64,000 bases of DNA from Chlorokybus atmophyticus (Eukaryota > Plantae > Mesostigma and Chlorokybus algae), in NCBI GenBank assembly GCA_009103225.1, contig RHPI01001037.1, positions 962,912 to 1,026,911 of the forward strand. The letters run 5' to 3'. The translations under genes and the position numbers were made by a program. Under the pieces are notes generated by a model that made no database searches, was not told the DNA's origin, and was given only the letters and a program-made list of their open reading frames with translations. Below, piece by piece: positions 1 through 64,000 of this stretch. The first letter of the stretch is position 1. The number at the start of each line of letters is the position of its first letter.

Positions 1-699
1 GCTCAACTTTAACGTGCCATTGTACATGTGCTTCATCACTCTGAGTGTCCCATCACATGGGAAATAACGTTTTCAGGTGGTCGGGCAAGTAGGCCTAATG
101 CGCGCCACTCAAGGCTTGGCGTGCAATAGCTTTCACTAATTAACATGAGCGCACAGCCTACCCGCGAGCTGCTGTGATTGGCTCACAGCGCTTGGCCCCT
201 CTGTCTGACTGTGCGATGTGATCGCCACAATCGCAGTGTGTGACAGCATCACATGATGAGGGTCAGTATTTGAATTTGAGGATTGGGTGGCTGAAAGGGC
301 AGATGTGCGCTGCACACCGCGAGCTAGTTCAAAGAGCGACCTGCCCAGACGAGGACCAAGGTGCCACGGTGGTCGCGCCACTGATGCCACGTAAATGTCA
401 CACTGTCATGGAGTCCAAAAGTGCGCGCGGATGTCGCACGACAATGTCAATCAGGGGATGGCTTTTAAAGCCGCTTTTCCAACTGTACATGTACATCCTA
501 GACCGGAGGAGCCGAAGGTAACGCTTCAATCTGTAACGCAACAAATGCATGGTTGCCATGATATTCGTAACTTTGCGATAATTGCGGTTGAAGCTGTTCA
601 ATGCCTAATGCCTTGTGCTACCAATACAGCTTAATTATTGTGCATTATGCAACCTTTGATCGTCATATGTCATGTCATTATTTTAGTCAAAGATGAAAG

Positions 700-751
700 G
701 CTACCCTTCAATTTAATCATTGCGTCCGCAATGATTAAATTGAAGGGTAGC
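700..751. repeat. Perfect 25-bp inverted repeat with 2-nt spacer, followed by a G-run
   Basis: GCTACCCTTCAATTTAATCATTGCG (700-724) + TC + CGCAATGATTAAATTGAAGGGTAGC (727-751). The arms are exact reverse complements. Confidence 0.95.
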
Positions 752-2113
752 GGGGGGGTCGCGCAAGACCACGTTGTTTGCATATTTACATTTTAACTGC
801 AAGATATACACTTCTTACACTTATTAATGTGTGGTTGTGTATTGCATAATGTTATGCTAATGTTATACATGGTGTGAGGCTTGTGTGGATGCTTTAAAGG
901 GATAAACCTGAGAGAGCAAGTACGACAATAGGCATATCCGATATTGCGTAGATGAATGTGTGGCGTTGTATTGCATGATAGTGTGGTATCGGTGGACACG
1001 AATGTGAGATTTATGTGGCTGCTTTGAGGGCTAGTAATGCCTAGAGAGCAAGCAAAGCCGGTTGGCAAATTTAACGTATTATGCACAGCAACGGCAATGC
1101 GTAATATACTACTGCGTGTATGATGTGAACCATGGGCACCCTTCATTACACTTGACGCTGCAAACGACGGAGGACGTACAATCGATTGTAAAGATAGCTG
1201 CGCGAAGCACACTCTGAGCGATAAGTGTGCTTCCAATCCAAGGCGACACAAAAAACAACAAACACACAAACCACAGGGAGGAATGATGTAATAAGGGTTT
1301 ACAACAATTTACAATGTAACTTGGTATGCGCACAACATACCTTAGCGTGGAAATCATTTCATCATCTACATAATTCCTTTCACACCACCATTGCGTCTAG
1401 CTTGAGTGGAAATTGCGTGATGCTAATGTGGAAATTTGCTTGCACCTATACATTACCTTCCTCCCCTATCCACGCCAACAACATATGCGCACAATGCATG
1501 CTTGTCTTAGCCCGGTGGTCATGGTCATAATTGTGGTCATGGTCATGTTCATGGTCATGTATGCGGTATATAGAGGTCAGTTGGTGTGATGTGATGTGTT
1601 GCGCATAATGCATGTGCAATACCCACTTGCGTGTTGCTTAGTAAATGCACATAGCTCGACGCGCTATCCTCTCTCGATATTAACCCTCACTAGGAGAGAG
1701 AGAAAACCATGCAATTAATACAACATACAACTTATTAGGGGCCCTTCTATTTCCTGTATACACGCAATGACAGCAGGTGCGTAGCTCCTCTATCCATGCG
1801 AAGCATGGAAGCATGCTAGACTTCCTATCTTGTTGTACACAATGTTTTGTAGCGACTTTCTGAGACTGTTACCACGCGCTGGTCGCCATGTTCTTGCATT
1901 TATCTCGCAACTACGGCAATAACAGCAGCGAGGCAGTTTGCAGACCAGACAGACTGCTTGCTGTCTGGTTTGCAGGTAACCACTCTTATGACCACACTGT
2001 CCACATATCATCTTGAAAGCTGCAGGCTCGTTACGAGCAAATGCCACATAGGTATGCAGCAAAGACTGGGAATAAGCAGTTGGGTGGGCCTTGCAACTTG
2101 TGCAGACGAGACC

Positions 2114-4072
<1,959 letters not shown>

Positions 4073-4616
4073 CCCCCCTCGCCTTGCCTTTAAGTCCCGC
4101 CTACCCTAACTGCGCTACACACCGTGTCTCACACTGACCCAAAAAGCACAAGAGAAACGCTCTCCTTTCTTGCCTCAATACAAACCCTCCATCCACAGTG
4201 TCCACCTTTACTAATTCTCATTTAGCGTTTCTCTTTCATATGCCTAACACCTGTTGCAGTCGCTCTCACGCAAGCGTTGCTTGACATGCGCAATGCATGG
4301 CCATGCCTAACCTACGGCGTCCCAGGCTCTCAATCAGCGGTAGCAGCTACCCACGACAACACACACTGTTAAGCCCACGCGCTTGCAACGCATAACACAC
4401 AGCAGAAGCCCCTACTCAACGAAAGCTGCGGACGACAACACCTACGACGTCACCGCCGTCGCCGCCGCAAGCTAGGTTGGCCTGCCAGCCATCTCAGCTG
4501 GCAGATCTCCTAATGTGCAATGCATTGATTTGATGAGCAAAGCACAGCAGATTCTGCTAGCTTGCAAGTGTGGGTGTAGTTGCTGTGTTAGTGGGCGGCG
4601 GTGGCGGTGGCTGTAG

Positions 4617-7600
4617 ATGCAAGCGAGCCGTGCGGTTGGCTGCTTGCAGCTTGGACGGACGAGTGTTGAGGTGCGGGGCAGCTGCGCAGCGCTAGCTTCA
4701 AGCTGCGGGAGCAGGCTTGGAGTTCAAGGAAGGAGTGACAAGCAGCTGCTGCTAGAGGGGAGTGGGAAGCTTGCAGGCTGGGCATTGCGCCGGAGCACTG
4801 CTACTTTGACCAGTGTTAGAAGAGCTGGTCCTCACTTTGTGGTCTGTTGCGGAGCTGCTATGGCGACCAATGCGCCTGCTGCCTCCCAGGGGCCGTCCCT
4901 TGCCGACGCCTCCGCACCTGCTCCCAGGCTCCTGCTGGTGTCCGACCTGGACTCTACCATGGTACAAACCTGGTCATCCAACTGCATGTCGCTCAAACCG
5001 TTATTACAGTCAAACCTATGTATCGATGCGCAAATACCGCAGCAGTGCACACATTGCATTGCCCCCAAGCATGCTCATGTTTCTGGGCGAGAGTCGTGCT
5101 GTGATGGTTGCTGTGTGAGGTGAAGTGTTAATCTTTTCTGTCAAGGTGGATCATGAGGACCCGGATCACACCTCCCTGCACCGCTTCAATGAGGTGTGGA
5201 CGTCCCAATGCGCTCATGATTCGCTGCTGGTCTTCTCCACTGGCCGCTCCCCAACAATGTACCAAGAGCTGCGGGTGCGTTGATGACGTGTGTGCTAATG
5301 TGCATGCAAGTGTCGATACACACTTTTCTGAGTGCTGCACGCTGTGTGCATGATGTGTGTGCTGGCGCATTTACAGCTTGCATATGCTTTCTCTCTCAGG
5401 ATGAGGCGCCGCTCATCACGCCGGACATCCGCGTGATGTCGGTTGGCACGGAGATCTTTATTGGCGCGGATGATAAGCCAGACGAGGGCTGGCTGAAGAA
5501 GCTCGACGAGGGCTGGGACAGGAAGGTTGTTGAGGAGGTCACAAAGGGTTTCTCTGAATTGAAGCTGCAGGTACGCAGTTACATGCTGCAATCCTGTTTT
5601 TCTGTTGTTATTCTGTTGACCGCAGTTCGGTGGTGCAGACGGTACATAACTTGGTGCTTTGCATGTGCCTGTCAACTATGCCAAGCACGCATACAAAATG
5701 TGTGTGGGTGTTTGCCAAACTGTTTGTGCACTAAGCAACACTATCAGATTAGCAGTTAGAGTGCGTAGTTTCTCATGTGGTTGTGACATGCATGTTGGTG
5801 TGACTGCAGAGAGAGAGTGAACAGCGGCCACACAAAGTGAGCTTCAACATCGATCCTGCAACCAGTGAGAAGGTGATTCCCATCCTGAAGGCCAAGCTTC
5901 TCGAGCGAGGGGTAATCTACACTCGACATGCCGCATGTAAATGCATGAACGCAGCGAGTGCGACACGTCCATCCTGTAGCGTGTGAGTTCCAACTGGCTT
6001 GAGTTCCTGGGCCGTCCTTATGTAGGTGGAGGCGAAGTTGGTATACTCGGGCTCTTGGGATCTGGATGTGATGTCAAAGAATGCTGGAAAGGGCCAGGCT
6101 TTGTCGTACATTGTTGAAAAGCTGGCGGCGCAGCACCGCTCGCCAACCAGGGGTACGTCCATTGCACACGACGCTGATTTCAGTATGTATTCAACCAGTG
6201 TTGTAACACAAAAACAAATGAGACCTCCACTTCAGGCATTCTGGTGTGCGGGGATTCAGGCAATGACGCAGAGTTGTTTACCGTACCTCGTGTACATGGC
6301 TGCATGGTGAGCAAAACACAACTCCACTATAGGTAGCTCGCGATACCCGTTGGCCGTATGTCATGGGTTCTGAGTCGCTGTCTTGCTGGTGGCAGGTCTC
6401 CAATGCCATGAAGGAGCTGAAGGAGTACTGTGACGCCCATCCCGACATTACTGTGCACCGCGCAACTCAGCGGTGTGCTGGTGGCATTGTTGAGGCCATG
6501 GAATCTTTTGAGTTCATTCCTTTGCCACTGCTTGTGGGAGCACCTCCATTGACGGTGAGAGCAGCGTGCAGCATGCAGGCACCGAACATGCACGCTTATT
6601 ACTCCATATAGTGACAGACCTTCCCTGTACAGATGGGCTTGAGCTGCGCATCAGCTGGCAGCATGCATGCGTTGCTTGTGGATACATTCCGCTGGCTAAC
6701 ACAGGTACAGACGGCACATCTTAGTTTACCTAGTTTAAACCAGTCCTCTTGTGCTTATGGTTTGCTAATTCGCCTCGATGCCCCGAGTGCAGTGGTATAG
6801 GGGAGAGTCTGAGAACACAGATGACGAGTGGCAAAGGCTTGCGAAAATCTTTGTAAGTGGGCACTGGTTAGACTTTACCTGTCGTCGTGGCATACGAATG
6901 CAGAAGGTTGTGCCTCCTGTTGGAACGTTCCCAAGCACCAATCTAACTTTAATGCTCTTGCTTGGACCAGGCTGCAGAGTTTAGCATTGTTGTGCCGTCT
7001 GGGCAAGTGTTGAGTCGGGAGCAGATGCTCAGGCAGCTGCGTGGGCAACATGGGCGCGAGAGCAGCCACGGCAACCACTTCTATGCGTGGGTGGACCGCG
7101 TGCATCCCGTCGTCAGTGGCGCCAACCTCCGCGTGGCAACCTTCACCGAATTGCATGAGGCCCACGGTTCAGGTGCGCAGCGAAAGTCGTGACCGCGCTG
7201 CTTCGTGTATGCATGCCTGTCTGCAGTATGCGTATATGTCTCTGCGTATGTCAGTGGTAGATGAGTCAGGTGCTGTTGTGCACCATACTCAAATAGCATG
7301 TATCTGCCTCACTCGTTCTCGGCTTGCTGTGGCTGAGTGGCTTCTTTCTCCTTTCTTTTCAGGCAAGCGGGTTGCCAAGCAGAATACACTGGTGTTCCGA
7401 GAAAAGGTAGTTGGCTTTTGATATGAAGGCACACACTGCTGCGATGAAGTCAATGCCTGTGCATGTGGGCGTGCGTGCATGCATGCATAGTCGTGCCTAC
7501 CCTTGCTGTACGTGTGCAGTAATCGCAGTCGTCATCCAGGTGGCACCTCTCTAATTGCAGCAAAGATGTGCCTTGCGTGCCTGCATAGGCATGTTTGCAA

Positions 7601-7696
7601 TCAGAAGCTCATTTGGATAATTGAGGATGTGATTTGCAGGAGGGCTCGCCACATGGTCTGGAGTGGGTGCACCTGCATGAAACCAGGCTCGGGTGA
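4617..7696 (+). CDS. SPP: Sucrose-phosphate phosphatase (HAD, S6PP + S6PP_C domains), spliced. ATG at 4617 (extended) or 4860
   Basis: [12 protein letters not shown] (HAD motif I), [77 protein letters not shown]. The C-terminal exons continue past 7192 via a donor at about 7172 to [15 protein letters not shown] and [21 protein letters not shown] (7640-7696), matching the plant SPP tail (WxHxHxTxL). Confidence 0.93.
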
Positions 7697-8849
7697 AGGT
7701 GGTATAAAAATTGAGGGGCTGAACTTGTCTGGATCAAGGTTCTTGTAAGCGTGTTTCTTATGAGATTCCCTGTTGATGGCTAGAGGCGCTTATGCTGCTA
7801 GACTGCCGTTGTGTCTACTGGCTTGGTTGGTAGTAAAGAACTGATAGCGAGATATGCACATCATGTCTACTCTGTGACCATTGCATCGTGTACAGAATAT
7901 GCAAGTAATTCATGCAACAAGCACGACACATGCATCGTGCACAATGCTCACCATCATGCAGCGTTTTCCACCACCGCGGCTCACGTACACTGATATTACT
8001 TAGCTGCTCTCAGTACTGCTTCAAACCCGCGTTAGACATACATGCAATGGTGTAGTGTGCGGACTGCATGCATGTTTGCTACATTCTCATGCATGCCACA
8101 ATCCTTGAATACTATATTATATACACGTGTGTCGGTTACCTGCACACTTCGCAATAACTGCATCGCACATCATCACTCAATGCTGCGGTGTGCGCTTCGG
8201 TCATCAATTTGCACACGGATAGCAATATGTGAGGTACATCATGTTTGAATGTTGTTGCCTTGCTGTCGTGCTGTTTGGATCTGCTCAGAAGCCTGATGTC
8301 ATGCAGCTTAGAGTTATGTCATGAAGGGATGTGGTGGTGTAGGTGTGCTATTGCTAGTGGATGTGCACTCGACAGCATGCACATTAGCTGGCTGGCTTGC
8401 CATAGCCGATTATCAAATGGTAGGTCGCACTCGCTTCGCTCGTCGCGACATTAGCCGTATCGCCTCCTTACTCGTTTGATATCCTGTACATGTTGGCCAG
8501 CCTCTTGGCGTTCCTGGTGCTTGGTGCATTTATGCATTTTGCGCAGTTGGTTAAGCATTCAGTGCTCTATGTAACGTACATGCTTAGTGTGATGTCATCA
8601 CAAATACCTTGAAGTGTGCCTCGTGCGATTCAACCCACATTTGTGCAGCGAGTCTAAAAAAGGGAAGAGTTTTGTCTAATACCCCCTTGACTTGTTAATG
8701 CAGAAATAGATACAAGGTTTGCTACAACTGCAACCACACTGCAGGCAGCTTTCTATTAGACAACATCTGTAAACAGGAAGCTACCAGCTGCAGTGTGGTA
8801 GGATAATATTAATGTGAAGTCATAAATCAAAGAAGAAAGTATTAAAAAA

Positions 8850-8937
8850 GCTCACTTGTGAAATTGGTGAAATTGGTAAAGACGGCAGACTCAAAATCCG
8901 TTCCTATTGGTTATTGGTTCAAGTCCGATAGTGAGTA
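8850..8937 (+). pseudogene. trnL-CAA: Degenerate organelle/bacterial-type tRNA-Leu(CAA) in an AT-rich patch
   Basis: Acceptor stem GCTCACT/AGTGAGT + discriminator A. D-loop GTGAAATTGGTAAA. Anticodon loop CT-CAA-AA (8890-8896). Long variable arm. T-arm ATTGG-TTCAAGT-CCGAT. Lesions: 8-9 nt tandem duplication at the D-arm start, an A:C mismatch in the anticodon stem and a broken D-stem. Confidence 0.8.
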
Positions 8938-9176
8938 AATAGACTAAGGTAAATATGTTACCCTACATTTAAAGCGAGCAACAAAATTCTACATCTAACA
9001 GTGCACATTCGTTTAGCACTTTACTCTAATTCGCTTCACTGCACTTTGATTTACAACCGTAGCAAATGTTGGGCGACCTTGCAGTCAGCACATTGCTAAG
9101 CGTATGTGACTCTGTCTAAGGCAAATCCGTATTGCAATCCCTAGCCAGGTGTGACAACTACGCAGCTCCAACACAT

Positions 9177-11907
9177 TCAGTGAGGCGTGCTCAGGTTATA
9201 ACTATCTGGATATCTGTCAACAAATTGTTGAACATAAGCTTGCTGCTCTTTCAGGTTCAGTGGCATCACATCATACACGTCTGTGGTGACCTCCGACGGC
9301 GGCGGCTTCGGCAGGCTCTCCGCTTCATCCAATGCACGCAGCACCTGTACACAACAGTTGAGCGAGGCTCCTAACCATGTGCAGAACACACGCATGCTTG
9401 TCGTAATGGCTCACCTCAGTGCGAATCTCTTCCCGACACTGGTCTTCCTGCCCTGAAGACCACCACTTTTTATGTTCGAGCCACTTGCGCAGGCGAGGTA
9501 TGGGATGCCGGACCTGCTTCCAGCGCTCCATCTGCTCTGCGGCTCTGTAGCGCGTGGAGTCATCGGATGTAGAGTGGTGGCCAACACGATACGTCATGGC
9601 CTGCAGCGAGAGGAATATTGTGAGTGAATTAGTGAGTAAAGCGCCAGCTTGTCCCATCGCATCACGTCATGACAAATGGCAAGCATTACCTCCACTAGCA
9701 TCGGAATGCCTTCTTCAACTGCCATGCGCCGCGCTTCGGACACCGCCTGCAGCATGGCCCAGACATCATTGCCATCAACACGCACGGACCGTATACCGTA
9801 GGCTCTGCCTCGCGCCACGATGCCATCACCTGCATCCGATGTGTATGTAAGCCATTTCAAGAAAGGACTTGAGACGCACATGCGTAACTCTTGGCCAGGT
9901 TGACCGTCATAACAGCAGGAGATGGCAATTGCGTGTGACAAGCCAAGAGCATTCAATACAATCACAGCCACTGCTTATGGCCGTCGCTCGCAGAGGCTGT
10001 TGAGATAGGTTTATGTGTCCCTCTGATAATGATTTTGACAGCCAGCGCGTCCTGCAACTCACCTTTGTACTGTTCATGCACGGGCGTGCTGATCGCCCAA
10101 CCGTTGTTCCGGCAGATAAACACTACTGGTGCCTTCAAGACAGCTGCAAAGTTCATAGCAGCATGAAAGTCCCCCTGCAACACGTACATGTTCATCAGGT
10201 TGCTTCAAGCACAAGTAAGCTGTCATCACTCACCTCACTTGCTGCACCATCTCCAAAATAGCACGCAACGCATCGTGCTTCTTTACGCAGCTTCATAGCG
10301 TATGCCGCACCCACGGCTTGAGGTATCTGAGTCCTGAACATGCACATGCATAGTTACTACACGGTGGACTTTGGGGAATGCTGTGAACAGTGTGCGCATG
10401 CATACAGAAGCATCTGTTGCTCTGACTTGGAAAATGGCAACTTACGCTAGTGGGGATGAGATAGTCATGAAGTTAAAGTCCCGGCTGCCGTAATGAATTG
10501 GCATCTGCCGGCCTTTTGAAGGGTCGCGGGAGTTGCCAAAGCACTGGTCCGCGCATTGCTGCAGCGTGAATCCCCGCCAAAGAAGAACACCCGTCTCACG
10601 ATACTGCACCAAACAAGAAGCACGCTTCAGGAAGTAACTGCTAGTATGTTCAGAACGCCAATGACACATCATCAATGCTATCTCAGGTATGTCAGACTCA
10701 AAAGGGCTCTTATATACAACCAACCTGTGCGAGAACGACGTCATCCGGTGACAGCGCAGCAGCACTGGCAACACTGGCAGCCTCTTCACCATCGGCGGTG
10801 AGGTAAAATGAGAACCGCCCCTGCCTCTGTGCTTCATAAAATATGCCATCCATGATCTGCACAATGTGCGACACTGTAGCCGCCCGTGACGATGACAAGC
10901 ACACTGTCTAGATGACGTACAGTATTGTGGAGAACCACTCATAGTATACGGTAACTGACATGCATGTTTATCATGTAGGTCTGACAGTCGATGATAACTC
11001 TCTTGTCAATCACGATCCAGCACAATATGCACGCAAGCTTTGCATGAACCAGCCCCTGTGACTACAGCACCTGTGACTTCACCATTGTCTTGTACAGCTT
11101 GACCGCCGTCGCCTGGTCAACCTGCACTGTGCGAAAGTCTGGTATGTGTGGCGAGCTTGCACAAGCATCTGCACACTACACATTGTGTCCCATGCTAGCT
11201 ACAAGTGGAGATGCACGAGACTCCAATTCTACGATAATCTTGTGAAACATATAGCGAGGCAGAGTGTACGCGTGGAAACAATGGCTTACTTGCGGCGCGA
11301 CTCCATTGACAATGTGTCCATGCTCGTCCATCGCGCGGTAGATAGGAACCGTGGGATCGGCATGCTCGCTGATAAAAGCCAGCTCATGCGTGTACGCCAA
11401 GTGCGCCACATGGTCTAGACCCACCAGATGCTGCAGCAACAAAGCAAAGGCACGCGTCACGACATTGCTGCTGCGAACAGCAAGTTACGACCTTGCTAAT
11501 GAGCATTCCTCAGCCTTACATACTTCTGTATTTGACAATCACATTGCTGATGTTACAGCTGACAGACAGCTGTTGAGAAAAGGAGACCATGCTGAGCACA
11601 CGTCGCAAACAACAATGACTGCGCTGCTCAATACAGCGGGACAGCCTGGAACAACATGACCTCAGATCATTCCTGAATATTACACCTGCTGGCTGGACGG
11701 CACCACAGGAGCGGCGGTCTCCGGCAGGATAGAGCTGACGGTGGCGGTGGCACCGTCGGCTCCAATTGAAAATGCGCGGGCTCTCTGCAACCGGTACCTC
11801 GCCGCAGTAACGGTAATGATCACCGGCGACGACACGGAAGACACTCTCCATCCCCGGCCCAGCAACCCCGCTAGACCCCCGGCCGCCGCTACCGCCGCCC
11901 TCCTCAT
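9177..11907 (-). CDS. BCKDHA: Branched-chain 2-oxoacid dehydrogenase E1 alpha subunit, mitochondrial, spliced
   Basis: [50 protein letters not shown] motif [64 protein letters not shown]. Arg/Ala-rich presequence [11 protein letters not shown]. Confidence 0.96.
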
Positions 11908-12775
11908 CGCCACCGTTGCACGCTGACACTGCCACTCCACCGCCAAGTCAGCTTACTGCTCACCTCTTTTTTCCGTACCCAACCGCACTTTTCCACTCAC
12001 TGCCATGTCAGCATTGTGTTTGTTGCAATGCGTCAGCGTCACGCTCTCGCGTCGGCAGCGTCACTTGTTAGCAACGGCTTGCCACTGTGACGCAGCTACT
12101 CTGCTGCTTTTGACGGTGCGCGACAGGGCCGCGGCGGAGGTGGCGGCGAAGCAGGTAGCGGCGGTGGAGGAGGAAGAAGGTGTTGCTGGTTAGAAAAGGG
12201 AGATAGTGTTTCGTTTGGGCTGTGACCAATGAAGCTGTGAACCGACGGCGAGATTGCTGATGGTATGTTGTGGAGGGCAAAACAGATCAGTGTGAGGTGG
12301 TCATCTTTGACGTCCACCAGCGTGATGCGGCATGCTAGGTTGCTCTAACTGCTTGCCGGGTGGAACGCATCTTCGGTGTGCTTGTCATCACGTGACCACA
12401 TAAGCGCAGGCTTAACTGTTAGCTAGCTGGTTTGAAGAACAGGAGCAGACGCAAGCTGCAAGGCAACAGTCAGGTGCGTACGTATCGCTTGGCCTTGCTC
12501 AATGCAGTTAAGTTAGTTCAGTGCTTCGCTTCTCCAGCTGGCTGTTACTTCAAACACACTGCTATTGCTGGTCTGCCATTCTTGACAGTTTGGTTTCGGT
12601 GCGAGGCGTTGCTAGCACAGTGTGTGCATTGCGACCATGATTAATTGGCAAGTTGTGACTGCCGCTATTGTGCACGCGGTGCGTTCAAGCTTGCCTTGGC
12701 AGTGGTTGCAGAGTGCATAGACTGAACCGTGCGAAAAATGCAGTAGAGAGTGACTTTGTTCTCTGTCCTTGCAGC

Positions 12776-13459
12776 ATGCAGGCCACTGATGACAGAATAG
12801 TAGCTGCGCAAGCACAAGTGCTCGACAGCGGCGACCTAGTTTGCTTGATGGCCAGAGTTTTGTGTCCCAGAGACCGCGCAAGGGCAGGTTGCGTCAACAA
12901 GCTCTGGAGGGACGCATGTTGGGAGATAGAGGACGAATATTACAGGTTGACGAGGTCGCATGCAGAGTTGAAGGCGCATGTGCGCGTATGCCGCGCTCAG
13001 CTTACCATCCTTAGGTTCAATGAGCGAGAAGGCACAGAGATCTCCTACCTGGCATTCTGCATGGCTCAGCATGATGGCTGCAACCTGCTTGTACCGCAGA
13101 GGCATACATGGGCTCACAAAGACTGCCGAGTCATGTTCTGCTATGCGCCTGATGGACGACATGCTTTCGCCCCAGCCACGCTCGAGAAGCTAAGTTCCTT
13201 GGCCAATCGCATCGTTGTGAATGTCTTTGCCTTGAGAGTTGCAGATGGAGAGCTGCTGCATTTGGCGACACAGTGCTGCAAGTCCGCGGTTCAGGAGTAC
13301 GGTGATGGTATGGCTCTTTCTATCACCCTGTGTGCTGTGTGCGACAACGGCAACCCTCAGTTCAGGCTAGGTACATATGACATCGTGTTTGAGCAAGTGC
13401 AAACACCGGACAATGTGCGCGGTTACTTTTTTTTTAAAGTATGCGTTCTGGCGCGTTGA
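12776..13459 (+). CDS. Intronless F-box-like protein with unrecognised C-terminal domain (paralog P1, intact, 227 aa)
   Basis: VLDSGDLVCLMARVLCPRDRARAGCVNKLWRDAC resembles the F-box consensus. The ORF is uninterrupted. The ATG follows a TTGCAG acceptor, suggesting a 5' UTR intron. Three nearby paralogs share the downstream motifs. Confidence 0.7.
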   Translation: MQATDDRIVAAQAQVLDSGDLVCLMARVLCPRDRARAGCVNKLWRDACWEIEDEYYRLTRSHAELKAHVRVCRAQLTILRFNEREGTEISYLAFCMAQHDGCNLLVPQRHTWAHKDCRVMFCYAPDGRHAFAPATLEKLSSLANRIVVNVFALRVADGELLHLATQCCKSAVQEYGDGMALSITLCAVCDNGNPQFRLGTYDIVFEQVQTPDNVRGYFFFKVCVLAR

Positions 13460-13867
13460 TTGGCGTGTTGCTGACATTATAGCAAGTTGGGTGAGGGGGG
13501 CCATCCGTGTCTAGCAGTAGCCAGGCTGGAGCCCATCAAGGTTGTAAAGCTGCATTGCTCATCAACATCATCATGAAGTTACTCGTGGCGCAGCATGTGT
13601 CTCCTTGAGCTGCTGTGTTGGCTGTCTGCTGCAAGGTGATTGTTTGTGCTGTACATTTGCGAAAGCCTCGGCATTTTGAACATGTAGCACATGAAAGCGC
13701 CTCGAGGAAAGTAGTTGTCCACTTCTACAGCAATGGCACACGTAAGATGTAGAGCAGGACACCAGTAAGTGGCAAATATGGCCGTCACAGTTAGCTATAC
13801 ACATCTAGTACAATGCTGCATCAAAGGCTTCTGGCCATACAGTCATCTGCAGCTGATCCAACTGTCA

Positions 13868-14830
13868 CTATGCATTGATTGCAACAGCCGAGATAGGTGT
13901 CATTGCTGTTTTGCGCTGCTGCAACTGACACATCAGGGGCCAGGGGTCCTGACCGCGCCACAGTGCCTTGCATAGCCGACGAACTTCCTTGCGTGTAAAA
14001 ATCCAGTCCATGTGTGTAAGAACAACATCTCCGCTTGAGTTGTGCGATGTTTGCCGCTTGACAAAACTAAAATAGCACTGCCCTGCGTTGCGCAGGGTTC
14101 CTTCCACCACAACTTCCTCCGCCACCTCCATTTGATTCCAGACCCCCACGTCCTCTACGTCCTCCTTCAGATCAAAGCACAACTGCTGGATTGCTACCCA
14201 CCCTTTTCCATTGCTGCTCCTAGACATCTTCAAGTTGCGACGGTGCGGCTTTGCATGCTTCAGCCTTTCACCATCCGCGGCAAGAAGGTCCAGAGCAAAG
14301 CAGTCCACTTCCATCTGCTCAACAACTAGAGCGAGCCTCTCCTGCGTGGCTGCAGCAACACCAAGACCCTCGCCGTCACGCGTGTACGAATCATAAACAA
14401 TAATAGATAACTCGTCGCCACGGCCATCATCTTCAACTAAGCAACACCCGTGGAAATGCAGGAGAAGATTGTGACCATTGTGCCGCGCTGTGCAGAAGAG
14501 CATGCAATTCCACGTTTCGCCCATGTCCTTCGAACTCTACATATCTTTTGTAACAACAGTTCACGTAAGCGAGCAGCCTGGGATGCGATGGCCATGTCCG
14601 TTGGTAATACTCCTCGTCAACATCATCAGCTGCTGCCTTCCAGAGTGCGTGCTTACGCTTCGCACCTGCGCGCGGTCTTTCTCACTCAAAGCAGCTATGA
14701 TCTGCCGCAACATGTCGCCCTCAAACACCTGCTTTGCCAAGGCCTTGGCTGCGAGCGTGGCTGCGTCCTTAATGGGGTCATCAACATGCTCGGCAACACG
14801 CGGCCTGGACAAACACTTGATCCGTGCCAT
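13868..14830 (-). pseudogene. F-box-like paralog P2, frameshifted
   Basis: KQVFEGDMLRQIIAALSEKDRAQVRSVS, then frameshift, then LWKAAADDVDEEYYQRTWPSHPRLLAYVNCC, then frameshift, then WNCMLFCTARHNGHNLL..DGEGLGVAAATQERL..CFALDLLAADGERL. Each piece aligns to P1. Confidence 0.75.
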
Positions 14831-15781
14831 ACCGCTGCACAGACACACAGCGGTGTTAGCAGCTGAGGGGTGTTAGAAGCTGGACTGGGGACAACTGCAA
14901 ACAACTAACTATCTTGGCACCAACGATTTGGCCTCACGGCATGAAAACACCTAGTACTAGCCTAAGCTTTTGACCCAATCATTGGTTCTCCGTCTCGCAA
15001 ACACATGATGCATTGCCTTCCAACAACAGAGTTGGTTGTTCTATCTAAGTGGTAGCTTACAAACATCATGCGTTTGCACCAACTGACTTGAAGGATCGGA
15101 TGCTGTAGGACAAGCGGCCTGCACATAATGTAGGCTGCTTGGTATGCTTCCCATGAGCGAGGAAGGAATGAAACCCTATGCTGATACGCTGCTAACAAGC
15201 ACGACGCAAGTGCAGTGCTGCCAAGTAAGACTAGCAGCCACGGTCTAGACACTGGAACTTTACAAATGCATGCGAAAGCTAACCTGAGTGTGCGCTTTGC
15301 TGTAGCCTTGGCCGGCTCAATTCCATAACAGGCGGGACAGGAGAAAAGAGGGTGTTGGCTAGCAAGCCGCCACAGAGCTGGCAAATGCCACTCAGACCGC
15401 CGCCGCCTAGAAACAACGTCACGTCAGCACGCTTTAGCGCAAGAAACGAGAGGATTTGGTACTTACTTGATTCAGATTCTTTTGCGTGGGTTTTGCTTGC
15501 TTCGGCCTTAGCTGCTGGAGCTCTGCATTACTGTACCGGGCAAGTATGTGGGGTTATGTGGAGTACCCCATCAGCGAGCATGAAACAATCCGTGTGCATG
15601 CAGCACATATCACATGCATCCCTACTGGTGTGTGATGTGCTGTGCTTCGTCTACATGCCCCTATCTTGCATCATATATTTAGACACAAATCTGATGGACA
15701 ACATCAAGAGTTTAAGTGCATCAAAACACCTTCCTACTACGTAAGCCATGGCTCTATGTGCACGCAGCCACGAAGGCGCGC

Positions 15782-15971
15782 GGGGGGGGGGGGGGGGGGG
15801 GGNNNNNNNNNNNNNNNNNNNNNNNNNNNNNNNNNNNNNNNNNNNNNNNNNNNNNNNNNNNNNNNNNNNNNNNNNNNNNNNNNNNNNNNNNNNNNNNNNN
15901 NNNNNNNNNNNNNNNNNNNNNNNNNNNNNNNNNNNNNNNNNNNNNNNNNNNNNNNNNNNNNNNNNNNNNNN

Positions 15972-16031
<60 letters not shown>

Positions 16032-16070
16032 CTCTCTCGCTCTCGCTCTCGCTCTCGCGATCTCTCGCTT
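15782..16070. repeat. Poly-G (21 nt), 169-N assembly gap, then (CT)n degenerating to (CTCGCT)n
   Basis: Read directly: G 15782-15802, N 15803-15971, CT run from 15972. Confidence 0.95.
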
Positions 16071-16108
16071 GCGCGTGCGTTCGCCATGGTGATGCTGTTG
16101 TGCATAGT

Positions 16109-16930
16109 ATGAACGCTGCCAGCTGTGTCTATAGCTGGGCTGATAGCATAAGTAGCAAACCGACACAGGTGTTTGATTGTCATGCTGTCCACGTTGTGTG
16201 CGCCAACAGACATTGTGCCCTCAAACATTTTTCAACATGTGCAAGCTTTAAGTGAGAGCTTGCAAGCGCGTCCAAAAAGCAATATGGGTCCATACATGGC
16301 TTAGAGTGGCTAAGGGTGCCAAAGACCTCCAACCTCGCCTTTGCTTTTGTGAAGCACAACGGGCGCAATCTTCTCAAGCCTTAAGAGCCTGATGGATGGG
16401 ACAACGAACGCATTGGCAATTGCCTTATTCTAACTAACTACACGCCCGACGGCGACCACGGGTACAGTCCAGCCACGAGACAGACGCTGACATCCATAGC
16501 AGAACAAATCACCATGGAAACCTTCATATTGAGGTGCGGATGGAGAGCTGCTCCAAGTAGAAACGCAGTGCCTTCTCAAACAGGATTCACAACCTTGGGA
16601 CGTGGGGAGTAACCTTGGCTTGAGGTGCTCTTTCCTACCAAGCAAGGCAGCAGCTACTTTGCGGGGGTCTTGATCCTCACATTCGAAAGCGTGCAAAGGT
16701 CCGACAACCTGAGTGACTACGTCTTGAAAGGCGGGCGCTGGGGCCTTATGGAGACGCCAAAACTTCAAAGAACGCTTTCCAGTCGATTCCAGGCGTAGTT
16801 CATATGCCCATTGCAGTGGTTCACACAAAGTAAAACGTGTTATCAGTTGCGAAGGTGGCATCCAGTGTTGTGACTGTTGTGATTGTCTGTTAGTCAATCA
16901 CTTTATGCGGCCAGTGGAAACTGATGTGTT
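16109..16930 (+). pseudogene. F-box-like paralog P3 (F-box part largely lost; stop and frameshift)
   Basis: TSNLAFAFVKHNGRNLLKP-TAA(16382)-EPDGW..YTPDGDHGYSPATRQTLTSIAEQITMETF. Close nucleotide copy of 17260-17850. Confidence 0.75.
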
Positions 16931-16954
16931 GTAACACATCAGTTTCCACTGGCC
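16909..16954. repeat. Perfect 22-bp inverted repeat with 2-nt spacer at the P3/P4 junction
   Basis: GGCCAGTGGAAACTGATGTGTT + GT + AACACATCAGTTTCCACTGGCC. Confidence 0.95.
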
Positions 16955-16969
16955 ATCTTCTGTTCCAGT

Positions 16970-17689
16970 ATGCAGTATAGGAGTGCTGAGGCGACCAGCG
17001 CAGCAGTGACAACGCAGGTTTACAAGAATGGCGATCTGGTGCGCTTGATTACGAGATCGTTGAGTTCTAAAGACAGAGCACTGGTTTGCTGCATCAACAA
17101 GCTCTGGAAGCAGTCAGCCGATCATGTCGAAGAGGAATCATCATTCCTCATGATGTTACCAGCAGACGCTGAAGGGTCACGTGCGTAATTGTTGCGCAAT
17201 ATAGACAAGGTTAAAGGCATACACCATAAAGTTGGAAAAGGCACATGGCCTACAGTCGAGAGCGCTTCAGAGACCTCCAAACTCGCCTTCGCCATTACAA
17301 AGCACAACAAGCGTAACCTTCTCAAGCCTTAAGAACATGACGGATGGGAGTGCATTGACGATTGCCTCATTCTTACACACCACACGTCCGACGGCGACCA
17401 CGTGTACAGTTCAGCCACGCAAGAGACGCTGACATCCATAGCAGGACAGATTACTATGGAATCCTTCATGGTGAGGCATGCGGATGTAGAGCTTCAAATA
17501 GAAACGCAGTGCCTCCTTGAACAGGATATCCAACCTTACATGGAGAATAAGCTCTTCTTCAAGGTGCTCTTTCCTACCGAGCAGGGCAGCAGCTACTTTC
17601 AGCTCTTGATCCTCGAATTTAAAAGCGTTTAAAGGTTTGACAGCCTGAGTGATCATGTCTTGAGGCGGGCGCCGGGTTGGGCCTCATAG
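16970..17689 (+). pseudogene. F-box-like paralog P4, single frame with three in-frame TAA stops
   Basis: QVYKNGDLVRLITRSLSSKDRALVCCINKLWKQSADHVEEE. TAA at 17186, 17330 and 17630 in one frame. ETSKLAFAITKHNKRNLL, HTSDGDHVYSSATQETLTSIA and LQIETQC align to P1. Confidence 0.8.
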
Positions 17690-19040
17690 AGACGCCAGAA
17701 CTTTAAAGGACGCTTTCCGGTAGCTTGCAGGTGTAGTTCAAATGGCATTTGCAGTGGTTCACACAAGGTAGAACATGCCAACGTGGCATCAAATGTTGCA
17801 GTTAATATGTGTTAGTCAGTCACCTTATGCGGCAGGTGGAAACTCATGTGTCTGGTTTTTGGACTTCATGGATATGCCACCATGCTTGCGTTCATGTTCT
17901 TTGTGGTATGTTGCACAAAAGGTGTATGTGTACCCGATGCAATGCGTGCAACCTGCATGTAGTTAACTATGGCAGACATGCAGGTTACAAGCAATGTTTT
18001 GGGTACACCACAATGTAAAAAAGGCAAGCATATTTGTAACCTGTATGTCACAGTTGCACGACATATGATGGAAAATGCATTACTTATGCAGCTACAGCCA
18101 TGATACCAGGACTAAGCCAGCCTTCTCATTGGCGTGTGTGATTCGAAACACTTGGCAAATCAATGCCTCTCTTCTGGTGAAGTTTGTGCTACCAGCGGTT
18201 TGCCTACTGACTCCGAATTGCGAATTTATACTTGGCAGTCGCAACTGAGTAAATGGCAGCGGCCACAGAATGAAGCCAAAAGCACTGCGTCGCTGCGCTG
18301 GTGGCATATTGTGCAGAGTGCTGCACGCGTGCATCGAGTGCCGTGTAGAGGCAATGCTTTGTGACGTGGGCAGAGATGCGCAGTCCTCGACTGCATGTGC
18401 CTGATCCCGACGGCAGAGGAGGATGTGGTCCTCGCAGGCGCTGGGGAGCGCGGGTAGTTGCGTGCTAGCGTGCTAGTGTGCGCCGCTGTCGCGTGGCTCT
18501 GTGCAGGACGTCATTGCTGTTATGTGTGCGCTTAGACAGCCATGGTCATGACTGGTACCCACTGTACGTCTGTGCTTAATGCCAAGTAGTTTGCATGATG
18601 CCTGATGTACGTCCTAGTCATTCAGTTGACGACAGAGATTGTGAAGAGCTTGTCTGGTGCCATGTTGTTGAGGGATAAGTGTGCTTTGCCAATATTCAAT
18701 CAGCATGCAACTGCTTTCTCAGCAGCCTACGCGCTGACAAGGGAACAGAGAATATATGTGACAGCAGCCTTGCAGCATACCCTCTTTTGTACACCGCTTG
18801 GACTGCCGGCAGTACAAGCAATCATAACACCCTCACTTGCAACCTAACATCCACACTAACCTGATACCAGTGCACCATGCATTGTCCAACTACAGGTAGT
18901 GTCCAACACTATCTAAGCAACTCAGCGAAAGCCGCATCAATGCGATGCTTGTGTCCTGCAACCATGTTGCATATACCGAATGCCACGCTAGGCTAATAAA
19001 CACCAGGCAACGGCATAGAAGCGCCTTGCACAATCAAGAG

Positions 19041-20425
19041 TTAGGGTTGCTTAACCAAGTCACAAACCTGGTCTGCAAGCGCCGCTGCTGTATTGTTCTT
19101 GCCAAAAAATTTGACAAACTCCCCTTGCGGATTCACAAGGTACCTGCGACACGCAATGCAACAAGCGTGATCACTAAGGCACAGGCAATACAACGAGCAA
19201 ATGTTGCATAGCAGTACAGATGATGCCTCACATGATGATAGAGTGATCCACCAAGTAGTCCTTGGTTTCATCTGTCTTTGTGTAATACACGCGGTACGCC
19301 CGTGCAGCCTCCTTTACCGATTCAACTGAGCCGGTAAGGCCAACCAACCTGGGATGAAAGTCTGCACCGCCATGGCAAGCATGAGCAACTTTGCTGACTG
19401 AAAAATTTGCACCATGCATGCCTACCTTTCACATACTCTGCAACTCTTTGAACCGTGTCCCGATCCGGGTCGACAGATATGAACACGGGGAATATCTTCA
19501 CGCCACATCGCTTTTCTGTATAAACCGATGGTGTATGAGCGCCACCATATTACATTTACAGCAGCTCACTTTGCGATTACTGCATTGATTTCTACACTGT
19601 CTTCACAGCACAACCCAATGTACCTATCAGGTTTAAGGCTTCAGACATCTTCACCAGTTCATCAGGGCAGATGTCGGGACACAGCGTGAAGCCAAAGTAA
19701 AGGAGGGACCATTTACCCAGCAGGTCCTTATCGGAAAAGGCATTTCCGTTATGATCTATCAACTTGAAGGGACCACCAATAGCAGCTTGGCCAACTGATG
19801 CGGTGGACGTGACAGCTGCACAAGAGAAGTGAATTCGTTGCATCCAGATGTTATTGGTGTCACAATTGTGCACCAGTAATGCGATGCTAAATGTTGATTA
19901 GAGTACCTTGAAGTTTCTTTTGTCTCTCGCGGTCGAAGAGCACCACCAGTCCCCCTGTAGTCAACGCCAGGAGCCCGAAACTCAACCAAGTCACTGGCTG
20001 AGCACACAACATCACAAGGTACACATGAGAGCTGACACAAACCCGGACACCTTGTATACATAGTTGATACCCAAACTGCTGTCAAGCACGCAGAGGCTTC
20101 CACAAAGGACACGCTCCCTTGCGCAGAGTGCGTGCATTCATGCAGCGAAGCAAACAAATGCAAAAGTGCATGTATGCATGCAGGGGTTGGACTGCACTGA
20201 GCGCCATGCAAACTGCATACAGCAGCTTACGGAGGTTTTGCGGAAAGGTGCTGCTCCAGCAGGCGGTGCAACCTTCGAGTACATGCGCGCAGGTGCTACT
20301 TGTGCATGAGCTTGGCAGCAGGCGACAGGCTCAGACGAGCGTGGCGCAAACGCAGACGTCTGTGCTTGGTCACGAACCAGCCACCGCCGCCTTGCCAGCT
20401 GTCGTGCAACAGCTTGCCAGGCCAT
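19041..20425 (-). CDS. SCO1: SCO1/SenC (HCC1-type) mitochondrial copper chaperone for cytochrome c oxidase, spliced
   Basis: Presequence [69 protein letters not shown] (CxxxC), [36 protein letters not shown]. Confidence 0.96.
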
Positions 20426-20460
20426 GATACTACTACCCTGAGCTATGAAACAGTGCGTGA

Positions 20461-20709
20461 TTAAAGGTCCTGCTGCTTGCCCTCCTGGAAGTCCTTGGTG
20501 CGCTCCTGGAAGGCCTTGTCGGCCTCGGCGATGGCCCGGAGCCTGCCGGCGAGCTCCTCCGAGCGGCGGCGGTTCTCCTGCAGCTCCGGCCTGATCCACA
20601 CAACGTAAGCCACGACGCCAGCAAGAGCCCAGGCGGCAAGCCCCTGACCACCAAAACCCACCGACTGCGACACTAGCTGCCTAAACCGCCGCCCAGCACT
20701 CCCCGCCAT
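20461..20709 (-). CDS. Small single-pass membrane protein (82 aa, intronless), resembles a conserved uncharacterised plant family
   Basis: MAGSAGRRFRQLVSQSVGFGGQGLAAWALAGVVAYVVWIRPELQENRRRSEELAGRL. One TM (LAAWALAGVVAYVVW) followed by a charged helical tail; GC-rich coding-like codon usage. Similarity to a plant family (xWxxAGxxAYxxWxKP) is from memory and not database-verified. Confidence 0.75.
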   Translation of the reverse strand: MAGSAGRRFRQLVSQSVGFGGQGLAAWALAGVVAYVVWIRPELQENRRRSEELAGRLRAIAEADKAFQERTKDFQEGKQQDL

Positions 20710-20904
20710 AGGCTTCAGCAAAAACTTTAATCCGCCTCTGCCGTCGCCGCCGCCGCTTTCTTAGTGCCGTTGTCGTCGTCGTCGTTGTAGGCTTTGTCGG
20801 CGTTGTTGACGCCTGCTTTGTGCGGGGTTCTCTCCGCAGCTGGTGTCTTTGTGTGCACAGCTGCCTGCTGTGTGGAAGGGCGGCGGGGACGGCTGCAGCT
20901 GGCA

Positions 20905-23193
20905 ATGAAGGCCAGAAGGAGAGCGGTAGAGGAGGAGGAGGAGGAGGAGGAGGAGGAGGAGCAGCAGGAGGAGAGGTTTGAAGGAAGGGCTGCTCGGCGC
21001 GGCAGCGGCGGCAGCAACAGGAGGAGAGGGGGCGAGCTAGGGACGGGTGGGAAGCCCAGTGCCAGGGAGGAGGACGACGAGGAGGAGGAGAGCGACGGAG
21101 ACGGGCAGCGAGCGGATGGCGACGAGGATGCGAGCACCAGCGGCAGCGATGGTGGTGAGGTACGAGTTCTAGCAGGGCTTGACAAGCTGAGAGCCGGAGT
21201 TGGCCTGTACAACTATCTTGCCCGCCGCCGATTATTCCACAAGCACTGGTTTCTACAGAGAAGTTGCGCGTGTTGCTTACATGTCACATTGCTTGCGTTT
21301 CACATTGTTATGCATTAATCAAGTAGCAACAAGAGTTGTCAAAGAACTGAACATAGTCTCTTCCGTGCTTGCGGGCACCCCTGTGCAGTTGCGTTAGTTG
21401 TTTGTTTGCGTGGTCTACATAATCGGTAGACCGATCAACTGGCATGTTTGATAGGTGGGACTGCCTGTTAGTTTTTTGCTGCAATTGTAGACGATTACAG
21501 TATAATAGCGCATTTAGGTGTGGGGACTTGCAAGTCTTTGTGCTTGGTACCCACCCACAACGCAGCCGCGTGCAGATCACACAGTGACATCTCATAGAGA
21601 TCTCAGGATCCCATTAATGACAAACCTCACTGGCAGTCAGAGGGCGACGCAATGGAGAGGGAACTGGAGGCCCAACTAGCCGAAGTGCCCTTTGAGGAGC
21701 TGGAGCTGTTGCGCCAGGATGGCCGCACTGGACCCTCTACCTTCCAGAGACTCGCGTCAAGCATGCGGAAACTGCCCAAGAAGGAAGACCTGAAAAGAGC
21801 TAACAAAAACAGGTTTGTAGCTGGTGACGTCATGCTTCATGCTGTGACTGACAAGTAGAGTGGTTCTGCGCTGCGTTATCATTCATGCAGTACTGTACTG
21901 AAGTCACGTACTCTGCATAACTGTGCTTGATATGATATTTGTGCAGAGTTCAGAGCTGTTGAAGAGCTTGCAGAACAACAGCTCTTGGCACTACTAGGTC
22001 ATTATGTTTTAGCGTTCATGTGTACTTGCAGGCCGCAAGAGTTGTCTTCAAAACGACCTGTCCCGCGATTCCGGGAAGTCATTTCACTGCCAAAGGTGGA
22101 GCATTGGCTTGTTATAATTGTCACCACCTCGAGTCGAGTTGCACACTGCACAAGCATGGTCTGACATCGTGCTTGACATTGTTCTTGAACAGGTCGGTCA
22201 GGATCCCCGCTTTGATGATACGGTGGGGCAGTTCGATAAAGACAGGCAAGTATCCAATCAGCATGTGTGACTCATATAATAAGCATTCTGTTTGGGTCGA
22301 CCGCCTCTCTCACGCCTTGTGTTGTCGTGAAAGACATGTATCAGTAAGTTTGTTGCTTGAATTGGAATTCATGCCCTATCCTGATTCTTTGTCAACAAGT
22401 AGACAGCTTATCTCACTAATGGCGATTGTAGGTTCCGCGCACAATACAAGTTTTTATTTGACGAACAGCTACCGGCTGAGAAGCAGGTTGAGTTTTGAAG
22501 CTGGATAGAACGCGCTAGCGCTAACCTGTCGCTATATTGCTGACCGCATTCTTGCAGAGGCTAAGTGCTGAGATGAGCAAAGAGAAGGACCCTGAGCGGC
22601 GCGCAGAGTTGAAGGAAGCCTTGCAGCGGATTGTAAGTGCTCGTCTGGTCAGCGTGTGTTGATACCATGCACATTCCATCTGCACAAGTTGGCTGACAAG
22701 GCTCTTATCACAGAACAACCAGCTGAAACAAGAAGAGCAGCGGCGCAAGCAGCAGACGCGTCTGCAGGAGATGAAGCACAAAGAGAAAGAGGCTGTTAAG
22801 TCGGGCAAGCGACCCTACTACCCCAAGAAATGTGAGTGCGCATCAGAACCTCATATACCAGGCTGCTTGCTTTGATGTTGCCAGTATGTGCATCATACTG
22901 GTTCTTGACTTGTGTTGGTGTTACAGCTGAGCTACGGAAAGCGCTGCTGCTGGACAAGTACAAGGAGTTGAAGGTGAGCGTGTGTCTGCTTGATTGAAGA
23001 GATTGTAATGTTGTGCTGGCATGTGCCAGCAGATGCTGTGATGCGTGTTCCCAGCTGTAGCCTGTTGGGCTGCTATTGATGTGGTTGCGTCATGTAGGAA
23101 AATGGCAAACTGGACACCTACCTGGCAAAGCGCCGCAAGAAGAATGCTGCCAAGGATCATCGATACGTCCCATACAGAAGTCAGAAGTCATAA
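20905..23193 (+). CDS. RRP36: rRNA biogenesis protein RRP36 (DUF947), spliced
   Basis: Acidic N-terminus. KRANKNRPQELSSKRPV, DPRFD, FRAQYKFLF, EAVKSGKRPYYPKKSELRK..DKYKELK, KRRKKNAAKDHRYVPY. Confidence 0.92.
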
Positions 23194-23881
23194 TTGTGTG
23201 GTGCTGTTGCTGCCTGTTCAAGTGGATTGTTCAATCATGAGGGTACACGAGGAACCTACAGGGGACAAGGGTGGCCGGCAATGCTCTACACATTCCTTGC
23301 CCGAAGCAACCTGGCAGTCTTTTGCGTTGGAGCAAGAGCTGCTAGCCATGCTTGCTTGCCACAGTTGATACCTGGCATCTATCTATTAAGCTCTGCCACA
23401 CATGCGCAACCATGGGGATGCATTTGCGCACCAAAACCAAGCTAGCAAGTAGACAACATATTGCATGGGACGTGAGCTTAGATGTTGCTATGGGGATTCC
23501 GAAGTGTTCTAGCTTTTTCTCCTTTACTTGGTTAGAACACGTGGAGTTTGTTCAAGACCAACTTGGCGTGGCTTCATGCTTTGCTCAAGCCCAACAGGTT
23601 GCCCATTTACGTGGCATTGCTTTGGGAAACTGGTAGTTTGGGGCAGACAAGTTGCATGAACTCCGACCAATCACAACGAGTGTCAATTGTTGCTGATAGC
23701 CCTGAAGGTCCATGTTTCATTGAAGGCAGGAGTTCCTGGATTGGTAACTTATCCCCAATGGTTTTCAAGTTTACTCTGCCAGCGCAATGCACAGACCAAG
23801 ACACAAGCTGGTGTCAATCAAGCCATACAGGAGCAGCCCAAATGACAAACCACAACTTGCCGGACAAAGCATGCAATCATA

Positions 23882-26800
23882 CTATGCAATTCGCTCTCGC
23901 TTATAAATCTCCTGATAGCGAGCAGACTTATTCACTTTATCAATAAATCCCAACAACTCGGCTTCAGTGATGTTGTCCTTAATGCTCCCGACCACCTTCT
24001 CGTAGGTGGACCACGCATTGGGAGTGTTCTTGTCTTTTCGTGTGCGCATGTACTCCCAACTTTGATCCGTAGGGCGCCAAGCGCATTCAATGATGGCACC
24101 ATTGTAAGTGGATGCATCTTCCCCGCCTGTATGTGGCATATGTTGAGACCGGTGTTGCAGGCAACACATGCTGCACATAAACTGACATGGTATGATCAGG
24201 TCCTGGCAACTACCCAAGACAAAGCAACATGAAACGCAGCAAACCTGGAAACACAAGCTTGGCATTGGGAAGCTGCCGCAAACCGCCCTGGCGGCCCCGC
24301 TGCATGAGCAGCAACTTTATGGACTTGTCAGGCCCCATCTGAAAGAGAACAGGTTGCATTTGCAGCAGACGCATGTCGAAATGTGCATACGTGCATCTGC
24401 CCGCACTCGTGACTGTTGGACAGGAATGGAAGCACTAACATGCTTGGTACTCGAGCCACACCTCTAGCTGGAAGTCGACCGAGTTCATATGCGCATACTT
24501 CCATTTTAGCAACGCATGGCAAGTCCGAGGGACGTACGGGTCTTCCCAGGCCTGTTCACATGTTAGACGGAGATTGCACAAACAAGACTACCGGGCGAAG
24601 CAATAGGATCATTGCCAATGTCGTACCTGAAAAATGAGCCCGTCCGCTTCATGGCTTAGGCCTGGAATGAGCTTGTTCAACAACTTCTGTGTGGAGATAA
24701 GAGGGTAGAAGTCTTTTCGCCGCACCTGATATGACCAGCCAGCTCAGAAACGCAGTATTGACCATAGGATAAAGCTTGTCACACAGCCAGCGTACTAAAC
24801 TCTGCTCGAACCCGGAAAGGCTCAGCCTGGTAGTCATACTTGACACGCTGCATATCCAACTTGCGCGGGCCAACGGCCTCCTTCTCAATCATCTTCCATC
24901 GTTCACTGAATGGCAACTGCGCGGGTAACACGCCAGTGCTTAGTCTACAAAAATAAAATGCATTACTTACAACCAAACCAAATGCACCTCTGCAACCGGT
25001 CGCCCATTCAGCATCATGAGATCATAGACCAAATACCGCCGCTCTTTCAACTTCGTCTCTGGATTTGTGTCAATCACCATTTCGCCGTCCAACAGAGTCA
25101 TGTGGTGAACCTTAGGCCACTGACCCGGGACAGCAGGGGCATCCTACGCACAATACAACTGTTGAGTACGCAGCATGAATCGCGGGCTGGCGATACTTCA
25201 GTCTCAAACATTACCTTCAAGGGGAAACGCATTTGGGACCGTCGGATGTTAAAACTTCGATCTATCAGATACACTCCATCTCGTTGCAGCAACATCATGT
25301 ACCGCGTGCCATCAGCTTTCCAGGTTGCATAGTAGTACTTCTTTTCAAGAAAAGGCAGGTTTGTTCTGTATGGTACACGCGCTCTTAGCAAATGTTGGCT
25401 TTGTACGCAGTGCAGCCATTCTAATTGAGGAATACTTGAAAGTGGCAAGACATGCAGCCGGCAACATGCACACTCTCGTTGAAACGGTCAGGTAGAAGAG
25501 CTTTCCGCAACCGATTGTTTACATCAAAAAGTCAGTCGATCAGGACTTTGTGCATACCTGTCCAATGACACAGGTTGCGAGCCAGGAAAACTCAAGTTGC
25601 GCGCGGGATCCTGAAGCAGCATGGTCAGCATCACCGGAGCCATGTGCTGAGCTATAAAAAGTGTCAATCAAACATAAAGCTGCCATACCTTCAAGGCGTT
25701 GCACACAGCACGTTGCATGTCAAGCTGCATCTCAACAGGTATGCCTTGACCGAGCAGGTCATCATTTGTCAATTCACGCGGAGACGAGCTCTCCGGCTTA
25801 TCCTGTTTCAAGCTCACCTCAGCGACCGCAACAATGCCAATAAGCACTGCGAAACGTACCTCTTTGACATCATCATCTCCATCACCACCGTCGTCTTCGT
25901 TGTGCTTCCAGCCGGGCAAAGGCGGGCAAGGGAACTCTCGATATCGCGACTCATGAAATGCGGTGTACAGGTCGATCAAGTACTGCTCTTTGTATATTCC
26001 GGGTGGTCGAGCTGCAGCGAAACGCTTGACAACCTGCAGGCAGCAACGATCCATGTGCATCTGCTTGCGCTGTGCAAGAACTACACACGAAGAAGCGTGC
26101 ACTACTTTGAAGCTAACTTACCGACTCGACAGATCCGCCCATCGTCCTAGCAAGGTACTGGCATATGGTGTACCCAGTCCTGTTGTGACCATGCGTGCAG
26201 TGTACCAGGCAGTACTTGGGGGTCTTGCCGTGCTGCCGCGCTTCCATTTGCTGATAAACAAACTTTGAAACCTGTGGGCAAGTGTTGAAGTAGCACGGCA
26301 AGCAGGATCTAGCATTGGCACCAAAGCATGAGTCGTACCTTCTTACCTCAAAAACGAACTCATTCACTGTTTCTGCATCAGGTGTCTCATTGCGACCTTT
26401 GCAAGCAATCTGCAACCCAGTGCAATCACAGGTGAATGGCTGGCTCGCATGTGCACACATGAAGCGCAGAGTGCACAAAGAAACTCCAGCTTGCATGCCA
26501 ACCTTAAGATGTCGCACGCCCAAATTTGACCACTCCTGCGCTTTGTAGTAACGGTTGGTGTTTGTAAGGTCAATCACTAGTGCAACCTGCCAGAGAGAGA
26601 GAGGGAGAGAGTGACCTTAGCTTGTTAACGTATATGCAACTGGGCAATTTACTTATGGGTTGCAGTCAAACATGACGGCTGCTATAATATAAGCTCACCT
26701 CTCTGCCTAAACGCCGCAACCTCTCCACAGCTATAGCTGGTGTGAAGTGGTGTCGGGGGTCCATGCGCTCAGCAAATGCTGCCCCAAGTGGGACCTTTGA

Positions 26801-27881
26801 GGGTATAAGACCTTCCAAGGGCTCACCAAATGGGGGACATTCAAGCCAACCTGGGAAGAACACTGATTGAGACCAGTACATACAGCTGCATGTCCTCAGC
26901 GCATACCAACAAAGCATGCGCTGGAGTGCAGATAACACATCTACGGTGATTGCGTCTGCAAACGGCGATGCACATGCTGCGATCTCCATGGTGCGGATGT
27001 TGCACACACAACGTGCATTACAGCCCTTGCCATTTGGGCACCACAAGCTTGCAGCCTTCTAGCATAAGACTACTCATCACACGTGCAAGGGCGGAGTGTA
27101 TCAAGCTGCATCGTAAGTAAAGCAAGATGATAATCCCAGTCGCTTGAACTCGGTCGTCACCATACTGCATTATATGTTACATGGTGGCGACGTGTAGGAG
27201 GAAATTGCTGATATTGCCGATCAAACTGGCTGCTCACAACGTTGTTAGTGCGCTACGGACGTCCGCTTCACGCGCAAGCCCATTGCATGCTTGTTAGGCA
27301 TGGTAAACCACACCAAGGGCTTCTGTCTGTTGTCAGGCACTTGCATACCCTCCGGAATGTTGAGTGCTCGCTCCGTGGCATCCTTCTGTGCAGCGCCATT
27401 GGGCACCGCAGCGGCAGCAACAGGCCCAGCTGGAACCTTGCGCTTGCCTTCTCGCTCTTTGTCTGCGGCCTCATTCGCTTCTTGCTCTCGCTTCATGCGC
27501 ATTCGCGCCATCCGCTCCTCCCTCTCCTATAGATTGTAGATGATGCAAGTTTCAAACCAGACCACCACAACAGACACGTAGCACAATGAGGCTCTCCCAC
27601 CTTCATTCAAACTGCATGTGAATTGCAGAGTGCTTACTGGCGAAGACTGTTGTGCTACAATCCAACAGCAACCTGATTGTAGAACCTTACTGTGCACCAA
27701 CACCAAGCCAACAGCACATCAATACTCTGTTTGCTGCAGAGTGCAGTGCATGTCATTGCACATTTACTACTAGTAATATAGTAGCTGTTACCAGCAACGG
27801 TTACTACTGCTGCAGAAGTGAAGAGAAATTCCTTACTCTGTTTCTGAGGGCCAGAGCACCCGACGGAGCAGACGCCTCCAT
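23882..27881 (-). CDS. RNGTT: Bifunctional mRNA capping enzyme (cysteine triphosphatase + guanylyltransferase), spliced
   Basis: GWLECPPFG, IPSKVPL, VIDLTNTNRYY, LVHCTHGHNRTGY (HCxxGxxR), FAAARPPGIYK, YYATWKADGTRYMML (KxDG), IIECAW, WEYMRTRKDKNTPNA. Start MEASAPSGALALRNR inferred from splice phase. Confidence 0.95.
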
Positions 27882-28382
27882 GTTGCAGGCTGCCGTTTGC
27901 CTGCAGGTTTAGCATGGCCCTCACTCAACTACTCGATGCCGACCATCCACGCCGACACCCGGCAGCAGGCCGGGACCGCATCTCAGCAACCAGCCATGGA
28001 TCCACTTAACCACCACCTATGCCTCCGCTTCCGCCAAATCTGAGCCTCCGCCTCCGCCTCCACCAACACTGCGCCGGCCGTCGCCGCCGCCTCCACGTGG
28101 CAAGCGCTGCCAGGTTGTGCCACTGTAGCCCTGAGCTAAGCAGGGTCTCAGATCAGCTCACACTGCAGGTATCACTGATCACCTTTGCAGTTCAGTGAAC
28201 TGGTGTCAATGGAATAGGTGTACAGCATCATCTGCCCGGATCAGTACGGTTGAGAAGGAACCAGAATGGATCAGTGCACCGCTGTGAGCCCCTTAAAAAG
28301 CACTGGTGCGGTCAGCACCGGCAACCAGTAAAGTGTTGCGTAGTAGCAAGCAGTGTTGTGGCGTGGTAGTGGAGAGGGGGGA

Positions 28383-30438
28383 ATGTCGGCGGCGGTGGCG
28401 GCGGGCGCAGGCTGCTACGTGCGAGGAGGGGCATCATCACTCCTTGGGTCGGCTGCTTTGACCTCCGGAGCAGGTCTGAGAGCTTCGGCTTTCGGGGTCG
28501 CCGCCGCCCGCAGAGGCAGCAAGCAGCGACAGCAGCAAAGAGTTGCCGTTCGCTGCAGCGCCGTCGCTCCAGCGTCTGAAACAATGTGAGTAGTGGGATG
28601 TGTGAATGCATGATCGGTCAATTGCTTTGGCCTGTGCCGTCTCAAGCTCCCAGTGGCTACATTTTCATGACTGTCCTCTTGGTGAGATACGTCGTTCCTT
28701 CCTGCTACAGTCGCTTTGGTGCAAAGGTAGGTGTCATATCTCCGCCAAGAATTTCCCAAGCGTTGTGAGCTTGTAGTGCAATTGGCGCCGTGGGATCTTA
28801 ATATATGCTGGCTGTGAATGGGTTTGTCTCTGCGTGGTTCCAGTGCGCGTCTAGCTGATGTCCAAACGCGGAGGGAATAGCGGCAGTCTACTGCTGGTGT
28901 TAGCGTTAGCAGCTGTGCCCTGCCTTTGGCTACTGCTGGTTGGTGGCCCGCTGTTGTCGCGTATTGCCTCAACGCCTCGATCACCGTCATCTCCGCCACC
29001 TCGTGGGGTCGCATCAATGGGCAACACACATGCTGCACGCAAAATCAATTTGCCCTCAATGGTGACGGCGGTGTCTGATAATGCCAGGACAGCTGCGCTC
29101 CGGCACATTCCCAGCTCGAAGCTGCATGTCTCAACGCCCACATGGTGGCTCGAATCTCGCTTCCACTTCAGGTAGATTACTGAAGAGTTTGCAATAGTAC
29201 AGTACAAGTCATACTGCCTGTGTCTAAGCTGTAGCTGCAATGCCGGCTAGCAGTTTTGTGTTGTTGATTTGATGGCTTTGCGTGTAGCTTTGCAGGCTAC
29301 TACAACCCGGACAACATGGAGTTTGGTGTCCTCAGGGTGTTGAACGATGATCTTGTCAAGGTGCGCCTGTCATGCAGTTGATGCGACTAATCCAGTTTGG
29401 AGAGAGATGTCATCACCAACAGAGAAGGTGTTGATATGTCATTGTCTTGGCAGCCCAAAGCTGGGTTCGGAACGCATGGACACCGAGATATGGAAATCTT
29501 CTCATACGTGCTGGATGGCAAGCTTACCCACAAAGACAGGTGCAAATTGAGTCAAGTCAACAAAAGGCTTTGTTGCATGGTCATGACTAATGCTCCTTTC
29601 CTGCATACAGCATGGGAAACGGCGAGTCCCTCCCACGCGGCTCTGTGCAGTACATGAGTGCTGGGCGTGGTGTGACCCACTCGGAGATGAATGACGGTGA
29701 TGACATGTGAGTAAAGTATGATGACATGCGACTGCGATGGCAGTGTGGCTGTGCCATGCTTGATGTTCAAGCAACTAGCTGCATGACGGCAACTGTTTTG
29801 GCAGGCTGCGATTTCTTCAGGTATGGATAAAGCCCGATCGCTCCGGGCTGCAACCTAACTATGGCTCCCGCGAGTATAAGAAGGAGGACAGACACAACAA
29901 GATTCAGCATGTGATCACTGGTGTTGCAAACAAGGCTGCAAATGCAGTCGATGATGGTCAAGGCATCATTCCCATAAATCAGGTAGCGATCAATGTATTT
30001 ATGGACAAAAGCTTGGTCAGGACTGCTTATTCTCACATTGGGGGTTGCAGGATGTCAATGTGTACATCTCAGAATCTGATGCCGGAACACCGCTCAAGTT
30101 CAAGCTCAACCAGGGCCGCCAGGTCAGTAAAACGCATCATTGACAGCGTTGTCAGTGTCAATAACGTGCTGCGGCGCTACTAATAATACATCTACTACGC
30201 AGGCCTACATGATCTGTGCAGAAGGGAGTGCTAAGGTCAACAATGACGTGGTGCTTCAAACAAGAGATGCAGTTGAGGTGAGTGCAGACTCCAAGCATGC
30301 ACTGTTTGTGCAACAGTTGACGCTGATATACATGCACTGCTGCAGATCAGAAGCAATGGTGTCGAATCAGATATTGACATAACGGCGCTGGATCAAGGAG
30401 CCCATTTCATGTTGCTTGAGATGCAGGAGAGCTCATAG
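28383..30438 (+). CDS. Pirin family (YhhW-like cupin), plastid-transit-peptide isoform, spliced
   Basis: Transit-like [100 protein letters not shown]. Confidence 0.92.
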
Positions 30439-30553
30439 CTGCGCCATGCGCAACTGGTCATACACTCATGGTGAATGTTAGATTACTGTATATTAGTAGC
30501 TTGAATAAGTGTTGTACTTTGCGTGTGAATCGCAAAGCACCGCAACGTGCTTG

Positions 30554-32568
30554 TTACCAGTGTTCCAAATCCTGGTCTGATTCATTTGCATCTGGGTCAC
30601 CACCCTCACCATCTACACCGTCCTCATCACTGCCGCTATTTGCACCTTCGCCGTCATCACCCTCATCCTCTTCATCATCATCGCTGCTGCTGACATCTGC
30701 AGCTGTGCCAAGGTCTTCATTGCCAACATCCGCCTCCGGCTGCAAGAACAGCGTGGTGATGATGCACGACAGATTACGCCAGACATGTGTACGAGTGATG
30801 TAGCATTGCATAAAGAATGAGTGCATACCATGCGATCCCAGTCCTTGAGCTTCTGCTTGCCAACGGAGAAGTTCTCTTTCAACACGTCCCAAGTCACATC
30901 ATCAGCAGAAGGGTTGTTGCCATTCCCTTGTGGCATTGCCTGTGCACGAACAACGTGAGTAGGCATGCTTCACGCAGACATAAAGCAAATGAGGATAACC
31001 TCCTGTCAGCAGTGCAGAAACCTGCGCTGCATCACAGTCAAGTGCAATTACCTGTTTCTGTGACTCGCTGGGTACCATCTGCTCTGCATCGTCCGTCTGG
31101 CGCACACCTTTGATCTCCTTGATGAACACTTGCTTTGCAATCTTTGCTGCTTCTGCAATACACACAAGCATACACTGAGCACATGGTTTGCAGCCTGCCT
31201 GCTGTGCGTGCAAAGAGAATACTGACCTTTGCTTGCATCTGCCCCAGCTTGCTGTTGCTGCTTCTGCGCTTTGTTTATCTGCATGAGACACACAATGAGA
31301 GGTTTCAACCAAGCGAAAGCCAACAAAAAATGCAACCAAAGGAACAACACGTACCGCATTAAACAGTCGCACGACTGCAGTGTTTTAGAGAGTTGGCGCC
31401 AAAGGCACAAGTGAGGATCAGATGTAATCAATACCCATACAGACACTTCAAGTATAGGCAATGTGTTGCCCACTTCTCTTGCAAAATATTGGCATGTGTC
31501 CTGAAATTACCTCCTCGTGTTCCCGTTTTGATCAACTCCCTTTCCCTGCCATCCATGTACGTTTGCGGAACCACATGTGCTATCTCTCGCAACTGCACAC
31601 AGTCAAGCAGCAAGTCCGTTACATGCAGAAAGAAAAGCTGCTGTGCACTTATCATGCGTGCACTGCATGCACGCATGATAAGCAAACTGTGCATAACGAG
31701 TTGCACGCATTGTAGAGATGGGTTGAAAAGGCAACAGCAAACACACCACTTGCAACGCAAGCCAATACCATAACTTATGCCTCACCTCGTGCTTCTGCTT
31801 CTTCCGCTCGGCTACCTGAGCGCGCTCTTCGCGCTCTTCCTGCTGACGCTTCTGCACCTTGCTGCTTTTGGCCAGGATGGGCGCCTGCACACCAGTCAAC
31901 AAGGCTGGAGGTCAACAAACAACTGGAAGGGAGCAGTGCAGTACGCTTCAGGTCAGGAAAACTTCTGCTGTATGTGTTGGATAAGCACAAGCACTGCATG
32001 ACTGCTGGCCTTTACAACATCCGTTGGTAGGCCTATAACCAGATCCTACAACAACTGGAGGCACGAGAACATGGGTTATGCAAGTGGTGAAGAATCGTGC
32101 TTTACGCGTTGTAACAAAGTACATCGCAATCAAGATGACGAAGCTTGTCATACGCGAACTCTCTGATGATGTCTTGGTTAAAACTGTTTACATTCTTTGA
32201 AGCGTGCCCTAAGGTGCAATTCACGCTCAACTGCCGCATTCGCGGGCGCTACAAACACATCCTGACCACACTAGTGAGCACATGCAAATTCACTGCAAGC
32301 AAGGATTTTACTTCCTCATTGCCAATTGTATACCTGCTAGGTGATGATTGCACAGGGCACTAGTGTTCCTTACATGCACAATGGTCTGGCTTACCTTAGC
32401 TCCAGCGGCGTCATCACCGCCGCTCTTGCTGAGAATCCTGGCGAACGCCCTGCCAAATGCCGTGCCCGCACTAGACGAAGTCCCGGGCATCTCATCTTCC
32501 ACACCCTCCTCCTGTCCGTCATGCGCCTCACCCTCCCGCAACATCTCGGCCTCCTCCGCCGCAGCCAT
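30554..32568 (-). CDS. RRP15: RRP15-like ribosome biogenesis protein, spliced
   Basis: AFGRAFARILSK, APILAKS, AHVVP..MDGRERELIKTGTRG.VRLFNAV.NKAQ, WDVLKENF...KLKDWD, acidic tail. Confidence 0.88.
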
Positions 32569-32755
32569 CGGCCCACGACCACACCACCGCCGCCGCCACC
32601 GCTTCGCAGAGCAGAGTAGAGTAGAGTATTTAGGGCCTGTGATGACGCAGGTTGAGATACGAGGAGTACCCTCCGTGACGCTTGCGATACTGCGGCTGAA
32701 ACAGCAAGCAAAAGGGAATGCGAGCGTGTACTTGCACATATTGCTCTCTGCATGC

Positions 32756-34461
32756 ATGGCGGTGGCGGTGGCGGTGGTTGTGTTGCCGGCGGCTGCGCCG
32801 GTGTCGACGCGCAGGAGGAGGGTAGCAATAACCAAACGTGTGTGTTGCAGTGCATCGCCGTCGTCGTCGTCGTCGTCTTCGTCTTCGACATCGTCGGCTC
32901 AGGCGCAGCCTGCTGCTAGCAGTAGGAGCCCTGCTGGTGCAGTACTAGCACTCAAAGAGTGGGCTGCCACAGTAAGCGCCTTACCGTCAACAGTGCTGTC
33001 ATCATTTAATAGCAATAGTGCTGATGAAATACTCACAGTAACAGATTCACAACGAATATTGCTGTCCGTTAACCTTCATCCATAACAATGACGACATGGT
33101 ACTTGCTTGTTCACGTGAAGCGTCAAGTTTGGGTCATGACAAACAATATTGCTTTCAAGCGTGCATACACGCTACTAGTTCTGCTAGAATGAGAACAACG
33201 AAGTCACGCAAGGTAGCATGGTGGTGTCACAAGTTATTGCATTCCTTAGCAAGATGATGGTTGTGTATGTTGACCAAGGCATCAAGCAATAGCATGTACA
33301 CAAGTGACGTTGTTTGTCAGTGCGTTGAACTTGACCGGTGTTGCCTTAATACACGTCGGTGCTGCGTGATGCTGTTCTGCAAACAGTGTTGGGTGTTCCG
33401 TCACAATGTCGCAGCGCATGCAACATCGCGGTCAACCAGTTGGTACATGAGACAAAGCACAATCCCTCAACAAGTCATCTGCTTTTGAGGCGTGTCACCA
33501 CTTGGAACATATCACAAACACATATTGTCCAGGTAGCGGCGTTAGGCGAGGGGCAGCAGGCGCTGCTCCTTCGCAAGGGCGGGATCAAGGAGCGCGCTTT
33601 TGCAATCAAGTCCTCCTCCTTCCTGCTCCTCCCCACCTACTTCCACGCCTCGCCCGCGCTCCTCAAACCCTACGCCGCCCGCCGTTACACCTCAGTACGC
33701 ATATGCGAGTGTCATATGGTTGTGTCTGTTACTGTGTGAGCAGGTGTGCTGATGTGCACGTGTTTGTGTGCAGCTGTTGGAGCCGCCGCAGCGGGAGGGG
33801 GAAGTGGAGGAGGAGACAGTGGAGTTTGTGCTGGTGGCGAGGTGCACTGGCGCGTGGGCCACCGGTAGTCAGGACGTGCTGAGAAGCTTGTCCGGTATGC
33901 CTTTGTGATGCACATGTAGCAGTTAAGGGTGTTTGTGAGCGCATGTGTGTGGCCGTGCACTCGCATATGGCGTGCACGTGTGTGCACGTGTGCCGTGTCC
34001 TGCTGCTTAATACATCAACCCAATGTCACTGACATTTACTACTCAGACCTGCACATATGGACCGACGAGTACCTGGACTTGCGACTGAAGTGGAGGAGTA
34101 AGCAGCCTCTCACCATCATGGAGGTATGGTATCATTGCGTTCGTGCGTGTGTCAAGCTTAGCAACCCCATGCATTCACCAGCCATTGTCTCACACCTTAC
34201 ACCCTCTCACCCTCTCACCTTTCCTGTCCCATCCCCCAGCTCCGCGCATACCAGCTTCCCTCCCCGCACATGGAGCCCGCCGGCCCCCACCTCGCCGGCT
34301 GCGTGTCGTGGGTGCCGCTCCCCTGTGCGCACACTAACCTGCTCGACTGGTCGGCCTGCCGGCCCGCGATGGAGGACGAGCAGTTTAGGGGGATGCAGGG
34401 GAAGCTGAGAGACAGATTGCGGGGAGATGAAGTTGAGTGCTTGGCGGTGCCGGAGTTATAA
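32756..34461 (+). CDS. DUF1802 family protein with predicted plastid transit peptide, spliced
   Basis: ALKEWAATVAALGEGQQALLLRKGGIKE, FLLLPTYFH, LHIWTDEYLDLRLKWRSKQPL, LAGCVSWVPL. Ser/Ala/Arg-rich N-terminus. Confidence 0.88.
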
Positions 34462-35839
34462 ATGCTGTGAGCCTTGTGTAGATGGAGTGAGTTACGGTTT
34501 GTGTACATAATGTTTGTAAGACTGGAGGTTTGGCCCTTGTTTGTCGGGTTCGGTGACTGGGGGTTGTGCAGTATTGATTTGTTACAGCCTGATGGTGATG
34601 GAGCGATAGTTGGTTGCTGCTATGCAACCAATGCTTGTCAAGCAAGCATAGTCGACGTATTGCAGCGGTTTGAATCGAGTGCAATACAGCCTTCGTTGGT
34701 GCGACCTGTGTGACTGCCTGGCACTGTCCCCGGTTGTTCATGTGCATACACGCTGTTGCTGTGATTGAATGTAATACTGCCGGAGTATCAGCGGCCTGGT
34801 TGAGTAGAGTGGTGGGTCGCTTGTAGTGGTGCGTGCGTTTGTAGTGGTGTGGATAGGATGGACGATGTTGACTATCGGACACTTGCCCATTCTCTGTAGT
34901 AGAGAGAGAGGCATGGTGGATATGTTCTGACCACAATGGAGAAGTAGTCACATCCGCCTGGCGTTGTTTTACATTGGATGCTCAGCAGTCAGATGCTTTG
35001 CACACGGCTGCAGACAGCCTCTTTTTCAAGAGGGTGCGCTTGCTGTTACTGTTGCAAGGAGTTTGACTCTATTGATTACACTCCTCGACAGCCACAACGC
35101 CTTTGACGCAAGGTTGCGCCACGATGGACATCGGTTACTTCTCGACAGGTTGCGCTACTTTGCAATGGGTGTCATGCTGAAGTGTATAGGCTGATCAGTC
35201 TATGCACAACTCTTTATGTACACATTCGCAGGTTCTGCTGCATTAGTGGCAGTTTGCAGCACAATCCTCATTGGTAGACATGATGGCCCCTGTGCTATGC
35301 CCTATGTTGAAGCTAAGACTTGGCTCCCAGTCTCCTCAGCATGCTGGACAACTGGCCCCGTTGAGGTGGCACCTTACTTTGAGCCGCCTTGTTGTTGTTG
35401 TTGTTGTTGTTATTGTGGTTGCTGCTGCTGCTGATGATGATGATCATGATGATGTAGCTGCTATCAGTACCACGTGATGCCATTCGCATGTCTGTTTGTG
35501 GCTATCTGTGCGGCACTGTGCGACATATATATTTAGTCCTTAGACTGCGCACTGTGGTCACGTATCTCTGTGGGGCTATCTGTGCGAGGCCGTGCCAAAT
35601 ACGCACTCCAATCAAGACTGCGTGCGCACTGCATATGCAATAACACTGATGTGACGCATGTGACTGCATGGTCACTCTTACTGTTGCAGCACTGTGGTTG
35701 GCATAATGTGCACAACTAAGTCGCACAACAACTCACGCACACGCACGCAACAAATTTAGACTTACACATCCACTTACACATACAAAGGGTCGTATGACTG
35801 CAGTTGTTAGTAAGCATAGTATAGGGTCCCGTTACCAAC

Positions 35840-38800
35840 TCAGGAGAAGTTCCACGAATGGTTGGGCTGTGCCATATCGCGCTCAAGCTGGTGAACAGCA
35901 TCCTTGTCACCCTCAAGTGAACTGTAGGAGAGGTCAGCCCGCATGTCCATCAACTCGCTCTGGAATAAGGCGGACGAGGCTGAAGGGTCTGCCAGTGTCG
36001 CCAGGAAGTTAGCAACTTCTTCAGGGCTCTGCAAAGAGTACTTGGCCCGGGACCTCTTGCGGGCCACAGTGCACGAGAAGTACATGTCGGGCTCCGCGCA
36101 TGCCATGTGACTGCCGAGAGAAAACAGCGACGGAGGCGACATGGCGCTTATTGGGCTGCCTGCGCTTGTAGCGTGCTCTGCGGCCGCAGCTGTCAATGAA
36201 TTCATGGAATGCCGCCGGGAACGCAGCATAACGGGGCTAGATGGTGCGCTATCCGGGTCTATTGACGAGCGGCGTCTTGTTGCATCTCCGTCAAAGTACG
36301 AGAAGATGTCCTCATCCTGCAACAACAGAGGCAAAGCATGCTTTCGAGACTCGTTTGTGTGGACAAAGTTACAGGCGTGGGCAGTGTGGGTTACCTTGGT
36401 CAAGAAGTGCCCCATGCACAAGACGAAGTCAAAGGGCAGCTGGTCAGCCCTTGGTGGAAAGTGCTTCTCAGCTATAATTGTCGACAGCAGCTTGCCAATC
36501 GCTGCACCCTGTCACATAGCCATTTACAGTCAATGCTAGCGTGATTGCCAACACACAGCTACACCGCCTAACAGCAAGCATACCTTAGACACGCCGACAG
36601 GCCGAACTTCAACCGACCTGTAACCCTGTATGGCAGAACACTTAATATATATATGCCTAACAACAATTATCTGCCCGCTTGAAACAATGCAACAAACATA
36701 CCTGTACCACATCCACTGCAGCATTTGATATGGGGCCTGTCCACAAATGTTGCAACATGTCCCGAGCTTGTAGCCGACCAAACTCAACATCTGCGTACTT
36801 GTAATTCCACACCAATGACGTTTCGCGAGCCTGTACATATGAGCGCGGCGTGCGCTCACAAAAATAGTCGAAAACCAACTGCCACAGACCAACCTACAGT
36901 TAGTATCTAATGACGCATGCACCCACACATATGCAATGCTATCACTTACCTGTACACTATCCAACCATTCCAGGTTGATTCCTACACTAGCAGTAGAGCT
37001 CCACTCTCCTTTCAGATTGCGGAAAAACAGCCCATGCTCGGCAGCGAGCCATACAGGAAGATTGCCGAAGTCCTCTTCAAGGCGGCTTCGTTTGCAACCA
37101 CTGATTATCAGGACAGTATTGCTTTCGTCCTCAGCAAGCGCCTTTATACTGGCATATGCGGTGGGGTGTACTCGCATATGTGCAGCCTTCACTTGGTCAA
37201 ATTGATGTCGCCGTTGTGCACGAGCCGAGACAGTCAAAGTATTTGTAAAGCCCTACAAAACCGTCCGTTGTATCCAGTCATTCTGACATCTATCTGTAGA
37301 AATGGCACAAACTGTTTATTATGCAACTCACCACCACAATCAGGCGGTTTTGGGCAGTTCGGAAAGGTGTCAACACGTCGCTTGTCTTCAGCCGTGGAGG
37401 AACCCGCAATCTTCTCAGCTTGGCCTCAACCACTGTGTCATTCAGTTCACTACACACATGTAGGACTATAATTAGAGCCCTGATGTACGACACCCTCACA
37501 CAACGAGCATGTCAACTCCAGATAAGGCACACCTCACAAATGTATCGGCCCATGCCTGCGCAGTGTGGGTGGTCACATGCAAAAAGTTGTGGCGATGTCG
37601 TTCTCGCCTTTCACCCTCGCTCATGTTCAAAGCGTCTTCCATGGCGTTGGCCATGTCACCAATGTTCCACGGGTTGACCAGTAAAGCACCCGCTCCAAGA
37701 GACTGCGCAGCTCCTGCAAACTGGCAGAAAGACACCCGGCAGTGAGCACAACACCTTGGGGGCAACAAAAGGGAAAGGAATAATAACAGCACCTAAGCAG
37801 CGTATTGCTCCGCTGAGAAAGGACCTTACCTCGCTAAGAATCAAGACACCCTTGCGGTCTTCTTGACAGGCAACGTACTCGTAGCTGACGAGGTTCATTC
37901 CATCGCGCACAGAAGTCACCAGTGCCACATCTGTTTCACAACACATAGACAATGTTAAACACGTTAAGCAACATGCTTGATGCCGCGCATCTGGTAGCAC
38001 AGAATCACATGTATGCAAAAGCTGCATCGTACCTGTAAGCGCATATAGCGCACAGAGCTCATTGAATTGAAGGGAACGATCCTGCAGCGCGTAAGATGGC
38101 GAGCCATTAGAAGTTGCACATATACTATTGGTGTGGCAAGAAATTTGACAACGATATGTTACATACCAGATGATGTATGGGCACAGACCCAATCGTCCCA
38201 AAGCGTCCATTGATGCGTCCAACAATCTCATGCACTTGCTTTGTAAGGCGTTGATCTGTAGCAGCACCAGTCCATGCGTCCATGGCGGTGAAGGGGTGTA
38301 ATGAGTCATCGATGTCCGTGCACCCTAACAGGTGTGCGTGCCCATCCGCGATGCATAACAACGTTTGGCGCAAGTATCAGTTTGCACAATTGCATGCCCC
38401 AATCATGTTGTCACAAACGCATGTTGTCAACCAAGCTGCCACGTTTGGCAACATGTGACTGTGACAACACGTTTGGCACATGCAAACATAGACTAAGACA
38501 GCAACACTCGTGCACACAGATGCAAAAATGGAGTCTTCTAAGCTCTGTCATGAAGGTGTGGCCATGCATGCTGATGAAGATTGAGTGCATGTGCGTCCTC
38601 AGACTAGCTGCGTGTGGCACATTACCACACCTCCACATACGACAACCAGGTGCAACACTTAGTGGACCACAAGAGAGTGATGCATCAGCATGCATGTGTG
38701 CACTCACATTCAGGAACATCAGTTCGCGAAGGGACAGCGATCTGCACCAAGACAACCTTGTCTCTCCATTCCTTGTTGTCTTCAAGGAACTTCTCAAAGG

Positions 38801-41800
38801 CCAGCAGCTTCTGAGGAATGCCCTTGATTGTGTCTAGCCGGTCCACTCCCAGCATCACCTGTGAAGTTGTATTACAACATGTCAGCCGCAGCCATGCACC
38901 AAAGCGGATAATTGTACCATTTTGCGCAGAACGGACCTTTCTGCCTGCAAACCGCTGCTTTAGTTCCAAGATGTGCTTCTGAACCTCTGGGAGGTGTACT
39001 CCTTCCAGAAACCGCTGTGGGTCAATGCCGATAGGGAACTGCGAAACAATCAGCATGAGCATAGTCCTAACAGCTGCATCACAGGCAGCCTGAACAGCAA
39101 TGTGCCGATTGTTGTTACCGCTGCAACGCGAGTGATGACGCCATCATGCTCAACACCCTCAGGCGTTCCTTCTAACCCAAGGATGCGAGAGCAAGCGCTT
39201 ACAAAGTGACGAGCATAGTCGTAGGTGTGGAAGCTGCGTCACTCAAAGGTCAGTTGGATGCCGATAGGCACGACAACAGCTACTGGCCTATCATGGCCAT
39301 CAACACAATAACTGCATTTCTTTACCCAATAAGGTCTGCGGAAAGCACCCCTCTGAGGATCTCGTCGCGTGCTGGAAGCGTACGGTAGATTTCTGAAGAT
39401 GGAAAGGGCGTGTGCAGAAACCAACCAACCTACAGTTGCGCAACGTGCAAAACACGTTGTGGCTTACACACACCCCAACAATCGAAGAGAGCTCACAGCA
39501 TCAAGTACCATGCGCAGGGCAACTGAGCACACCTTCATCTCAGGATTGAGTGCTTTGAGGTAACTGGGCAGCAGTAACAAGTGGTAGTCGTGGCACCACA
39601 CAACATCCCCAGGCTGATAGATGCTTGCAACCACCCGAGAGAATTGTTCGTTGGCCCTCTTGTACGTCATCCATTGCGTTTGCAGGTTCCTTGTGCCGCC
39701 CAGGTTGTCCTCCACAGGAAGTCCCATATAATGAAACAACGGCCATAACACATTATTGCAATACCCATTATAATACAAAGCCATAATCTGCTCAGTCAGA
39801 TACACTGGGACACAACCCTGTCAAAGCATAGTCTTCATCAACAACAGCCCAATCCGCGTGCGCCACATGGTCACAACAAGTGCCCTTGAGGACAAATACC
39901 TTTTCCTGTAGAGCAGCAGAGAGATTTGCCCTGTCTGCTTCTTCTGGAACCTCAGCACCTGGCCAGCCGATCCATACAGTCTCAAAGTTTTGCTTCACGC
40001 CTGCAGCGCTCGAAGTCAACAGCCGACAACATGTCGCTCAGATATTGAACTTATCTATAACTGAAATTGGCATGCAAACTCTGGTTATATTGCGGATGCC
40101 ATGTAGCAAACACAGTTGACACAGCAACCAGACTTGCATGCAACGCGCACCAAGCAACGCAGACACAAGGCCACCCGCACTAAGCACCAATCTCCACGAG
40201 CCATCGACATTGCGAGTTGCGGTGATGGGCAGCCTGTTGGCAACCACAAGAAGACGCTGTCGGACAGGCGCAGACTCGTCTGCCTGCAGTCATGTAAGCA
40301 TTGGTTTCATTGTATCCAGGTCAGCACTGGTAGAAATAACGCAGGGTTAGCTGCCAACAGGCAGCCTCAATGAATCCTCACCTCTGCAACAGTTGGTGGG
40401 ATATCAGCTGGAGGCGGTGGTATTGCTGCCGCAAATGCTGCAATTGCTGCTGCAGCCTGATCTAGTGCAGCAGCCTCTGCTGCAGCGTCGGAAGGTGCTG
40501 GAGCCAAGTAATCCTGCAGCAATCCACAGCTTGGGATCATAGTCGTCATATGCGCACGGGTGCCACCCCGACACATTTACCTCAGTTGTCTTGCGACCAT
40601 GAGCGCTGGGAGGCCGAACAAGCTCTGTAGTTTTATCTCGCACAGCCCGACCGATCTCCTCGGATATGCGTGCAGCGCGCTCCCGTAGCAAACGATCCAC
40701 GCGTGTCGAAGCTAATGCAGAGGATGGCAGCGGTGACCGCCGCATTGCAGTAAGCAGAGGTGCAGCCGACTGCGGCCGTTGCTCCAAACTACTTACGTCA
40801 GGACCTGAAAACGAAAACATAGTGTTTCTACTAGGACGCATGCCTTGTGCAACTTGCAAGACTACCGACAGTAAGTCATTGTGCATGGACCAAAGTGCTC
40901 AATGGTTCCATAAGGAAGCGTGCCTCATGCAACTTGCAAGACTCCCGCCGAACAGCAAATAATTGTGAAAGATTTTCCAGTGCTTGAACCAACCGCTGCA
41001 GCCTGCAGCGGTGATCAGAGTGGTGACTGCGCATATCTATTCGTGCCTGGAACAGATGTGACCCACAACGAGCAGTCCCTACATGCCAACCTTGATGCGA
41101 TATTCACAAACGGCTAAGCAGTCGTCAATGTGACTATTTACTAAGGCGCCACCAACTATGACCCTGCCAGCAGTACCATGCACAACTCTGGTTGGACTAC
41201 GTGTCCCCCCCCCCCCCCCCCCCCCCCCNNNNNNNNNNCCGAACGCGACATTCTGCTCCTTCGTTGAAAGCCCAAGATCGGGCCCCCCCCCCCCCCCCCC
41301 CCCCCTTCTCTTTCACTCGCATGCACCATCTCCCGGTGTTCATGGACTGCATTGCCATGGCAGCTTCATCCTATCCCGTGTGCATGGTATGCATATGCAT
41401 ATGCATGCCCACGTACATGCTTTGCCGAAGCAAACGGGCGTGAAAATGCACGACTTCCACATGCAGCCGACACTGCAGCATCCTACCATGCTTTGCCTAT
41501 GACGCCGAACACGTGGGAAGTAAGTTCGCAAAGGTATGATGCATTCAATGGCAAGCAACAACGGAACCTCTGACGAAACTGACATATCAAGACACCAATG
41601 GCTGTTGAGTAACTGTTGATACAATGGCAATGGTGGGCTGCACAACAGCCGAAGTCTCGTATATGTTGACAGCGCAACCCTGATCACCGTGGACTGCTTG
41701 TATCGGGCGGCAACAACGCGAACCTGCAGTTTTGTGAGGCTTGCGTTGCATGCATGAACAACATACCGTCATGCCCGACTGGCGTCATCGCCGTCCTGGG

Positions 41801-42019
41801 CCGCTCCTCGTCAACTGGCTGCTGCGAGATAAACAGCCGCTCGCTGGTGCTTTTGCGCAGCGCTTCGCGGCGCAGGCCGTCACTTGACAGCTTCTTGCCG
41901 GCTGCATCCTGCGGTGGAGGTGGTGGCTTCTGCTGTGACGGCGACGGCGAAGCCGCCGCCTCCTGCTGCTGTTCCCCAAGTAGCCCCATACCCGCGACCA
42001 CCCCCGGCTCCGGCACCAT
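35840..42019 (-). CDS. TPS1: Class I trehalose-6-phosphate synthase with long N-terminal extension, spliced (5' and 3' ends approximate)
   Basis: VANRLP, SAGGLVSALLG, WIGWPG, YYNGYCNNVLWPLFHY, VWCHDYHL, FLHTPFPSSEIYR, FHTYDYARHF, FPIGID, GVDRLD.IKGIPQK, DGMNLVSYEY, LSEFAGAAQSLGAGA. The TPP-like domain starts NRLIV.GFTNTLT with no DxDxT, which is the class I hallmark. Confidence 0.96.
41206..41305. repeat. Two poly-C tracts (poly-G on the TPS transcript) flanking a 10-N gap in a TPS intron
   Basis: C-runs at about 41206-41228 and 41284-41305 with Ns between, read directly. Confidence 0.9.
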
Positions 42020-42852
42020 GTGATGGCATACCCGCAGACGGAAGGGAACAACAGCTACACCACTAAGCTCTAAACACACTTTTTCCTCTCTGCACACTCA
42101 CCCCGCCAGCTGGCCTTAGGGTTTCGGTACACACTGGTACTGTTGCAGTGTGCAGCTTGTCAAACCCTGCGACCAGCTGTCAAATAAGAACACACCCAAG
42201 CAGCGCAACATTTCACACACAGTCGACATGCAAGCCACGACACAAAGCCTGCTGGTACTACCTTCTGCGCACACAATTATTACACGGGCATGAACCAAAG
42301 CACACAGAATGCTGCGTCAGCTCACCTGTATTCTAACCCAAGCTCCTCAAACACTTCATCTGCCAAGACGTCGCCTTCAAGACGGCATGAGTGTACGCCT
42401 ACGTGCTGTCAGCTGGCGTCAAAGCCCTGCCGCCGCCTGTGCCGAAGGCTTCTCAGTACATACGTGCAAGCCACCTGCTGCAGCAGTGTGGCGCTGCCAG
42501 CTGGCGCCCTATCAGCCGCTCCCGCAATGTGTACTGCACGATCTGACTTGTATGTGTAATTAAAATGATTCTACTGATTCAGCACTGTTCATGTGTTGAT
42601 CAGTTTCATGAGTGATGTTCATGAGATACCAGCCAAGATGCCGCATCAACGGAATCGCGCTGAGCCCATCATAGGCTATGATTCATGGCGCAGTCTCTGG
42701 CCCAGAGATCCTATGAGTTGCTTTATACAGTGAAGCAAGTATGCACGAAACGCCATGCTTGTAGCTGGTCTTATCGCCGCGATATAGGCATGCAGTACCA
42801 AGCGTGACGGACGTGCATCATCACACCAGCCTCAAGCGTGACGCTATTGCAC

Positions 42853-42861
42853 TTTCCCGCC
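42853..42861 (+). promoter_or_regulatory. E2F consensus site upstream of MCM7
   Basis: TTTCCCGCC matches TTTSSCGC and lies about 155 nt before the MCM7 ATG. MCM genes are canonical E2F targets. Confidence 0.7.
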
Positions 42862-43016
42862 ATTTTGCAGTCAGCCCTGGGCGGTTGGGGGCGGCGGAGG
42901 CGGCGTCCGCGGTGAGGAGGTTGATGACTTTGTTGTTCTTTACATCGTGCGCCTACCACTCCTCCACCGTTGCTTCCAGCCCCCTCAGTTGAGGCAGAAC
43001 AGCAGTTGGTGTAAGC

Positions 43017-46925
<3,909 letters not shown>

Positions 46926-48465
46926 CTGAAGTAACTCATCAACATGCTAGGTAGGGCAGGAGCGTTTACTGTATATTATAGTAGTAGGTCTGAGGGCAAT
47001 GCAATCCCCAACGTAGCTGCAGTGTACACAATGATTACAACGTGTGGTGATAATTGCAGATGCACTATCTCTGCTACTTGTACGTGATGTTGTGCATCAA
47101 AAGTAGCAAACTTCAAAGTCTCACGACTTTAATGGGGTGCAGTATAATACAAGCTGCAGTGGCTTCTGCAGCTGTCGTCAACACGAATAACAGAGTGTGA
47201 CTTTTCTCAACCTACATACAGCTTCCGCCTCGCCTTGCCTGCCTGCTCCTGCTCGTCACTATCGTTGCTGGCGCCCTCTGCACGGCCTAACCTATAGCCC
47301 TTGTGCTACAGGCCTTCTGTTACTTGCTCTTGCATTGGACCTTGCCTGCCTGTCCGCCTTCGCCACCGCCCTGCATGCTTAGCTAGAGGCACACATGTAG
47401 CCTACATAGGCCTGCTGTTTGTAACTCATGGTGTGCCTCTGCCTTGACCTGTTTGTGTATGTGCTATTGCGTATGATTGTGTGTGCTTGTGAGTGACATT
47501 GCATTAGCGACACTTGGTCAGCCTACATAAAACACATAAAGCTTAGCAGTGCAAACTGCGTGTGCAAATGTAAGAGTCGAGCACACGCAAGCAATAGCAT
47601 TACCACACAAGCAAGACAGAAATTGAGGGGGCCAGAGCACCGCTAGTGATACTAATCGCTGACTAGACCATGAACCACAAGCTAGACAACCACCAACACA
47701 AGCAACACAAGCAGGCTGGCAGGGCAGGGTAGGACGTCAGCACCACCTGCGCAGCAGAGGTGTAGGCGTCAGGTCCACTGCAGCAGCAGCAGGAGGCGAC
47801 GACGACGATAACAGCAACGACAATATACATGCTGAAAGGCCCAGCCAGTTGTTGCCTTGCTTGGCCTTGCTTGCTTGCTGCTGTTGTTTAATACTAACTG
47901 CCTGTTCCCTGACACTGCATACACGAAAGATGACTTATACCCTATGCATACACAGATCTTGGGTTGTGTCAGTGAGTCAGTCAGTCAGTCCATCAGTCTT
48001 GCCTATGTACATACGGTGCGTAGAATACCAAGGCGCCAATGGTAAGTTTACTACCGCTAAGCTTATTTTGGTCATCGAGTGCAGCAGCCAATGAAGGCAC
48101 TGCTGTCTTTGCCATACTCATTGTACACAGCATGCTCTCATCATGTGCACACCTTGCATACTTCAGCATTCATTGCTGCGCAACATGGCGATGCCAACCG
48201 CAAAGTACAGTATGGCATAAACCATGGCCACAGAGGTCCAGTACGTTTAACATGTTTTCTTAGAGAGTCAGGTCACGTGAAGCTGCAAATCATACGCATC
48301 AACAACCAAAACCTACAGAGTCAGAACTGCAGGACCCTATGAGCAATAGCCCTAGCATGTTACCTAGTTGCTGCACAATGGTTCCTACGACACCCAATGA
48401 GTCAACCCCAACTATTTACACACTAGCAACAGTAACAGACATAATCAAGACAATGTACGATATGT

Positions 48466-51400
48466 TCACTCCACGTCAGTGTTGTCAAGGCGCTGATAGC
48501 TCCAACCATAGCCTTTCTGGCTGCCATCAAACATGAGCACAGCACTGTGAAACCTGCAAACACAAATCACCAGTCAGAATGAGAGGTGGTAAACAGTGCC
48601 AATGCAGTCCTCAGACAGCAAACTTACCGGCGGAGGGCAGGGCGATGCGCAATGGAGAGCAATGTGATGCCCGCCTCATGCAAGCGCTGGTACAACTTCT
48701 CTTCACCATCCGCACTCACGGCTGATGTGCACTCGTCCAACACAGCAAACCTGCAACAACAACAACATCACCATCAATGCATACCAGCTGGACTGCATGC
48801 GCCGGGCAAGGCAACGGTACGCACTTGGGACGGTGGAAAAGTAGCCTTGCCATCGCCAGTCTCTGCTTTTCACCACCAGAGAGAGTATCTGACCAGCTCT
48901 GCTCGCGAGCCAGCCAAGTTGGAGTTACGTCAGTGTTAGAACTGGCTTACAATCAGCAAGCACTTGAAGCATGCATACCTGGACTGTGTCCCACCCCTGC
49001 CCGCGCTGCAGGAGGTATCCAATTTCTGTGGCTTCAAGACACTGCTCCAGGCGGGCATCCTCCATGCGCACGTCGCTGATGCCTTTGACCTCCCCGTTCT
49101 CTTGAGCGACCACGCGCGGCTTATCCGGGTACAGCAGCTGGTCTCTTAGCGTCCCGCTCACCAGGTACGGGCGCTGTCAGTTGAGCAGGTCAGCTCTTGG
49201 CACCCACAATTATGCAACCGAATAGGTGTCAAAAAGGAACAACAAATCAGCCCGTCATGTACGCAGATGAGGACACGTGGGCACACCTGTGACAAGTAGA
49301 ACATGTCCTGCCGCGGCGGCCGCGTTACGGTTCCGTGTTGCAGAGGCCAGAGCTCCGCCAGCACCCGGAACAAAGATGACTTGCCACTGCCAAGTCAAGT
49401 GTTTATGAGCGGCTTAGTTAGTGTGCAATGCAAATCAGTACACGGCAAACGCGTGCCTCTAACACTACATGTCATTCACCGTATACCTGCCATTGGGTCC
49501 CATGATCATGACGGACTCCCCCTGCTTGACCTCAAAGCCCAGCTCTTTGACCAGCAGCGTGCCCTCTGGTGAATGCAGAGTGACCCGGTCAAACCTAACC
49601 AGATGCAGGAGTGACTGGTCAGAATTTGAAGTTGGAAGTGTTCTACCGGAACAATGCGAGCTTACAAACATATTTAAGACAGACTCACACAATTGAATTG
49701 CCAAGCAGCATCTTGGGTGGGGGCGGGGGCGGGAGAGCGGGGTCAGAGTCATCCATGATTGAGTCAGCTCCGCCAGCCTGTACGTGCTTCAGTGCTATGG
49801 CTTGCTTCTGGCCATCTTTGGTGCTCAAGGTCTTCACTGTCTCCACGAGCTCGGACACACGAGACGTGTGACCCGCCAGCGCTGTCACGCGCTTGTAGAC
49901 CAACACGAGCTGAGCAATTGCCGTTGATGTGTTCTGCATATATACATAGAACTTCTCAGTCACACACACTTGCCTTGTCGACCATGCAATGCAAGCATCC
50001 CCAGCGTTGAATCATTTGAACTTGCCATCATGAGCCGCATTGCACGGATGTAGTCACCAGTCAAGTCTTGAGCAGTGTTGTTGCTCTGTTGGCCAACACC
50101 ACACATAACTCAGCAGATGCATGGTCTCAGCACTGTGCAGCCTATTGATAAGCGAGTTACACGCACCTTGGGTCTTAGATACAGCGGGACTGCGTACACT
50201 GCAAGTCCGACAACAGATGCTGCATACTTGACCATATACCCGTCCACACACTGAAAACATAATGTGTTAGAACAGACCTGGGACAAGCAACTCAACACAC
50301 CAGTCAAGCCCACCTGTTGAATAAACTTCTGGAATGCTGTCAAGCGCCAATGGTGCAAAAGCCGGTCCAGGTGGCGGTTGAGAATCAGCCGCTCCGTCTC
50401 TCCTCCCGGCGGATCATTGAAGGCAATCTCCTCAGCGTTTGCGACCACTCTGCAAGTGTAGAAGTAGGGGTACTTCAACTGCCTGCAACTGGTGGGTTTA
50501 CCTACTGAAGTATGCCGCAGGAAGCTCACCTTTGGTGTGCGCTTCGGAAGCTGCCAGTCAGTGCGGCTTCCTGTGAAGTCATCAGTGCCAATGGAGGACT
50601 GATGCCGCGCAAGACAACAGAGCAAAAAGCAAAGTAGGCATACAGCGCAAACTGGCCCTTGTACCTGCGCACAAAAAGATTTCAATGACCAAGGAACTGA
50701 ACCACAGTGGATGCACTTGTCCTAATGATCAAGTGTTCAACCATACATAACGTAGTTTGTTGCAGCCACTGCCATGTGTTCTTAATCTTACCCTATAGAA
50801 CGGGCCAAGGAGCGCGTGAACAGGATAACGTCCAATAGCGGCTTGAAAGTGTATGAAAACAGCTCGCTAATGTTGGTACAGAACTTCTCCACATCTTCAG
50901 TAATGCGCTGCAGCTCACACAATGTCATCCCCCGTGCACAAACCGAGCCTGCACATCAGCAAAACTGCCATGCAGCACACCTGGTCTGCATTTGAGAGTC
51001 CTCCGAGGATTGATGCTGCATAGTACGCACGGTTGCCCATGTACATATGGTGAAGCTTTTCTGTTAGCCGCCGCCGGAAAGCGATTGCGATCATTGACTG
51101 AGCATGAAGATATGCAGTTTTAACAATCCAGGCAACTAACAATTGTCAGAACTGCTGTTACAAACGTACATGCACCCACCTGCATGCATTTCAGACCACT
51201 GTTCACTAGCGCAGCTGGAATGCATGTTATAGCAAACGCTTTGGTGGTATTGAAGAACGCCGGCCAGTCCTGCAACAGTTCAAGAAGCAGTTACTCGCTG
51301 CATGCTTCTCAAAACAGCTTGAAATAGATGATAGCGTACTGCAAGCAAAATGAACTAGTTTCAAAAGTAGCTGACCTGTGAAACAATGGTCTTGCCACAT

Positions 51401-52382
51401 TGCCCCTCAAGCCCAGCAATGCGATCTGCAATGTGTAAGCAACAGTAAGCAACAGCAGCACATGCAACCTGCACATTCGGGCAAAAAATGCGATGAAGGT
51501 CACCCGCTGCAACACACTATGCAGTTGAAATAACCTCAACACCGCTCTACTGTGCTACAATGACAGTGAAGCGCAAAGTGACCATGCAAACTAATTGCAA
51601 TTGTGGCAATCGGCAAAGTCGGTTGCTGAGTGTGATGTGTCCACGACACGATAAACAACAAATTGTGAGAAATGTACCTGTAAGCAGTGTTCTGCTGACC
51701 AAGAGAACTGTTTGCAACGCCACATACAACGCCTCTTTGGACTGCAGCGATGGCACGCAAACACGCAGCGTGCCAAGCAGCCGCTTGAAAAACAGTGCAT
51801 CCACAGCTACCTGTAGTGCCACTCGAGCTTAGTAAACACAGCATGCATGTCACAAGCTTTAGAGGAAAGAACACCTCACGCACGCGCATGTGATGCACAT
51901 GTCTGCAGCAGCGACAACTATTCTAAATGTCTTCGTGGTTGCATGTTACGCATGCAAATAAATTTAGTACATCAAGCACCTAGTAGTAACAAAATAAGAG
52001 TAGTGTTATGCGCGCTCGCAACGCACCAGCAGCAAGCAATGTGAGAAATGCCAACTGAGCTTAAAATTGCAGCTCAAGCAGGAGAAGGGCATGCAAAACG
52101 GCGCTAAAAAGCCGCAGACAACCTGTCTCACATTGGCACAACAGCGCCAAAACAAGCAAAAGCACTCCAGTTCCCGCCCACCTTTGGGCGGCGCTTCTCC
52201 CCTGCAGCGGCAGCTAGGCCGACTTCCCTGTTGCACGCGTCGGCGAGGCGGCGCTGTATCCGCTGCGCTCGCTTGATGCGGGCTCTTAGCTCCAGCAGGC
52301 CGGCCACTCCGCCACACACGGCCAGCGCCGCAAGCGCCCGCCTCTGGCTCTTGCTAAGCCCGCCCACAAAAGACGCCCCCAT
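48466..52382 (-). CDS. ABC transporter subfamily D (peroxisomal-type), half-size TMD+NBD, spliced
   Basis: [23 protein letters not shown]-like NAEEIAF, Walker [62 protein letters not shown]. Ends [16 protein letters not shown]. Confidence 0.94.
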
Positions 52383-52780
52383 GGCGGATCTGCTAGCAGA
52401 TTCCCCCTACCAGGCCCGGCCAAGCCAGGAGCGGCCAAGCCAGGAGAGGCCAGGCCGGTAGCCGGCGACAGCGGCCCTCTTCCAAACCTCCCTCGCCGCC
52501 ACCCGCCTACTACTCACAGAGCATAGTGTGCTGAGTACTGACAGCACTTGTTGCACACAGCTCCACCCCGCTACCACTACCCCGACCGCCCCACCGCCGC
52601 CGCCCACAACGCCGACAACACCGCTAAGTTGAAGGATGCCACAGCCGTGAGCCTGTCTCAGGTAGCCCTAATATGCTTATACAACTCAGCGCTCAAGAGT
52701 CTAGAGTATGCTTACATCGAAGGGGCCATCCAAACTGAACACTTCGCTTTCGGTGCGAGCCGTAACAGCTGCTGGGCTTC

Positions 52781-54068
52781 ATGGCGGCGGCGGCAGCGGT
52801 GTCGGCGGCGGTGCTGGGGTGGTCGCGATTGTCTTCATCGTCGCTAAAGCGTAGGGTTGGGGTCGTACGAGCTGCAGCGGGCGGCAAGGGGGGATTTGGC
52901 GCAGGGCCGAAGCAGAAGCAGGCGTGCCCGCTGGGCCTCGCCCCTTACGACCAGTGCTGCGGGCAGTTCCATGCTGGGAAGGCTCTCCCGCCCGATGCCA
53001 AAACCCTGATGCGTGAGTGCTGGTGTTTGTGTTGATGTTAACAATTCAACTTAGTTGAGGCTCAGTCAGCAGCATTCTGGGTGTTGCAGCTGCTGTTGGT
53101 GCAATTGACGAGTAGTTGATGTCAATCGCATTGCGACTGTGAGTGTGCATTGCTGTTCGTGCGAGTCAACTTACTTGCTGATTCCAGTAAATCAAGCCAG
53201 TACAGTTTCAAGCAGCAGCACATTGGCTTTGGACCAGCAGCTTCGGCACATGACGAATAGTTGACACGTCAATTGCGGCTGTGAATGTGCATCGTTGTAC
53301 TTACAAGTCAACGTACTGTGTTTCGCGGCTGCGAAACACACTTTTGTGACACATGCACAGTTTACCACTTCCCTTGCTGCTGGGTATGCGCTTTGAGACG
53401 GCAACGTTGGTTTTTCTTTCTTTCTTCCTTCCTGCCTTGGCGCTTGTGCCATTGTGTGGAACTCGTTGCAACTACGTCATGAACCCTAAGTCATAAACCC
53501 ATCTCTTCTGTTGACAGAGAGTAGGTACTGCGCATATGAGCGTGGCTTAGCTCAGTACATTGTTGACACGACGCATCCGGAGCACCCGGACCTCGCTGGT
53601 AAGTGTTGTCTCAACAGCACCCTTACTAGTGTCTTCAATTATGAGTCTTGGGCTTATTCTTGGGCAATGCAGAGGGGAACAACAAGCTGAAAGACGATGT
53701 CAAGCTCACCATTGACCTTGTCAAGTTCACCGGGTTTGAGATTAAGAATTACGAGTATGAGCCCGAATCTACTGAGGTGTGCATTGCTAGACCCATGGTT
53801 ACGCTGAGTGTGCTACAGATGATGATATGGATTGTTTGCTCATGAAAAACCCTTCTTGCAGGCATTTGTGACTTTTGATGCAACATTCACTACGGGCAAA
53901 GGCAAGAGGAAGGTTCAGGGCAAGAGTTCAGAGCGAAGCCGGTTTGTCAAGGAGGGCGACCGTTGGTTGTTCAGGGACTCGACGGAGAAGGACACCAAGT
54001 ACACGGCACTCCCGGCCACTAAGAACAAGTCTGCGGACAATGTCGCACCCTATGAAAGGGCATTCTAG
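52781..54068 (+). CDS. YchJ/UPF0225-like protein (Cys cluster + NTF2-like fold) with predicted plastid transit peptide, spliced
   Basis: CPLGLAPYDQCCGQFHAGKALPPDAKTLM.SRYCAY, YIVDTTHP, AFVTF, ERSRFVKEGDRWLF. Confidence 0.88.
53106..53340. repeat. Diverged direct repeat (about 70 bp x2) plus a perfect 10-bp hairpin in YchJ intron 1
   Basis: TGACGAGTAGTTGA..GTCAACTTACT (53106-53175) versus TGACGAATAGTTGA..GTCAACGTACT (53251-53317). TGTGTTTCGC-GGCT-GCGAAACACA (53317-53340). Confidence 0.75.
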
Positions 54069-54353
54069 GGAGCATCTGTTGAGACAACAGTTGTGTGTGC
54101 ACATTTGTACCAGTCAAGCAGTCTGTACTATTCCTTATTTTTGGTGGTCAACATTGTTGTGACTATTCTACTCGTGGAATTTAACATTAGGCAGTTCAAT
54201 TATTCTGTCTAAGCACTCGCGCTCTAGCGTCCACGGATGCCTGTCTGCGAACCGTATGGTAGTTGTTGAAGGCCTGCGCGAGGAGGAGTCTTAGTTAGTT
54301 GGTGTTAGTTAGTAAGCAACTGGCCTGACTGAAGCAAGGGCTAACACATGGAG

Positions 54354-56874
54354 TCAGTCACGACGTGTGTACCTTCTGTTGTAGTAGTAGCCATTCCCTT
54401 GTGAAAACCCGTAAATGTCAACCTGAGGCACGCCCCGGCAGGTAAGCGACAGAAGATACGCACGTGTCTTCAAAGCAAGTGACGCGCACATGTGTGCGGG
54501 TACACGTGCGCGCGTGTGTGTGTGTGAGAGTGCATGCACGTGTGTCTGTGTGCATGTGTGTGCATGTGTGTGCGCACTCGTGCATGCTTATGTGCGTGTC
54601 TGGATGCGTGCCTTTGTGCAGAGGTGCATAGCGAGCACAATGCCGAGGAAGCCTGTGGACATCTTAGTGCGTGGCGCGCCATTGACCAGCTTCGCCTTAA
54701 ACCCCGTCTTGCGGAACATCGACCAGTGGTACTTTGTGTACTCTTCGTGCAAAGTTTTGCCCAAGTTAGATCATGAACTGTTGCAATGCATGGACGCGTT
54801 GAACACGCTCTACCATTAAATTGCGGGGCGAGGCTGGCATAGCGGCAGCGGGACATCTTCGGGAGCGCAAACCCACGCATGATGCACAGCTCCTTGGCGT
54901 TCTCACACCACCCTGGCGACAGAATCAACGAGGTTTGTTTGTACCATCCTATGTTATCACATGCCTAAAAGCATCCCAGCATACTATAAGCATCCTGTAA
55001 CATATTCTCACCCATGCGCTCTGGGTTCTGCAACCGGATGCTTGTCTTGCTGCCCGCATACTTCTCATAACTGTGGTGCTTAGGGCATCAGTGGTACTGC
55101 GATAGTCGTCATCACTGCTGCATCAGTGAGCGAGTACTATGTCTCCCTTATGTGAGTCACTTACCCCTTTGTGGGGGCCCGGTTGAAGCGTATGACGGCG
55201 GTGTGCTCGTCAATGTCCTTCCCGTGCGGCCGCTTGGCCAGCGAGTCCGAGGAGCCCACCACCGCGCACGTCGTGAAGTCGTACAGCTGCATTGCGTGTG
55301 CACATGCATGTGTCACTGGCTGCACATGTGTGGTTGCACATGCGTGTGTATGTGCGTAAGTATTGATTGGCGTGGGTAGGTGCGTGGGTGGGTGGGTGCG
55401 CGTGTCTGTCATGATGCGTTGCTACTCGTGCCTTTGGGAGGTCTTCGTTGAGCAGCAGAGTCTTGCGTATGTGCACGCTGTCCGCGTTGTTCAGCACGAG
55501 CTCATTGCGCTTGCTGATGATGTACTCGTTAAGCTGTGTGCCTGCATACACACACCCGCATACGTCAGCACACACACGCAGGTTTCCCACCCAAACTGCC
55601 GCATGTAGCCAACAACAACAACCACCACACCCACAACCACCACCAGCACAACAACAACAACTACAACCACCACAACCACAATCACAACGACGATGACGAC
55701 GACGACCTCCGCACCAGGTGCGATAGAGTCGAGGTCCATATCAACAGCAAAGTTGGCGCCGTTCGTCTTGCTGTAACTGCTTGCCCTGTTCATCCGCTTC
55801 GCCAGGGCGAACAGCTCCCTCGCATCGATCGCCTACTTGATGACAAACACGACACAACGGCGTTGACAACAACGATGCTATGTATGTACTGTATCAGTCC
55901 TAGCAGCTTTGTCTCAACGTTCGAACAAACACACTACCTGCATTGGGGTTAGGCACCAAGGCTCCACCAAGGTAGGCTGGACATGAAGAAAGACACAACC
56001 AACGAGTTAGCACAACACACGGCAGAGTGGCCTGACGCTTGCTGCAGTGTGATAGTTGACGTGTGAAAGGACCTTGGATGGTCAATGCAATATCACCGCA
56101 TACTGCAAGTCATGCGTCACACACACATGCACGCATGTATGTGTGATGTTGCATTGCATGACAGTATGCGTGCAAGTGTGTGTAAACGTGCGCACACAGA
56201 CACATACATACATGCGTGAGTGCGACATTGCAATGCAGTAGGCTTGCACGCGTAATCATGCACATTCACACGCATGCACTCATGCTGCAATGCAATGTCG
56301 TGCACACAGACACACAAAGAGACAGAAAACCGCACACACCAACAGAAAACGTGCAGGCACGCAAGCGCTGCTCACTCTCCTCCTTACCGTTGTGCACGAC
56401 TCATCTCCCTGCCAGATCACCGGGCACTTTGCCTTGCTCTCACTGGTATCACTGCTTGAAGCACTGCCCCGCGCGTTGCTCTTCCCTACGGCAGAACACA
56501 TGGCATGTTGTTATCACTGTATTGCAATCTTTATATACACACCAAGGCCACGCAATCAAGTGCTCAGCGCTGCGTATTGCCACTGTACACAACTTGAGAA
56601 TGACGTGCTCAGTATCTACATAACCAATTTTCTGATGGTCTAGCTTAGTGTGGATCCAAAAGTGTTGAGGAGTATAATGTGCACAGTATAACTCTTGTTG
56701 ATTGTCTGTGTTGCTACCACTTCTCCAGTCCATCCCACCTCCAGCAGCTCCAACCGCCTGCACGCCAACGCCAGCTCCAAGCAGCTCGCAGCCCAGCAGC
56801 AGCACCGCCAGCCACACCCTCAAGTTGACCACCGATCTGTCCCTAGCGCACCTCGTGGGCGATCTCCCGTCCAT
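54354..56874 (-). CDS. GT29 sialyltransferase-like glycosyltransferase, spliced
   Basis: N-terminal hydrophobic anchor VWLAVLLLGCELLG. Sialylmotif L: CAVVGSSDSL...[29 protein letters not shown]. Sialylmotif S: MSTGFLGIVLAMHLC.KVDIYGF. Terminal GYYYNRR. Confidence 0.9.
55605..55710. repeat. (AAC/CAC)n trinucleotide-rich tract in a GT29 intron
   Basis: CAACAACAACAACCACCAC.. run, immediately after the GTGCGG donor on the minus strand. Produces spurious poly-V/poly-Q ORFs. Confidence 0.85.
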
Positions 56875-57123
56875 CCTTGCCGCCGCCGCCGCCGCCTGCT
56901 GATGGCGCACACGCTGCTGCTGATGCTGCAACTGTTGGCCTAGCAGCGATATACACAGTTTAGAACAAGTATGTCGGAACTTGCTGCTGAAAAACATAAA
57001 GCTATCAAGCTAACGTGTAGTCGATATCAGCAGGTCACGTGAGTTGCTGTGCTGCAAGCTTCGACGCCGTGCCACGTGGCGGTGCCACTGCCGCGGCGGC
57101 GGCGGCGGTGGCTGTGCGCAGCT

Positions 57124-58248
57124 ATGGGTGTGTTGGATGGAGGCGCTGCGGCGGCGGCGGCGGCCAAGGATGTGCATATCTATGTGCCGGCGTGCCTGGC
57201 GGAGGCGTTCAGGGCGGCGGCGCAGACGGCTCTGCTGGAAGCAGGCGAGTGCATTTCACCATTGTCAGCTGTTCTTAACTCGTGTGTTATAGCCTATCAC
57301 AGACGGATCATCACCTTACGTACCAATACGCAGTGAAAATGGTATACTTGTTGTTCCCATAGCTTCCAGTTTCAGTTCAGGGGTGGTGTCGAAACCAGGC
57401 AGTGCAGTCAAGACATCACCAACATTGCTACGCTGTGTTTGTGCAAATGTAAACGTCAAACATGATTGAACCAAAAGTTCAGTGAGTGGCAGTTCATAGA
57501 AGTGGAGACACTCTACTTGTGCAGTTGTGATGTTGTGTGATATGCACGTATGCAAGCTGTTTGGCCAGTAGTGTTCTTTGGGACGTACACTGAGACCGTG
57601 CAGTGCAATGCATGATATGCGACCCGTGTCATGACCATGAGAGCCATCCAACCAGTTGACACTGACAACTACGTGCAGGCTGTCCGGAGTCTCTTGTTGG
57701 GGACCTGACGACACTGGAGCCAACAGGATTCATTGCTATAAGACTACAGCCCACGTTTATGTAAGGCGGACGATAATACTGTTTGCGCGCTTGCGCGTGT
57801 GCGCTCTTATGTTTGTGCGTCAATGTTCGAGTGTGTATATATGGGCTTTCTTTTGGGGTATGCGCTTGTGTTTTTGTGCACCGACACGTGTATGCACACT
57901 TGCTTGTATCACCTGACCCATCCTCACATTCACCCTCCCTCTCTCTCATGCTGTCCGCAGTGAGATGGACGGCGACGCACTGTCGGGCTTCGAGTACCCG
58001 TCCTACCCGCAGGGCCTCGTCCTCCGGCCCCTACGCACAAGCACCCACCCCATCACTGCCCACGCCCCACGTACGATGTTGTGTTGTTTACACATGAACG
58101 CACGCCCACGCACATGCACAAGCACACGCACACAGGCCTAACCACACTTCACGCGCCACAGCCGTGCCTACCCGGATCAAACGCCGCGTCGGGTTGGAGC
58201 CAGCATCTGTCCGCAAAGCCTTTGCATCCGAGCAGGCAATAGTAGATA

Positions 58249-58286
<38 letters not shown>

Positions 58287-61200
58287 CATGATGCACAACC
58301 CACATGACATACTTCTGCACTCCACTCAACCACACAACAACCCCTCACTCTCTCGGTTTCATCAGGCTCGGTGGGCAATGGCGATGGAGTCGAGCCCCGG
58401 CCGCCTCTACCGTCTCACCCTCCACTCTGACCACCACCACTACAACAACACCACCTCCAACCCCAACAAGGTCCTCTCGGTCCTTTCCGTCGTGGGCGGC
58501 GGCATGAGCGCGGTGCTGACGCGCCTGTCCGACGCGGTGATGACGCACAACGCCGGGCGGACGTGGGACGTCGAGGCGCTCGAGGCGCACGGGAGACGGA
58601 AGCCGTGCGCGATCGGGTGCAGGTGGGTGTGGAGTAAGAGTGGGCACTGTACTCACTGCTACCGTGGCAAGTTTCTTTCTTTCTTACAACTGTACTCTTC
58701 TAAACTGCAGGGTACTCAGCTGTGTTTGCTGTAGTATGGTATTAAAATCACGCTGCAATACGCATGTGTAGCACACAACCAAGATGTGCTACAGGTATCA
58801 GTGATACGACAAGTAGTCGCACGTGCGCACACGCATGCGTGCACGCACTCACCCCCCACCCACCCCCATTCACCCGCACACACACGCACACACTTCTCCC
58901 CCAGGTGTCCCCTCGCTCCCTACACCGACGAGTCCATCCGCGCCGTCTCCGCCTCCTGCCTCATCCAGTCCGCCTGGCGCGCCCACCGCACGCGCCAAGC
59001 GACTCGTGTGTGGTTAGCCGCCGCGGCGGTTGGGAGAAGAGCCGCCGTGGCGATCCAAAGGGCGTGGCGCACGTCGGTCTTTGCCGGCCGCATAGAGATG
59101 CTTGCGTATGCGAGAGGGGTGTATAGGGGGGTGAGGACCAGGGCGTTGAGGGTGTCGGTGCAGTCGGTTTCTGTGCTACCTGTACTACGCTTTCACCAAC
59201 CGGAGAAGATACCAGCGCACAAAGTGTCGTCTGCACTCTCACCCGCTCTCTCACCCACCCTCTCACCCCCTCTCTCACCCTCTTCTGAGAGCGAAAGAGT
59301 CGATGTATCATCTCCCGCGCCCGAGCATCGTGCGAACGTGTCGAGCGGGTTCTGTCGGGAGCAGCGCGTGCGTTGGGGTCTCGCGTTCGACGGACGGGTG
59401 TTTATTGCTGCTGAGAGAGAGAAGAAGAAGGAGAAGGAGGAGGAGGTGGGTGGCGTGGAGGAGGAGAAGGAGAAGGAGAAGGACAGTCACAAGAACAGGG
59501 AGAGGGAGAGGGAGAAGAGCGGGAGGAGGAAGGAGGAGGGGGAGGGGAGTAAGACGCAGGGGAGGGCGGGACTACCCAAGTGGCTCGGCATCGGTATGTT
59601 GGGTTTGCTTTGAAGAGAGAGGCTTGTGACAGTGAGTACACGGTAACAACAACATGTGCATGTGTGTGGTTCAGGTGTGCCGGTGAGGGCGCCAGCGAGG
59701 ACGAAGCTCTACACGCGCGCTCAGGCGATGCGTCTGGCGTTCACGGAGGCTCAGTCCGCACGCTTGCTCACACTCGCAACGGAGTTTCACAACACAGACC
59801 AGACACAACACGGCGACAACGACAACAACCACCCGTTGGAGGCCACGCAGGCCATTGTGGCCAAGTTCTTCTCCGTCGAGGAGGCCGCGCGTCGTGCAGC
59901 TCTGTTGGCGCTGCTCACGTGGGATCCCCGTTTGCGCGTGGGGGTTGTGCTGGAAGACGTCGATCAGACGGGTCTCATGGTGGCCGCCACAATACGCAAC
60001 AACAACAACAGTAACAACAAACCCAACATCAAGAGCAACAACAACGTGGCGTCATTGTCGCCGGCCCAGCCCCGAGCCAACATGTACTTCATGGACGAAC
60101 ACGCGCACACCTCGCCGTCGACTCCAACGCAGCTCTCTCCCCGCACGCACGCGCATGTGGGTTTTGGTACGACTACTAGTGTGGGTGGTGGTGGTGCTGC
60201 CCAACATGAAGCCAGCAGATACGCGTTGTCTATCCCTGACAGCGATGATGGCGCGACGACGTACTTCAACCATGCGTCCACAGAGGCCGCATCCACAAGC
60301 TACCAATATGCCCATCTCCCACGCCAGGTTAGTAGTAGACAAGGTCCCACTCTCTATCGCAACCACACTTGAGCAAACTGCGCTCACACACACACACGCA
60401 CATACGTGCGTGTGTGTGTGTGCGTGCACGTGCATGTGCGCGTGGACATGGGTGTGGGTGTGCGCGCGTGCACCCGTGTGTGTACGTGTGCCAACTATCA
60501 TGTCTCTCAGGTGAGGAGAGTGGCCAGGCGTCTTCGTTGGCTTGCTGAGCCCATGTACGCTTCCGATGGTTCCCTCAACGTGCGCGCCCTCGTCCCCTAC
60601 GACTCCCCTCTCCGCCGCTACGCCAGCACCGGCGACATGTACATGGACGACAACATGTACTCCATCCACAACAACCCTCTCCTCCCGTACCACCAACTCA
60701 GCTCCCTCTCCCTCGCCAGCGCACTCGACCCAACCCGACGCATACTGCGCGCACATGCCCACACAAGGAGACGCGAGTCCGATCCCGGTGAACACACGCA
60801 CACGTATGAGTTGGATGGGCCAGAGAGGTGGCTCGAGGCCAGGGGTAGGAGGACGTATGGGGGTGGGGAGGGGGGACATGTGGGCATGGGGATGGAGGAT
60901 GTGATGATGATGCAGCCGAGCGTGAGAGTGAGCAATGCCAACGCGGCGGAAGCGATCAGAGTCATGCATGCGACGTCGTGCGCGCAAGTGATGAGCAGGC
61001 AGGCGTTGGAGGTGAGGCGTGGGTGGGTGGGAGTGGGTGTGGGTGTGGGTGTGGGTGTGCGTGTGTGTGCGCGTGTGTGAGCACGCGTGTGTGAGTGACT
61101 GTAAGTGCGTGTGTGCGCGTGCGTGTACGCATGCGTATGTGAGCTTAGCAGATACAACTGTTTTGCACACACACACACTATTGGCTACAGGGCGAGTTAA

Positions 61201-62857
61201 TGCGGAGGCGGGCTCAGGAGGCGAAGGAGAGCAGCGAGCAGCGGTCGCTTGCCCGCGAGCGCGACAGGAAGCGCGCGTCGGAGGAGCGGCTGCAAGACAG
61301 GAGGGAGGTCGAGGCCGCCGAGCGCGAGCGTCTGCGCAACGAACGCGAGCGGGAGCGAGAGGCCAATCTCCTCTTCACCAACGAATTGCGACAGAGAATG
61401 GAGCGAGCAAGACGGGAAGCGGCAGAGTCTCTTACCTCCACGAGGAAGGTAGCATACTGTATGTGGAGTAACGTAGTTTACACAACTACCCTACTTCACC
61501 ATACCTATGCACCATGCAACCATGCAACCATGCAACACTCAGACACTGTGCATGCATGTGTGTCTGCGCGTGTGTGTTTGTGCCGGGTGTGTACACGTGT
61601 GCATGTCCCGCTTGTTGCATGTGACAGACACTTTGTCTCTGGCAGACGCACGCAATGCAAGAGGTGCGTGAGCGTGCCGCCCGTTCCATGGCCATCGATC
61701 GCGAGGTCGTCCACGCCATGCGCGAGCGCTCTCAGTTGTGCGAGTCCCTCAAGCACGCTCTCTCCTCACGTCGCTGCGCCCACGAGGCCGCGACAACGCT
61801 CGCTATCAAACTCGGCGGGAGGGGCAACGCTATGGCTCGGGCGATATCAATCGCAAGGGAGAGTTTGTCAAAGAGGAGGCGTGATGAGAATGCGAAAGAG
61901 GTGGGGAGAGAAAGGTTGGATGCAGAGTGGACCCGATGCGCGCGGGTGAAGGAGATGAGAGATGCGATGAGGGAGAAGAACAATGCACTCGCGCGAGAGA
62001 TGGGCGATCGACTCGACGAGGAGAGAGAGATGCACAAGAACAACAACATGCACAAACTCAACATGGATGCATCACTCCTCGCTCACTCCCCGGCCACGCT
62101 CACCATCCTCACGCCGGATGTATCGGAAATCGTCCCCGACTACAACGCCGATAGTGGACACGCCGCGGGTAGGTACAGAGGGAAGCCGCTGCGCTACGAC
62201 GAGCTCGATAAACACTTGCTTGGGGAGAGGCCGAGGTCTGTTATCGCTGTGGAGAGGAGTAGTGATAGAGAGTGCGGGCAGATAAGAGCAACATTGCCAT
62301 GTGGCAAGGTTGTGGAGGAGGAGGAGGAGAGGGAGTGGGAGGAGAAGGAGAGGGAGGAGAAGGAGAAGAGGGAGAGGGAGAGGGAGAGGGAGAGGGAGAA
62401 GGAGGTGGAGGTGGAGGAGGAGGAGGAGGAGGAGGAGAGGGAGAGGAAGGAGGAGGTGAAGACGGAGATGGACACAGAGAGGGAGAAGCAGGAGCAAGAC
62501 GAGGCAGAGGGAGAGTTGGAGGTGGAGGAGATGTTGAAAAAGTATGGCGTGTTGGGTCTTGGGAAGGGAGAGGGGAGGCATACCGACGGCGAGTCAAGTC
62601 CGGGTGACAAGCAACGGGATAATTATTTATCGAACAGCAGCAGCAACAAAAACAACAAGCACGTGAGGCAGCAGCAGTCCCAAGCAAAGAACAGAAGCAA
62701 CAACAACAGCAGCAGCCACAAGCGTGACAGCAACAGCAGTGGCGGTGCGAAGGTTGTCACCATTGGAGGTGCGAAAGAGCTGTCATCGCAGCTGCCGAAG
62801 CGGCGGGTCCTCGTGTCACCGATGCCTGCTGCTTGGGATGCGCCTTTGGACGACTGA
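57124..62857 (+). CDS. Large IQ-motif and coiled-coil protein, spliced; exon structure uncertain
   Basis: Two IQ-like motifs LIQSAWRAHRTR and AIQRAWRTSVFAGR (about 58960-59090). RLYTRAQAMRLAF, RRVARRLRWL..MY. Long E/R coiled-coil exons at 61200-61450 and 61650-62050. Stop TGA at 62855-62857. Confidence 0.65.
59236..59283 (+). repeat. Exonic 12-bp tandem repeat x4 encoding (LSPx)4
   Basis: CTCTCACCCGCT CTCTCACCCACC CTCTCACCCCCT CTCTCACCCTCT = LSPA LSPT LSPP LSPS. Confidence 0.85.
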
Positions 62858-64000
62858 ACTCGACAGCAGCAGCATGTTTGGTTGTTTGGAGCTAGAGCTG
62901 GTTATGTAGGAAAAGAGCGCTGTATTGTTGCGTGGATGTACAGTAGTTGAACGTGCAATGCAGTTTTGTGCGGACTAGGGTCCGAATATGACGCCGGGTC
63001 TCGCAAAGTGGCTTGCTTGTCATTGCCATGCTTTGCAGTGTTCTGCCTAGCAATTCTCATCTGCGGGTAAGAGCGTCAACACTTGAGCAAGCTGGTGATT
63101 GCATTTTGTGCGGCACAGTCGAGCGCATAGAGTTTTTAGGCAAGAGTGCCGTGCCTGTTGCTTATGCAGTTATTCAAGCCGCAAGGAACTCTTAAAAGCA
63201 AGCCTGAGCTCCACGGTGAGCTCCACACGTATACGCAGTGTGCGTTTGAGTGAGTTAAGGTCCAACGACTTGATCATGTGACGTTGTGAGTTATGGCTCA
63301 TGATGATGGCTTGAGCCACCACCAAAGCTTTAATGTTCGGTGTCAACAACCGCAAACAAGGCGCTGCTGATGAATTGTTTCCCTCCCTCGTGTGGGCATG
63401 TCCATACCAACGCTCAGCACTTGCCAATACCACGAACCTCTATATATGGCATACAAGTGTCCCAAATAGCCTGCATGAGGATGTGTCGTCGTTGTCGACT
63501 TGAAAGACCTCTCAACCTGACCTCTGCCTCTCTCATGCATTCCACAGGTTGTTGTTGCTCCCTTCTTGCTCACCACCCGCTTGCCCCTGCCATGCATGCT
63601 GCCTAAGGGTCTTAACTTGCTATGCAGTCTGTAAGAGATCAAGTGAAAAGCTCTGCTTGGGCCCCGCGTCTAATTGGTTGCCTGCCTCTGTGTCTGGGAC
63701 TGCTGCTTGGCATGCTAGCACAACTATCGCACAGAGTGTGCCTCGCGCAACTTTTATGTGTGTTATGTGTCTTCACATCAACAATTAAAGTATGTTTGTA
63801 TAAACTAGCTTTTAACACTGTCAGCATTTCCGCGTACACGCGTATGCGTGCGCCGCTCGCAGTGAGCGCGTGCGTGCCTGTATGTGTCTTGGAACGGTGA
63901 GAGTCTTGGGAGGCTTGACTGCATTAAAGTGGCAATTGCACACGCATGCATGCAAACAAAATAATATTTACATCGTAGAAACTAGACGTGCGCCCGTGCC

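Follow-up and report, generated by a model that had tools for sequence, protein, structure and literature searches.

Nuclear loci that encode more than one protein on a single transcript have been catalogued in chlorophyte algae, with 87 polycistronic loci in Chlamydomonas reinhardtii and 173 in Chromochloris zofingiensis, and the same work stressed that assembly factors of respiratory complexes (LYR proteins) occur on bicistrons (Gallaher et al. 2021, PMC7896298). Bicistrons translated by leaky scanning have been tested in vivo at the TOM22 and OST4 loci of Auxenochlorella protothecoides, and no IRES activity was reported in such inter-ORF spacers (Duenas et al. 2025, PMC11892635). As described in the text of these two reports, the published chlorophyte loci are exclusively polycistronic and have short leaders. 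PMC11892635 also discusses the CDC26_TTM3 bicistron of plants and green algae. The main text of PMC7896298 does not mention the mitochondrial copper chaperone gene SCO1, which is also absent from the bicistronic loci in the text and part of the supplements of PMC11892635, and a literature search for nuclear polycistrons in Chlorokybus found no report.

Here, we analyzed a locus in a 64,000-nt stretch of the Chlorokybus atmophyticus genome (hereafter the window), for which a preliminary description had proposed that a small membrane-protein ORF, here called ORF1, and the SCO1 gene are expressed from one mRNA. Its coordinates proved exact on the minus strand: ORF1 is an intronless 82-codon gene (20461..20709, stop counted) for a predicted small single-pass membrane protein and ends with a TAA codon at 20463-20461, and the ATG of SCO1 lies at 20425, leaving a 35-nt spacer (20426..20460, minus strand) that contains neither an ATG nor a poly(A) signal. 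There are thus two independent minus-strand ORFs, each with its own start and stop codon and separated by a short spacer, as in a polycistronic locus. The two reading frames differ (offset of 284 nt, remainder 2) and ORF1 is closed by its TAA, and expression as a fusion, by read-through or by a 2A-type mechanism was rejected on these grounds. On the other side of ORF1, its ATG is separated by 195 nt (20710..20904), free of ATG on both strands, from the ATG at 20905 of a divergent plus-strand gene (exon 1 at 20905..21157, encoding an acidic Glu-rich tract). Motifs in the spliced product of this gene resemble those of RRP36, and we refer to it as RRP36-like; no Pfam match was obtained for two of its exons, and its exon joint 21157/21635 was seen in three RNA runs. 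The 195-nt region is a putative bidirectional promoter common to the ORF1/SCO1 unit and the RRP36-like gene, which fits the divergent geometry.

The SCO1 gene comprises six exons separated by five GT-AG introns, as given by the joints of RNA contigs from two runs (X1 and X2). Coding exon 1 (20231..20425, minus strand) begins with the ATG at 20425, which stands in a strong context, and encodes a presequence-like N-terminus; it is followed by exons 2-6 (19907-19997, 19624-19815, 19426-19515, 19230-19361 and 19041-19141, all minus strand), the last of which contains the stop codon, and by a 3' untranslated region (18692..19040, minus strand) that is drawn as far as the RNA contig reaches, a contig end being no proof of a poly(A) site. 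The spliced product of 266 aa continues after the presequence-like segment with a membrane anchor, and carries the copper motif CPDIC as well as a distal histidine (DHS); one exon matched the Pfam SCO1-SenC family (PF02630) with E = 4e-18. The identity of the gene as SCO1 is thereby confirmed at the level of the predicted protein, by its SCO1-SenC domain, CxxxC motif, distal histidine and N-terminal anchor. An N-terminally extended SCO1 was also considered and rejected, as the frame is open upstream yet free of ATG.

The length of ORF1 is by itself weak evidence for coding, since most of 20690-20461 is free of stop codons in each of the three minus-strand frames. The composition of its codons is more telling: GC at the three codon positions is 0.73/0.48/0.83, and in the second half of the ORF all 41 of 41 codons end in G or C while second-position GC is 0.38, a pattern that points to a constrained reading frame. 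Of 1365 six-frame ORFs compared with a profile of 15 family members that excluded the window sequence, ORF1 scored best (46.8 bits, E = 1.6e-13), and the next-best ORF had E = 0.026. Conservation of the small ORF, the lack of which the preliminary description had named as grounds for abandoning its proposal, was thus borne out. An exhaustive HMMER search (phmmer) of 1.84 billion representative sequences with ORF1 returned ten hits, nine of which carry the core motif of the family; seven of these nine (54 to 134 aa) share one aligned segment with the query, and relatives of the same size as ORF1 align end to end. The first 19 codons of ORF1 match the N-termini of the family, and its M1 aligns with M1 of the Myrmecia protein.

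A profile search extended the family to 64 members, including sequences from Closterium, Sphagnum, Marchantia, Calypogeia, Diphasiastrum, Klebsormidium, Chara, Myrmecia bisecta, Trebouxia and Tetraselmis; all usefully named entries among them read 'hypothetical protein'. The core motif, (Q)NLAAWAVAG..AY.LW.RPE, coincides with the single hydrophobic helix, and the best 19-aa hydropathy window of ORF1 spans residues 21-39 and is followed by a charged helical tail. Nine residues are invariant in the family alignment A1 (A25, A26, W27, A30, G31, A34, Y35, W38 and P41), and ORF1 keeps all nine, while its C-terminal motif has diverged (DFQEG vs DPQxxG in the family). ORF1 and nine relatives gave only sub-threshold noise against Pfam, where the family has no entry, a profile search of the PDB with the family likewise returned noise and no related solved structure, a word-index protein search with ORF1 gave no candidate, and no second copy of the family was found within the window. 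Taken together, ORF1 appears by homology and codon usage to be a genuine conserved protein-coding gene rather than a chance ORF, belonging to an unnamed family of predicted single-pass membrane proteins of 80-100 aa that ranges from chlorophytes to mosses and lycophytes. The exact 82-aa and 86-aa products were absent from a public protein collection, and the gene therefore appears to be unannotated; an exact look-up of a nearby intronless gene likewise had no match. Relatives in Myrmecia and Trebouxia carry introns, in contrast to ORF1; many ORF-based calls of relatives break right before the QNLAAW motif. Many database entries begin within an intron, and gene finders evidently miss or mis-call the family. 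Among language-model look-alikes of ORF1, streptophyte hypothetical-protein clusters at a similarity of 0.95 were consistent with the family, and SMIM20/MITRAC7, COX6C and SMIM8 appeared at 0.86-0.89, which we note as leads without functional inference.

The start contexts were as the preliminary description had them. The ATG of ORF1 at 20709 (aagcctATGg) has C at -3 and G at +4, and that of SCO1 at 20425 (agtatcATGg) has A at -3 and G at +4. Between the two start codons, no ATG occurs in any frame in 281 nt (20706 to 20426), also as described earlier. A weak context for ORF1, a strong one for SCO1 and no AUG in between correspond to the signature of leaky scanning, with the proviso that the consensus of the species itself may differ. 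Mononucleotide shuffles of the 281 nt contained a mean of 3.3 ATG, and 2.7% of them contained none. Within the window, this gap ranks 11th of 2906 ATG-free gaps; the longest (570 nt, minus strand, 21282 to 20709) and the second-longest (371 nt, plus strand, 20531 to 20905) both sit at the same GC-rich, repeat-bearing ORF1 locus. The depletion of ATG is thus regional and partly compositional. The claim that the spacer lacks TGTAA and AATAAA held over the wider region from 20760 to 20231, where neither was found, with the reservation that the poly(A) signal of this alga may differ; the sole near-signal there is an ATTAAA at 20731, upstream of ORF1. The predicted fold of 20400-20760 was not unusual (z = -1.66), and an IRES-like structure was rejected on this basis. 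A scan for bacterial-type promoters and terminators was empty, and is irrelevant here.

RNA contigs from four sequencing runs were compared with the window at 90% identity, a threshold that was probably too strict for SCO1 contigs of the diverged runs X3 and X4. One run dates from 2013 and belongs to a multi-organism study; the others come from a 2021 study, whose runs carry the same organism label and show 1-10% sequence difference, a pattern that agrees with PMC8611356. Runs marked 'RNA?' were taken to be RNA since their contigs are spliced. Contigs of this kind cannot prove transcription starts, and holes in their coverage prove nothing. The most informative contig, from X1 (1405 nt, about 139x word depth), maps to 18692-20652 and is spliced at the five GT-AG introns of SCO1. 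Over 20231-20652 it is unbroken and free of mismatches, covering SCO1 exon 1, the spacer and 192 of the 249 nt of ORF1. A contig from X2, which belongs to another study, covers 20377-20572 and likewise crosses the spacer without mismatches, and depth across the spacer was even within one contig. These unbroken contigs argue against a start site for SCO1 in the spacer and against a 3' end of ORF1 there, and no A-tailed contig or loose end was seen after ORF1 or in the region of SCO1 exon 1. In none of the four runs did a contig cover 20653-20805, which leaves the first 57 nt of ORF1, including its ATG, outside the assembled RNA. The proposal of one mRNA for both proteins is thus supported in its downstream part, where contigs of two runs from two studies link SCO1 across the spacer to ORF1 without a gap, and lacks a counterpart over the ATG of ORF1.

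The end of the X1 contig at 20652 (minus strand) is peculiar. Past this position, the contig continues with four non-genomic letters (CCCC, that is G on the RNA strand) and then with 24 letters of the read-1 adapter AGATCGGAAGAGCACACGTCTGAA. Reverse transcriptase tends to add untemplated G at capped ends. In the genome, T precedes (20653, -1) and G occupies (20652, +1) this position, a combination that fits a pyrimidine-purine initiator. The same adapter is given for stranded poly(A) libraries in a 2021 Chlorokybus study (PMC8611356), and in libraries of that kind the read end next to it lies where the RNA fragment has its 5' end. That the adapter junction was assembled over the genomic continuation, beside a deep contig, suggests a pile-up of 5' ends at 20652. 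This position is the first base of codon 20 of ORF1. A transcript with its 5' end here would lack the start codon of the small protein and could not give rise to it; the first AUG it contains would be the SCO1 start, preceded by an AUG-free leader of 227 nt. Probably, then, an SCO1-only mRNA starts within ORF1 at about 20652. A separate start inside the small ORF, together with separate poly(A) sites, had been named in advance as an observation that would speak against the bicistron; the contig end looks like such a start.

On balance, we lean towards a partially polycistronic locus that produces two isoforms, a long bicistronic one and an SCO1-only one. ORF1 and SCO1 would then form one compact minus-strand transcription unit. 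Since ORF1 has no room for a 3' end of its own, an mRNA starting above 20709 would run on into SCO1 and be bicistronic; likewise, because a conserved gene without its own 3' end is joined to SCO1 by continuous RNA, the mRNA of ORF1 would be bicistronic if ORF1 is expressed at all. Most ribosomes on such an mRNA would initiate at the first AUG, that of ORF1, in its weak context with C at -3, and the remaining ones would scan the 281 AUG-free bases to the strong AUG of SCO1, i.e. by leaky scanning. The start contexts and the AUG-free path fit both the in vivo design rules of PMC11892635 and the locus features of PMC7896298. We infer that the long isoform exists and that both proteins are translated from it in this manner. 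The second start, at about 20652 and dominant in the one deeply covered RNA sample, would give the SCO1-only mRNA. RNA bearing the ORF1 AUG was unseen though the adjoining contig has a depth of about 139x, which weakens the bicistronic component without overturning it. If 20652 were instead the sole start, ORF1 would be untranslatable from the locus and the AUG-free stretch would be a normal leader. We consider it rather unlikely that the locus serves SCO1 in this exclusive way, with the DNA of ORF1 acting as promoter and leader and representing a silent copy (e.g. a processed, intronless retrocopy) of a working gene elsewhere. The sole RNA 5' end seen, with its untemplated G and adapter and with nothing above it in four runs, agrees with that arrangement, as do the lack of introns in ORF1 when its Myrmecia and Trebouxia relatives are intron-split, the frequent break of the relatives' ORF-based calls before the QNLAAW motif and the diverged C-terminal motif, and a 227-nt AUG-free leader would require no special cause. 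The nine of nine invariant residues kept, the family-like N-terminus and start codon, and the strict third-position GC combined with low second-position GC all speak instead for constraint on the protein; furthermore, no second copy lies within the window, and a start site is unprovable from contig ends.

That same weakness of contigs, which cannot show starts and whose holes prove nothing, can be turned the other way, towards a fully bicistronic locus at which all SCO1 mRNA starts above 20709 and the end at 20652 is an artefact of library or assembly. Such an artefact could have arisen when reverse transcription stopped within the G-rich stretch at 20662-20641, which extends just above 20652, or from PCR duplicates of one short fragment or tip clipping of a short 5' extension, and the chlorophyte loci as described in the text of PMC11892635 and PMC7896298 offer a precedent in being exclusively polycistronic with short leaders. 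At a depth of about 139x, however, a true continuation should have beaten a 28-nt adapter tip, when in fact the adapter path was kept with nothing upstream, and the T at -1 and G at +1 suit an initiator; a fully bicistronic locus is therefore improbable in our estimation. The internal 5' end could also belong to the downstream member of two overlapping monocistronic mRNAs, that of ORF1 being polyadenylated in exon 1 or intron 1 of SCO1 and that of SCO1 starting at 20652. Apart from this end nothing favors such a pair, and it is very hard to sustain given that 20760-20231 holds no poly(A) signal, that no A-tailed contig or loose end was seen in that region and that depth across the spacer is even. 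Within the partially polycistronic reading, the choice of start site at the bidirectional promoter might tentatively act as a switch, where starting upstream of ORF1 would give mainly the small protein and, by leaky scanning, little SCO1, and starting 57 nt inside it would give SCO1 only.

The preliminary description had suggested a search for the same gene pair in other green algae; no second instance of the pair came up. Members of the ORF1 family were found as DNA at 42 loci (from the NCBI genomes of Myrmecia bisecta and Trebouxia, from Logan and ENA contigs, and at 30 JGI metagenome loci) and by gene tables at four further places, 46 in all. A tblastn search with SCO1 against 40 of these loci (L001-L040) detected no SCO1 near the family members, and the gene tables of the other two (L041 and L042) and of the four further places list no SCO1-like gene, so SCO1 stands beside a family member in 0 of 46 other places. 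In Myrmecia and Trebouxia, and also in a GC-rich metagenomic alga, the family gene and an amine oxidase gene are arranged tail to tail, and in Trebouxia and the metagenomic alga a Y-family polymerase gene follows just past the amine oxidase. The absence of SCO1 at all 46 places suggests that the ORF1-SCO1 pairing is lineage-specific and that ORF1 is not a conserved peptide upstream ORF (CPuORF) of SCO1. Conservation thus lends no support to the ORF1-SCO1 bicistron.

Independently of the bicistron, the analysis uncovers an apparently unannotated gene of a conserved, unnamed family of predicted small membrane proteins. If the long mRNA exists, the gene pair would be new with respect to the main text of PMC7896298 and to the text and part of the supplements of PMC11892635, and loci giving two proteins from one mRNA would extend to an early-branching streptophyte alga. 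If the start sites do act as a switch, the ratio of the two proteins would be set at transcription initiation and not by start context alone, the locus would count as one of the earliest documented cases of a nuclear bicistron from a streptophyte alga that diverged before land plants, and the partner protein from the unnamed family may act in mitochondria. The results also advise caution with bicistron calls made from sequence only, as an AUG-free 'ORF1' may just as well represent the leader of the gene that follows it.

When compared to the loci catalogued by Gallaher et al. (2021), the Chlorokybus locus shares a small upstream ORF that appears to encode a genuine conserved protein, start and stop codons of its own for each ORF, different reading frames, a very short spacer, no poly(A) signal after ORF1, and a partner, SCO1, that is a mitochondrial assembly factor. 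It differs in that the sole 5' end seen lies inside ORF1 and in that the evidence here consists of contigs, where theirs included long reads, H3K4me3 and proteomics; in contrast to the chlorophyte hosts of that catalogue, Chlorokybus is a streptophyte alga. Like the bicistrons of Duenas et al. (2025), it combines a weak context at ORF1 with a strong one at the second ORF, and ORF1 encodes a predicted small membrane protein; as in the TOM22 locus, no AUG occurs within ORF1 or in the inter-ORF region. Unlike in those bicistrons, the mechanism is here a prediction from sequence, and the internal start may make leaky scanning needless for SCO1.

As with plant CPuORFs, the coding sequence of a conserved peptide precedes a main ORF on the same strand. 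Whereas conservation of a CPuORF extends to the main ORF that it accompanies, the ORF1 family is free-standing elsewhere, with introns and other neighbors, and ORF1, at 82 aa and with a membrane helix, has the look of an independent protein. A CPuORF assignment was accordingly rejected, SCO1 being absent near the family members, which stand alone and with introns in Myrmecia and Trebouxia. CDC26_TTM3 is a pair that plants and algae have both kept, and in this it differs from ORF1-SCO1, which was found nowhere else; the two have in common that they would place two-protein nuclear mRNAs in the streptophyte line as well, as CDC26_TTM3 already does.

Codon usage changes sharply at the spacer between ORF1, the 82-codon small membrane-protein gene (20709-20461, minus strand), and the copper-chaperone gene SCO1 (20425-19041, minus strand), as the third-position GC content is 0.83 in ORF1, reaching 1.00 in its second half, versus only 0.55 in SCO1 as a whole and 0.50 in its exon 1, a mere 35 nt from ORF1. 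Exon 1 of the RRP36-like gene, the divergent plus-strand neighbour, has a value of 0.78. The start codons of ORF1 and the RRP36-like gene are flanked by two stretches without ATG, both located within 20531-21282, that exceed all others in the 64-kb window: the longest covers 570 nt of the minus strand, the second 371 nt of the plus strand. The same interval contains a long GAG/CTC repeat, which codes for a Glu-rich tract of the RRP36-like gene.

In the RRP36-like gene (21019-22800), contigs from the RNA runs X3 and X4, labelled with the same organism as X1, show many differences from the window, mostly silent-looking. In these contigs, 103 other letters stand in place of the segment 22096-22554, which may reflect either alternative splicing or lineages that differ in an exon. 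A further plus-strand neighbour (18406-18589) is convergent with SCO1; the depth of X1 is very high there (about 560). The X2 and X4 contigs covering this neighbour have an A-tail following position 18589, lack 11 nt at 18480 and mismatch the window at six sites, and therefore appear to derive either from a diverged lineage or from a paralogue.

Many database entries of the green-lineage family to which ORF1 belongs (P0031, P0036, P0037, P0040, P0042, P0047 and others) start with MQNLAAW, have unrelated residues ahead of QNLAAW, or break past RKV. Conserved introns of the family, read through by ORF-based gene calling, probably lie at both the QNLAAW and RKV points; neither of these supposed introns is present in ORF1.

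In a compact metagenomic alga (L041:3309-7369), a 60-aa family member begins 73 nt after the stop codon of a same-strand RBR-type E3 ligase gene, with a mitochondrial ATAD3-like AAA ATPase gene 555 nt downstream; this further tight same-strand gene arrangement might be of interest. The neighbourhood of the family gene is conserved in trebouxiophyte-like algae: in Myrmecia bisecta (L001:5001-11302), Trebouxia (L002:5001-10463) and a 75%-GC metagenomic alga (L038:6001-9830), the family gene and an amine oxidase gene are arranged tail to tail, and in the latter two the next gene beyond encodes a Y-family DNA polymerase with an IMS domain. The surroundings of ORF1 in the window are not the same as in these algae.
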